A stretch of DNA of 64,000 nucleotides from Eledone cirrhosa (taxonomy: Eukaryota), in assembly GCA_964016885.1 (NCBI GenBank), contig OZ024748.1, forward strand, positions 30,194,001 through 30,258,000, read 5' to 3'. This document shows, piece after piece, positions 1 to 64,000 of this stretch. Position 1 is the stretch's first letter. The number at the start of each line of letters is the position of its first letter. Below the pieces are notes generated by a model. The model worked only from the letters and a program-made list of their open reading frames with translations, had not been told where the DNA came from and did no database searches. A program made the position numbers and the translations under genes.

Positions 1-1125
1 CCTCCACGACCACCTTGCGGTGGGGGCATATTGTCTATATGCTTCAGCTTGTACCCATGGGAGGTCGGGTACTCTGTATTACTGCATGACGCTAGAGGTC
101 ACGGTCGTGTGTCATCGCCTTTGAGAGGTGTAATTGGGTAAGGTCGGCTTTTATCACCTCATCCCAGGTCATCTTGGGTCTCCCCACTCCGCGGTTTCCA
201 TCGACTTCTAGTGCTCTGCACCTTTTTATGCAGCTGTCATCCTTCATACGCATCACATGTCCATACCAGCGCAACCGCCTCTCCTGCACACAGCATTTGA
301 TTCCTCTTATGCTCAGTCTCTCTCTCAATTCATTTATGCTTTGTCGTTCGCGTATATTACTGTTACACATCCATCGGAGCATGCAGGCTTCGTTTCTCTC
401 TAATCTACGTAAGTCTTCCACCTTCAGCGCCCAGGTCTCACTACCATGCAACATCGCTGTTCGGATACACGCATCATACAGTCTGTCTTTCATTTTGAGG
501 GAGAAGCCTTTTGCAGCTAGCAGTGGTAGTAGTTCCCTAAACTTCTTCCATCCCGTTCTTACCCTAGTTATTGTACTTTCTGAACACCCACCTCCGCTGC
601 TAATTCGGTCACCTAGGTAGCAGAAGCTGTCTACTGTTTCTACAGAGCCCTCCCAGAGATTGGTGGTACTTGTTTCCTGTGGCTGTTTGCTGCTTGCTGT
701 CCCAGCACAGCTGCTGCATGTGAAGCCTACATTCTTAATTAAGCTTCCTGAGATCCCGCTACATCTCTTGTGTACCCATTGTTTGCATTTGGGGCAGAGA
801 ATGGAGTTCCTACCTACACCTTTCCTACATACTGAGCAAGGCCATTTCCCTGAGAGGATCTGGGTTCTGTTTTCTCGTCTACTTACAAGGACCTTAGTCT
901 TTGTCATGTTGACTTTGAGACCCTTTCTTTTTAGTCCCTGCTTCCAAGTTTGGAATTTCTTCTCTAGTTCTACCATAGATTCAGCTATAAGTGCAAGGTC
1001 ATCAGCATACAGGAGTTCCCATAGGCATCCGGTCTTAAACTCCTCCGTTATTGCCTGCAGGACTATGATGAACAGGAGGGGGCTAAGAACAGAGCCCTGG
1101 TGGACCCCAACCTGTACGCTAAATT
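1..1125 (-). mobile_element. RTE-clade LINE, 5'-truncated (family C): RT motifs GVHQGS...LYADDL, PHD-like finger, C-terminus and start of 3' UTR
   Basis: ORF 92-976 (-) plus upstream in-frame EFSVQVGVHQGSVLSPLLFII...LLYADDLALIAES. Its 3' UTR (tgaagcatatagacaatatgcccccacc) matches the copy at 10270-10650. Confidence 0.9.
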
Positions 1126-1543
1126 CAGTGTGGACTGGGAGGTTTTTACCATGTTACCTACACGGCCACATTACAGCGTGGACTGTGTGTTTTTTTGTCG
1201 TGACACCTACACGTCTGGCGGGTTTTCTACGGCTGGGTGCCCTTCCCAACATCAACCACGTTTACAGCGTGGACTGTGTGTTTTTTTGTTGTGACACCTA
1301 CACGACCTCATTTGTTTTGGACTGGATGTTGTGGTACCAACATAACTTCACATTTAAGAGGGTGGTGTGGATGGGGTGGGGGTAATAGGACGGCGGTGTA
1401 TTTTGTTAGAGGTGCCTACTGACTGTAGGTTTCGCTTTGTACTTAGGCAAGGCGGGTCTTCTGTATTACTGTGTAGCGCCAAAGATCTCGGTCCAGTGAC
1501 ATTGTCTTGGAGAGGTATAAGTGTGTGAGGTCGGAATTTATCA
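1126..1543 (-). mobile_element. 3' fragment of RTE LINE family A (ORF end plus part of 3' UTR)
   Basis: Reverse complement of 9024-9400 (ataaattccgacctcaca...cagtcagtaggca...acaacatcca). Confidence 0.85.
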
Positions 1544-1544
1544 A

Positions 1545-2174
1545 TAATATATTATATATATATATTATATAATATATTATATATATATATTATCTTATAT
1601 ATATATATTATATTATATATAGGGCGGTGGATTGGCAGTATAGGTAGAGAGTCGGACGCCATGCTTTCCAGCATAGTTACGTCCCTTTACGATCTGAGTT
1701 CAAATCCCGCCGAGGTTAACTTTGCCTTTCATCCTTACGGGGTCGATAAAATAAAGTACCAGTAATGTACTGGATAATTGCTGGCCTTGTGCCAAATGTA
1801 GAAACAATTATATTATATATATATATTATATTATATATATATATATATTATATTATATATATATTATATATATATATATTATATATATATATATTATATA
1901 TATTATATATTATATATTATATATATTATATATATTATATATTATATATATATATATTATATATATTATATATATATATATTAAATATTATATATATTAT
2001 ATATTATATATATATATTATATATATATTATATATATAATATATATATATTATATATAAATATTATATATTATATCTTATATATATATATTATCTTTATT
2101 ATATTATATTATTTATATTATATTATATATATTATATTATATATATATATATTATATATATATATATTATATAT
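1545..2174. repeat. (TA)n/(TATTA)n low-complexity microsatellite interrupted by a SINE
   Basis: Directly visible A/T-only repeats. Confidence 0.95.
1622..1810 (+). mobile_element. tRNA-derived SINE (family 1)
   Basis: A-box-like tggcagtataggtaga, B-box gagttcaaatccc, central ctttgcctttcatccttacggggtcgataaaataaagtacc, tail agaaacaatta. More than 10 copies in the window. Confidence 0.9.
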
Positions 2175-2365
2175 ATAGGAACCAGTAAGACCCCGACAGC
2201 TGAGCTCAAGCCGTTTCGACGGCTAATTCTCAGAATTAGCCGTCGAAACGGCTTGAGCTCAGCTGTCGGGGTCTTACTGGTTCCTATTACCCACTCTACT
2301 ACCTCAAGTATTGAGTACTTTGGTGCGTTATGGTCCACCTGGTTCCTTACCACATTTCCTTCGTT
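2175..2365. mobile_element. Probable Penelope-like pLTR remnant: perfect 113-bp palindrome (2175-2287) containing the 3' half of a hammerhead ribozyme, plus short unique tail
   Basis: 56-bp arms with a 1-nt centre at 2231. Stem II 2218-2244, GAAAC 2245-2249, stem III ACGGCT/AGCTGT, GUC 2265-2267. Confidence 0.65.
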
Positions 2366-2369
2366 ATAT

Positions 2370-2401
<32 letters not shown>

Positions 2402-2407
2402 ATATTA

Positions 2408-5400
2408 TATCATCATCATCATTTTACGTCCGCTTTTCCCTGCTTGCAAGGGTGGGACAGGTCTTATTCAGCACAGCATCTATCCACTCGTCACGGTCCT
2501 TCGTCATCTCCACCGTGAGCTTCAATGATCTGAGGTCTGTTCTCACCACCTCCGCCCATGTTTTTCGTGGTCTACCTCTACCACGTTTTCCTTCAACTGG
2601 CATTTACTGGCACTTCTTCACCCATCGGTCATCCTCCATGCGCATCACATGTCCATACCACCTCAGTCTCCTCTCCCGTACACTAAATTCTATCCCTCTC
2701 AGACACAGTTTCTCTCTCAACACATTTATGCTGGGTCGTTCACGCACATTTACACTGCACATCCAACGGAGCATGCTTTGCCTCATTTCTCTCCAGCCGT
2801 CGCATATCCTCTGCAGTTGCTGCCCATGTCTCACTACCATGCAGCATCGCGCTCCTCACACAGGCATCATACAACCGGCCTTTCGTACGCAGGGAGAAAC
2901 CCTTCTTCATCAACAGAGGAAGCAGCTCCCTAAACTTCTTCCAACCCGTCCTTATTCTAGATACTATGGCCTCGGAACACCCTCCTCCTATGCTAATCTG
3001 ATCTCCTAGGTCCCGGAAGCTATCTACCACTTCTATAGCGCCCTCTTGCATTTGAAAAATGTGTCTATCAGTGCGACTTCTACTGTCTAATTTCCCTGTA
3101 CATCTACTGCATACATATTTCTCCCTACCTGTTAGTTTACCTGCTATCCCACTACAAATCTTGTGTACACAGGATCTGCATTGTGTGCATTTTATAGAAT
3201 TTATGCCAGTTCCTTTTCTGCATATCGAACATGGCCATTTCCCTGACGGAATCAGGGTTTTGTCCTCTTTTCTACTCATCAACACTTTTGTCTTAGCTAG
3301 ATTCACTCTGTCCTCTTGCTTCCAACTGCTGTTTCCATAGCCAGAATTTATTCTCTAGCTCCTCTACTGATTCTGCTATAAGAACCAGATCGTCAGCATA
3401 GAGAAGTTCCCATGGACAGCCAGTCTTAAACTCCTCTGTTATGGCTTGGAGGACTATAATGAACAAGAGCGGGCTGAGGACCGAACCCTGATGTACTCCT
3501 ACTTGTATCTGGAATTCCTCACTAAACTCCATTCCTACCCTGACTTTACTGAGAGTACCTCTGTACAGAGTTTGCACTGTCCTCACAAGCCATTCCTCAA
3601 CACCTAGCTTCCTTAGGGACCACCAGATGACAGATTGGGGTACCCTATCAAAGGCCTTCTCTAGGTCAACAAAGGCTAAGTATAGTGGCTTATTCTTCTC
3701 TAAGAACCTCTCTTGCAATTGTCTCACCAAGAAGAGGGCATCTGTTGTACTCTTCCCAGGCACAAAACCAAACTGCATCTCATCTAGTTTGACCCTTTCT
3801 CTAATTAGTTGTGCTAATATTCTTTCTGCCACTTTCATAACCTGATCTATCAGTTTTATACCCCTATAATTGCTCCTCTCCAAAGCATCCCCTTTACCTT
3901 TGTAGCAATTTATGAGAATACTGCTGCACCAGTCTTTGGGTATGACACCACCATATATAGCCTGATTGATGATGCGTGCAACCAGTTTAGTGCCTACGTC
4001 CCCTGATGCCTTCAGCATCTCAGCAACTATTCCCGATGGTCCGGCAGCCTTACCATTTTTCATTTCCCTAATCGCCTCTTGGACCCTATATTCGTCAATC
4101 TCAATAGCTGGTCCCTCTGTCGGATCTACCAAGGGTAATTTCTCTCCCATTCGTTCTCCACATTCATCAGTCTCTCATAATGACATTTCCAGGCCTCCTT
4201 TTTCTGATCATTCGTGACACTAAGTACACCGGCATCATCCCGGACACATTTATCTCCAACAACATCCTGATTTGCATTGACACACTGCCTTGCAATGTGG
4301 AACACCGCACGCCTCTGATCTTCCCGTCGCAGAACATTGGCAAACCTCCTACTCTCTGCCTCCCTGTGTGCTCAGTACACCTGACGTCTAGCTTCTCTCT
4401 TAGTGGCTGTATATTCTTCCCTACTCCCACCCTTTTTCCAAGCCTTCCATGCTAGTCTTTTGTCTCTAATAGCCTTATCTACTGTGCTGTTCCACCACCA
4501 GGTCACTCTCTGTCTGGTTGGAGCTCTGCTCCAGCCACAGGTTTCATCAGTAGCCTGCAGCAAGTTGTCACGTAAGAAATTCCAGTTATCTATGTCATAC
4601 GTCTCTAAATCGTCTTCTTTTTCGTCATATACATCTTGAAGGGCTTTCCTAAATTTGTATTTTAGTGAAAGGTCTTTTAGCTTCCAGACATTTCTTTTCC
4701 ACACCTTCCTATATGTCTCATTCCATCTCTTGCTTACTGAGATATCACTAACAACTAACCTATGCTGTGGGGTACATTCTTCCCCAGGGTATGCCTTGGT
4801 ATTAGACACTATCTGCCTGTCCCACTGCTTAACTAGTAGGAAGTCAATCTGGCTTATGTGCTCACCAGATTTGTAGGTTATTAGGTGATTGGCAGGTTTC
4901 TGGAAGTTTGTGTTGCAAATAGTCAATGTACCTGCATCACAAAATTCAAGAAGTCTCACTCCTTCTTCATTTCTTGAACCGTAACCGTGCCCACCATGTA
5001 CCTCAGTGTAACCATCCTGGAGCTGTCCAACATGACCATTGAAGTCTCCTGCTAGCATAACGATGTCTCCGTCCTCTGTCATTGCGGTTGTTTGCAAAAG
5101 TTGCTCATAAAAGCAGTCTTTCTCATCTTTGCCTAGGCCTGCTTAGGGAGCATAGGCCGAGATGATTGTCAGTAGTCTCCTACCTACAACTAATCTAAGC
5201 TTAATTATTTGATTACTAACTCGAACTACCTCTATTGTCTTATTGATCCATTTCTCAGCCAGGAAAATGCCTACTCCCCCTAGCCCATCATCCTTACCTA
5301 CCCAGAATAGCTTCTAGCTAAAACGCTTGCCTACGACTAGTCTCGCAGAGGCACCTCTCCATCTCACCGCTTGCACGCAGCACACATCCACCTGCCTTCT

Positions 5401-5500
5401 CTCCAGCATCTCCGCTATTTCAGCAGATCTACCTCTGAGAGTGCCAACATTAAGTGTTGCAACTCTGAGATGCGACGTCTTCATATTTTGTTGTTGTTCC
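2408..5500 (-). mobile_element. Near-full-length RTE LINE (family B), frameshifted: APE endonuclease, RT, PHD-like finger, (GAT)n tail
   Basis: ORFs 4372-5097 (GDFNGHVG, QIDF, HRLVV), 3293-4150 (FVDLEKAFD, QGSVLSP, YADD), 2740-3306, 2604-2840; catcatcatc tail at ~2408-2421. Confidence 0.95.
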
Positions 5501-5688
5501 TATTTGTTGCTGTGCTGATAAGCATTTTGGCATTGATACACTGGTTGGATGCCCTTCCTAACACCAGCACCATTTTACAGCATGGACTGGGTGCTTTTAT
5601 TTGTGCCACCAGCACTAGAGAGGATGTCTTACTAGACTCAAGGGCCCTCTCTACCCCTCCATTTTACAGCATGGTCATAAAAAAAATA

Positions 5689-5727
<39 letters not shown>

Positions 5728-5800
5728 TATATATAATATATATATTATATATTATATATATATTATATATTATATTATATATTATATATATATTATATAT

Positions 5801-8800
5801 TCCCTCCCGCCCCCACGCACCACCATTATTACGTGGACTAATCATAAGTCAGAGGCCCATACTATCGCTTAACTGGTTGCTTTTCAATATGATGGATGGA
5901 CTACGGAATTCTGGAGAGTTGAAGAGAGAAAAATCTGGACGCTCAGCGACAATGCCAAAGATAAAGACAAATTCACCTCGTGGACGAGAATGCAAGCACT
6001 CCTCCTTGTTTCGGCCGAGGATGGCTAACATAAACCCCCCCCCCCCCCCCCCCCCCCCCGCGCGCCCCACCGCTCCCACCCTCCAAACGCAATCCAAAAC
6101 TTCAGAGTTGGTACCATGAATGTAGGCACCTTAAAGGGTCGCTCTAACGAGGTTGTAGAAATGCTTGAACGTAAGGAGGTCGATGTTTGTTGTATTCAAG
6201 AGACCAGGTGGAGGGGAGGGTCTGCTAGATTCATCGTGGGTAAAGAACGATGCTATAAGCTTTTCTGGGTGGGAAATGACAATGGGCTGGGTGGAGTAGG
6301 AATCATGGTAGCAGAAAAGTGGGCAGATAAGATAATAGACGTAAATAGAGTGAACGACAGAATAATTAAAATAAGACTTGTCCTCAATAAAACTACGGTG
6401 ACAGTAATATCTGCGTACGCACCCCAATCCGGATTGCCCGGCGCTATAAAAGACAGATTCTATGAGACACTGATACTCGCTACCTCCCAAATAACCGACA
6501 GTGACTATATAATTATTGCAGGCGACCTAAATGGTCACGTTGGACAACATTGTGACGGCTATGACGGAATCCATGGAGGCTATGGGTTCGGTACTAGAAA
6601 TGAGGAAGGCTCCAGAATCCTGGAATTCTGTGACGCAAATAACCTAACTATCTGTAACACTAACTTCAAAAAACGAGACAATCACTTGATCACCTTTAGA
6701 TCGGGCGAACACACAAGCCAGATAGATTATATCCTTACCAGAAGACGTGACAGAGTCTCTGTTGTTAACACTAAATCCCTCCCCCATGAAGAATGCACCT
6801 CCCAACATAGACTGATAATTAGCGACCTCATAGTCAGGACGAGACGTACTAGACAGCAGAAGAGGACTATCCTCAGGAGAAAAATATGGAAGCTAAAGGA
6901 CCCCATAACCAGAAATAAATTTCAAAGCATATTACTTGATGCTTTCGACAGTAAGAAAGAACAATTAGAGTCGTATAATATAGAGGAACAATGGGAATTC
7001 CTGAAAGCAAACCTGCTGACGGCGGCAGACAAAGTCTGTGGCTGGAGCAGGCCTGTAGGTAGGAGGAGAGTAACATGGTGGTGGAACAGTAAGGTGGAGG
7101 AGTCAATTAAGGCCAAAAAGCAGGCTTGGAAAGTATGGCGGGATGGGGGAAGTAGAGAAGACCATCAAGTGGCCAGGAGGGAAGCTAGGAGATAAGTGTA
7201 CTTCGCAAGAAGGGAAGCAGAGGAAAGAAAGTTCAAGCATGTTCTACAACGTGAGGACCAAAAACGTGAGGTGTTCAGGATTGCTAGGCAATGTGTCAAG
7301 GAAAACCGTGATATTGTCGGGGAGAAGTGTGTACTTAATGATGATGGCATACTTGCCATCACTGACACTGATAAGAAGGTAGCTTGGAAGTGTCACTACA
7401 AAAGGCTTCTAAATGAGGAGAACAAATGGGAGAAAGACGGTCTCCCCCACATCGACCCAATAGAGGGACCAGCAGTGTTAGTCGAAGGTAGTATAATAAG
7501 TAAGGCAATCAAAGATACGAAGACGGGTAAGGTGGCTGGGCCTTCGGAAATAGTTGCTGAGATGCTGAAAGCCTCTGGAAGGGTGGGACACACCATGGTC
7601 ACCCGGATAGTAAACCAAGTCATACAGAATGGGGTTGTTCCGAAGGACTGGCATAGCAGCATCATCATTAACTGTTACAAGGGTAAAGGAGATGCCCTAG
7701 ATAGGTGTAACTATAGAGGCATTAAATTAATCGACCAGGTCATGAAGGTCACGGAAAAAGTAATAGCGCAACTAATCAGAGAGAGAATTGATCTAGATGA
7801 AATGCAGTTCAGGTTTGTGTCAGGCAAAAGTACCACAGACGCTCTTTTCATTGTACGACAACTACAGGAGAAGTACCTAGCTAAAAGTAAACCCCTATAC
7901 TTAGCTTTTGTCGACTTGGAGAAAGCCTTCGACAGAGTCCCCCCGTTCCATTATCTGGTGGGCTCTTAGAAAACTAGGTGTTGACGAATGGCTTGTGAGA
8001 GCTATACAAGCCATGTATAAAGAAACAGTCAGCAAGGTTAGAATTAACAACGAATATAGTGAAGAGTTTAGCGTAAAAGTTGGTGTTCATCAGGGCTCCG
8101 TTCTTAGCCCCCTACTATTTATTATTGCCCTTCAGGCTATAACAGAGGAGTTCAAGACCGGCTGCCCATGGGAACTCCTAACGTTCATAGCTGAATCAAT
8201 GACCGAACTAGAGAAGAAATTCCAAACATGGAAGCACGGCCTAGAATCAAAAGGCCTTAAAATTAACCTGGCTAAGACTAAAGTTCTAGTTTGTAGGAAG
8301 GAAAATAGGGCGCCGGTCCCATCCGGGAAATGGCCATGCTCAGTGTGTAGGAAAGGAGTAGGTAGAAACTCCATTTTATGTCCCAAATGCAAAGTATGGG
8401 TGCATAAAAGATGTAGTGGGATCACAGGTAAGCTAATTAAGAACATAGATTTTACATGTGGCCGGTGCTCTGGTGCAATAAGTAGCAGCAAATGCCCACA
8501 AAATACTAGCTCTTTCAATTGCGCAGAGGGTTCTATAGAAATAGTGGACAGCTTCCGTTACCTGGGTGACAAAATCAGCAGTGGGGGAGGAAGCTCTGAA
8601 AGTACAGTAGCTAGAGTCAGAACTGGATGGAAAAAGTTCAGAGAGCTTATACCACTATTAGCCGCTAAAGGGTTCTCTCTAAAAATGAAAGGCAGGTTAT
8701 ACGATGCCTGCATACGAACAGCAATGCTGCATGGCAGTGAGACCTGGGCATTGTGTGCAGAGGATATACGCAGACTAGAGAGGAACGAAGCTTGCATGCT

Positions 8801-9506
8801 CCGCTGGATGTGTAATAGTAATATACGTGAACGGCAAAGCATAAATGAACTAAGGAAAAAATTAGAAATAAGAGGGATCAGATGTTGTTTACTCGAGAGA
8901 AGGCTACGTTGGTACGGTCACGTAATGCGCATGAAAGACGACAGCTGTATAACAAAGTGCAGGGCAATAAAGATAGACGGTAGCCACGGAGTAGGCAGAC
9001 CCAGAAAAACCTGGGACGACATGATAAATTCCGACCTCACACGCTTACACCTCTTCAAGACAACGTCACTGGACCGAGACCTTTGGCGGTACTCAGTAAT
9101 AGAGAAGACCCGCTTTACCTAAATACAAAGTAAAACCTACTACAGTCAGTAGGCATCTCTATCAAAACACACCCCGTCCCACCTCCCCCACCCCATCCAC
9201 ACCGCCCCTTTCAATGTAAAGTTATGTTGGTGCCACAACATCCAGGCCGAAACAAATGAGATCGTGTAGGTGTCACGACAAAAAAAACACAGTCCACGCT
9301 GTAAATGTGGTCGTGTAGGCAACACGGTAAAAACCTCCCAGCCCCACACTGTAAATGTGGTTGGTGTTAGGAAGGGCATCCAGCTGTAGAAAACCCGCCA
9401 GACAGTCCTATGCGAGCAAGACAACCACTCTTGCCTCAAGTGGGAAAACCCCCGTCCAAACCCATGCAAGCGTGGAACACGGACGCTAAACCTTGATGAT
9501 GATGAT
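5801..9506 (+). mobile_element. Near-full-length RTE LINE (family A), inactivated: APE, RT, PHD-like finger, 3' UTR, (GAT)n tail
   Basis: ORFs 6116-7195 (APE: IQETRW, SAYAPQ, GDLNGH, QIDY), 7196-7969, 7908-9122. Stop at 7193, frameshift near 7940, YADD deleted at 8180. Tail gatgatgatgat 9495-9506. Flanked on both sides by TA microsatellite. Confidence 0.95.
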
Positions 9507-10269
9507 TATATTATATATTATATATTATATTATATATTATATATTATATTATATATTATATTATATATTATATATATATTATATATATATTATATATATT
9601 ATATATATATAGGCCGACCAAGATACTCTCATAGAATGACCATATGAGATATATTTTTCAACATTGTCTCTGGAAAGGATCAATGCAGTTGAAATTAATG
9701 AATGCAAGATTTCACAGCCCTGCCATCACTCCTTTATAGTCAGCCTATGAACTTTTCAACTGACTCATGCATGTATGTATAGATGGATAGCTGGAAATGT
9801 TTATAAAAGAAAGCAGAATGACTTATTGCTCATGCTGCCACTGCCACCCCCAACAAAAACAACCCAACCCATAACCTAATATATTCCTGGACAAAATGTA
9901 AAAAAATCTATATTTCCCAGAACTACAGTTTTCAACCCCTTCTGCTATTGATTTCTCTGGATTGTCTTGTTGGATATTAAAGGATCCAGCTATCTTCATA
10001 TTGATCAGTTCTGGAAAATAAGTCAGCCTGGAAATATTGAAGATTCACGACTAAAGTACTTCACTCTGTCCTGCCCCTCCCATCTTGGAATACTAAAGTA
10101 CCTCACTCTGCTCCTCATGACCATATTCTTAACTAAGAATATACTATCATTATGATTTTATTATCCAGAATAATCAGGAATTATGAACAGTTTAGTGAAA
10201 TAACTAACTTTTAACTTAACTCTTTCATTACCATATTTTTAATGAAAGACACTACCTATTTTACGATGA

Positions 10270-10649
10270 CTCAAGACCATTTCCTCTGGCGTCACACAGT
10301 AATACAGAAGCCCCGACTTTCCACGGGTACAAGCCGAAACTGAAGCATATAGACAATATGCCCCCACCCCCTCCCACTGCAAAGTGGTCGTGGAGACGTC
10401 ACGACAAAAAAGCACCCAGCCCACACTATAAAGTGGACGTATAGGCGTCACGGTAAAAAAGCACCCAGCACTCACTGTAAATGAGGTTTGTGTTAGGAAG
10501 GGCATCCAGCTGTAGAAATCAAGCCAAAATCAGTTCCCATATGAGCAAGACAAGGTCACCCAACCTGACATTGCCTACAACAGGACAACACATCTAACCC
10601 ATGCTAGCATGGAAGAATGGACGTAAAACGGTGATGATGATGATGATGA
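10270..10649 (+). mobile_element. 3' end of RTE LINE family C with (GAT)n tail
   Basis: Matches reverse complement of 1-100; contains aggaagggcatccagctgtagaa; ends gatgatgatgatgatga. Confidence 0.75.
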
Positions 10650-11412
10650 GTTTTACCATATTTCTAATGAAAGTCACCGCCTATGATTTTTCTAATAATT
10701 TTGAAAATACTCAAAAATTCAGAAGGATTTATCCTTCTTTATCATTAAGTTGGTGTTTAGAACATAAGTTAGCAAAGATTGTTTCATAAAATTATGATGG
10801 AAGGTTTTTAGATACATATAAACATTTAAAAATAAACAAATATTATAGAATGAGCAGCAGTTTCACATGGTTTGGTCTCAAAAGGATTCATAATAAAAGA
10901 CAAATATTAAACTACAGAAATCTAATATTATCTGTCATGTAATAACGAGAAATGGGATTCCAGGCCAGGATTTTACTTGAAAATTGAAAACTGTAACAGA
11001 GGTTTTGGGGAGAGCAATTTTATCTTTAACTCTTTTATGGACATATTTCTAATGAAATATTCTTTTATTCTTTTACCAGTTTGTCATTGGACTGTGGCCA
11101 TGCTGGGGCACCACCCTAAATACACTGTATTTCAATTAAGTAATGAAGAATTTGGACGGATTTATTAAAATTATATATTATTTTATGAACAAATGGTTCA
11201 CATATAAAATTATGTTGGAAGATTTTAATGGGTCACTTCAAAATATTTTTTTAAAATCATGTTCACTTAAAAATAATTTTTAAATAATTAAAATATACAC
11301 AGACATGTATATAATGTGAAATGAAACTGGAAGGCCCATATATATATATATATATATATGTGTGTATGTATATATATAAATGTGCGTGTGTATGTATACA
11401 TATATATATATA

Positions 11413-13024
11413 TAGAGAGAGAATTGATCTAGATGAAACGCAGTTCGGGTTTGTGTCAGGTAAAAGTACCACAGACGCTCTTTTCATTGTACGACAACTA
11501 CAGGAGAAGTACCTAGCTAAAAGCAAACCCCTATACTTAGCTTTTGTCGACTTGGAGAAAGCCTTCGACAGAGTCCCCCGTTCCATTATCTGGTGGGCTC
11601 TTAGAAAACCAGGTGTTGATGAATGGCTTGTGAGAGCTATACAAGCCATGTATAAAGAAACAGTCAGCAAGGTTAGAATTAACAACGAATATAGTGAAGA
11701 GTTTAGCGTAAAAGTTGGTGTTCATCAGGGCTCCGTTCTTAGCCCCCTACTATTTATTATTGCCCTTCAGGCTATAACAGTGGAGTTCAAGACCGGCTGC
11801 CCATGGTAACTCCTATACGCAGATGATCTAACGTTCATAGCTGAATCAATGACCGAACTAGAGAAGAAATTCCAAACATGGAAGCACGGCCTAGAATCAA
11901 AAGGCTTTAAAATTAACCTGTCTAAGACTAAAGTTCTAGTTTGTAGGAAGGAAAATAGGGCGCCGGTCCCATCCGGGAAATGGCCATGCTCAGTGTGTAG
12001 GAAAGGAGTAGGTAGAAACTCCATTTTATGTCCCAAATGCAAAGTATGGGTGCATAAAAGATGTAGTGGGATCACAGGTAAGCTAACTAAGAACATAGAT
12101 TTTATATGTGGCCGGTGCTCTGGTGCAATAAGTAGCAGCAAGTGCCCTCAGAATACTAGCTCATTCCATTGCACAGATGGTTCTATAGAAATAGTGGACA
12201 GCTTCCGTTACCTGGGTGACAAAATCAGCAGTGGGGGAGGGTGCTCTGAAAGTACTGTAGCTAGAGTCAGAACTGGATGGAAAAAGTTCAGAGAGCTTAT
12301 ACCACTATTAGCCACTAAAGGGTTCTCCCTAAAAATGAAAGGCAGGCTGTATGATGCTTGCATACGAACAGCAATGTTGCATGGCAGTGAGAACTGGGCA
12401 TTGTGTGCAGAGGATATATGCAGACTGGAGAGGAACGAAGCTTGCATGCTCCGCTGGATGTGTAATAGTAATATACGTGAACGGCAAAGCATAAATGACC
12501 TAAGGGAAAAATTAGAAATAAGAGGGATCAGATGTTGTTTACTCGAGAGAAGGCTACGTTGGTACGGTCACGTGATACGCATGAAAGATGACAGCTGTAT
12601 AAAAAAGTGTAGGCCAATAAAAATAGACGGTAGCCACGGAGTAGGCAGACCCAGAAAAACCTGGGATGACTTGATAAATTCCGACCTCACACACTTACAC
12701 CTCTCCAAGACAATGTCACTGGACCGAGACCTTTGGCGCTACACAGTAATAGAGAAGACCCGCCTTACCTAAGTACAAAGTGAAACCTACTACAGTCAGT
12801 AGCTGAAACCTACAACAGTCCACGCTGTAATGTGGCCGTGTAGGTAACACGGTAAAAACCTCCCAGTTCCACACTGTAAATGTGGTTGGTGTTAGGAAGG
12901 GCATCCAGCCGTAGAAAACCCGCCAGACAGTCCTATGTGAGCAAGACAACCACTCTTGCCTCAAGTGGGAAAACTCCCGTCCAAACCCATGCAAGCGTGG
13001 AATATAGACGTTAAACGATGATTA

Positions 13025-13028
<4 letters not shown>
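11413..13028 (+). mobile_element. 5'-truncated RTE LINE family A copy
   Basis: Closely similar to 7778-9506; ORFs 11321-11809 and 11849-12772 separated by TAA at 11807; begins and ends in (TA)n. Confidence 0.95.
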
Positions 13029-13093
<65 letters not shown>

Positions 13094-13471
13094 GGTGTCT
13101 GTGATCTATATGCACTGGTCATAGGCACACATATATATATACACAAAAACTCACTTATATATATATACACAACACCACCACCAGCTCTCTCGATTCCATT
13201 CTCCTTGTCTTCTTCTCTCTCTCCCTATGTCTCTTTCAATCTACTCTCTCAGAAACACTATCTCTTTCTCTCTATCCTTCTCTCTCTCTATTTATGAAGG
13301 TACCCAGAAAAACCCCATATCTTGGGAACCCATGCACTGATTTACGCGAAACTTGTTTTATTCCATTTGTATTCGCATTTCAGGGTCAACTTTCTTTCAA
13401 AGCATTTTCCCATTATGCGCCCTTTTGGGCGCATAATGTATTACAATAATGTATTATTACTATAATATATT

Positions 13472-13660
13472 AGGGCGGTGGATTGGCAGTATCAGTAGAG
13501 GGTCGGACACCATGCTTTCCAGCATAGTTACGTCCCTTTATGATCTGAGTTCAAATCCCGCCGAGGTTGACTTTGCCTTTCATCCTTACGGGGTCAATAA
13601 AATAAAGTACCAGTAATGCACTGGTTAATTGCTGGCCTTCTGCCTAAAGTAGAAACAATT
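13472..13660 (+). mobile_element. SINE family 1
   Basis: Near-identical to 1622-1810; tattactataatatatta occurs on both sides (TSD-like). Confidence 0.9.
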
Positions 13661-13845
13661 ATTACTATAATATATTACATTACAGACAAGCAAGCAAGCA
13701 ATCACAGAGTTTTAGTAGTATATAAATAGATAGATAGACAGACAGATAGATAGGCATCTTGGATAAATCTATTTAAAAATTAAATAAATAAAAATAACTA
13801 ATTTAAATTCTTAACTAATATTTATTTTGTTTTACTTTCTTACAG

Positions 13846-13902
13846 AAATTCTGGTTACTGGCTAAAAGACTATCGGAATTTGTCTCGTGGCAGAAAGTTG
13901 AT
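13846..13902 (+). CDS. Probable internal exon of unidentified gene 1
   Basis: Acceptor ttactttcttacag, donor gtaagt, 57 nt. Open as NSGYWLKDYRNLSRGRKL or KFWLLAKRLSEFVSWQKVD. Confidence 0.6.
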
Positions 13903-14379
13903 GTAAGTATATATTATTACATTCTATATGTTGCAAAATAGCTATAGAGGACTAGATGGTCCCGTGCCATCAAAAATGACGGCTAAAGGGTAGATTTGTA
14001 TTTGTATATACCTTTCAACTGCGGTCATTTTATATTCTTGATAATTCTGATTTATTTTGATATTGCTAGGGACTTGGCTCCTTGGACAACACACACGCAA
14101 ACACATACACACACACACACCATACCACTCAGACACACATACACTCACACACAAAACACACACACACATACACTCACACACAAAAACACTCAGACACGCA
14201 TACACTTACACACACCAACAGTTACACTCACAAAGTGTAGCCATTCTAAGAACGCAAGTTAAAAATAATTATTACATACACACTACTACTTTGACACTAA
14301 ACTCCGCCAGGTGCAGATTGCGCATCATGATATTTTATCCACAAAGTTCGATCAGCAACAGCAGAGTTTTAAAAAAAAG

Positions 14380-14560
14380 ATCAACTGGTGGTGGGAGTAG
14401 GTTATGCCTGGGAGGAAAGTTGGCTGGTAAGAGAAGCAGAGGCCGGCAGCCAAAACAATGGCTTGATAATGTCAACCTATGGACTGGACTTGATCTTTGC
14501 TCTTTAAACTCTGCTGGTGCGAACTTCATGAAGAAAATTATCTCATGTTGATGCACAGTC
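14380..14560 (+). mobile_element. Degenerate RTE-type LINE 3' fragment
   Basis: GKLAGKRSRGRQPKQWLDNV resembles the RTE C-terminal G..GKR.RGR...W.D motif. Confidence 0.55.
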
Positions 14561-14734
14561 TGCAACTGGTAGAGTTTAGCGTCAAAGAAATAGTAACAGA
14601 TGAGTTGCTTCCCTTTACATAACGTACAAAAACATAAGAGCATTGGTCGATAAAATAAAGTACCAATAATGCACTGTGTAATTGCTGGCCTTGTGTCAAA
14701 AGTAGAAACAATTATATATTAGCAGATACTATAG

Positions 14735-15070
14735 AATTTTGACATAGCCCAGTAGTAATATGACCTAGAAGTTTGACATAGTATAGTAAATAATATAAAC
14801 CAGAAATTTGGCATAGTGTAGTGATATGACCTATATATTTGATATAGTATAGTAGTAATTTGACATAGTATAGTAGTAATATAACCTATATATTTGACAT
14901 AGTATAGTAATAATATAACCTATATATTTGACATAGTAAAGTAGTAATATAATCTATGTATTTGACATAGTATAGCAGTAATATAACCTATCTATATATT
15001 TAACATAGTATAGCAGTAATATGACCCAGAAATTTGACATAATATATTGTTAATATGACCCAGAAATAAT
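14735..15070. repeat. ~35-bp minisatellite (tttgacatagtatagtagtaatataacctatata), about 9 degenerate units
   Basis: Direct inspection. Confidence 0.85.
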
Positions 15071-15329
15071 ATAAACAAATATCCATGATTGATGAATCTT
15101 CAAATCTTTACCCCAAATTTTTATCTTCTTTCCTTGAATACTAGTCATTGTGAATGATGAAAGGACAGGGCCCAAACTTCTATTTCTAATTATAATGGAT
15201 GGAACGATCATTTTTAGAGGAGGGTTTAGTGTGCAAAAAGATATATAACAGTATGGTGTCCTAGCAGTCCTATATATCACAGTATAGTGTCCTAAGAATC
15301 AAATGTCTCAACAGTCAATAATCCATCCT

Positions 15330-16665
15330 CTATCCTACCAATACACTTACACTGCCCCGTAACCAATACACTTACACTCTCACTCTCCCATTCTACCAAT
15401 ACACTTACACTCTCACTCACCCATCCTACCAATACACTTACATTTTCACTCACCCATTCTACCAATACACTTACACTCTCACTCTCCTGATCTACCAATA
15501 CACTTACACTCTCGCTCTTCCATCCTACCAATACACTTACACTCTCGCTCTTCCATCCTACCAATACACTTACACTCCCACTCACCCATCCTACCAATAC
15601 ACTTACACTCACTCACCTACCCTACCAATACACTTACACTCTCACTCTTCCATCCTACCAATACACTTACACTCTCACTCACCCATCCTACCAATACACT
15701 TACATTTTCACTCACCCATCCTATCAATACACTTACATTTTCACTCCCCCATTCTACCAATACACTTACACTCTCACTCTCCTGATCTACCAATACACTT
15801 ACACTCTCGCTCTTCCATCCTACCAATACACTTACACTTACACTCTCACTCACCCATCCTACCAATATACTTACATTTTCACTCACCCATCCTACCAATA
15901 CACTTACACGCTCACTCTTCCAACCTACCAATACACTTACACTCTCACTCTCCCATCCTACCAATACACTTACACGCTCACTCTTCCATCCTACCAATAC
16001 ACTTACACTCTCACTCTCCCATCCTACCAATACACTTACACTCTCACTCTCCCATCCTACCAATACACTTACACTCTCACTCTTCCATCCTACCAATACA
16101 CTTACACTCTCACTCTCCCATCCTACCAATACACTTACACTCTCACTCTCCCATCCTACCAATACACTTACACTCTCACTCTCCCATCCTACCAATACAC
16201 TTACACTCTCACTCTTCCATCCTACCAATACACTTACACTCTCGCTCTCCCATCCTACCAATACACTTACTCTCACTCACCCATCCTACCAATACACTTA
16301 CACACTCAGTCGCCCATCCTACCAATACACTTATACTCTCACAATCTACCAATACACTTACTCTCACTCTCCCATCCTACCAATAACACTTACTCTCACT
16401 CTCCCATCTTACCAATACACTTACTCACTCTCCCAGTCTACCAATACCCTTACACTATCACTCTCCCATCCTACCAATACACTTACTCTCACTCACCCAT
16501 CCTACCAATACACTTACACTCTCAGTCGCCCATCCTACCAATACACTTACTCTCAGTTGCCCATTTTACCAATACACTTAGACTCTCACTCTCCCAATCT
16601 AAATCTACCAATACACTTACACTCTCACTCTCTGTCTCCCAATATACTTACACTCTCACTCACTC
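15330..16665. repeat. 33-bp minisatellite (catcctaccaatacacttacactctcactctcc), about 40 units
   Basis: Direct inspection; produces the spurious ESVSVLVGW ORFs on the - strand. Confidence 0.95.
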
Positions 16666-16717
16666 AGTCTTCCTAAGCTCTAAGTGTTATTATGATTTCT
16701 TATAATCTTCCTTTCAG

Positions 16718-16784
16718 TGCCCTTACGCCAAGAAAACTGACATCCTTAGCTACATTCTTACCACACCGATCTACTCTGAAACAG
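16718..16784 (+). CDS. Probable internal exon of unidentified gene 1
   Basis: Acceptor cttcctttcag, donor CAG|gtaagt, 67 nt. Continues both open frames of the previous exon (ALTPRKLTSLATFLPHRSTLKQ or CPYAKKTDILSYILTTPIYSET). Confidence 0.6.
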
Positions 16785-17469
16785 GTAAGTGATATTGGTT
16801 TTATGTTTCTGTGTGTATGGTGCGATATATATGATGATGATGATGATGATATCTATGAATATGTGTAAGGTGTGAGTGTGTGTAAAACAAAAAAATAAAC
16901 ATGATATATGTTTTGTATATTCCTATAATCTTTTCCTCCCCCCAATTTCTTTTCCTCAGCTCTTCTTTTGGCATCATTTGAATGTGAAGGACCAGAAACA
17001 AGTCACGAAAAAGAGAAATACAAGCAGTTGGCAGACAAAGGAAGACATAAACAGATGAAGTAAGTGAAGTCACTACAACCATCAGTCACAATTGAGTATA
17101 ACTTATTAGTCTGTACCATGCTTTTGCTAAGAATCTAAAATGCCCATACAGTGACAGGCAGACACAGTCATCCTCTGACCCTCTTTATTTTAATTCAGCA
17201 GGATATGTGACAGCCTGAAGGGAAGAAGGTTGCACCAGTACTGGGTCACTATTTTCTTTATCATCCCCGAAAGGGTGAAAGGCAAAGTGGTCCTCAGCAA
17301 GATTTGAACTCTGAATGCAGAGACCCAGAACCAATATACAACACTCTAACAGTTCTGTTAAATTGACTGCCTAACTCTTTTGTATAGCGGGGATTAATGG
17401 ACAAGATCTCAGACCTCATTTATGTTCCGAGTGGGTGTCAAATCAGATGATTCCATTGATGATATCATC

Positions 17470-17610
17470 TAGCAGTGGCAAATCCTGTCAGAAAGAACAA
17501 TGTGAAATAAAGTGTCTTGCTCAAGAACATAACACATCACCTGGTCCAGGAATCAAACTAGTAACCTCACAAATCCAAATCTCTAATCATTAAGCCACAT
17601 GCCTTCAACT
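17470..17610 (-). mobile_element. SINE family 2 (CORE-like), degenerate
   Basis: gtgaaataaagtgtcttgctcaag is the reverse complement of ttgagcaagacactttatttcac. Other copies at ~58090-58220(-), 59043-59135(+), 61560-61645(-), 61960-62105(+). Confidence 0.7.
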
Positions 17611-17879
17611 GCATAATGTTCAATAATTACCATGGTTACTAACTTAGATTTCCCCAATTGCTGCAACAATTAATTTAAAATAGAGATATTGTTTAAAGTG
17701 TCTGAAATTGTTTTAGGTAAACTAGAACAATGCAGGTTAGGAATAAAGGAGTGAAAACAAGATTAAAGTAAAACAATACAAAACAAAAAAATAAACAGTT
17801 TATACTTTTACCATATATACATATATATATATATATATATCAATGAAAAAAGAGTTAGTTGATTTATAACAACCCTAGA

Positions 17880-17914
17880 GCAAATCCCGAGCAACGCCGG
17901 GCCATTTTGCTAGT
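17880..17914 (+). mobile_element. Possible Helitron-type 3' terminus (hairpin plus CTAG)
   Basis: cccgagcaacgccggg hairpin followed 8 nt later by ctag-t; a similar inverted motif is at ~38743-38770. Confidence 0.35.
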
Positions 17915-18397
17915 TAACTATATATATATTTTTTTTTAAAATAAAATATAAAAAGAACCATATTAAATATTAAATACTTTTCTATTCAATAATTTCAACA
18001 TCTAAATATAAATAATAAAGGATAGCTTACCTACAAATTCTATAATCCAAATTCTTTCCCCTTTATTATTATATCTCCATAATATTCCTGTCTTAACAGA
18101 ATATTGTTTCCTGATACAATATATAATTTTGATTTAATACCAATCTATAATGATTATATGTGAAATTAAGACTGAATAACGGTCAATTTTTTTTTTTTCT
18201 GACCAATCTAATGCTATATTTTAAATAATTTATGAAATGTTTAAACCAACTAAGGTTTTCCCCCAATCACGTAACACCCTTACATGCTGAGGTTTTTCTA
18301 GTCATATGCCTGGTGGCATATGACATTCATTCTATTTCTAACTTGCATTGTGCTGGTTTTCCTAAAACAATTTTAACCACATACAGGGATGGATTAA

Positions 18398-18608
18398 CCC
18401 TTTAGCATTTAGACTGGCCAGAATTCTCTCACCTCTTTCTGTTCAAACCAACCATAACGGGCCGCTCATACAGACGTTATGGTATTCTTCTCAAAATAAA
18501 TGACATCAAAATCTCATAGATTCGATATTATGTGAGATAATTATGTAAGATAAAACCTTTACCACAAAAACTCAATCGTATATATAGAGTAATGTAAATC
18601 TTAAAGCG
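18398..18608 (+). mobile_element. piggyBac-type MITE (TTAA TSD)
   Basis: ttaa|ccctttagcattt...aaatcttaaagcg|ttaa; homologous to 21280-21567 and 25264-25471. Confidence 0.7.
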
Positions 18609-18895
18609 TTAAGTCTATCCCCACCCTTCATAAAGTCTGGGGGTATTTTTTTTTCTTTTAATTACAAATACAATTCATTTTAATTAACTGATACCCTTCT
18701 TCCCTTGATGCCCTAAACATGCTTAATTTTTTTTAAGGGAGGAGGTATAAGTACAATTAATTTTAATTAACTAGTATCGCTCGGTGCCCTAAACATGTGT
18801 TTAATTTGCTAAATGGTTAATCTTACCATGACTTTGTATTTCACAATGTTGTATATATAAATTAAAGTGTGAAACTGTTTTTCCTTTTCTTTCAG

Positions 18896-18937
18896 AATGC
18901 AAACTTAATGAAGATCTGTAGAGTATTACTAGGATAA
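18896..18937 (+). CDS. Probable terminal coding exon of unidentified gene 1
   Basis: Strong acceptor ttttccttttctttcag; NANLMKICRVLLG-stop (alternative frame ECKLNEDL-stop); AT-rich UTR-like sequence follows. Confidence 0.55.
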   Translation, partial: NANLMKICRVLLG

Positions 18938-19284
18938 ATAAAGAATAACTGGTTCCTTCTGAGAAACCAAAGTGGTTTATCAGAGAAATTGAAGAGGAAG
19001 AGATGGTGGAGTGAAACCCTCACAGAGAGTTTAGCATGACCAAAAAACTTTTTGCATCTTTTCACTGTTAAAGCATAGCTTTTGTTTGTACAAGTGTTGT
19101 AATTGCTTGTCAGAAAGGATCCAAGCCAAGCCATACCTTTTTTTTTCCCACAACAACATATGATGTTATAAATCCAATTATCTAAAAGACTGGAAGATAA
19201 CTAAAACATGGGCTTTTTTTTCAAACAACAAAAAAAAAAAGAAACAAAGAAATTAAAATTCATATGTTGTTATCACTCCCATCA

Positions 19285-19420
19285 AATATTACATTATCAC
19301 TACATACACACTACATTATCACTACATACACACTATATTATCACTACATACACACACACACTACATTATCACTACATACACACTACATTATCACTACATA
19401 CACACTTCATTATCACTACT
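19285..19420. repeat. 22-bp minisatellite (cactacattatcactacataca)
   Basis: About 5 units visible. Confidence 0.8.
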
Positions 19421-19592
19421 TAACAGATTCACAAATGTCTACTTTACTGACCTCACTGTTTTTTCTTCTTTCATATTGTTTTAATTGTTGTCAGCCATTT
19501 TCACAAATTGTTTTGCTTTGCTGGTCAGTTGTTACAGCAGGACTGGACACTGGCTAGCTAATGAGGAACAAATAATAAATGTAAACAGAAAG

Positions 19593-19654
<62 letters not shown>

Positions 19655-19685
19655 AAATATGAATATATGTATGTGTATATATATG

Positions 19686-19722
<37 letters not shown>

Positions 19723-20693
19723 ATAATAACCTCCAAGACTGCTAACAAAACAAAACAAAATGCTGTTGATGAACATAAGACATACAAGCACCATTAAAAT
19801 ATGTTTCCTGATGTGATTATTGTTGATAAAAAACTCTCATTTACAAATGTTCCAGCACTGGAAAACAAAACAGACAAAGGCATTTTTTTTCTTGCTGCAG
19901 AAAAATTGAATATGATTATTGTTTTTTTTTTAAACTTATTTAAGAAGTTCATTATTGCTTTCATCCAACTAAATGTCATGTGACTGTAGTTTTTTTTTTT
20001 TTTTTCTTCTCTCTCAAGACTCCCTCCATTACGAAGGTGACATTTCAAAACATTTCACTAAACTGAAAAGAAAAGAAAAACAAAAACAATCATTTTCCAA
20101 TCGTTTTCATTTGCTTTCACAATGAATTTCATTTCTCAGATTATCAAATCAACATAGATATGAGAACCAATAAGGCACTGAACAAAAAATATCTTCTGCT
20201 ATTCTGGTTACATACCTTTACATTTTGACATTCTGGGTTCAAATACATCTAAAATAGACTTTTTTTTTTTTTTTTTGCCCTTCCATGTATCTGAGGTTGA
20301 GAAAAAAAATAAGTACCAGTAATACACTAGCAGCAAGCATTTAAGGCCATTTTCCCCTCCTGCCAAAGCAGGAGTTGGCATTGAGAGCCACATCAGACAC
20401 TCCATGCTCATCATAGGGTCATGTTTGAAGCAATGTTTTATAGCTGAATACTCTTCCTGGCCCCAACCCCTTTTTGACATACATTAGGATAAATTCAATT
20501 TACTGTATGTAGCCTTCCTTATATATAAATCTATGGTCTTCTATCAACACAAGACATCAATATTTAACTATCTCAATTCCAATCTAATGTTAATCAAAAT
20601 ACAATTGATTATGATACATATAATTACTTTATAATTAATTAAAATATAATTAATTGGTTTATATAAGATACATAGCTTAGCGTTGTTTTTGAA

Positions 20694-20932
20694 AATTAGA
20701 TAGTGAAATAGAGTTTCCACCATATTTTTGACTAAGTAAATTAGGCTAATAGTTGGAGTTATAAAAACCCCCAGATTGGAAAAAGGGATGAGTATTGATG
20801 TACATGGGACACGAACCCACATCTTTGGCTATCATGACATCCTTTTCCAATCTGGGGGTTTTTATAACTCCAACTATTAGGTTAATTTACTTAGTCAAAA
20901 ATATGGCAGAAGCTCTATTTCACTATCTAATT
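20694..20932. repeat. Fold-back element: ~96-bp inverted arms around a 47-nt spacer
   Basis: aattagatagtgaaatagag...cccccagattggaaaaagggatg / catccttttccaatctggggg...ctctatttcactatctaatt. Confidence 0.85.
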
Positions 20933-21279
20933 GGTTTATATTTAATTATAAAATATTTTTTGCAACTTTACTTTCTATATTAGAATTAGTATTTCTCTTA
21001 ATATCGAAATAGTTTTAACCCTTTTGACACCAAACCGGCTCTGGTGCTATGAAATAAAACCACCCATTTTAAAGGGTTCCTATTTAATTTTAAATCTTCC
21101 AACATAATTTTCTAAAAGAACAATATGTTAATTTACTATCTTTGTGACAAATTAATAATTTCAGTAAACACCTCAAAATTATTCCTTAATTAATTGAAAG
21201 AGTGCATTTCATTGGAAATATAGTCATGAAAGCATTAAAATAAATAATTTTCAGGGAATTCGAAATTTAGTTTGATTAA

Positions 21280-21567
21280 CCCTTTAGTATTTACATTATT
21301 CTATATTTACTATTATATTTTCATAGTTAAGGCTTTACCTTTACCCCTTTACTCCTTCACCTGTTCCAGCCACCCGGCCGAGGCCATGCTGGGGCACCGC
21401 CCTTGTTTCTACATAATTATATCACATAATATTGAATCTGAGATTTTGATATTATTTATTTTGAGAACAATACCTTAAGATAAGTATGACCAGCCAGTTA
21501 CAGCTGGTTTGAACAGAAAGAGGTTAGAGAATTCTGGCTGGATACAGTCAGTTTAAATGCTAAAGGG
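21280..21567 (-). mobile_element. piggyBac-type MITE
   Basis: ttaa|ccctttagtattta...aaatgctaaaggg|tta; opposite orientation to 25264-25471. Confidence 0.7.
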
Positions 21568-21857
21568 TTAGCATAAAACAAATAATAATGCATTTAATAA
21601 GAAATACTTTTTCAGCAAAAAATGTATTTATAGAAAGAAAATGATTATTTTCCCTGATTAATTTATATAATTTACTCCTTCTCCAACCCCACCCTCCGTA
21701 ACATTATCAGTCAGGCTGTATATTTAAAAAGTAAGAGAATTGTTCAACTATTTTATCCGTAAAGCTTTCTCTGTTTTCCATCCAATCCTATTTTTCAAAA
21801 TATTCATTCTATTTATAAATATATTATATTATTATTATCATTATTATTGTTATTATT

Positions 21858-22277
21858 AAGGTGATGGATTGGCAGTATCAATAGAGCGTCAGGCACCATG
21901 CTTTGTAGCATAGTTATGGCCCTTTGTTCTGAGTTCAAATCCCACCGAGGTTAACTTTGCTTTTCATTCTTACAGGGTTGATAAAATAAAGCACCAATAA
22001 TGCACTGGAGTCGATTTAATTGACTTTCACCCCCCAGCCACCCCACCCCCACCCACCCCAAAAAAGAATTACTGGTCTTGGGTGGATTGGCAGTATCGGT
22101 AGAGAGTCGGACGCCATGCTTTGACGCATAGAGTTACGGCCCTTGCCATTCTGAGTTCAAATCCCGCCGAGGTTAACTTTGCCTTTGCCTTTCATCCTTA
22201 CGGGGTGGATAAAATAAAGTACCAGTAATACACTGGGGTAGTTGCTGGCCTTGTGCCAAAAGTAGAAACAATTATTA
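21858..22277 (+). mobile_element. Two tandem SINE family 1 copies
   Basis: ggtgatggattggcagtatc... at 21860 and ggtggattggcagtatcggtagagag at 22082, each with B-box and central domain. Confidence 0.85.
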
Positions 22278-24410
22278 TTAAGAGAAGTAGAAGAGCTGTT
22301 CACACATATTTGTGTAAACAGCTCTTTTCCATCTGAACACAATCCCCACACTGATTAGACCTCTTCCACCTTCAGATCTCCTTAAGTACAGTCTATCATC
22401 ATCACCCTTCTTATAAAACATACTATAAGTAGTCATAAATTTCCTTGTATTTCTATTCAGTTCCTTTTGCTCATTTACATTCCATTTAAGAATTCTAACA
22501 CTGTTTCTAATAATAGACATAGCTCGGGAATTTACTACACTTATAATATTTCTACTATTTAAATGTGTTTTTAGTATGTTCCTTACTCTCCTCATGTATT
22601 CATATAATATTATCTCCTTCATTTTATTGTCTTTGATATTATCTGCTTCCAGAACACCTAAATATCTATATCCCTCTATGGTGTCGATCACCTTTATCAT
22701 CTCAAACATCAAATTCCATTGTTGAAAATACAAACCGTGTTAACAAGTACAAACCGTGTTAACAAGTACATCCAACTCCTCACTCTTCCTGAAGAATTTT
22801 AGGTCATCCATGAAGCTCTCTTCTTTCCAGTCTGTATCCTGCCTTCACTCTTCACAAAACAAGGGACAAGGGTATCAGGGTAAGGACAAACAATAAAAGG
22901 GACATATTATCTCTTTGGAAGATACCTCTCTTGATTTTCACTCCCAAGGATTCTCCCCTGATGTTAGCTCTGTCTCCCAGGTCTTTGTGCTATTACTTAA
23001 TAAGTCTGATGTTGTCTGCCATCTTGAAGATTTGCAGACACTTGGTTATCCAAGAATAAGGAACCATGTTGAATGTCTTCTTGTAATCTATCCATCCCAT
23101 GGCAAGACCTGTATGCTTCCTCTTGCAGTTCCTTATTGTCCGCTTCTCAATAAGTAATTGGTCTTTTGTACCATGGGACTTCTTTCAGCATCCTTTCTGT
23201 TCCGCCAGTAATAAGTTGTTTATGCCGAGGTGGTGGAAAATTTCCTCAGACATAATGCTTGTTTGTAATTTCCACATCAAGGACAATCATGTGATAGGCC
23301 TATAGTTGGTAATGTCATTTTCCTTGGCTTGCCCTTTCATTAAGACCGTGGTACATTTTGTCAACTGCTGCAGTACTTCACCCAACACCAAGCAATCATT
23401 GAACATGGCTGTGAGTATCGACTGGAGAGTTATTATATTTTTAGTCCAATATCCTTGCACACCATCCAGGCCTGGTGATTTCTAGTTGGTTAATTTATTG
23501 GCCTGCCTTTTAAGGGTTTCAACCGAGATACTCAAATCAGGTTGTTGCTGTGCTTGTTCATTAACCTCATTTGGTTGTTGTCGAACATGCTGTTTTGTTT
23601 ATACTGACTAACTCTGCCCTCCTATCTTTTAATTTTTGCACTTTTGACTTTGATGTTGCTATAGTTCCTCTATTATAACATTTAGCCCATTTCCCTTTGT
23701 GTTGTATGTCCTTGTCAATCTGTCCTTAGTATCTGTTTTGTAATGTCCCGTTTAATAAAGACTCAAGCGTCCCGATATCCTTTCTTATTTCCTTGATTTG
23801 ACCATTCAACCACTTCTTCCACCAAGGTTCTGGCTTTACTTGTCTGTTTTCCTTCATTTTGATACCATGCCTCAAGATATGGGATGACCCGGCTTACCTT
23901 ATCTGTCATTTCTTTTAACTTTTTTTCTGTCTACAAATCTTAGGTTCATAGGTTTTCCACTATCATTATTCATTTCAACCACCATTAAATTCAGAATATC
24001 AACAAAATCTTGCCCTTCAGTATTCATTTTCTCAATGGCCGTATCTTTATTCTAGATGTTATTCATCTCAACCATTAGATCATTGTCTTCATTGGTTACT
24101 TTCTCAAGTCTCGCAACCACTTCAACCTCACTTTCTATAGGCTCATTCGCCTGATCTACTCCACTTTCCGTTTTCAACTTAATCTCTCTACTCAGTTCCT
24201 CCAATTCCAATTTGTTTATCCATCCATTAGTTTTTATTACACAAACCTGATCCACTAGTTTTTGTTCACCTAATTTAAATAGACCAATATCATTCTAGAT
24301 TTTATGCATTCATTTCTTATAGCCTTTCTTAGTAGGATCACTTTTCAGATACAATTCATTACAGTTTTATTCAATTCTTTCATCCAGTTGGTTCTTGCAT
24401 TGTTCCTTCT
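22278..24410 (-). mobile_element. Degenerate Dong/R4-clade non-LTR retrotransposon
   Basis: ORF 22278-22733: YRYLGVLE...MRRVRNILKTHLNSRN...VNSRA...DRLYLRRSEGGRGL, characteristic of R4/Dong; upstream fragments include YRPIT and SPGLDG motifs. Confidence 0.75.
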
Positions 24411-24889
24411 TCTTCTTCTTAACGGGGTCGATAAAATAAAGTACCAGTAATGCACTGGGTAATTGCTGGCCTTGTGCCTAAAGTAGAAACAATTATTATT
24501 ATTATTATTATCATAGTTTCCCCTGATTTCACTTTATTTATAATTACTGCCAAGTATCAACCAGATACTTAGGGCAGGCAGTTTTTGATAGCTTTTTTTT
24601 CCTCACTTTTTTTGGTTCCGTCCTCACATTCACTTAACAAGTCACATGACAAAAGTTGCTAGGTAAATAAGTTTTTTTTTAAAAAGGGGAAAATATGAAA
24701 GGGTAAGAGGAGATAAAAAGGTAGGAGTAGGGGGAGATTAAAAAGAAGTATTAAGGAGTATAAAAGATATGAATTGATTTTGCATTCTGGATATTTGAAT
24801 GGTATTAAATATTAATTAGATTTGCTCTAAAAATTAAACAGAAAAGATTGTGTTGACATATATTACAAAGACAAAAATATTATTATTAT

Positions 24890-25112
24890 TAATGTGGTAA
24901 ATTGGCAGAATTGTTTGAGCATCAGACAAGATGCCTCACATATTTGTTTTGGCTCTTTATGTTCTGAGTTCAAATACCACCATTGTCAACTTTGCCTTTC
25001 ATCTTTCAATGGTTGATAAAATAAAGTACCAGTAACACACTAGGATCAATTTAATCAGCTTTCCCCTTTCCTTCAAATTGCTGCCCTTGTGCCAAAAGTA
25101 GAAACAATTATT
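24890..25112 (+). mobile_element. SINE family 1, diverged
   Basis: tggcagaattg...gagttcaaat...ctttgcctttcatc...gtgccaaaagtagaaacaatta; a 3'-only copy is at 24422-24495. Confidence 0.75.
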
Positions 25113-25263
25113 ACTACCTTTATTATGATATTGATGTTGCTTCACATATATTGGTAATGACCAAAAAGCATGAATCTCGAACTCCCCACTCCACCCATCA
25201 AACATATGTGGCCTTTTTGTCTAATTGTAAAATCATTAATATTCGTTTGTTAGTTTTTTTTAA

Positions 25264-25471
25264 CCCTTTAGCATTTAAACCGGCTATATCCGGCTAGAAT
25301 ATTCTCACCTCTTTCTCTTCAAATCAGCTGTAATTGGCCACTCATACTGATGTTAAGGTATTGTTCTCAAAATAAATAATACCAAAATTTCATAGATTTG
25401 ATATTATGTGAGGTAAAACCTTTACTGTGAAAATAAAATAGTAATTATAGGGTAATGTAAATGCTAAAGGG
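25264..25471 (+). mobile_element. piggyBac-type MITE with intact TIRs
   Basis: ttaa|CCCTTTAGCATTTA ... TAAATGCTAAAGGG|ttaa. Confidence 0.8.
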
Positions 25472-26962
25472 TTAAATCATCATGAAGACAAAATGAAGTG
25501 TCAAACTAAATTCTTTACACTATTTAGTTTTGTCCCTTTAACATTCTAAGTTCAAATGCTCCAAGATTGTCTTTGCTACTTTTCAAATAGCAGTAATATA
25601 TTGGAGTCCATTTGTGTGCACTACTTTTCCTCTCCTTGAAAGAGAAGATAATTTTTGTTCACAGTCAACTGATATTTTCATAATTACCTGATTCCTATGT
25701 ATTGTGATGCCTATTGTATTGTATTGTGGTACTGTGGTATCTCTTATATTATGTATTGAGGTACTATGGTATCTGCCTGCTGGTAATTGTGGTACTGTGA
25801 TACCTTGTTATACTGCAGTACTTTGCTTCTAAGTCTAAATTTTTACCTACCTATTGTGTCATGTGATACTGTGGTACCTGGTACCTGCCTGATGTATAAT
25901 GTGGTACTATGTTGTCTGTTGTGTATGGTACTTTGCTTCTAAGCCTTATTTAATCATTAGACTGTTTTTATAATTATATACAGAATGGTGTCCTAACAGT
26001 AGAAAAAAAAATTATTAATTCTAATTGAAAATTTCTTAATATTTCCAGTTGCTATTTTAAATCATTTCTGTTGTTTACATACATTTGCTTTCAGTAAAAA
26101 TTACATACAAGCCGTCCTTGCTTTAGTAAATACCCATCCTTCAGCCCGTAATTATTTTTGACTTTTTCACTGTATGTTGTTTAATATATGTGGCCTTACA
26201 TAATACAATTAATTTTCTCTCTATATGTTTATCATAATTCATTATTAATAATTAGAGATATCAACACAGCTTTCAACCTTCCAGCTTTACTTTTCTTTCT
26301 AAACTATATGGCATGAAGAAACTCTGATCATTTTTCTGGTATTAGCACTCACTGGTCTAGTGTAGATACTAAAACAGTTTGATTAACCCTTTTTGGTACC
26401 AAAACAACCCCTGGTTTTATGATACAGAGCAGTTTATTTTAAAATGCTTATATTTATCTAAAAACCTTCCATCATATTTTTATGTAAGTTATGCTCCAAA
26501 CACCATTAATTATAAGAAAATTAGACCCCTCCAAATTCTTGATTATTTTCAAAATGATTTGAAATTTATGGACCGTGTCTTTTATTAAAGATATAGTAAT
26601 AAAAGAGATAACATTATATAATACAAAAAAAAACATTTGTTGATCAGACAGATTGCGTTTAGAAATCAAATAGAAAATGTAAAATAGATAGAAATAGTGT
26701 AAGAGTGAGTTAGTGTGCAACATGTTTATATATATATCAGTATTACTAGTTCTATATACCTAAGTGCTTTTGGTTCTATTATCAACTAATTCCATACAAC
26801 AACAATGCATTTTAAGGCCATTTTCCTTGCTAAAGCACAGGTTAGCCTAAATCCATATTGGAGCTAAATCTATACAATTTCTTTTTATAATGATATAAGA
26901 ACTACGTTTTTGGTAGATTTAAAGTAAACTTAATGTAGGCATAACAAGAGTATCTGAATAAC

Positions 26963-27385
26963 TTAGAAGCTTTTGCTGTGAAAAAAATAAATGTAAACAC
27001 TTTTAACTATTCCTTAACAGAGAAAAAAAGTAAGATATTACCTTTAAGCATTTCAGAGACTTTTGTCTCCTCATCAGAAGAAAACTACACCTATGATTCT
27101 GTATACAGAGGAATCTTATAGAAATACTATATATCTCAAGCAGGATAGCTGAAATGGTCAGTCTAATTTGCATGACATGCATAGGTTTTGGCAATTGAGT
27201 AATAAATATTTATGCTAGAACATAATATATACTAAAAGATTTTAATGTAAATCTAATGCAGATATTACAGATTTTGAATTATTTAGAAGCCTTTGGTGTG
27301 AAAATATTAAAGTGTAAGCACTTTTAACTATTCCTCAATACAGAGAAAAACATAAAAGATTACCTTTATGCATTTCAGAGATTTT
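26963..27385. repeat. Diverged ~100-bp direct duplication (26963-27064 and 27283-27385)
   Basis: ttagaagc...cacttttaactattcc...acagagaaaaa...attaccttta.gcatttcagaga in both. Confidence 0.7.
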
Positions 27386-29503
27386 AAATATTAACATTTT
27401 AGTGTAATTTTCTTTTCTTTTATTTTGTCATCTAAGATTGACGAGATTTGTAACATACAGGGATCACTTGAGAGAAAAATGAAGTATTCAGTATATATTT
27501 CTATGACATATAAGGGTTAATTAAGAAAACAAATTGTTCAGTATGTATTTCTGTAAAATAAATGTGTAGTGTTTGTTAATAAGTGTGCCTCTATGACAGA
27601 GGCAATTTGATTTTCCCGACCCTATCCTGATGGTAACACTCCATTCTGTTCTCACCCCATATTTTACAGTATTATTAACCCATGACTGGATCCCTCATAT
27701 TTTCAGATATTTTGGGCTTCATCGGGCATTTCAATCTTTCACCCCAGTACTGTAAAAATAAAAATAATGGGGTCTCCTATTCCATGTGTGCAGCCCCAAG
27801 GCTTCAGCCTAGTCATCCTTATGGATAAATAAGGTCATGACTTTTTACTATATAAATTGCTGCAACTTCCACAAAACTTTCACATTATTCCTCACCAAGC
27901 ACTAACTTTAACTTATCCACATTAATTTCCATTTGCTTGCCAGTGTTGCTAGCCAAGAGCTCCATCCATCTGCCACCACCACCACCACTACTCCATCAAC
28001 TATAGACAGAATTCCCTTCCATTTCACTAAAACGAATACAAGAACCACACATACTCACACACACAGAGTTATTATGCAGAAGCACACAAGTTTTGTTCTG
28101 CCCCTATTTTTTATGTGTTGCACCATAATGTTTTTAAAGAATATATTTTCTCATAAACATAACTGCTTTTACCATTGTTTGGGGTCCAAGGCAGAGAAAT
28201 CGAGGAATTTAACTCATAATATGCAACCAATATATTATTTCAACATGATTTTTTTTCTCCTTTTTTCTTTTATCATGTTCTAATTCTTTTTCTTTTCTGG
28301 GTTCCTCCAGAAATACTGAAATTTTTTTTTTTATTTAAAAACAAAAATTCCACCATAGTGGACTGCTTTTAGAGTTGGTTCCTCTCCATAGAAATATATA
28401 TTTAGATATTGTTTATTCTCTAGTTTAAATGATTTTAGTTTGTCATGTTGGTTGTTAGATATTTGACCAACTCTCACTCTAGAGATATTATTAGATATGA
28501 ACCTCTATTCTATATTATAATCTAGCACTATAGACACCTAATGCCCATGGTCTTCCTTCATAGGTCTAACCATTTCATTTCACCTGTATTAGAAATATTT
28601 TTTTATATATAGGCACCATCATTTACCTCTGTAAGATAAAAAGTATTCCATCTTGATATAATAACAGAATTATTTTAAGGTGTTACCTTGTTAAAGCAGG
28701 GCTTAGCTTTGCAAGCCCTATCATAAACTTCATACTCATTATGAGATTCTTTCAGAGGCAGTCTTTTTTTTTATAGTCCTTTATGAGGCAATATTTTACA
28801 TCCCGATATCCTTCCTGGCAACAATGTTAATATTTGCCTCCTATGTTACACAGAGGTCTGGTGTATCTATTTAAACTGGACTTACACACAGAGTACACCC
28901 TCTCCACTACAATCCTGAAGTTTCCTGCCTATATAATGAATTATGATGCTAGAGTAAAACCATGAAGGTTTCAACATCCTCTCTAATGCCTCTCCTAGAA
29001 TTATAAAGTTATTATACTGACAGTATAAGTTAACAAATCAAATTCATAGAATGAATAAAAGAATTTCAGTTTTGATTCTCAATTAAAACGACTTGCTCTG
29101 CTATTTAATAAGGCCTTTTGGAAAAGCAAGAATGCCACAACCTCTCATTTATCTTCACCCATAGCTCACGGCTTTATGCCTAATTAAACAAACAACATAA
29201 CTTTTTTCCTTGTACACAACACTCAGTGTTTCTATTTAAAATCTATTATTAAACAAACACTAACATGCATGTAGTCAATGCACAATTTTGTATGCTTACA
29301 CATATACATGGTTATTGTACATATCACTGTATGTGTGGGTGCATTAAACATGTTTATTGTTCATGTTACTGTGTGGGTGCATTAATATGGATGTAGGCAT
29401 TTGTTCTATCCAGAATTCTATTTATAAAAGAAGTTTTGTAAATATATGTCGTTGTGAGCTGTTTTTTTTACTGTTAAATTATATATAATGTATATGCATA
29501 TAA

Positions 29504-29506
<3 letters not shown>

Positions 29507-29586
<80 letters not shown>
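29507..29586. repeat. (TA)n microsatellite
   Basis: Pure TA run. Confidence 0.95.
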
Positions 29587-29588
<2 letters not shown>

Positions 29589-29808
29589 AATATTAGTACA
29601 GCATCAACGAAGCTTTTGGCAGCAGCCAAGTTAACGAGTGCAGATTCGGTGTGCAGCTAAGCACTCAATGGTGAATATTACCCCAGAGTTATAACATTAC
29701 GTTTAGAAAGCTTTGCAAATCAAATACAACGACCGATAGTTGGGCCGCATTGGCATAGCGATGAAAAAAACTGAACTCAGGAAAAATTTGTGTGTGTGTG
29801 TGTGTGGA

Positions 29809-30343
29809 CATGAGATGGTATCAAAAAGTTCAGAAACTAGATATGTTTTAAAAAAGACTAATATATTTACCTAAGTTTTAACATCATCTTCGTCAAAATA
29901 GTCACCTTGCACAGCAATACACTGGTCCCAGCATTCCTGCCACGTTTGGAATCCAGCCTGGAAGTTGTTTATTATAAACAAATTGAGGATGTTCTGCGAT
30001 ATGCTCTGGATGTAGACAACACTGTTAAAACAGCAAGTGACATTTTCTGCTTGGAAAAGAGATGGAAGTCCACAGATGCTAATTCTGGCAAAATAGGGTG
30101 GGTGCAGAAGCTATAAAATGTTGTTTTTGGTGAGAAACTCATGAATGAGGAGAACTTGGTGACAGGGTGCATTGTCCTTATGAAACTCATGAGTGAGGAG
30201 GGCTCAGTGACAGGATGTCCCGTTGAAGAATCTAATTCTTTATGCTCTACAGATTCAGTAACTTTTGCCAAACATTTTCCCTGTGATACTATATGCTCAT
30301 GCGCTGTAGAACTAGTCCGGAAACATTTTGATACCACCTCGTA
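29809..30343 (-). mobile_element. Internally deleted mariner/Tc1 transposon
   Basis: TIRs catgagatggtatcaaaaagttcagaaactag / ctagtccggaaacattttgataccacctcgta. HPILPELASVDFHLFSKQK resembles the mariner YSPDLAP.DF.LF motif, and the C-terminal WQECWDQCIAVQGDYFD is present. Confidence 0.8.
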
Positions 30344-30356
30344 TACACAGACACAG

Positions 30357-30413
<57 letters not shown>

Positions 30414-30789
30414 CACATATATACACACGCACACGAAAACATGGCGTGCTGCATGGTTGCAAATGGGTTACATATGAATAAATTTAGTCCTTCATCAGTG
30501 ATCTTCCAGCCTTCATTGGTATTTCATTGCTTTAAAGACCATATACCTCTGGTTAGTGCAAGCAACGGCTAAAGAAAGTCGTTGGGACACGTAAATAGGG
30601 GGAACGAGCGAGACAGTAAACAAACAAAGATGGTAATGCAACGAAAAGTGAGGAAGAAGCTGCCTTACACAGCTGCTACAACATGACTAGGTACTGAAAC
30701 AACTGCTAGACAGCGCACATGTGGACGTGATATATCTTGGGTTTGCGAAGGCCTTTGATAAGGTAGACCAAATACAGGAAGTTGTCAAC

Positions 30790-31880
30790 CAATTCTAGAA
30801 GCTTCTTGCCTACATTAGTAATCTTCTCTGGCTTCTTAATATTCTCTACCAGATACTTCGTCTTAATCTCAGCCCCACAGTCTCCACCTCCTGCATCAAA
30901 TCCTCTGCCTCCTTCACTGTGTTTGTCACCAGAACTATGTTGTCGGCAAATTCACCATCCGATATCTTTTTCGCCTTAACTCTCCTGCTCTGAGCCGGTG
31001 TTACAGTAAAGCCAGAGTCCTGGTGTTTCTCCAGCGCAAGGTGCATACAATAGTCCACTGCGATGATAAAAGGGTAGGGAGTCAATATATCTCCCTGGAG
31101 CACCCCAGCCAGTATCTCAAAGAACTCTGTCATCCCATCAGGTGTAATGACTTGGGCTTTGGTGTTGGTGTAGAGCAGTGATATCAGGTCCACTATCTTC
31201 TTGGGGATTCCATAAGCCTGTAAGATCTTCATCAGGCAGTGACGGTCCACAGAATCAAACGCCTTCCTAAAGTCAATGAAAACCATGACTGCAGGAAGGC
31301 TCTTTGCTCTAGCTCCCTCTAATAGCCTCCTCAGCATCAGGATGTGAGTGGTGGTTGATCTATCCCCTCTGAAGCTGTTCTCGTTGTCCCTGAGCTTCTT
31401 CTCCATCTCGGGCTGGATCCTGTTGAGAGTCTTTGCCACAAGTGACGTCGGTGAGATCACCCTGTAGTTGTTGGTGTTAGAGAGATCTTCCTTCCCTTCT
31501 TTGGCACTGGGACGATGTTACTGATCCTCCACTGATTTGGAGTAACTCTTTTCTCCAGTGCCTGGTTACAGAACTCCAGGATGATATCATCAAAATCACC
31601 TCTTCATCACCTCTGAAGCCACTCCATCTTCTCCATGAGCCTTGCCCTCCTTGATCTTCTTGGCTCTCTGAAGCTCCTCTCTGGTGAAGGGTCCTGTCTC
31701 AATATCCAGTTTCTCAAACAGCCGCCTGATCTCCCCAGTGTTCTGGGCTGTGGAGGGTGGCTCTCCTAGTAGGGTACTAAAATCGTCTGGTTTCTTCCTA
31801 TCCTCTGGTCCTGTTCCCTGAATCTGACTCGAACACCTTCTCTTCCTCCATGTGATCTCGTTGATCATCCAGCTCTCCTT
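30790..31880 (-). mobile_element. RTE-type LINE RT fragment (distinct family)
   Basis: ORF 30846-31460: FIDFRKAFDSV, GVLQGD.LTPY.FII, FADN; ORF 31596-31868 pre-RT KAHGEDG. Confidence 0.85.
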
Positions 31881-32339
31881 ACATACTAGGAAAATTCAAA
31901 TCACATCAGTAAAAAAGAAAGAAATAGATAAAAAGAAAAAGAGAGAGAAAAGATAAAGAAAAAATAATAAATAAATAATAATAAATAAGTTAGAATGAAG
32001 ATGATAAAAAATAAGTAAAAAAAAAATGTATGTGTGTGAAGAAAAGTGAACATAATATGATTGTTGAAAATAGTTATGGTGGTGGTGGTTAAAATATAAA
32101 GATGTGATGGTATAAACATGAATATACTAAATATATGTATATATATGTATTGGTTAAATTATATTATGAAGAAATAGTACAGTGCTAAATAAAGGATAAA
32201 TGAATAAATTGGAAGTTATGTTAGAAGTGAAGAAACATGATAGGATATAATGGAAGGGGTGAAATAGTTTTAGGGAGGGAGAGTGAAAGAAAGAAAGGTT
32301 AGGTGGTTATGATGTTGATTCAGTGATTAGTTTTTTTCC

Positions 32340-33202
32340 TTCAATCTGGATGCCAAGAGTTCGGCAAAGGACTTTGACAAGCTGAGACCGCGAACTAGAT
32401 CATTTAGCTCCTTTTGGGAAAATGAATGTGGAGCATCATCATCAAGAACCACTTCTTTTTCTTCATTTTCTTCAACACTGGAGGAATCTTTGTCACTAAT
32501 GTCAGGAGGTTCTCCAAAGACTGGTCCTGGAATTTCATCACAATGAGCTATAGGGCGACGTTCTGATTCAAGATCAGGCTACTTGAGGCTGCTCCGGTTC
32601 TTTCTGTTGATCAATAGTCAAATCAATAGCACTGAAGTAGCAGTTAGTGCCATGGTTTGTCGGCTCCCTCCAAACAATGGGAATTCTAAACTTCAACAAC
32701 TCTTCTTGCCCTTGGTCCAACAACACAGATACTCTGTGCATGTTTTGCACACCATGTGTGGTGCCCAAGCTTTATCCTGGTCACCAAGTTTCATACCAAA
32801 ATAAGCATTGTAAGCACGTTTTATGAAACTTGCGACTGGGTTCCTGTTAGGAACAATGGTGTATTCGCCGCAGATGTAGCAGAATACATCAGGCTTATTT
32901 TTGCAAGATCTTCTGGCCGAATCCATTTCATTCACCTGCAAAAGAAAATTACCAGTTAGTCAAAAATTAGCGCATATAAAATCTTCAGAATTCGTTTATT
33001 TAAAGAAATAAGAAAGAAGTTTGCATCATATAAATAAAAAAAATACCCGTACATGTAAACAAAAACGTAAAAAAAACATTGTGGCGATACATCAAAAAGT
33101 TGACCTGATTGAGCAAAACCAATGTGATTTTTTGGATTCAGCATATCGAAATTGTCCTAAATTAGCTAAAAAAAACTTAGACAATAAATTTGGTGACTAC
33201 TG
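32340..33202 (-). mobile_element. Chapaev-3-like (CMC) DNA transposon 5' fragment
   Basis: CKNKPDVFCYICGEY...AYFGMKLGDQDKAWAPHMVCKTC...W.KGK and IVWREPTNH..NCYF are typical of the N-terminus of this transposase. Confidence 0.7.
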
Positions 33203-33289
33203 ATATGAATTTCTTCATGTCTAATCAAACCAACTTTACTCAAGCAGACTCGACCACAGTACTGGCAAACCAGATGTTACTCAACATCT

Positions 33290-35128
33290 AGCAGTTCAGA
33301 ACAGTCCCTTTTCCTCACCTTCCTTTTCAGTGTTAGGTGTTCTCTTTGATGAGTTTCAAAGTGTTCACTTCCTGACTTGATCAAATGTCTCTACTACACA
33401 CGCTCCTCAGCCATTTTCTCCCATTCGTCAGATGAAATTCCAGCGCAAGCCAAGGTACCCCTGACACAGTCCCAGTACCACATTTTGGGTTTGTGTGGTG
33501 GTATCCTTCCTTCGCACAGTTCATCAGTTCATCGTAGAGAAGTTGCTTTGGAATACGATCATCAGACATCTGGACCACGTGATTGCACCACCTCAACCGA
33601 TGCCAAAAGATCATGCTCTCTATACTCATGCACCTGCTCCGTTCGAGAACTTCCAAATCACTGTCAAACATTTTCCATCGCACCCCAAGTATCTTGCAAA
33701 GAGATTGTTGGTGAAACCTCTCCAGTTCGTTGAGGTGCTTTCTGTATGTAATTCACGTTTCACAAGCATAAAGCAAAGAGGAGACGACACATGTCAGATA
33801 CACTTTTACCTTGGTTTCAATGGTGAAACCTCGTCTGGACCATAAACACTCATTCAGCCGTCCAAAAGCATCACTGGCTTTCTTGATTCTTAAGGATATC
33901 TCACCATCAAGTGTGCATGAATTGTTCAACATACTACCAAGTTAAACAAACTTGCCAGCAACTTTTAGCCTCTTTCCGGACATGTACACACTTAGTATAG
34001 TGTATTCTTTCCCAGGTGCTAGCTGGTACATCACAACAGTTTTTTCCAAGCTTATTGTGAGGTCCAAAGTGCTGCAATCTTCAGAAAGAGTTCATAATAT
34101 GCTGCATGTCACTTTGTGAGTGTGCAAAAAGATCGCAGTCATCTGCATTAAAAAACTCTCAGATTATAGATGTTAATACCTTTGTGCTAGCACAAAAATG
34201 TCTGATGTTGAACAACCTTCCCGAAGTGTGATACCTGATGTAAATTCCATGCGAACAATTTTTTTTGAATGCCATAAGAAACACTATTGTAAAATATAAG
34301 GAAAACAGTTGGAGCCGGAATGTCCCCCTGCTTCACTCCATCTTCAGCTGATACTGGTTCAGAGATGCTACCACCAATACTGACCCAAGCCTTCATGTCA
34401 TGAAAAAGACGCAAAATTTTCACAAACTTTGGAGGGTGGTCAAGCTTTTCCAAAATTTTCCACAATGCAGTTCAATTGACGGTGTCAAAGGCCTTTGTCA
34501 AGTCAACAAAGACCTGGTAAAGGTCCATACATTGTTTGATACACTTTTCTTGCAGCTGTCAAGCAGAAAAGATCATATCCACTGTTCCTCTTTCGTTGCT
34601 GAACCGACACTGCAACTCAGGTAACACGTTGAAAGCAACTTTTGAGATCACTCTATCCATCAAAATTCGACACATGACTTTACCAACTACTGAAAGAAGT
34701 GATATGCCACGATAATTTCCACAGGCATTGCCTGATCGATTCGAACAGATAATTTGTTGCATTGAGGCTGGCCATAGCCAAAAAAGGCAAAAATATTCAA
34801 TGATGAACCATGATAATGTACGAATTAATGACAATGGGAACACTGGAACTGATGGTGAAAGGGTCTGGCCTGGCAGGTGTCCCATGGCATCGCAGCATGG
34901 GTCCAGTTGTCATCCTGTCACTGTGAAGAAGAAGTTAAAACCTATGAATATTGGTTGCTGGAACATCCAGACTTTATCAGATTTGGTGTCTTCAGAATCA
35001 CGACCAGAAAGAATATCAGCTCTTGTTGCCAAAGAGCTGTGACGATACAATTTGGACATTGTTGTCATATCTGAAACAAGGTTACTCGAAGGTCATATCA
35101 CTGAGATGTTCAGTGGCTACACGTTATA
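33290..35128 (-). mobile_element. BovB-like RTE LINE, degenerate, with inverted 5' segment (34730-35128 on +)
   Basis: - strand: CGNYRGISLLSVVGKV, RGTVDMIFSA, GVKQGD, RLRWCNHVVQMSDDRIPKQLLY. + strand: IGCWNIQTL...RPERISALVAKEL...DIVVISETR (APE N-terminus). Confidence 0.85.
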
Positions 35129-35179
35129 TATATATACACACACAGTAATCCCCCACTACATTGCGGATTTTTCTTTGGA

Positions 35180-36350
35180 ACATATCTATCTGTACGCATT
35201 CGCCACCTCCGCCCGACCGTTCAGTGATAGCTTCCTTGCAGCACATTTCTGGGTGAGACTGGCTACCCTGCTCGTTGCCTCATCCTAGTTCTTTTCCACC
35301 TGGAGGTCTGGTCCGAACCAAACTCTGAGCAACTTTACCGGTCCGTCAATCCAGCGTCCCACGGCGCTGGATTGACGGCATGGACTAGCCTCTCCAGGTG
35401 CCGAGTTGCAAGCCGAGTTAAGTTTCGCTCCCATCAACCTTTCATATCCCTTCAATAAGGTGCCGACCAACTCGATTTCCGAGGTGTCCGACATCATCAC
35501 TGTGATATCGTCCGCATAAGCCGACACAGTCTTTCCACGTCCTGGTTTTAGCGGGATGCCCTGCAACAGCTCCAGCTTCCGCAGTAAAGGCTCAAGAGTC
35601 AATACATTCAGAAGGGAAGAGAGAGAGGGCACCCTTGATAGATAGATCGGGAGACCCGAAATGGTTCCAAGAGGTAGCCATTAACCTTGATCACCGAGCA
35701 GATGCCGCTGTGCATTGCAGCCATCCAGATTCTGAAGATAGGGCCGAAGCCAGCTGCTTTGAGGACAGCCTCCAGGTACCGATGGTTGACCATATCGAAT
35801 GCTTTCAATTGATCTAAATTGATCAGTGCCCCACCGAAGCCAGGTTTACAGGATGTTGTCATGTATGGACCTGGTTGGGATTGCGCAAGTTTGCGCCTCC
35901 CCAATCAAATCCTCGACGACAAGCGCCAACCTCTTTGCTAACACCTTGGCCAAAATCTTAAACTCTGTGTTGAACAGAGTTATGGGCCTGAAGTTGTCTA
36001 ATATGTCCCTCTTGTTCTTGTCTTTTCTTATCAGCGTCACTACGCCCTGGCTCACAGTACTGGGAATACTCCCGTTCTGCTGCCAGTTGCAGTAGAACGC
36101 TTGAAGGAGATCAGTGAACAAGTCTGGCATATTTACATAAAGCTCGTAGGGTAGACCATCTAAACTGGGTGACTTGCGCCTCGTGCAGCGGACAAGGGCA
36201 TCCTGAATTTCAGCTGAAGTAATTGGCATTTTGCAGCGCTCAATATTGGCCATCGTGAGGCGTGGCAAGCCATCAAGGTAGGGACTGAAGTCTGCTACTG
36301 TCTCTGACCCGCCACTCTCCTTGAACAACCGAGCAAAGTGCTGGCGGTAC
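35180..36350 (-). mobile_element. L1/Tx1-clade LINE RT fragment
   Basis: KSPSLDGLPYELY, NFRPITLFNTEFKILAKVLAKRL, LDQLKAFD, QGCPLS, EPLLRKL, AYADDITV. Confidence 0.85.
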
Positions 36351-37261
36351 TGTCAGACAGTTGGACTGGCTGATCAGATATTTCAGGTCGGATGGTTCAA
36401 CCTCCATGATTGATGGGGTGTCTTTTGGGAACCCCTTTAAAAGTCTTGATGTGGATTTTAAGTTTGGGGTTCCCACGTCCTGAGGAAAGCTCTCTCTAAT
36501 TCCTTTGTAGGAATCGAGCGATATTCACACCAGGAAAAAATCTGGGACACAAAATGTGCTCAGTTAAAAAGATCTACCACTCTGTTTGAATTTCTTTGCT
36601 TCGTGCTAAGAGAGGCAGTGGTGCCTGTATTTTTTGTGCTTTGTGGGGGCTTTTTCTTTGTGTGTTTTCTTTTTTGCTTTTTGGCCCATTTGGGTTTTCC
36701 CTCATCTTCACTACTGGAAGACAATGGGTCTGTGGCTGTGTGTCTGTGTCAGTGTGTGCATTCATGTTTTTGTCCATGTGTATATTTTGATGGGAGAGTT
36801 TTTGTTGCTGCTGCTACCGTTATTAATGTTTATATTGAGGTTGTTGATGTTTTTCTTTTTTGTTGTTGTTGTGGTGGTGGTAGCGGCAGTTGTGGTGACG
36901 CCGGTTGGGTGTGGTAAAGTGGAACGTTTACTGTTTATAGTTCCCTTCCCTTATACCATTCTCTCACATTCAGCAGCATTGACCACAATCATATCACCCA
37001 TGTCTGTGGAAGTAGTAGTAGTAGTGACAGTTTTTGACCCTTTGAGCTGCAAGTTGTTTATAGATCCAAGGTCAAATTCTGCCATTTTTTTTTGGGGGGG
37101 GGGGGGGGGGGGGTCAAAGTTTTAAAAAATAAATCCGAATATTTGGGCTTTAAGCCCGAATATTTGAAAGGTTTCCCCTCCTCGGAGCCAAGGTAGGTTA
37201 CCTTATGCCTCGTTATCAACAAGAAAAACTTGTAAACCTCTTCACACGTGTGTGTGACCAA

Positions 37262-37447
37262 TAATAATTGTTTCTACTTTTGCCACAAGGCCAGCAATTA
37301 TCTTAGTGTATTACTGGTACTTTATTTTATCGACCCTGTAAGGATGAAAGGCAAAGTTAACCTCGGCGGGATTTGAACTCAGATCATAAAGCGCCGTAAC
37401 TCTATGCTAAAAAGCATGGTGTCCCACTCTCTACCAATACTGCCAAG
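37262..37447 (-). mobile_element. SINE family 1
   Basis: Reverse complement of the 1622-1810 consensus. Confidence 0.85.
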
Positions 37448-37559
37448 ACCAATAATAATAAGTTAACGGGACTAGCATAAGGCTTCCCTACTAGTACCTA
37501 TATATACACACACACGTAGGAATCAAAGTCAAAGCAAGAAAACATTAAAAGGAGGGGAA

Positions 37560-37696
37560 AAAAGACTTCTAAAGCACAAGAGAAGATAATCATGATATGT
37601 CAGGTTCTAACCGGAAGTAGATTATTTTGGTTGACACCGGCCACCATTTTTTTCGTTCCTTTATTTTGACAACAGTTTGCATTAAAACTATTCTGA
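37560..37696 (+). promoter_or_regulatory. Candidate promoter/5' UTR of gene 2 with ETS-type site
   Basis: aaCCGGAAGTag at 37609-37620, about 80 nt upstream of the ATG at 37697. Confidence 0.45.
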
Positions 37697-37723
37697 ATGA
37701 ACATCTGTCTGTTATTGTGTCAA
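37697..37723 (+). CDS. Gene 2 exon 1 coding part (MNICLLLCQ)
   Basis: ATG...CAA|gtaagt; completes a signal peptide with exon 2. Confidence 0.7.
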
Positions 37724-40700
37724 GTAAGTGCGGTTTTGTTTTGTATTTCTTTCTCTACTTTACAGTCCTCCTGGCTCTGGAAAAAAATGAAATAAGGATT
37801 TCAACACAGAAACATAAATCTTTAGACTTGTATGTTAAAGTTGTTTTTTTTCAAGTTGTAAGATGCACGACTTTTTCAGTAACATTTGGGCAAACGTTAG
37901 AATCTCCTGTAAATCCTACGGCTTCAGCTTTAGCAATATGAAATACACGAGGTTAACTGCTGTTCCTTCTATACTGTTCGAAATGATTTCATAACACGAC
38001 ACTATTATAAACCACGGTGGATTGGCAGTATCGGTAGAGAGTCGGACGCCATGCTTTCCAGAATAGTTACATCTCTTTACGATCTGAGTTCAAATCCCGC
38101 CGAGGTTGACTTTGCCTTTCATCCTTACGGGGTCGATAAATTAAAGTACCAGTAATGCACTGGGTAATTGCTGGCCTTGTGCCTAAAGTAGAAACAATTA
38201 TAAACCACAGTCCCGTTTCCTGGCACCGGGACTCCCTGTCTAAAACCATCAGAAGATCACAGATGGGGAGGGTGAAGGTCAGACAAATAGGGTCCTGGTC
38301 CCACGGCATCAAAGACTACGTATCAGAAGACCGCGTCCCTTCTGCATATGACGGACGATAGAGACCAGTGGCAGCTGCTGGCTGCAAAAACGTCTGTGGT
38401 GTTACTCCAACGACTTGCTTCACCAGTTGCAGTGACCTAAGTCACATTCCTCTATGCTAACTCAGATTTTCCACAATTGTCATTTAGTAATTTTCACCTG
38501 AACACCATATTAACACCAACAATCATTTCAAACCTCAATAATTATATAGTCCTAGATGGGATTGACTTTAAAGCAGCGGTTTTTGTGAACTGTTAATTCG
38601 TGGTCACCTTTATAGTTGAACATATTGGTATTTTAATTGATATATATATATATACACACACACACAATAGTTGGGTATATTGGTATTTCATTTTATATAT
38701 ACAATGTACAATATAGTTGAGTATAATGGTATTTTATTTGATACTAGCAGCCTCCCGGCCTTCACCTCGGTCTGTACTGTGCTCAAATCTATATTCATAA
38801 GGCACCTATTTAAATATTGCATAACATAATTAACAATTTTTTTTTTTTAGAATATTTAAATACAGAAAGTAAGAGATAACGATGAAAAAATGTATTCTAC
38901 GAAAATTATAAAACATTTACAGAACTTCAGTATACACAATGTTTTTAACTTTTTTCTTTGGAGCATATATGAAGAGTTACTTAGAACTTCTTACTCTGGA
39001 ACAACCTGCATTTAATTGACCTTGTGAGAAACAGCCCTCTTTTAGATGGAGATCAACCACCTGCAAGGATTGACCTTGGGACTTGTTAATGGTCATTCGT
39101 AACTGACTCTCAATGGGAATTTCAATCATTTGAAATGAAAGGGGACATCTGTTGGTATTTGTAGTATATTAGGTATAAATACGATGCCTCCCTTATCACA
39201 TCCAGTGAGGATTTTGGCATCGGTAATGTGCAGCTGTGCCCTTCTTCAATTCAAGGTCGTGTGGCATCATACAGGATGGTTGCAGACTGTTGAAAAATTT
39301 AATGGGATAATGATCAGCTTTGTCCACATATGTAACTTACTAAAGCCTAACGTACGTAATGAACGCGCAAACACACACACTCACAGACACATACACACTC
39401 ATATACAAAATGTGATATTGCCAGTTGTCGTCATGTTATAAAATGTCCATTTATTATAGTTGACTATAGTAGATTATTTTAGATAAAATGTTATATTGTT
39501 TTAATCCAAATGAAAATAAAAATTACATGTTGTTAATCCCAGGGTCTGATACTATTACCTTGTAAAATTTGATTTGAACTTTGTTATGTTCCAAACACCG
39601 ACTTTATGATAAAGTTATATTACTCGATCCTTGCTAATTCTTAATTATTTTCAAAATCATAGACAGTAGTTTTGATTAAAAATTTGGTAAGAAAAGAGTT
39701 AATCCTTGCTTACATGCTTTTCCTTTCTTAAAAATAACTTAAATTGACAGAAACGTTTGGATTATTTCTACTTAATTTTATTATTGTTTAGTTCAGTTGT
39801 CATATAAAGGGCCAGAAGGACTCTTCAGTTTTGTCATAGACATAACAATCTCCTGGTGTCGGTAATTTACACGATAAACATACCCAGTGATTGGTGATAG
39901 AAAGAGCATCCAGCCATAGAAAATCCTGTCAAACAAAGTATCAGGAGGCCTCATACGTTGTTCTATAGACATGACAACTTCCTTAGAGGTGGTGATCTAT
40001 ATGATAAATGCACCCAATACACTCCTGGTGTTGGTAATCTACATAATAAATTCACCCAGTGGTTGGCCTACCTGGAGGTCAGGAGCTCTGCTTAAGTACT
40101 GACCAGTCTGTGATGAACTGCTCAACCCAGAAAAAAAGACCTTAAATAATGATGACAATATTCCACTGTTTCCAGGCAATCTTTCTAATTAAAATTTCTA
40201 TTTTATTCCACTGTTACCAGGCGATCCTTCTAGTGAACATTTACTCAGTCGATACAACATGTCTGCGAGATCGAGCTCGAATAGTCCGCGACATACTTCG
40301 CAAGGTAAGTTTTTATATTTTTTTCAGTTGAGACAAAATTATCCTTAGAAACCTAATAGTGTAGTAGGTGCAGTAAGTGACTACTACTGCACAATGGCTG
40401 AAAAAACAGAAGATGTGACTGGATTAGTGTTTTTTTACTGTATTTACTATTGTTGTTGCTAGTAACAGGGTTCTGTTCTATGCTTTACAGAGTGTACTAG
40501 ATGCATTTTATCATGGCTTCAGCACTAACTACCATGTTACATGTTATATATATTGATTTTTTTTTTTTTCCTACAGAAAATCTTCAAGTCTTTCAAAGAA
40601 TCCAAAGTTGAGATGCCAAATTCCTGCCCCTTCACAGAAGAGCGAGATATCTACATTATACAAGAACGGCAGAAATATATGAAGACTTTAACCAGATGGC

Positions 40701-43700
40701 ATTGCACTTTCTGTGGCAAAGAATTCTATGGTGAAAACTATCTCGATAAACACTTTGACAACAGACATCCACAATATGTCCGAACGGCAAGCTAGTCTCT
40801 TTTTATTTGTTTTTCCATTTCATAGCAGATGTGGAATTGCTTATGCTCCTTAGTATCTGTGTTTCATCATTTTGTGTCCAATTAGCACCCAGTCCACCTT
40901 GTTAGGTAGTAGTGCTGGTGCCATGATAAAATGTACTTAGTCCACCTTGTAAGGTGGTAATGCTGGTGCCATGTTAGAAAAACACCCTGTACATACAGTA
41001 AGGTTGTAGTGCTGGTGCCACAATAAAATGCACCCAGTACATACTGTTAAGTGGTAGTGCTGGTGCCATTATAAAATGCACCCAGTACACACTGTAAAGT
41101 AGTAGGGCTGGTGCCATGCTAAAATGCACCCTGTGCACACTGTAAAGTGGTTGCTGATAGGAAGAGTCTCCAACCATGGAAACCATGCCAGAATTGTCAT
41201 ATAAGCAAAACATGGTCAAATCTCAGAACATGACAGTCCATCTAACCCATACCAGCTTGAAAAATTGACATAAAGTGTTGATGATGATGATCAATATATA
41301 TTGAATAACATTGCCTATCTATGTCGCTGTTGTACAGGAGGCATAACTTCAGGTTCTCTGGACAGTGAAAAAATACAGAGAAAGAATAGTAGTGGTTGTT
41401 TTCTCCCTTACATTAGGGGATGCGGTTTCATGATGGCATGTTTGGATTTTGTTATTTTTTATTATAGGTTGTGGGCACATTGTAATATATCATTGTAAAA
41501 TCACTTCAATAATATATAGTGACTATTTTATTATAGCACAACTATATGCTCTACATGACAAATTGCACCCAGTATACACTGTAAAGTGGCTGGAGATAGG
41601 AAGGGAATCCAAACAAAGGATTGGGAGCATCCTTCAGTTATGTCAAAGACATGACAATCTCCCCTGTACACAATAGAAGTGTACAGGGGAGGTTGTCTAA
41701 GACTGTACGTAAGTGAGATGCAGACATGCCCAAAGCCTGTCTGGGAGATCAGTAACTACTGTTTCAATACTGACCTGCCCAACCCTTGCTAGCTGGGAAA
41801 GTGGACATTAAACGATGATGGTGATACTAACACCACTATATATGTATGTAGCTCAGTGCTTGCTCTCTACAAATACCTGTAATCAAACTTTACCTGTGGT
41901 TCATGATTTTACCCATCAATTTACCTACCAGTTTTGTTGATTTAACCCTTTAATTACTGTATTTCTCATGAATGACAGTGCCTCTGGTTTTCAAATTCTT
42001 TTGAAAATTATCAAGGATTTGAATGGATTTACTGTATGTACTTGAATATAAGTCAACCCCACTATTTTATGTCTAAGAAATTAGCAAAAATTCAAACCTT
42101 ATTTATATTTGTAGTTAGTGAAAATCATCAAAATATTGACCCCAAATATAAACCAACCCCCTTCTGCCATCAAGTAATTACATAACTAACTTTTTCATTA
42201 TCAAGCTGATGTTTGGAACATTATAAAGGTTCTTACATAAAATTATGATGGAAACTTCTGCCATCCTCTCCTATAACTGTAATTTCCCCAGCCTGACCAA
42301 GGACACTATGCGTGCTCTAGTGTCAAAAAATGGTAGTGCTGGTGCCTCAATAAAAAGCCTACTCTATCAGGTGGTGGAAGTGGTACCTTAATAAAATGCA
42401 TCCAGTACACGCAATAAAATGGTTAGTTCTAGGGACGGCATCTAGTCTTAGAAACTATGCCAGAATGGAACATTTGGGCAAGGCATGGCCATCTGAAATG
42501 ACACCCTATAAAATGTTGATGATGATGAGAACAAGCAGCCTTGTATTGTAGAACAAGGCCTGGTTTCATGTGTTTTGGTATCAAAAGAGTTAAGTGATAA
42601 AGGTGAGGATTTATATTTTTTCAGGAGAATGACACAGTGTGTTTGGCAGATTATTGCGATGTGTTTCGTTGTGAAATACTATCTGGTGCCTTGGAACCAA
42701 ACTACTGGGACATGGCATTGTGTCTTGAAGACGACATGTATGAACTCCAGCAGAAATGTATGGTAAGTAATATATTACTGGTATTAAACATTAACTCCAT
42801 GAGGTGCATAATGGTAGTGAGGTTCGCAATCATAAGGTCACAGATTCCACTATGTTTGGAAGCTCATCAGATGGACTCTATCTGTAATTCAAAAGTTTAT
42901 GGGTACACTTGTCTATGGAAATAAAGATGGAATGTACCTGTAATTTAAAGGTCTGACCTTTGAATTACACCAAAAACAGCCAGTAACGATTGTACCACTA
43001 GTTACCAATGACAACCATTGCCAGCCATGTTAGCTGCTAGGCAATACACTGCACATCTCCCATCAATCTATGAAGGGTTTGTAGAGGATTAGAGCAAAAC
43101 ACAATCAGTAAAACAACTTCTCTCTTCAATCTATTTGTCTATCTATCTAATTTGTTTGTTTTATCACAAATACATCATACCAGTAGAAATATTTATTTTC
43201 TTTTGCACGAGCCAACAATTTTATGTAGTCTCACAAGTTAAATTGTGCAAAACTATAGCCAGTATGAGGGCTGATGACATAATAAGATGTTTGAGAGATT
43301 TTGTCTCATTCATTTTCTTCCTTTTCTCCCTTCTTCTGTGGGCCAACACACTTCTAACCACTGATTTCTGTCCTTTGAGGTAAATTTTACCCAACACCGT
43401 CATTGACCTCATTTTGCTGTTTTAACAGCTATTCTTGTGTTGAGTTCTTCCCATTATTCTACAAATATATCTAGGGCGGGTAAAATTCCCGAGATCCATG
43501 GACGAGTTCTCTCCAGCGGTCTCTGTCCCTCATTATCGCTGCCATGTCCCGGTTCTCTAACAGACCGGTGTCTGTCCTTAGGGCATCAACATACGTTAAC
43601 TTTGGTCTTCCTCTTCCAGTGTGTCCATGTAGGGGCTCCCACAGGAGCACTGAGTGCAATGTCAACTCTACAAATATATATATATATATATTATATTTGG

Positions 43701-46407
43701 AAGGTTGGGCCTCTAACCAGGTTGTTTAAATACCTTTAAGGCGAGGAATGTTTTAGCACCCCCTTGAGTATATATATATATGTATATTTGACTGCTTGGG
43801 GCAGATGTGGACTCCATAAGCCGTAGTGAAGGCAACCCATCTGAGAAAGCAGTTCCTCAGATTAAAAACATCTGCACAGGGCAGATGTGCACCCTGTAAG
43901 CTGTAATGAAGGCAATCCATCTAGGAGGGCAGTGACTCCGATATAAAAATGACTGCATGGGGCAGGCATGGGCTCTGTAAGCGGTAGCGAAGGCCACCCA
44001 TCTAGGAGAGTAGACACTCCAAATAATAACTGCTACATCGTTGAGAGGACTCTTGAGTCCAGTAAAACAACCTCTAGTGCTGGTGGCATGGACACTCCAC
44101 CCAGTCTATGTTTTAAAGTGGTTGGTGATAGGAAGGGCATCCAACCAGTAAAACCCAGCCAAAATCATTGAAAACAACTAATATTATTTCCACTAGTTGC
44201 GAACACAGGGCTAACAAGTCGTGTTAGTGCTACGCATGGTAATGGAGTGGCTAGAACAGCCATGTGTGAGAACCCCTCGACCATCATCAAGCAATTGCAC
44301 AACCACTTTCCCTTTCATGCAGGAAAATATGGAGACAGAGGGTGTGGAAGCTAAAGGACCTCTTGGTTAAATATAGGTTTAGAAAGGCCTTACAGGATGC
44401 ACCTGATGAGAGGGATGACGAGCTAGATACATACAACGTAGAAGACAACTGGGAATTCTTACATGACAATCTTTTGCGAATTACTGGTGAGACTTGCGCT
44501 AGACAAACAGAGGGTGATCTCGTTGGGAAACAGCACAGTAGGTACAGATGGAAAGGCTGGAAAAGTAGGGATAGCAGAGACTGGTACCAAGTAGATAAGA
44601 AACTAGGTCACAGTTATGCACAGCTCAGAGAGAAGCTGAAGAAAGTAAATTTGCCAATGTGTTGAGGCGTGAGGATCAGAGACGTGAAGTGTTCCGTATT
44701 GCAAGGCAGTGTTTTAGTGTTAATTGAGATGTTGTTGGGGAAAATGTGTTAGAAATGATGCTGGTGCACTTAACACCACTCAAAAGAAAGTGGCCTGGAA
44801 ATGTTACTATAAGAGATTAATGAATGTAGAGAATGAATGGGAGGAAGAGAAATTACCCCCAACTTACCCAACAGAAGGACCAGCTATTGAAGCTGATAGT
44901 TTTAGGGTCAAAGACATGAAGAATGGTAAAGCTGTGGGACCATCAGAGATAGTTGCTGAGATGCTAAAAGCATCAGGGGAAGTAGGAGTTGAACTAGTAA
45001 CCTGCATTGTCAGTCAGGTAATACAGGACGGAGTCATACCTAATTACAGGTGCAGCAGTACAATCATAAATTGCTACAAGGGAAAAGGTGATGCACTAGA
45101 AAAAAAGTAACTATTGAGAAATAAAACTAATGGACCAAGTTATGAAAGTGACCAAAAGAGTTATAGCGCAGCTAATTAGGGAGAGAAAGAGTCAAAATAC
45201 ATGAGAGGCAGTTTAGTTTCTTGCCTGGGAAAAGTACTACAGATGCACTCTTCTTAGAGAAGTTCCTAGCCAAAAATAAATTACTATACTTAGCTTTTCT
45301 TGATTTAGAGAACAGAGTACCCTGATCTATTATGTAAAGTGTTTAGCGAGGAATTCAAGGTACAGGTAGGAGTTCATCAAGGTTCAGTTCTTAGCCCATT
45401 ACTGTTCATCATAATTCTTAAGATCATAACAGAGGAGTTTAAAACGGCTGCCCATGGGAGCTTTTCTATGAAGATGATTTGATCCTTATAGCTGAAACCA
45501 AAAAAGAGCTAGAAAATAAATTCTGGTTATGGAAACTGAATTTGAAATCAAAAGGCCCGAGAGAAAACTTAGCCAAAACTAAAGGAGAGAAGACAGGGCC
45601 CATATTCCCTCAGGGAAGTGGCCCTGCTCAATATGTAGAAAGGGAGTAAGCATAAATTTCATACAATGTACACAATGTAAATCTTGGGTACACATAAGAT
45701 GTAGTGGGATAACAAGTAGAGTAACAGGAAGGGAGAACTTTGCATGTAAAAGATGCACAGGAGCAATCAAGAGGAAGAGTGCCAATGATATAAACCTTTT
45801 CCAGTCACAGGAAGGATCCATAGATGTGGTTGATAGCTTCAACTATTTAAGTCACCTAATTAGTAGTGGAGACGGATGTGCTAAGAGTATAATAGTTAGG
45901 ACAGGATGGAAGAAGTTTAGAGAACTACTCCCACTGTTAACAACAAAAGCTTTCTCTCTACCTACAAAAGGATGATTTTATGATGCTGCATGGTAGTGAA
46001 ACATGGGCTGCGACTGCAGGGGACATGCATAGACTGGAGAGAAATGAAGCAGCCATGCTTCATTGGATATGCAATATAAATGTGAGAGAAAGGCAGAGCT
46101 TGGACTAGCTGAGGGAGAAGATGGGATTAAAGGGAATCTGAGATGGTGTTCAGGTGAGAAGACTGCGTTGGTATGGACATGTGATGTGCATGGACAATGA
46201 CCAATGGGTGAAGAAATGCCAGGAAATCCCAGTGGAAGGAAGCCACAATAGAGCATGACCAAGAAAGACCTGCGCAGAGGTTGTAAGAGTAGAACTCAAA
46301 CCGCTAAAACTAGCAGAGAAGATGACGAAGTGGAGAGATGAGGTACTGAGACAGATATATCCAACCCATGTAAGCATGGAAAAGCAGACGTAAAAACGAC
46401 AATGATG

Positions 46408-46447
<40 letters not shown>

Positions 46448-49400
46448 CCGTATGTATCTGATTTACCATATCCCTGCAACTAAAAGGGTTGGTATTAGGA
46501 AGGGCTTATGATTGATAAACATAGCCTCAAAAAGTCCTCTCCGACCAATGTAAGTGTGGAAAGGTCGACATAAAAATGTTGATGATGATGGTATTTGCAT
46601 CTATACCTACATTTGTGTTGATATATCCACATATTACCTGGTGTGTATATACCTACACTTGTGTTGGTATATATATATACATATTACCTATTGTGTATAT
46701 ACCTACTCTTGTAGATACAGTATTCTCGGCCAACTTTGGTCAACCTCATTTCTGTGTTTTTCTCTTTTATAATTAATGTAATGAAATTCTAAAAAGAACA
46801 AAGTGTCTATGTATTTATCTTTATCCAATAATTTTTGTTTCTACTGCTGCCAGGAAATCATTAAAGAATGCATTCCTTACACAGCATCTTCAAATTCTTC
46901 AAGATATATTCAAGGTAAATTTACCAGTTTATATTATTAATGTTATTAACATTATGGATTTAAGGGAGTGTGGATTGGCAGTATCAATAGTGTCCCTTTA
47001 CTTTCTCAGTTCAAATCCTGCCAAAGTTAACTTTGCCTTTCATCCTTATGGGGGTCAATGAAAAAAACGAGTAATACACTGGGATCATTTTAATCGACTT
47101 TCCCTTCTCCCAAAATTATTGGCTTTGAGCCTAAATCAAAAACCACTAACATTATGGACGTTTGAATTACTGGTACAATATTAATAAGGCAGTGGATTGG
47201 CAGAATCGGTAGAGCATCAGGTAAAATGCTTCACAGCATTCAATTATAGCTCTTTACAATCCTGCTGTGGTCAACCTTGCCTTTCCTCTTTATGGGGGTT
47301 GATAAAATAAAGTACCAGTTAAGTACTGAAGTCAATATAATCCACTTCACCCAAATTGCTGGCCTTGTGCAAATGTTAGAAAAAATTATTATGGTTATTA
47401 ATTTGCTCAGTTCTACTATCTTCTTCACTTCTGTAGCAATCAAACAGATAGATAGAGAAAAAGCTACACAAAAGAAATAGTGAAAACAAGGATATCATCA
47501 TCATCACTGTTTAATATCCATTTCTCCATGTTAACATGGGTTAGACAAGTTGTCCCGTTGTGAGAGAAATCAGATCAGATGACGAATATGTTTTTATTTA
47601 TTCTCAGATGTATTTTCCAATGAAGTTTGCTCGTTCTTAGATTGCCGTCGTTACTGGGAAGCACCATTCCCTCAAGTAAGTAACCTTTTTTCCTTCTTTT
47701 TTAATGTTTTTTAGAAGTTTACCATTTTTTATGCCTACAAATGAATTGGCAGTGTGATTATAATGTTGGCTTAAATGCATGAGAATAAGTGGCCATACAG
47801 ACAAAAAATAAAAAGACATGGGACATCAGATAGCCCAGTCAATTATAGTGTTAATGATAATCTTGTGTTCTCTGTTTCCCTTTCTCTATAGTTCCCAAAA
47901 ACTTTTTCATAGCAGCACTAAAACATTTAAGTATTTAAGGTAAATTCTATGTATCATTCATAAAATATAACTACAGTTTCTGAATTAGAAACCTTTGCTC
48001 TGAAAAGAATGAAGTGAGATGGGTAAACGCTTTCAACTATTCTTTTGTACATAGAAAAATATTGATCGATCTGTGAGCAGTTAGAACATATGTGAATTTT
48101 CTGTCAATTTCTTCAGAAAATTCACATATGTTCTAACTGCTCACAGAATATGAGAACAAACTTTTTTAAATATTTGATAAAATTGATATACCAATCAAAA
48201 CTAGTAATAGTTGACAAAATTTAAATCCACTTAATGAAACAATTATAAAATTATTCTTTCTGTCAGATTAAAGAAAAAAATTATCTTTAAATATACTTCT
48301 GTGCTTTTTCATTTTTACTTTTTACCTACAATCTTTGATTTGTATTGAACTTTACCTCCTGGTGGATAATTTGAGGGTTTATGGTCAGGGGTATACAGTA
48401 GAGAGTGGAGCAAAACCTATTACGTAATGGTGTTGTAGTCACTCCAGGTAATAATAGATATTGTTTGATGGCTGCAGCTTGAAAAAGTCCATCTTCCCCA
48501 TACTCATATCTAGAACAGGTTAGGGGTTGGGAAATATGGATGATGTCTGAGGTAGGGATTATAGAAGATGTCTTAGTTCTAATATAGGCATTTACTTCAG
48601 GATTGGCTTTGTTTTTATGAATTTTTTTTGTATGAGTTTGGAATCCAATGGTCTTATCCACTGGATGTTTTGTTTGTTGTTGGCTTTATTTTACGTTTAA
48701 GGCATTCAATGATTGCTTTGTGTTTGTTCTGGGTGTGTCTACATTAAAAAAAGATCAATAAATTAAGTATCAGACTTGAGAAAAGGTATTGGGGGTCAAT
48801 ATGATCGACTAAATAAAGGTAGTACCCCAGCATGGTTGCAGCCTACTGACTAAGGCTAGTAGAAGAAAAGAATATTTACTGTAAATTTGCCCTCAGTCTT
48901 CTAATATATGTTTTTCTGACAGAAATGTTTGTTGTCATATTGTCATATTTAAATGTTTTTTATACATAATGACTTGAATGGTTTGGGGTTTTCAGGGAGC
49001 CTCTATTGGAACAGCCGCATACATTATTATGTCTGTGATATTGGTATTCTTCCTGAGTCTCTACTACTGTATAGCTTACCATTATTTTTAGTAAGTATTA
49101 TCGAATGTTATACATCTCAGTCATCATCATTATTACACATTCATTTTTTCCAAGCTGGCATGAGGCTGCTAAGTTGTTACAGATCAAGTCAGTAACTTAA
49201 ATGGAGCTACTGTCTTCATAGATGGGTCAAAAGACCCTGTCCCGCTGAAATATATTCCATTTTATACACGTCCCCTTCTTTCAGGCCTAGCAAATATAAA
49301 ATAAATATAAATATTTGCATGGATTCTGTGGTAACAGGGAGCATCCAGTTTAGAATATACACCATATCTCTGCATGTCACAAGAAATGACTAAAAGAGTT

Positions 49401-50500
49401 ATCCCCAGTATCTAGTTTAGAATGTAAGTATAGTTCTGTAACTTCTAATGGAGCATTAGAGGCACCACATTGACATATGGCATTTCTAGAGCATTTTAAA
49501 ACCCTGTGGAGCCCATCTCCTCTCCAGGTCTGAATACAGGAGATTTCTTCCAGAGAAGGATAGAGAGTGAGAGGATGGAAGTGAGGAAGAATTGACCTCA
49601 GTGCTAGGTTGGTACTTTTTTTTATCTATCTCAAATGGATAAAAGGCAAAGTTGACCTTGGCAGGATTTGAACTCAGATAGCAGAGAGCCGAAATGAATA
49701 CTGCAAAGGATTCTATCTGGCATTCTAACGACTCGCTGCCAGTTTACAACACACAAAAATATGGTGTATCTATTCAGATACACCATATTTTTGTGTGTTG
49801 TAAGAGATGGCTAAAATTGTTGTTAAAAGGACCCCATGCAAGACTAACCTCTTATTTAGCAGGGGAAATGGCCTTAAAATGATCACCCTAATGCCAACCA
49901 CTTTGCAGAGTGCCCTGGGTGTATTTTGTATAGAGCTGTGACAAGCCCTTTAATAATTAGTTGGATAATGCAATTTTTCACAATGATCTGTCTAATAGTA
50001 AAGATACAAACATAAATATTTGATAAATAGATATAAACACTTGAATTAATAGACCTATTTTGTAACATTTTCTGCTAATTTATTATAGGATGTTAAGAGT
50101 TAATGAAGCTTCTATTTGTGTGTGGTCTCTCTCTTAACTCATAACATTGTGAACCACATGAAACTGCATTCTTGAAAAGTACAAGAACAACACTGTGCCT
50201 GTATCACATTAAAAATTCGTCTTTAGCAGATTTTTACAGCTATCTGTCCCTAGTAAAGATACTATAAATATTTGAATTAAACATTTTTAGATATTTTCTA
50301 CTAAATTATTGAAAGATGTTAAATATCTTGGTTCTTTCTTCTTATTATTTTTCTTCTTACGTTTCTTCAGCACCGACTCATTTATTGACTATCAACCAAT
50401 GGAGTTTTCTAAAGGTGAACACGTTTACACAAACCCCAAAGCACCAAATCTAAATATTCGCTATCGGCCAACAAGGACTATGAAACATCCCCTTGTATGA
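37697..50500 (+). CDS. Gene 2: 8-exon, 270-aa type-I membrane protein with signal peptide, Cys-rich ectodomain containing one C2H2 zinc finger, and C-terminal TM helix (uncharacterised family)
   Basis: Exons 37697-37723, 40221-40304, 40577-40786, 42625-42762, 46854-46914, 47608-47675, 48996-49090, 50371-50500 join in frame (intron phases 0,0,0,0,1,0,2). MNICLLLCQAILLVNIYSVDT...WHCTFCGKEFYGENYLDKHFDNRH...CLADYCDVFRC...AAYIIMSVILVFFLSLYYCIAY...KHPLV-stop. Confidence 0.88.
38014..38200 (+). mobile_element. SINE family 1 (young copy) in gene 2 intron 1
   Basis: Full consensus; attataaaccac repeated on both sides (TSD). Confidence 0.9.
40221..40304 (+). CDS. Gene 2 exon 2
   Basis: ccag|GCG...AAG|gtaagt; AILLVNIYSVDTTCLRDRARIVRDILRK. 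Confidence 0.85.
40577..40786 (+). CDS. Gene 2 exon 3 (C2H2 zinc finger)
   Basis: ctacag|AAA...ACG|gcaagc (GC donor); CTFC-x12-H-x4-H. Confidence 0.85.
40880..41292 (+). repeat. ~47-bp minisatellite plus RTE-type 3' end with (GAT)n tail
   Basis: agtgctggtgccat..aaaatgcacccagtacac.ctgtaa repeated about 5 times, then taacccatacc...gatgatgatga. Confidence 0.7.
42625..42762 (+). CDS. Gene 2 exon 4
   Basis: tttcag|GAG...ATG|gtaagt; ENDTVCLADYCDVFRCE...QQKCM. Confidence 0.88.
43475..43670 (-). mobile_element. RTE LINE 3' fragment
   Basis: LLWEPLHGHTGRGRPKLTYVDAL...MRDRDRWR. Confidence 0.7.
43798..46410 (+). mobile_element. Old, degenerate RTE LINE related to family B in gene 2 intron 4, preceded by three ~78-bp tandem repeats
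   Basis: ORF fragments 44342-44665 and 44724-45110 align with 2408-5500; PHD remnant at 45620-45760; tail gatggtgat near 46405. Confidence 0.85.
46854..46914 (+). CDS. Gene 2 exon 5
   Basis: gccag|GAA...AAG|gtaaat; EIIKECIPYTASSNSSRYIQ. Confidence 0.8.
46965..47392 (+). mobile_element. Two diverged SINE family 1 copies
   Basis: gtggattggcagtatc at ~46969 and gtggattggcagaatcggtagag at ~47192. Confidence 0.7.
47608..47675 (+). CDS. Gene 2 exon 6
   Basis: ctcag|AT...CAA|gtaagt; DVFSNEVCSFLDCRRYWEAPFPQ. Confidence 0.85.
48070..48147. repeat. Perfect 34-bp inverted repeat with 10-nt loop (intronic hairpin)
   Basis: tctgtgagcagttagaacatatgtgaattttctg / cagaaaattcacatatgttctaactgctcacaga. Confidence 0.9.
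48996..49090 (+). CDS. Gene 2 exon 7 (transmembrane helix)
   Basis: ttcag|GGA...TA|gtaagt; GASIGTAAYIIMSVILVFFLSLYYCIAYHYF. Confidence 0.85.
50371..50500 (+). CDS. Gene 2 exon 8 (cytoplasmic tail, stop)
   Basis: Long polypyrimidine acceptor tttcttcag; YTDSFIDYQPMEF...KHPLV-TGA. Confidence 0.82.
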
Positions 50501-52312
50501 AGAAGAAATTACAAACCTGGCAATCATAACAATTTTTGCTCTCCTTTTTTTTTCTTTGGTGTATCTTAAACAAGTCAAATAACATGGCTATTTTCACATT
50601 AGAAAGACAGATTTCACCAGAAGATTATGGAAGTTTTACTCTTTGCACATGTGTTTGTGAGTGTGTATAAACACACACACACACACACATGTACATATAT
50701 ATGTCTGTATGGATATTTGTGTGCGTGCATGTGTACATATGTATGGATATTTATATGTGTGTGTATGTATATATATCATCATCGTTTAACATCCATTTTC
50801 CTCACTTGCATAGGTTAGATGGGTTGTCACATTATGAGACAAGTCAGGAGACCTCATCTTGCTCATATGGATCTGTATTTTGGCTTGGTTTCTATGGCTA
50901 GATGCCCTTCCTAACACCAACCATGTTATAGTGTGGACTGGAAGCTTTTTATCATAGCACAAAAACAACTGTCTAACAGTGTGGACTGGTGTGTGTTGTG
51001 TCCCCAGCATGACAGGGTGAACTGGACACTTTCCATGTTACCCTCCAGATGGGGACCATGTGTTTCTCATGCATTCCATTTTTAGGCATATTTACTACAT
51101 TCAGATGTTCTTTCCTAACACCAACTACTTTATAGAGTGTACTAGATGTATTTCATTGTGGCAACAACACTAGAGAGGTGGTCATGCCCTCAGCTTGTGT
51201 TGTCTCCATTTTTCAATAATTGCACCAGAATTGTATTATGTTCCCAGCAGAAGTGTGTGTGATGTGGGGAAGAGAGAGAGGATAATGTGTGTATGAATTC
51301 CTTAATAGAGTAAAAAGGACTGGTGAGATAAATACCAATAAGTTCTTCCATTAACAACGATTCTTCCATTGTAACTAATTCAAAAGAAATTCACACAAAA
51401 GACAACTTTTGCCAAAGCACTAAGCATTTTATCACAGCAACAACACTAGAAAAGTTGTTTTTAATATGACTAAAGAGTTGTCTACCTTACGTTGTCTCTG
51501 TTCATGGCACTAACTCTATAGTCATGTCCTTCATATAACTGTAGAACCTTCTATACCTTTTTTGTATGGCTTATGCAGCTGGATGCCTTTCCTAACACCA
51601 TGCTGTTGCTGTTCCAATGCCAATGATTTTAAAGGGTGTACTGAGTGCATTTTATAATGGCACCAACACTAGATAGATCACCTTGTTGCAAGGTAGATGT
51701 GATGAATAGTAAAAATAGAGGGGTGGGGTTGTATTACAAGAGTGACAGGGGAGATAGTGATAAGATGGTGGGAAGTGAAGATTACGCAGTTGTTTGCTGG
51801 TAGGTGGTTGATTAGATAACAGCAATAGAAACATAGAGAGGACAGTAGAAGGGTTGGATGATGGTTGTAGGACAGCATTTTAGCTCTTTTATATAAATCT
51901 AAAAACAAACAAAATCATTATTTATAATAAAGGGTATTTATTATGCAGCTGCATGTGTGTGTATATATATGTATGCAAAAGGCAAACAGAAATAACAAAG
52001 CAAACGACACAGTACAATGAGATATATATGTGGGAATATGAATACACGTGTGTACAAATGTTTATATGTGTGTGAATATACATACACATGTTCAAATGTA
52101 TATGTGCATGTGTAAATATTTATATATATGTGTGCATGTATGTGAATATACATGTTCATGTGCAAATATATATGTGTGTGAATATATACACACATCAGTG
52201 TAAATGTTTAATATACACACAAACATGTATGTAAATGTTATGCTACAATATTTTTATATATATATATATATATTATATATATTATTATGTAATAAACAAC
52301 ATAAGGCAATTA

Positions 52313-52372
52313 TTCCATTTACCAGTGGTTTCTTAAAAGCAAAAGGTTTTGCTTTCAATCCTCAGAATGGAA
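52313..52372 (-). ncRNA. Type I hammerhead ribozyme motif (GUA), inverted copy
   Basis: Exact reverse complement of 56065-56124. Confidence 0.8.
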
Positions 52373-52518
52373 AAAATCCTGGTTTGTTTATTGAATTTGG
52401 ATTTTAAAAACAAAAATGCAATCTATATGAAAGTGAGGCTGGAGAAGGAAGAAGGAAGGGAAAATAAAATAAAACTACACATGCAAACACACACACATAA
52501 AAACACAAAAGCATACAT

Positions 52519-52574
<56 letters not shown>

Positions 52575-52583
52575 TATATATAT

Positions 52584-52614
<31 letters not shown>

Positions 52615-52633
52615 CATACACATACATACACAC

Positions 52634-52666
<33 letters not shown>

Positions 52667-53079
52667 TATATATATATATGTGTGTGTGTGTGTGTACAAG
52701 CATACACATACACAAACATAGCCATACACACACACATATACATACATACATTCACACATTCATACATATATACACACGTACATACATACACATACATAAA
52801 TGCACTCCTCTACATATTCACACACGCAAATAAATATAAGAAAAAAAATTATATATATATATTAAACATTTTAGACACCGATACATAAGGCAGCAGCTAA
52901 CTGGACAGACACGCGTGGTAAGTAATACACACAAATGCAGGTATACATACGTACAAAATAGTAAATACATACACACACTCTCACACATAAATATACATAT
53001 ACAAATACATAAACACATACATACACAAACACGCACACGTATACAATATATACACACACATATGTATATGTAATTACAT

Positions 53080-53119
<40 letters not shown>

Positions 53120-53219
53120 AAATATAAACACACACACAGACACATATATGTATACATACACAGCTATACAATTATACACATACAAATACGTACACATAAA
53201 CACGCACAACCAAATACAA

Positions 53220-53252
<33 letters not shown>

Positions 53253-53265
53253 CACACGCACATAT

Positions 53266-53314
<49 letters not shown>

Positions 53315-53440
53315 CATATACATATGCATACACACACACATACATGTGTGTATGTGTAAAACTCAGTCTTAGATAATTCATATGAACCTTACATATACAT
53401 ATATATAGTAGTAAAGTAATAAAGCAACATAAGGCAATTA

Positions 53441-53500
53441 TTCCATTCACCAGTGGTTTCTTAAAAGCAAAAAATTTTTCCTTCAATCTTCAGAATGAAA
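53441..53500 (-). ncRNA. Type I hammerhead motif (GUG variant), inverted copy
   Basis: Reverse complement of 55026-55085. Confidence 0.65.
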
Positions 53501-53796
53501 AAAACCTGGTCTATCCACATATACATACATATACGCACACACATATATACATACACATACACACATATATATATATACATACATATATACATATATATAT
53601 ATATACACACAAATATACATACACATACACATAGGTATGTGAAGGGCAAGGCAAAAAATAATATATGGGGGGGGGGACATAAGAGAAGGTGAAATATAAG
53701 GGGAGGTAAGGGAGAAAAAAAAAAAGTAAATATACAAGAGTACAGAACGTAGAATCAGCAAAATATTACTATCCTTGAGTTCCCACACCTTACTTG

Positions 53797-54745
53797 ATCT
53801 ACTTACTGCCTCTTTTAAACCCTATCATAAACCTAATGAAAATCTTAGGTATATACACAAAGAGTCTTGCCATCCCCCTATAATTTTAATAATCTTATTC
53901 CTAACATTAGCCGTAGGATTTCTACCTTATCTTCGTCTATGGACATTTTTAATAAAGCCGCCCCTTATTATAATAAACCCCTTAAGAACAGCGGTTTTAC
54001 AGAAAAAATTTCTTATTTACCTACTCCCCCCCCCCCCCCTAAAACTAACCACAATAACAGGAAAAGGAAGATTATTTGGTTCACACCCCCCTTCTCTCTA
54101 ACTGTCAAAACTAATGTAGGAAGGAAATTCCTTGAACTATTAGACAAACATTTTCCTCCTAATCATAGATATTATAAGATTTTTAATAGGAACGTAGTTA
54201 AGATCAGCTACTCTTGTTGCCCATCCATGAAGTCCAAAATCACCAGTTCAAACCGTACGAGAATAAATCCAGGATGCAGTTGCAGGAAGCCGGATGAATG
54301 CCCATTGCAGGGTAAATGTAACACCAAATCTGTCGTTTATGAGGCTAAGATAACACCGGTAATCAACAACCAGCCAGCCAGGAGTGAGCAATATGTCGGT
54401 ATGGCCCAGGACAGGTTTAAAACCAGATTTTACTCACATGTCACTTCTTTTAAGCACTCCGATAAACGAACATCAACGGCCCTCGCAAGTAAGGTGTGGG
54501 AACTCAAGGATAGTAATATCCCGTACTCTATTGATTGGTCTATATTAGACTATTCGAGGGAGTACCAAAGGGGCATAAAGAATTGTTCTTTGTGTACCAC
54601 AGAAAAGTATAGGATTTTGCTAAACTTGAGAGCCACTTCCGCTTGCCTTAACTCAAAGACTGAGATCTTCAGATGCTGTCCTCATCTGAAATCACATCTG
54701 ATCTGCAACTGGATTGAAACTCCTATGATAAATCAACCGCCTTGA
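53797..54745 (+). pseudogene. PLE polyprotein C-terminus: RT thumb, CxCx5C linker, GIY-YIG endonuclease (frameshift near 53880)
   Basis: KPYHKPN...YIHKESCHPP; KIIWFTPPFS...KHFPP...KISYSC; CSCRKPDEC; VVYEAK...YVGMA...FKTRFYSH; CSLCTTEK...LNSKTE...CPH. Confidence 0.88.
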
Positions 54746-55025
54746 ACTCCTCTGCTCTTTACTTCTGCTACGGTTTTTATTTTGCTGATTCTACGTTCTG
54801 TACTCTTGTATATTTACTTTTTTTTTTTTTCTCCTTTACCTCCCCTTATATTTCACCTTCTCTTATGTGTCCCCCCCCCCCCCATATATTATTTTTTGCC
54901 TTGATCTTCACATACCTATGTGTATGTGTATGTATATTTGTGTGTATATATATGTATGTATATATATATGTATGTGTATATATATGTATATATGTGTGTG
55001 TGTATATGTGGATAGACCAGGTTTT

Positions 55026-55085
55026 TTTCATTCTGAAGATTGAAGGAAAAATTTTTTGCTTTTAAGAAACCACTGGTGAATGGAA
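55026..55085 (+). ncRNA. Type I hammerhead motif with non-canonical GUG triplet
   Basis: tttcatt-CTGAAGA-stem II-GAAAC-cactg-GTG-aatggaa. Confidence 0.65.
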
Positions 55086-55221
55086 TAATTGCCTTATGTT
55101 GCTTTATTACTTTACTACTATATATATGTATATGTAAGGTTCATATGAATTATCTAAGACTGAGTTTTACACATACACACATGTATGTGTGTGTGTATGT
55201 GTATGCATATGTATATATATG

Positions 55222-55258
<37 letters not shown>

Positions 55259-55277
55259 GTGTGTATATGTGCGTCTG

Positions 55278-55310
<33 letters not shown>

Positions 55311-55768
55311 GTGTTTGTATTTGGTTGTGCGGGTTTATGATATGTACGTATTTGTATGTGTATAATTGTATAGCTGTATGTAATTGTGTGTGTATGTATA
55401 CATATATGTGTGTGTGTATATATTGTATACGTGTGCGTGTTTGTGTATGTATGTGTTTATGTATTTGTATATGTATATTTATGTGTGAGAGTGTGTGTAT
55501 GTATTTACTATTTTGTACGTATGTATACCTGCATTTGTGTGTATTACTTACCACGCGTGTCTGTCCAGTTAGCTGCCTTCTGTATCGGTGTCTAAAATGT
55601 TTAATATATATATATATATTTTTTTCTTATATTTATTTGCGTGTGTGAATATGTAGAGGAGTGCATTTATGTATGTACGTGTGTATATATGTATGAATGT
55701 GTGAATGTATGTATGTATATGTGTGTGTGTATGGCTATGTATGTGTTATGCTTGTACACACATATATA

Positions 55769-55817
<49 letters not shown>

Positions 55818-56064
55818 ATGTATGATGTTATGTGTATGCGTATGTATATATGTGCGTATATGTATGTATGTATGTATATATATATATAGATATATATATA
55901 TATATATATGTGTGTGTATGTATGCTTTTGTGTTTTTTTGTGTGTGTGTTTGCATGTGTAGTTTTATTTTATTTTCCCTTCCTTCTTCCTTCTCCAGCCT
56001 CACTTTCATATAGATTGCATTTTTGTTTTTAAAATCCAAATTCAATAAACAAACCAGGATTTTT

Positions 56065-56124
56065 TTCCATTCTGAGGATTGAAAGCAAAACCTTTTGCTT
56101 TTAAGAAACCACTGGTAAATGGAA
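56065..56124 (+). ncRNA. Type I hammerhead ribozyme (GUA), predicted cleavage after 56117
   Basis: Stem I ttccatt/aatggaa; core CTGAGGA 56072-56078; stem II ttgaaagcaaaa/ttttgcttttaa; GAAAC 56105-56109; stem III ACC/GGT; GTA 56115-56117. Confidence 0.82.
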
Positions 56125-56369
56125 TAATTGCCTTATGTTGTTTATTACATAATAATAATTAAGCTCTGTTACCTACATAGAGCACTCTTTTTTCCTGGAC
56201 TTTTCCGACGGAATTACTTCATTCACACATATATATATATATATATATTAGCCGAAATCTGATTCTTGTTGTTGTTATTTTTATTATTAATCAATTAATT
56301 AACATTGAATTATTCCCCCAAAATACGATGTTGAATACAAGCGACTGAAATGGGGTTCCTCCGAAGCGT

Positions 56370-56690
56370 CTTTGGAGTAACATTCTCAGAAATCAGAGAG
56401 TCACTCTAGGTAGAGCCACTACTTCTCTGAATTGAGAGATCACAGCTCCAATACTATGGGCATGTGGTTAGAATGTCCCAGGAAAGAATTGCTGGATAGA
56501 TTTTACAGGTAAAACCAACCGGCAGGAGACCCAGGGGTAGACCTGGAGCAAGATGGTTGGATAACATCCATGAGCTTGGCTGGTCTCACTTGGAGATCCA
56601 GCCAGATCAGTTGGAAAGTTACTTCTGATAGGAACCACTGGAAGGAGTGTTTGAGGACTCCCGGGAATAAGTGGATGAAGAAGAAGAATT
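56370..56690 (+). mobile_element. RTE-type LINE 3' fragment (related piece at 59400-59545)
   Basis: LQYYGHVVRMSQERIA..ILQVKPTGRRPRGRP..RWLDNI. Confidence 0.7.
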
Positions 56691-57632
56691 ATTCCTCAAT
56701 GTCTGCTAACCTCCTTTACATCAATAAATAAAGTCATTTTGTAAATAATTAGCTTTCACACATACATATAACTAATTTTCTCCAAAAACTACCAAAAACC
56801 GTCCATCATAATTTTATGTAAGAACCTTTGTTATATTCTAAATTATAAATTCTTAATAATTAGAAAGTTAGTTGCATTACTAAACCCCTGCAAATTCTTG
56901 ATTATTTGAAAAATCACAGGCAGCATCTTTTCTAAAAAATATAGTAACAAAGGGGTTAAAAACATAGTGTCTTTCTTTAGAAATATGGTAACGAAAAGGT
57001 AAAAACTGTTTATATTTATCTACAATACAAAACTGTTTCTTTTATCTAAAAATTTCTATCATAATTTTATGTAATTAAACAAAAACATTATGAATGGATG
57101 AAGCTAGTAAAATACTTCAGCAAATTTACCACATCCTTCTCAATCATCATTCATCATCATCACCACCATTTAATGTCTATTTTCCATACTTGCAAGGGTT
57201 AGATGGGCTGTCATGTTATGTGGCTAGACCACATCCAGCTTAAATGATCCATTTTTTTTGCTTTGTGCCATGGCTTGATACCCTCCAAATGCCAACCACA
57301 TTACAGCGTGTACTGGGAGCTTTTTTCGTGGCACCACCATTACCACTGTATGGGGATACAAAAACAATTAGTATTATTAGGTTCACACTTTGAATGAAAG
57401 AGAAAAAAAGTCTAACCTATCCGACATTAGTCCTTCACCAGGAGAGTTCAATAGGAGGTAGATTTTTTTTTTAAATTAGAAAAAGGGGGACAAGTGTGTG
57501 TGTGTTGTTTTTAATTTTTTGAATTTCTATTGATTGTTGTATCTATTCTACTATTAAAATACCACAAATTCTTTCCTCCCATCACTATGAAAGTCTGTTA
57601 CGTCCATTTGACTGCAGGACAAGAAAAAGTCT

Positions 57633-57704
57633 TCATTTACGAATATGTTGTTGAGAAATTTTCTTTAGGTTCTGCCATTTCCTTTGTTGGGACTGGTAAC
57701 TCAT
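57633..57704 (-). CDS. CCDC113: CCDC113 terminal coding exon
   Basis: caacag|ATG AGT TAC...AAA TGA; MSYQSQQRKWQNLKKISQQHIRK. Confidence 0.82.
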   Translation of the reverse strand: MSYQSQQRKWQNLKKISQQHIRK

Positions 57705-60700
57705 CTGTTGATCAAATATAGAAATTAAAATTTAAAAAAAGGAGAAATTAGAAGTTAATCTCTTTAATACCAAATCGACTGAAACCACCCCTGGTTCTAT
57801 AATACAAAACAGTTTGTTTTAAAGTCTTTATATTTATCTAAAACTCTTCTATCATAATTTTATGTAAGTACCTGTGTTTAGTTATGTTCCAAACACCAGC
57901 TTAATACGGAGAAAGTTAGTTATATTACTCCAAATTTATGATTATTTAAAATATTGTAACAAATGGTTTAATGAAAGTTAGGGTTATCATTTTACATCTG
58001 TAGCTTATTCTGATTATGCAACTGAGAATACGAGACTTCCCTCCCTGGATGAGGTGCTAGTCTAGTGATACTAATGTTCAACTGAGTCAATGTGAATTGG
58101 ATCTATGAGAAATAAAGTGCCTTGCTGAAGGACACAGGGTGTCACCCAGTCTAAGAATTGAACCCATGACTTTACAATCATCAACTCATCACACTAACCA
58201 CTAGGCCAATGCACCTTCAGTAGATATAACCCTGGCCATCAGTGAAATTTGAACTCTGGGTCTAAAGTGATGGAACAGAGCATGTATTTGGATGTAATAT
58301 ATTAACCCCTAATATTACTGGTAGTAAACATTAACTCCATGATGTGTAAGGTGGTAGTGAGGGCATGTGTATTGTCTGTTAGATGTAGTTTATTAACATA
58401 TGTTACTAAACATTACTTACTTTAATAATTTCAACTTTCCTCTGCCAGGTTTTCTGGTCTTTCCTCAAGTCTCTACCTTTTGCTGCCTCGGTAACAAAAT
58501 CCATAACAGCCGGAACTTGATAATCTGATAAATATTCTTTTAAACTCTGATTTAATTTCGTTGCCTCAATTTTTTGCTGCAATATAAATAAGTCTGATAA
58601 CAGTAGTGGTTATTAAATTAGGTAATTGTTTTGTGGGGGTGGGAAAAGTAGATAAAATAGAGGACAGTAGTTGACTGGTACATTATTTTGTCAAAGTAAA
58701 GAACTAGTTGACTGGTAAATTATTTTGTCAAAGTAGAGTACAGTAGTTGACTGGTACATTATTTTGTCAAAGTAGAGTACAGTAGTTGACTGGTACATTA
58801 TTTTGTCAAAGAGTACAGTAGTTGACTGGTACATTATTTTGTCAAAGAGTACAGTAGTTGACTGGTACATTATTTTGTCATTTCCACAGAAGGTAGAAAG
58901 GCAAAGATTTGAAGATGGAGTAAAGAAATACTACAAAACATTTTGACTGAGATGCTCTAACAACTCTGCCAATCTAACACCCTAATAATAACAATGGTTT
59001 CTTTATTATTTATTTATTTATACCAGTGGTATAGTGGTGAAAGAGCATGGCTCAATAGTTAGAGAATTGAATTCACAATCGTGAGGTTGTGAGTTCAATT
59101 TTCGGACCAGGCAATGCACAAGACACTTTATTTCACAGTTCTCTTTCTGCTAGGAGTTTCAACCACTAGATAGTATCAGCAATAAAAAGACCAATAGAAA
59201 CATTGTTTTATTGGTCTGATTTGACAAATTCCACCTCACTCAGTAAGCAAATGAAGTTTGAGATCTTAGTTCAAATCCCGCCGTGGTTAACTTTACCTTT
59301 CATCCTTATGGGGTCGATAAAATAAAGTACCAGTAATGCACTGGGTAATTGCTGGCCTTGTGCCAAAAGTAGAAACAATTATTTATTTGAACCATCAAGT
59401 CAAGAGACCAGACATATATGTTAGAACATCTCAGGAAAGAATCGCAAGCAAAATGGTTGGTCTCGCTTAGGGATCCAGCCAGATCAATTGGAGATGGTTA
59501 ATTCTGACAGGACCCACTGGAAGGAGTGTTTTAGGACTCTACTACCCCACAAACATTTATTTACACCCGTTTTCCATGCTATCCTATGGTGAAAGAGTCA
59601 TAACGGTCTAAGAGAAGACATAATCAGATAACCATGTCTTGCTCAAATATTCCATATTATGGCATGGTTTCTACTTCTTCACACACTGCCTATAATTCTT
59701 TTAATCATTTGGAAAGATTTAAAATATATAACTAACATTATTGTTAGTAAACAGATGTTTGGCACATAACTTAACAAAAGTTCTTACATAAAATTATGAT
59801 AAATATTACAATTAAATTTATCTACTTTTTTCCATCTCACACAATCTAACATTAATGGTCTCAGTTCTTCACTGGATAATTCTGTATCTTCTTCAATTAC
59901 TTTTTAATGTCTTCAGAGGTCTTATGTGTTTGTGTTTCACAGTAGCGGGCTCCGATTGTAAAAGTTTTGTATTAAGTTCATTGCCTCTCATGACATGACC
60001 TGCAAGTTGAAGACTCCTGATACAGCTGGTATGGCTAAATAGGCTGTAGAAGACTCCTGATACAGATGGTATGGCTAATAGGCAGGAGGATGCCATAGAG
60101 AATTTTGTTTGTAATACGGTAAAGAGATTTAATGTTTTTTATCCTTCTTAGCATTGGATAAATATAACCACTTTAAAACAAACAGTTTTGTCCTGTAGAA
60201 CCAGGAGCAGCTTCAGGTGGTTTGATATTAAAAGGGGTTGAACTGTATATCAACCACAATGGTATCAACAATCTTGGAAGAGCTAGAAAAGACATAGGCA
60301 CTGCCCCTCCTCTAACTAAATTGTAACCAAAAATATCTTACCTCAGTGACTTGCTCAAATTCTGAATCAATCTTGGCTTGAAGGTCTTCTTGAATTTTAA
60401 TTTCTGTATTGAGCTTTTTGGATTCTAGCATTAGTTCTTGAAGTTTTTTCTACAAAATATAGTCAACATTTTTATGTATAAATATAACCACTTTAAAACA
60501 AACAGTTTTGTCATGTAGAACCAGGGGCAGCTTCAGGTGGTTTGATATTAAAAGGGGTTGAACTGTATATCAACCAAATTGGTTGAATATAGTACCAGTT
60601 GAAAATAAAGTACCAGTAATGTACTGGGTAATTGCTGGCCTTGTGCCAAAAGTAGAAACAATTATTTTTATGTATAGGTGGGCAACTAAAAACTATACTC

Positions 60701-61892
60701 TAAAAGTCTAAACAACACTTAAAAACATTTTAGATAGCAAAATATTAAAACTTCATAAAGATATTTTCCACTTATGGGAATTTATAAAACATCTCCATCT
60801 AAGCACTATGTTGATTAGCTGCCATGCTTATACACAGGGTTTGAATTTTTGTTCATTCCCCAGGCATAAAATATGATGTGGGGGATACTAATATTCGGAT
60901 CAGTATATAAGGTAATAGATGAAAAATGTTACTTTGATAGAATTTAGAGCCTGTTGTGTTTTTCCAGCTTCCTGTTTCAGTTGGAGTAGATCACTATTTC
61001 TCTCTTCAATTCTTTCCATATATTGTTGATTTTCAATTTTTAACTGATTAAAATCAACTGCATGCAACACTTCACCCATTTCCTCTTTCTGAAAAATATG
61101 CAATGTAAGCAAGTTTATAAATTATCTGACACTTAATCCATGATTCATTTTTAACATCCTATCCAATATGAAACAGCACTTGCAAGACATTCTTGAAAAG
61201 CATGAAACAATACCACGACTACATCATATTAAAAATGTCTTTACAGCAATCAGTAAAGATACTACAAAACAAACATTTGAATTAACAAACACATTTCTAG
61301 ATATCTGCTAAATCATTACAGGTTATTTATTTATTTAATCAATTTAAATGCCGAGCTAGTAAGCCATGGCAGACTAGGGAAAGTATCTAGTATTTCTTAC
61401 GGTTGAGAAACAAAAAGCAAGATTAGTGAATGAATATAAAAATAAAAATAAAACAACAATGAACAAATGAGTGGGGTGGAACTCATCAGATCAAACTAAG
61501 GAAACAATGTTTCCATTGGTCTTTACAATTGCTAATACTATCTTACTATCTACCAGTCACAACTGGCAGAGCAACATACAATAAAGTGTCTTGCTCAAAG
61601 ACATAATGCATCGCCTGCTCTGGGAATTAAATTCGCAACCTCACTAAATAAATAATCAAAGTAGTGAAGGCCAAATGGAAGGAAGAATAAGCATAAAAGA
61701 AGGGGGGGAAAATGTTATTTAACAACATTGCATGTGCAGCATTTAGAAAATGTGACTACATCATATTAACAAAATATGACAAGGGAAAGGAAAATAAATG
61801 TTAACGTCTACCTGCTTAAGTTGAAGAAGAAGTTTTTTCATTTGGGTTCTCTGAGTTGCAATTTTCAGCCGAAACTTCTCTATGAGGGCATC
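57633..61892 (-). CDS. CCDC113: Coiled-coil domain-containing protein 113 (CFAP263), last five coding exons; 5' exons lie beyond the window
   Basis: Exons 61892-61812, 61088-60933, 60449-60342, 58576-58421, 57704-57633, all phase 0 with GT-AG. DALIEKFRLK...LLQLKQ KEEMGEVLHAVDFNQLKIENQQY...DYQVPAVMDFV...WQRKVEIIK MSYQSQQRKWQ-stop matches the CCDC113 C-terminal half. Confidence 0.9.
58421..58576 (-). CDS. CCDC113: CCDC113 exon
   Basis: gcag|CAA...AAA|gtaagt; 52 codons. Confidence 0.88.
58660..58880. repeat. 34-39-bp minisatellite (agtacagtagttgactggtacattattttgtcaaag), 6 units, inside a - strand SINE family 1 copy (~58620-58975)
   Basis: Direct inspection. Confidence 0.8.
59268..59382 (+). 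mobile_element. SINE family 1, 5'-truncated
   Basis: agttcaaatcccgcc...gtagaaacaatta; a 3'-only piece is at 60603-60664. Confidence 0.8.
60342..60449 (-). CDS. CCDC113: CCDC113 exon
   Basis: gtag|AAA...GAG|gtaag; KKLQELMLESKKLNTEIK...EQVTE. Confidence 0.85.
60933..61088 (-). CDS. CCDC113: CCDC113 exon
   Basis: ttcag|AAA...AAA|gtaac; KEEMGEVLHAVDFNQLKIEN...NSIK. Confidence 0.9.
61812..61892 (-). CDS. CCDC113: CCDC113 exon
   Basis: gtcag|GAT...CAG|gtagac; DALIEKFRLKIATQRTQMKKLLLQLKQ. Confidence 0.85.
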
Positions 61893-62124
61893 CTGACAAA
61901 ATATCATTTGAATAGTTTCAAATTTTAGATTTTCATTTTCACATATGCATGTAGTAAGTCTTAGTGGATAGAGTCTTTAGTTCTCAAATCTGAGTTTCTT
62001 AGGTTGTGAGTTCAGTTCTCAGACCAGACTGTGTTGTGTCATTGAGCAAGACACATTGTTTCATGTTGCTCCAGTCCACTCAGCTGTATAAAATGAGTTG
62101 TGATGACACTGGTGCCAAGCTGTG

Positions 62125-62701
62125 TCTTCCTAACACCAACCACGTTTACAGTGTGGACTGGGCGGTTTTTACCGTGTTACCTACACGGCCACATTACAGC
62201 GTGGACAGTGTGTTTTTTTTGTCGTGGCACCTAGACAGCCTCATTTATTTCGGACTGGATGTTGTGGTACCAACATAACTTTACATCGAAAGGGGTGGTG
62301 TGGATGGGGTGGGGGTAGTGGGACGGGGGTGTATTTTTGTTAAGAGGTGCCTACTGACTGTAGGTTTCGCTTTGTACTTAGGCAAGGCGGGTCTTCTGTA
62401 TTACTGTGTAGTGCCAAAAATCTCTGTCCAGTGACATTGTCTTGGAGAGGTGTAAGTGTGTGAGGTTGGAATTTATCAAGTCGTCCCAGGTTTTTCTGAG
62501 TCTGCCTACTCCGTGGCTACCGTCTATTTTTATCGCCCTGCAATTTTTTATACAGCTGTCGTCTTTCATGCGCATCACGTGACCATACCAACATAGTATT
62601 CTTTCGAGTAAACAACATCTGATCCCTCTTATTCCTAATTTCTCCCTTAGTTCATTTATGCTTTGCCGTTCATGTATATTACTATTACACATCCAACGGA
62701 G
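62125..62701 (-). mobile_element. RTE LINE family A 3' fragment
   Basis: [18 protein letters not shown]...QKTRLA plus 3' UTR matching 8800-9370. Confidence 0.9.
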
Positions 62702-62838
62702 ATTTACCCATCTGCATTGTTGAGGCTTCCAAAACGACCCCCCCCCTCCCCAAAAAGAATTTTTTATTATTCCACAATGCTTCAAGCAAACTTCAATACT
62801 ATCATATATATATACATATATATATATATACATATATG

Positions 62839-62885
<47 letters not shown>

Positions 62886-63168
62886 GTATATGTATATATG
62901 TATATATGTATATATATATATGTATATATATATATGTATATATATATATATGTATATATATGTATATATATATACATATATACATAAATATGTGTATAGT
63001 CCTATACGAGAGAGACATGATCACCCGACCAATCTTGCCTCGAATGGGACAATTCCCGTCTAATCCATGCTAGTGTGGAAGATAGATGTTAAACGATGAT
63101 GATGATGATATATGTATATATATATATACACACACACATATATATATACATATAAATATATATATATA

Positions 63169-64000
63169 TATGCTGACGATCTGGCTCTTATAGCAGAATC
63201 AGTAGAGGAGCTAGAGAATAAATTCCGGCTATGGAAACAGCAGTTGGAAGCAAGAGGACTGAGAGTAAATCTAGCTAAGACAAAAGTGTTGATGAGTAGA
63301 AAAGAGGACAAAACCCTGATTCCATCAGGGAAATGGCCATGTTCGATATGCAGAAAAGGAACTGGCATAAATTCTATAAAATGCACACAATGCAGGTCCT
63401 GGGTACACAAGAGATGTAGCGGGATAGCAGGCAAACTAACAGGGAGGGAGAAATATGTATGCAGTAGATGTACAGGGAAATTAGACAGTAGAAGTCGCAC
63501 TGATAGACACATTTTTCAAATGCGAGAGGGCGCTATAGAAGTGGTGGATAGCTTCCGGTACCTAGGAGATCAGATTAGCATGGGAGGAGGGTGTTCCGAG
63601 GCCATAGTATCTAGAATAAGGACGGGTTGGAAGAAGTTTAGGGAGCTGCTTCCTCTGTTGACGAAGAAGGGTTTCTCCCTGCGTACGAAAGGCCGGTTGT
63701 ATGATGCCTGTGTGAGGAGCGCGATGCTGCATGGTAGTGAGACATGGGCAGCAACCGCAGAGGATATGCGACGGCTGGAGAGAAATGAGGCAAGCATGCT
63801 CCGTTGGATGTGCAATGTAAATGTGCGTGAACGACCCAGCATAAATGTGTTGAGAGAGAAACTGTGTCTGAGAGGGATGGAATGTAGTGTACGGGAGAGG
63901 AGACTGAGGTGGTATGGACATGTGATGCGCATGGAGGATGACCGATGGGTGAAGAAGTGCCAGGAAATGCCAGTTGAAGGAAGACGTGGTAGAGGTAGAC
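63169..64000 (+). mobile_element. RTE LINE family B, 5'-truncated at YADD, runs off the window
   Basis: Near-identical to the reverse complement of 2570-3400; begins tat gct gac gat directly out of (TA)n. Confidence 0.92.

What the first reader, a model, noticed from the sequence alone, without database searches (positions are those of the whole stretch)
55026..56124. Tandem hammerhead ribozymes bracketing a ~1-kb microsatellite spacer, mirrored on the other strand
Seen: two type I hammerheads 1039 nt apart. The distal one (56065-56124) has an intact core, 7-bp stem I, a long AU-rich stem II, a 3-bp stem III (ACC-act-GGT) and GUA. The proximal one (55026-55085) has a weaker stem II and GUG, which breaks the NUH rule. 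Both recur unchanged on - (52313-52372, 53441-53500), so the GUG predates this insertion. Known: minimal PLE hammerheads with tiny stem III cleave as dimers, and tandem hammerheads release circularisable monomers in retrozymes. Inference: an asymmetric pair in which the uncleavable copy acts as dimer partner for the cleavable one would cut only at the 3' end and keep the ORF and pLTR together. Because copies face both ways, run-on transcripts from either neighbouring gene could also be cut.
Basis: partly seen in the sequence, partly recalled or inferred. Interest (0 to 1): 0.75.

Follow-up and report, generated by a model that had tools for sequence, protein, structure and literature searches.

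The report
Penelope retroelement carrying decaying self-inserted hammerhead
Both hammerhead-ribozyme motifs are really there, but they belong to a known type of jumping gene that once pasted a short copy of its own tail end into its own repeat-rich tail; the outer motif has been kept intact and likely cuts the RNA, while the inner one has been decaying and is likely a passenger rather than a helper.

Summary
Observation confirmed. The pair lies in the 3' UTR of a young, abundant Penelope-like element with Hydra-clade motifs; the minus-strand pair is the usual inverted truncated copy. The asymmetry is a family trait: in 91 loci with both motifs the distal site is GUA in 90, the proximal GUG in 82. 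The dimer-helper idea is not supported. Older subfamilies have one hammerhead and an empty (TA)n tract at the proximal position; 17 loci show an intermediate stage with an intact GUA insert there; GUG arose later, followed by inherited damage to stem II, the loop-3 palindrome, stem I and once the core (22 inherited variants against 6 in the distal motif; singletons 25 and 25). The proximal motif is a ~110-nt nested self-insertion. Full-length copies have a second GUA motif about 230 nt before the ORF, the likelier partner, and 274 of 277 copies run on past the cut site, so cleavage does not simply make the 3' end. No RNA or cleavage data. The scan noted other Hydra-clade hammerheads in this genome before, not this nested pair. 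Value: a natural within-element control showing constraint on a PLE hammerhead.

The parts
52283..53765 (-). Inverted, 5'-truncated second copy of the 3' UTR (both hammerhead motifs, no tail), ending in (TA)n
52313..52372 (-). Distal-type (GUA) hammerhead motif of the inverted copy
53441..53500 (-). Proximal-type (GUG) hammerhead motif of the inverted copy
53763..53796 (-). 34-nt piece of the element's own ORF at the inversion junction
   Evidence: BLASTN against full-length copy L081
53793..54745 (+). 5'-truncated ORF remnant (end of RT thumb, CxCX5C linker, GIY-YIG-type endonuclease); one-base gap near 53885; 92% identical over 289 aa to the 714-aa frame of copy L098
54746..55009 (+). First part of 3' UTR, ending in TA/TG microsatellite
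55010..55119 (+). Nested ~110-nt self-insertion: truncated copy of the element's own 3' end, without tail
   Evidence: empty site in older copies; intact GUA stage; tree
55026..55085 (+). Proximal hammerhead motif, GUG (G55078), weakened stem II; decaying in the family
55137..55171 (+). Unique UTR landmark that follows the insert and is preceded by bare (TA)n in older copies
55120..56050 (+). Microsatellite-rich 3' UTR ('spacer'); older than the proximal motif; length varies
56065..56124 (+). Distal hammerhead motif, GUA, predicted cut after A56117; conserved across the family
56125..56160 (+). Short 3' end of the element, about 35-40 nt past the predicted cut; half of the copies end here in (TA)n
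56161..56228 (+). Tail, the same sequence as the start of the 5' UTR of full-length units; two predicted hairpins (56163-56183, 56192-56213), z -3.6; followed by (TA)n

Best explanation
The proximal GUG motif is a roughly 110-nt copy of the element's own 3' end sitting in a (TA)n tract of its own 3' UTR, likely pasted there by the element's microsatellite-targeting machinery and likely carried since as a silenced passenger, while the distal GUA motif is the ordinary, conserved pLTR hammerhead that likely does the cutting. Shown by sequence comparison: three successive states in the family (one hammerhead with an empty TA site; insert with intact GUA; insert with GUG and growing damage). Inferred: the distal motif cleaves mainly as a GUA-GUA double hammerhead between the copy about 230 nt before the ORF and the copy at the 3' end of a partial tandem (4.25-4.7 kb apart), releasing a unit-length RNA that is re-joined or left uncut at one site, because reverse transcription starts 35-110 nt downstream of the cut site and runs through it. 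The inverted pair on the minus strand is a by-product of the same insertion event.
For: Empty site: 14 of 30 loci of an older subfamily reach the landmark within 1.6 kb of the stop codon, all 14 with bare (TA)n before it, and none of the 30 has a GUG motif there. Intermediate: 17 of 30 loci fetched have the insert with GUA and the ordinary insertion end (13 with a same-strand distal motif in view). Tree of 49 selected ORF pieces orders single, then GUA/GUA, then GUG/GUA (UFBoot 99 for the GUG clade, 65-92 for the nodes joining insert-bearers). In 91 loci with both motifs: distal GUA 90, loop ACU 91, stem II 11/11 pairs 83, stem I 7/7 89; proximal GUG 82, loop palindrome 22, stem II 11/11 2, stem I 7/7 26. 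Variants shared by two or more loci 22 against 6 with singletons 25 and 25 (Fisher p 0.017; constrained sites 17/18 against 3/19, p 0.010); parsimony 27 against 6 internal changes, about 3 of the 27 being root artefacts. Replicated lineages with A6-to-U in the proximal core (4 loci) or a broken stem I plus lost palindrome (7 loci) exist. GUA-GUA dimer -31.2 against -22.0 kcal/mol for the commonest proximal type with distal. GUA motif before the ORF in 13 of the 19 full-length loci visible, never GUG. 274 of 277 distal-type motifs continue past the cut; 143 of 279 ends go into TA repeats, 128 into the tail. 109 of 110 proximal copies are followed by the UTR landmark and none by the tail, so insertions do not start there.
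Against: No cleavage or RNA data. The proximal catalytic core itself is nearly as well kept as the distal one (intact in 85 of 91 each; 1 internal change in 11 sites against 3 in a 16-nt flank): compatible with drift but too few events to exclude weak constraint. The window's own subfamily keeps the palindromic loop (22 of 91 loci) and can form a heterodimer on paper. Some stem II variants lie in A and T runs and may be slippage. Loci were chosen as best matches to the window protein, so young copies are over-represented; shared variants are not independent events; the ORF tree need not match UTR history (L186 and L280 sit out of place). The GUA/GUA stage did replicate, so an intact inner motif was not lethal.
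Confidence: 0.8

Rival explanations
1. One reading: the GUG copy is kept as a one-way partner that lends its core and stem II to cut the distal GUA site while staying uncut.
For: GUG fixed in 82 of 91 loci; proximal core intact in 85 of 91; heterodimer is 8-9 kcal/mol more stable than two monomers; the proximal copy is 1-1.5 kb from the distal one, nearer than the upstream GUA copy; minimal PLE hammerheads cleaved only as dimers or trimers in vitro (PMC4209133).
Against: Subfamilies without the insert spread widely; the parts it would lend decay in replicated lineages, the loop-3 palindrome being lost in 69 of 91 loci; the distal copy's own enzyme half, dispensable at that site under this model, is the conserved one.
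Confidence: 0.08
2. A refinement of the best explanation in which silencing was selected: the intact inner hammerhead cut the RNA between ORF and priming end, so the lineage that gained GUG out-replicated the GUA/GUA lineage. This would be indirect evidence that PLE hammerheads cut in vivo.
For: All sampled younger lineages descend from the GUG node; GUA/GUA found at 17 loci against 726 exact GUG matches (the two patterns differ in strictness, so the ratio is rough); the one return to GUA (7 loci) comes with a broken stem I closing pair.
Against: The family tree is a single-master ladder, so any change on the trunk sweeps; one hit among the first few trunk changes is not significant; no joined distal-5'/proximal-3' copy, expected from re-integrated inner circles, among 14 pattern hits (that pattern covers GUG-era flanks, not most GUA/GUA-era ones).
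Confidence: 0.3
3. The pair is a retrozyme: two hammerheads release a ~1-kb RNA that circularises and spreads on its own.
For: Geometry of two same-strand type I motifs; ~1025-nt tandem repeats of distal motifs exist at L164; retrozymes are proposed to derive from pLTRs (bioRxiv 10.64898/2026.07.22.740005, part 1 read).
Against: Inner site is GUG with a weak stem II; spacer length varies five-fold; proximal copies found from the ORF are tied to it; the L164 units carry the tail, as partial tandems do; no circle-type junction found.
Confidence: 0.04
4. Neither motif cleaves in vivo; the distal one is conserved as a structure recognised by the RT or for another reason.
For: 274 of 277 copies run through the cut site; low in vitro activity of metazoan PLE motifs (PMC4209133); helix III pairs with probability about 0.1 in the monomer.
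Against: Core, H17 and loop palindrome, all needed for dimeric catalysis, are the conserved positions.
Confidence: 0.1

Closest known systems
Hydra clade of C-terminal EN+ Penelope-like elements (Craig et al. 2021, PMC8557442; section 11 and supplement files S1-S2 read), e.g. Hydra-1_Obim
   Same: Single ORF with RWK, DKT, CxCX5C linker, CxxC and CxH motifs; (TA)n targeting; inverted truncated copy and tail; type I hammerhead near the 3' end with odd-palindromic helix III. First 41 residues about 56% identical to Hydra-1_Obim (compared by eye).
   Different: Unit is 4.25-4.7 kb, not under 3 kb, because of a microsatellite-filled 3' UTR; 11-bp AU-rich stem II; a second same-strand motif inside the UTR. 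Supplement S2 lists one sense-strand motif for each Hydra family that has one.
[quoted passage not shown]
   Same: Type I, palindromic helix III suited to dimers, one motif in each flanking repeat, thousands of solo and opposite-strand copies.
   Different: Here a third, internal, G17 copy is inherited within the unit; position 10.1-11.1 is U-A, not G-C.
Metazoan non-LTR retrozymes (Cervera and de la Pena 2020, PMC7229834, passages; Li et al. bioRxiv 10.64898/2026.07.22.740005, part 1 of 5)
   Same: Same-strand type I hammerheads in tandem.
   Different: Retrozymes are non-coding repeats of about 170-400 nt with a working motif in each unit; this is the UTR of an autonomous element and the inner motif is G17 and decaying.
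G17 hammerhead variants (Kalweit and Hammann 2013, PMC3884650, passages)
   Same: Guanosine at the cleavage site.
   Different: Those were engineered in tertiary-stabilised motifs that kept partial activity; this one is natural, with weakened stem II.

Membership tests
Hydra-clade PLE | Single ORF, RT followed by C-terminal GIY-YIG endonuclease | tested here: met
   714-aa open frame with YRDD and a downstream VVYEA...YVG motif, read by eye; Pfam and PDB sequence searches gave no significant hit
Hydra-clade PLE | RWK motif and DKT in place of DKG | tested here: met
   both in P0002 (definition)
Hydra-clade PLE | CxCX5C linker; CxxC and CxH in the endonuclease | tested here: met
   CSCRKPDEC, CSLC and CPH in window protein and P0002
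Hydra-clade PLE | Insertion into (TA)n; inverted and partial tandem copies; tail | tested here: met
Hydra-clade PLE | Generally short (<3 kb); described as a tendency | tested here: not met
   GUA-to-GUA unit 4.25-4.7 kb in L081, L084, L090, L098; the excess is microsatellite UTR
Hydra-clade PLE | Phylogenetic placement among reference Hydra proteins | not tested
   reference proteins were not held as sequences; by-eye comparison only
Type I hammerhead ribozyme (distal motif) | Conserved core, three helices, NUH site | tested here: met
   no Rfam match at E<=1
Type I hammerhead ribozyme (proximal motif) | NUH cleavage triplet | tested here: not met
   GUG in window and 82 of 91 loci
Type I hammerhead ribozyme (either motif) | Self-cleavage | not testable with these tools
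   needs in vitro assay or RNA end mapping
   stem II, loop palindrome and stem I decay; for the core alone the test is inconclusive
Non-LTR retrozyme | Non-coding tandem units, each with a working motif | tested here: not met
   pair lies in the UTR of an ORF-bearing family; inner motif G17; no circle-type junction in 14 hits

The most novel reading that the evidence does not exclude
After the self-insertion, the GUG copy was recruited as a one-way partner (or competing decoy) that sets cleavage of the terminal GUA hammerhead without being cut itself: a natural asymmetric double hammerhead inside an active retroelement, still working in subfamilies such as the window's that keep the palindromic loop.
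Probability: 0.1. Interest if true: 0.72.

Novelty: new variant of a known kind. Interest (0 to 1): 0.4.

Why it matters
What hammerheads do for Penelope-like elements is open: PMC8557442 (passage) calls their function unclear and allows that they merely parasitise the elements. This family holds two once-identical copies of the motif in one RNA. The terminal copy keeps core, cleavage base, stems and the dimer palindrome through the lineage; the inner copy loses them. That is a within-element control pointing to real, position-dependent function, probably as a dimer. The family also supplies natural constructs for assay (single, GUA/GUA, GUG/GUA, core-mutant, stem-broken revertant), and shows how a microsatellite-targeting element remodels itself by inserting into its own UTR. 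It is not a new kind of system.

Tried and rejected
Rfam scan: only microsatellite-driven miRNA matches, no hammerhead family. Pfam, PDB: nothing significant for the element protein; the protein atlas gave no result. First guess Naiad, then Neptune: rejected, the endonuclease is C-terminal and the motifs are Hydra-type. Idea that the spacer was captured together with the distal motif by read-through: rejected, the spacer landmarks are in single-hammerhead ancestors. Search for re-integrated inner circles: 14 hits, none a distal-5'/proximal-3' join (12 distal copies with a one-base change, 1 GUA-stage insert, 1 proximal copy with GUA and a damaged core). Expression: no RNA holder listed; no reads were laid, so RNA ends and circles stay open. 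A gene converging from the left: 105 of 123 plus-strand frames (plus 4) scanned, only LINE-type RT and PHD pieces found; short exons could be missed. Literature searches that found no description of a nested or paired active/inactive hammerhead in a PLE UTR: (open-access library only; bioRxiv supplements not available). Rows dropped before the 91-locus count: elements lacking either motif in view, second copies within one locus, L090 (overlaps L089) and L082 (junction artefact), from 130 ORF-anchored hits.

Full report
Observation. The window holds four type I hammerhead motifs: 55026-55085 and 56065-56124 on +, 53441-53500 and 52313-52372 on -. The alignment shows the minus copies unchanged within the motifs. 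The distal motif has the full core, a 7-bp stem I, an 11-bp stem II and GUA (A56117); the proximal has GUG (G55078) and a mismatch in stem II. Folding z-scores are -2.5 and -2.3 for distal and +0.5 for proximal copies. Rfam does not recognise either. A 31-letter pattern has 4185 exact matches in the own genome and none for the reversed control; GUA and GUG versions of a 19-letter pattern have 4275 and 726.

The element. The motifs follow a truncated ORF (53793-54745) that is 92% identical to a 714-residue frame found intact at many loci. That protein has RWK, DKT, a CxCX5C linker, CxxC and CxH, the marks of the Hydra clade in PMC8557442 (passages, section 11 and supplement parts read). In 20 loci fetched at 10 kb (one cut from view) the unit reads: GUA motif, about 230 nt, ORF, about 400 nt, GUG motif, microsatellite-rich stretch, GUA motif, optional tail; 13 of the 19 visible loci have the upstream GUA motif, none a GUG one. 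The tail is the start of the 5' UTR. The window copy is a 5'-truncated direct copy with an inverted UTR copy joined through a 34-nt ORF piece, an arrangement described for PLEs. The mirror pair needs no further explanation.

Is the asymmetry fixed? From 130 ORF-anchored hits I kept 91 loci with both motifs, one copy per locus. Distal: GUA 90, loop ACU 91, full stem II 83, full stem I 89, core intact 85. Proximal: GUG 82, GUA 7, other 2; loop palindrome 22; full stem II 2; full stem I 26; core intact 85. Spacing is 747-3578 nt. Genome-wide, discordant types are rare (14 and 38 matches).

Origin of the proximal motif. The more divergent copies carry one hammerhead, yet already have the unique landmarks of the spacer. 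In 30 loci of an older subfamily, 14 reach the landmark that follows the proximal motif; all 14 have bare (TA)n before it, and none of the 30 has a GUG motif within 1.6 kb. Following up the 38 discordant hits, 17 of 30 loci fetched have the insert at this position with GUA and the ordinary insertion end running into (TA)n. A tree of 49 selected ORF pieces (29, 11 GUA/GUA, L280, 8 empty-site loci) orders single, GUA/GUA, GUG/GUA, with support 99 for the GUG clade and 65-92 for the nodes joining insert-bearers; L280 is a GUG copy among the GUA/GUA group. So the element inserted a ~110-nt truncated copy of its own end into a TA tract of its own UTR, and GUG came afterwards.

Helper or passenger? 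In a double hammerhead (geometry from PMC4209133, parts 1-2 read) the GUA site is cut by the partner's stem I 5' strand, core, stem II and loop-3 pairing. The helper model predicts conservation of these in the proximal copy. Variants shared by two or more loci number 22 in the proximal and 6 in the distal motif, with 25 singletons each (p 0.017; constrained sites p 0.010). Distal shared variants keep pairing or lie at free positions, bar one core change at 3 loci. Proximal ones include a stem II break on the trunk, loss of the loop palindrome in 69 of 91 loci, A6-to-U at 4 loci, and a clade of 7 with two stem I mismatches and a return to GUA. Parsimony gives 27 against 6 internal changes, about 3 of the 27 root artefacts. 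Drawn as double hammerheads, distal-distal scores -31.2, window proximal with distal -24.3, the commonest young proximal type -22.0, revertants about -12 kcal/mol. Against my reading: the proximal core is as often intact as the distal, and 1 internal change in 11 core sites against 3 in 16 flank sites has no power; the window's subfamily keeps the palindrome; G17 slows rather than abolishes cleavage (PMC3884650 passages).

How it likely works. Of 277 distal-type motifs in the fetched loci 274 continue past the cut; of 279 ends 143 go into TA repeats about 35-40 nt on and 128 carry the tail (overlapping loci only partly merged, so these count motifs, not independent insertions). Cleavage therefore does not make the end where copying starts. 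The tail folds into two hairpins (z -3.6), which earlier notes of this scan propose as the RT start signal (only the fold was checked here). The insert lacks the tail, and 109 of 110 proximal copies run on into the UTR. The simplest inferred cycle is that of PMC4209133: a transcript of a partial tandem is cut at the two GUA motifs acting together, the unit is re-joined or used uncut at one site, and reverse transcription runs through the ribozyme. The inner motif would be harmful only if it cut; whether GUG was selected for that reason or hitch-hiked on a single master lineage cannot be told (about 0.3 for selection).

Neighbours. A CCDC113/CCDC96-type gene lies on - with a probable last exon at 57633-57704, 4-5 kb upstream of the minus-strand motifs; run-on RNA could reach them, but no effect is shown. 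No host gene was found on + to the left. No RNA run is listed.

Novelty. Hydra-clade hammerheads, inverted copies and dimeric cleavage are known; the supplement of PMC8557442 lists one sense-strand motif per Hydra family that has one. Searches found no account of an inherited nested hammerhead with this three-stage history. It is a new variant of a known kind, useful as a natural control for the open question of what PLE hammerheads do. Interest 0.40; the helper reading has probability 0.10 and would merit 0.72.

Noticed in passing
window 57633-61973, minus strand: Exons of a CCDC113/CCDC96-type coiled-coil gene (Pfam PF13870, best E 2.5e-17), probable last exon 57633-57704; the element lies about 1.4 kb past its stop codon.
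   Followed up: partly
L164 (G000:C1450:21813-26776), L131: Tandem repeats of about 1025-1100 nt made of UTR, distal hammerhead and tail, three motifs in a row at L164: pLTR arrays that look like a step towards a retrozyme.
   Followed up: partly
L143, L147, L160, L102, L164, L187, L199: A supported clade in which the proximal motif has returned to GUA but has two stem I mismatches and a changed loop 3.
   Followed up: yes
L257:1656-1737 and L290:2745: Hammerhead motifs of other families next to or inside copies of this element, one as a fold-back pair; other Hydra-type ends use the same TA tracts.
   Followed up: no
L010, L018, L019, L238: Very short head-to-head fold-back insertions made of little more than two distal hammerheads about 90-110 nt apart.
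   Followed up: no
L195, L153, L193 (3' UTRs): Other repeats (SINE- and LINE-like pieces) inserted in the microsatellites of this element's UTR in single copies; the UTR is a sink for TA-targeting insertions.
   Followed up: no
window 11315-12772, 44270-46300, 62300-64000: Decayed LINE-type fragments with RT and a PHD-finger-like module (Pfam PF00078, PF00628 for the first two).
   Followed up: no
window 15362-16661: Minisatellite of about 40 copies of a 33-nt unit with open frames on both strands.
   Followed up: no
window 58654-58880, 40885-41151, 43789-44020: Tandem arrays with periods 36-39, 48 and 80 nt, the first inside an intron of the CCDC113-type gene.
   Followed up: no
older copies L184, L191, L193: Distal stem I and stem II have fully Watson-Crick pairs where young copies have G.U, and position 10.1-11.1 is unpaired (C.A or A.A), so that pair is not conserved.
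   Followed up: partly
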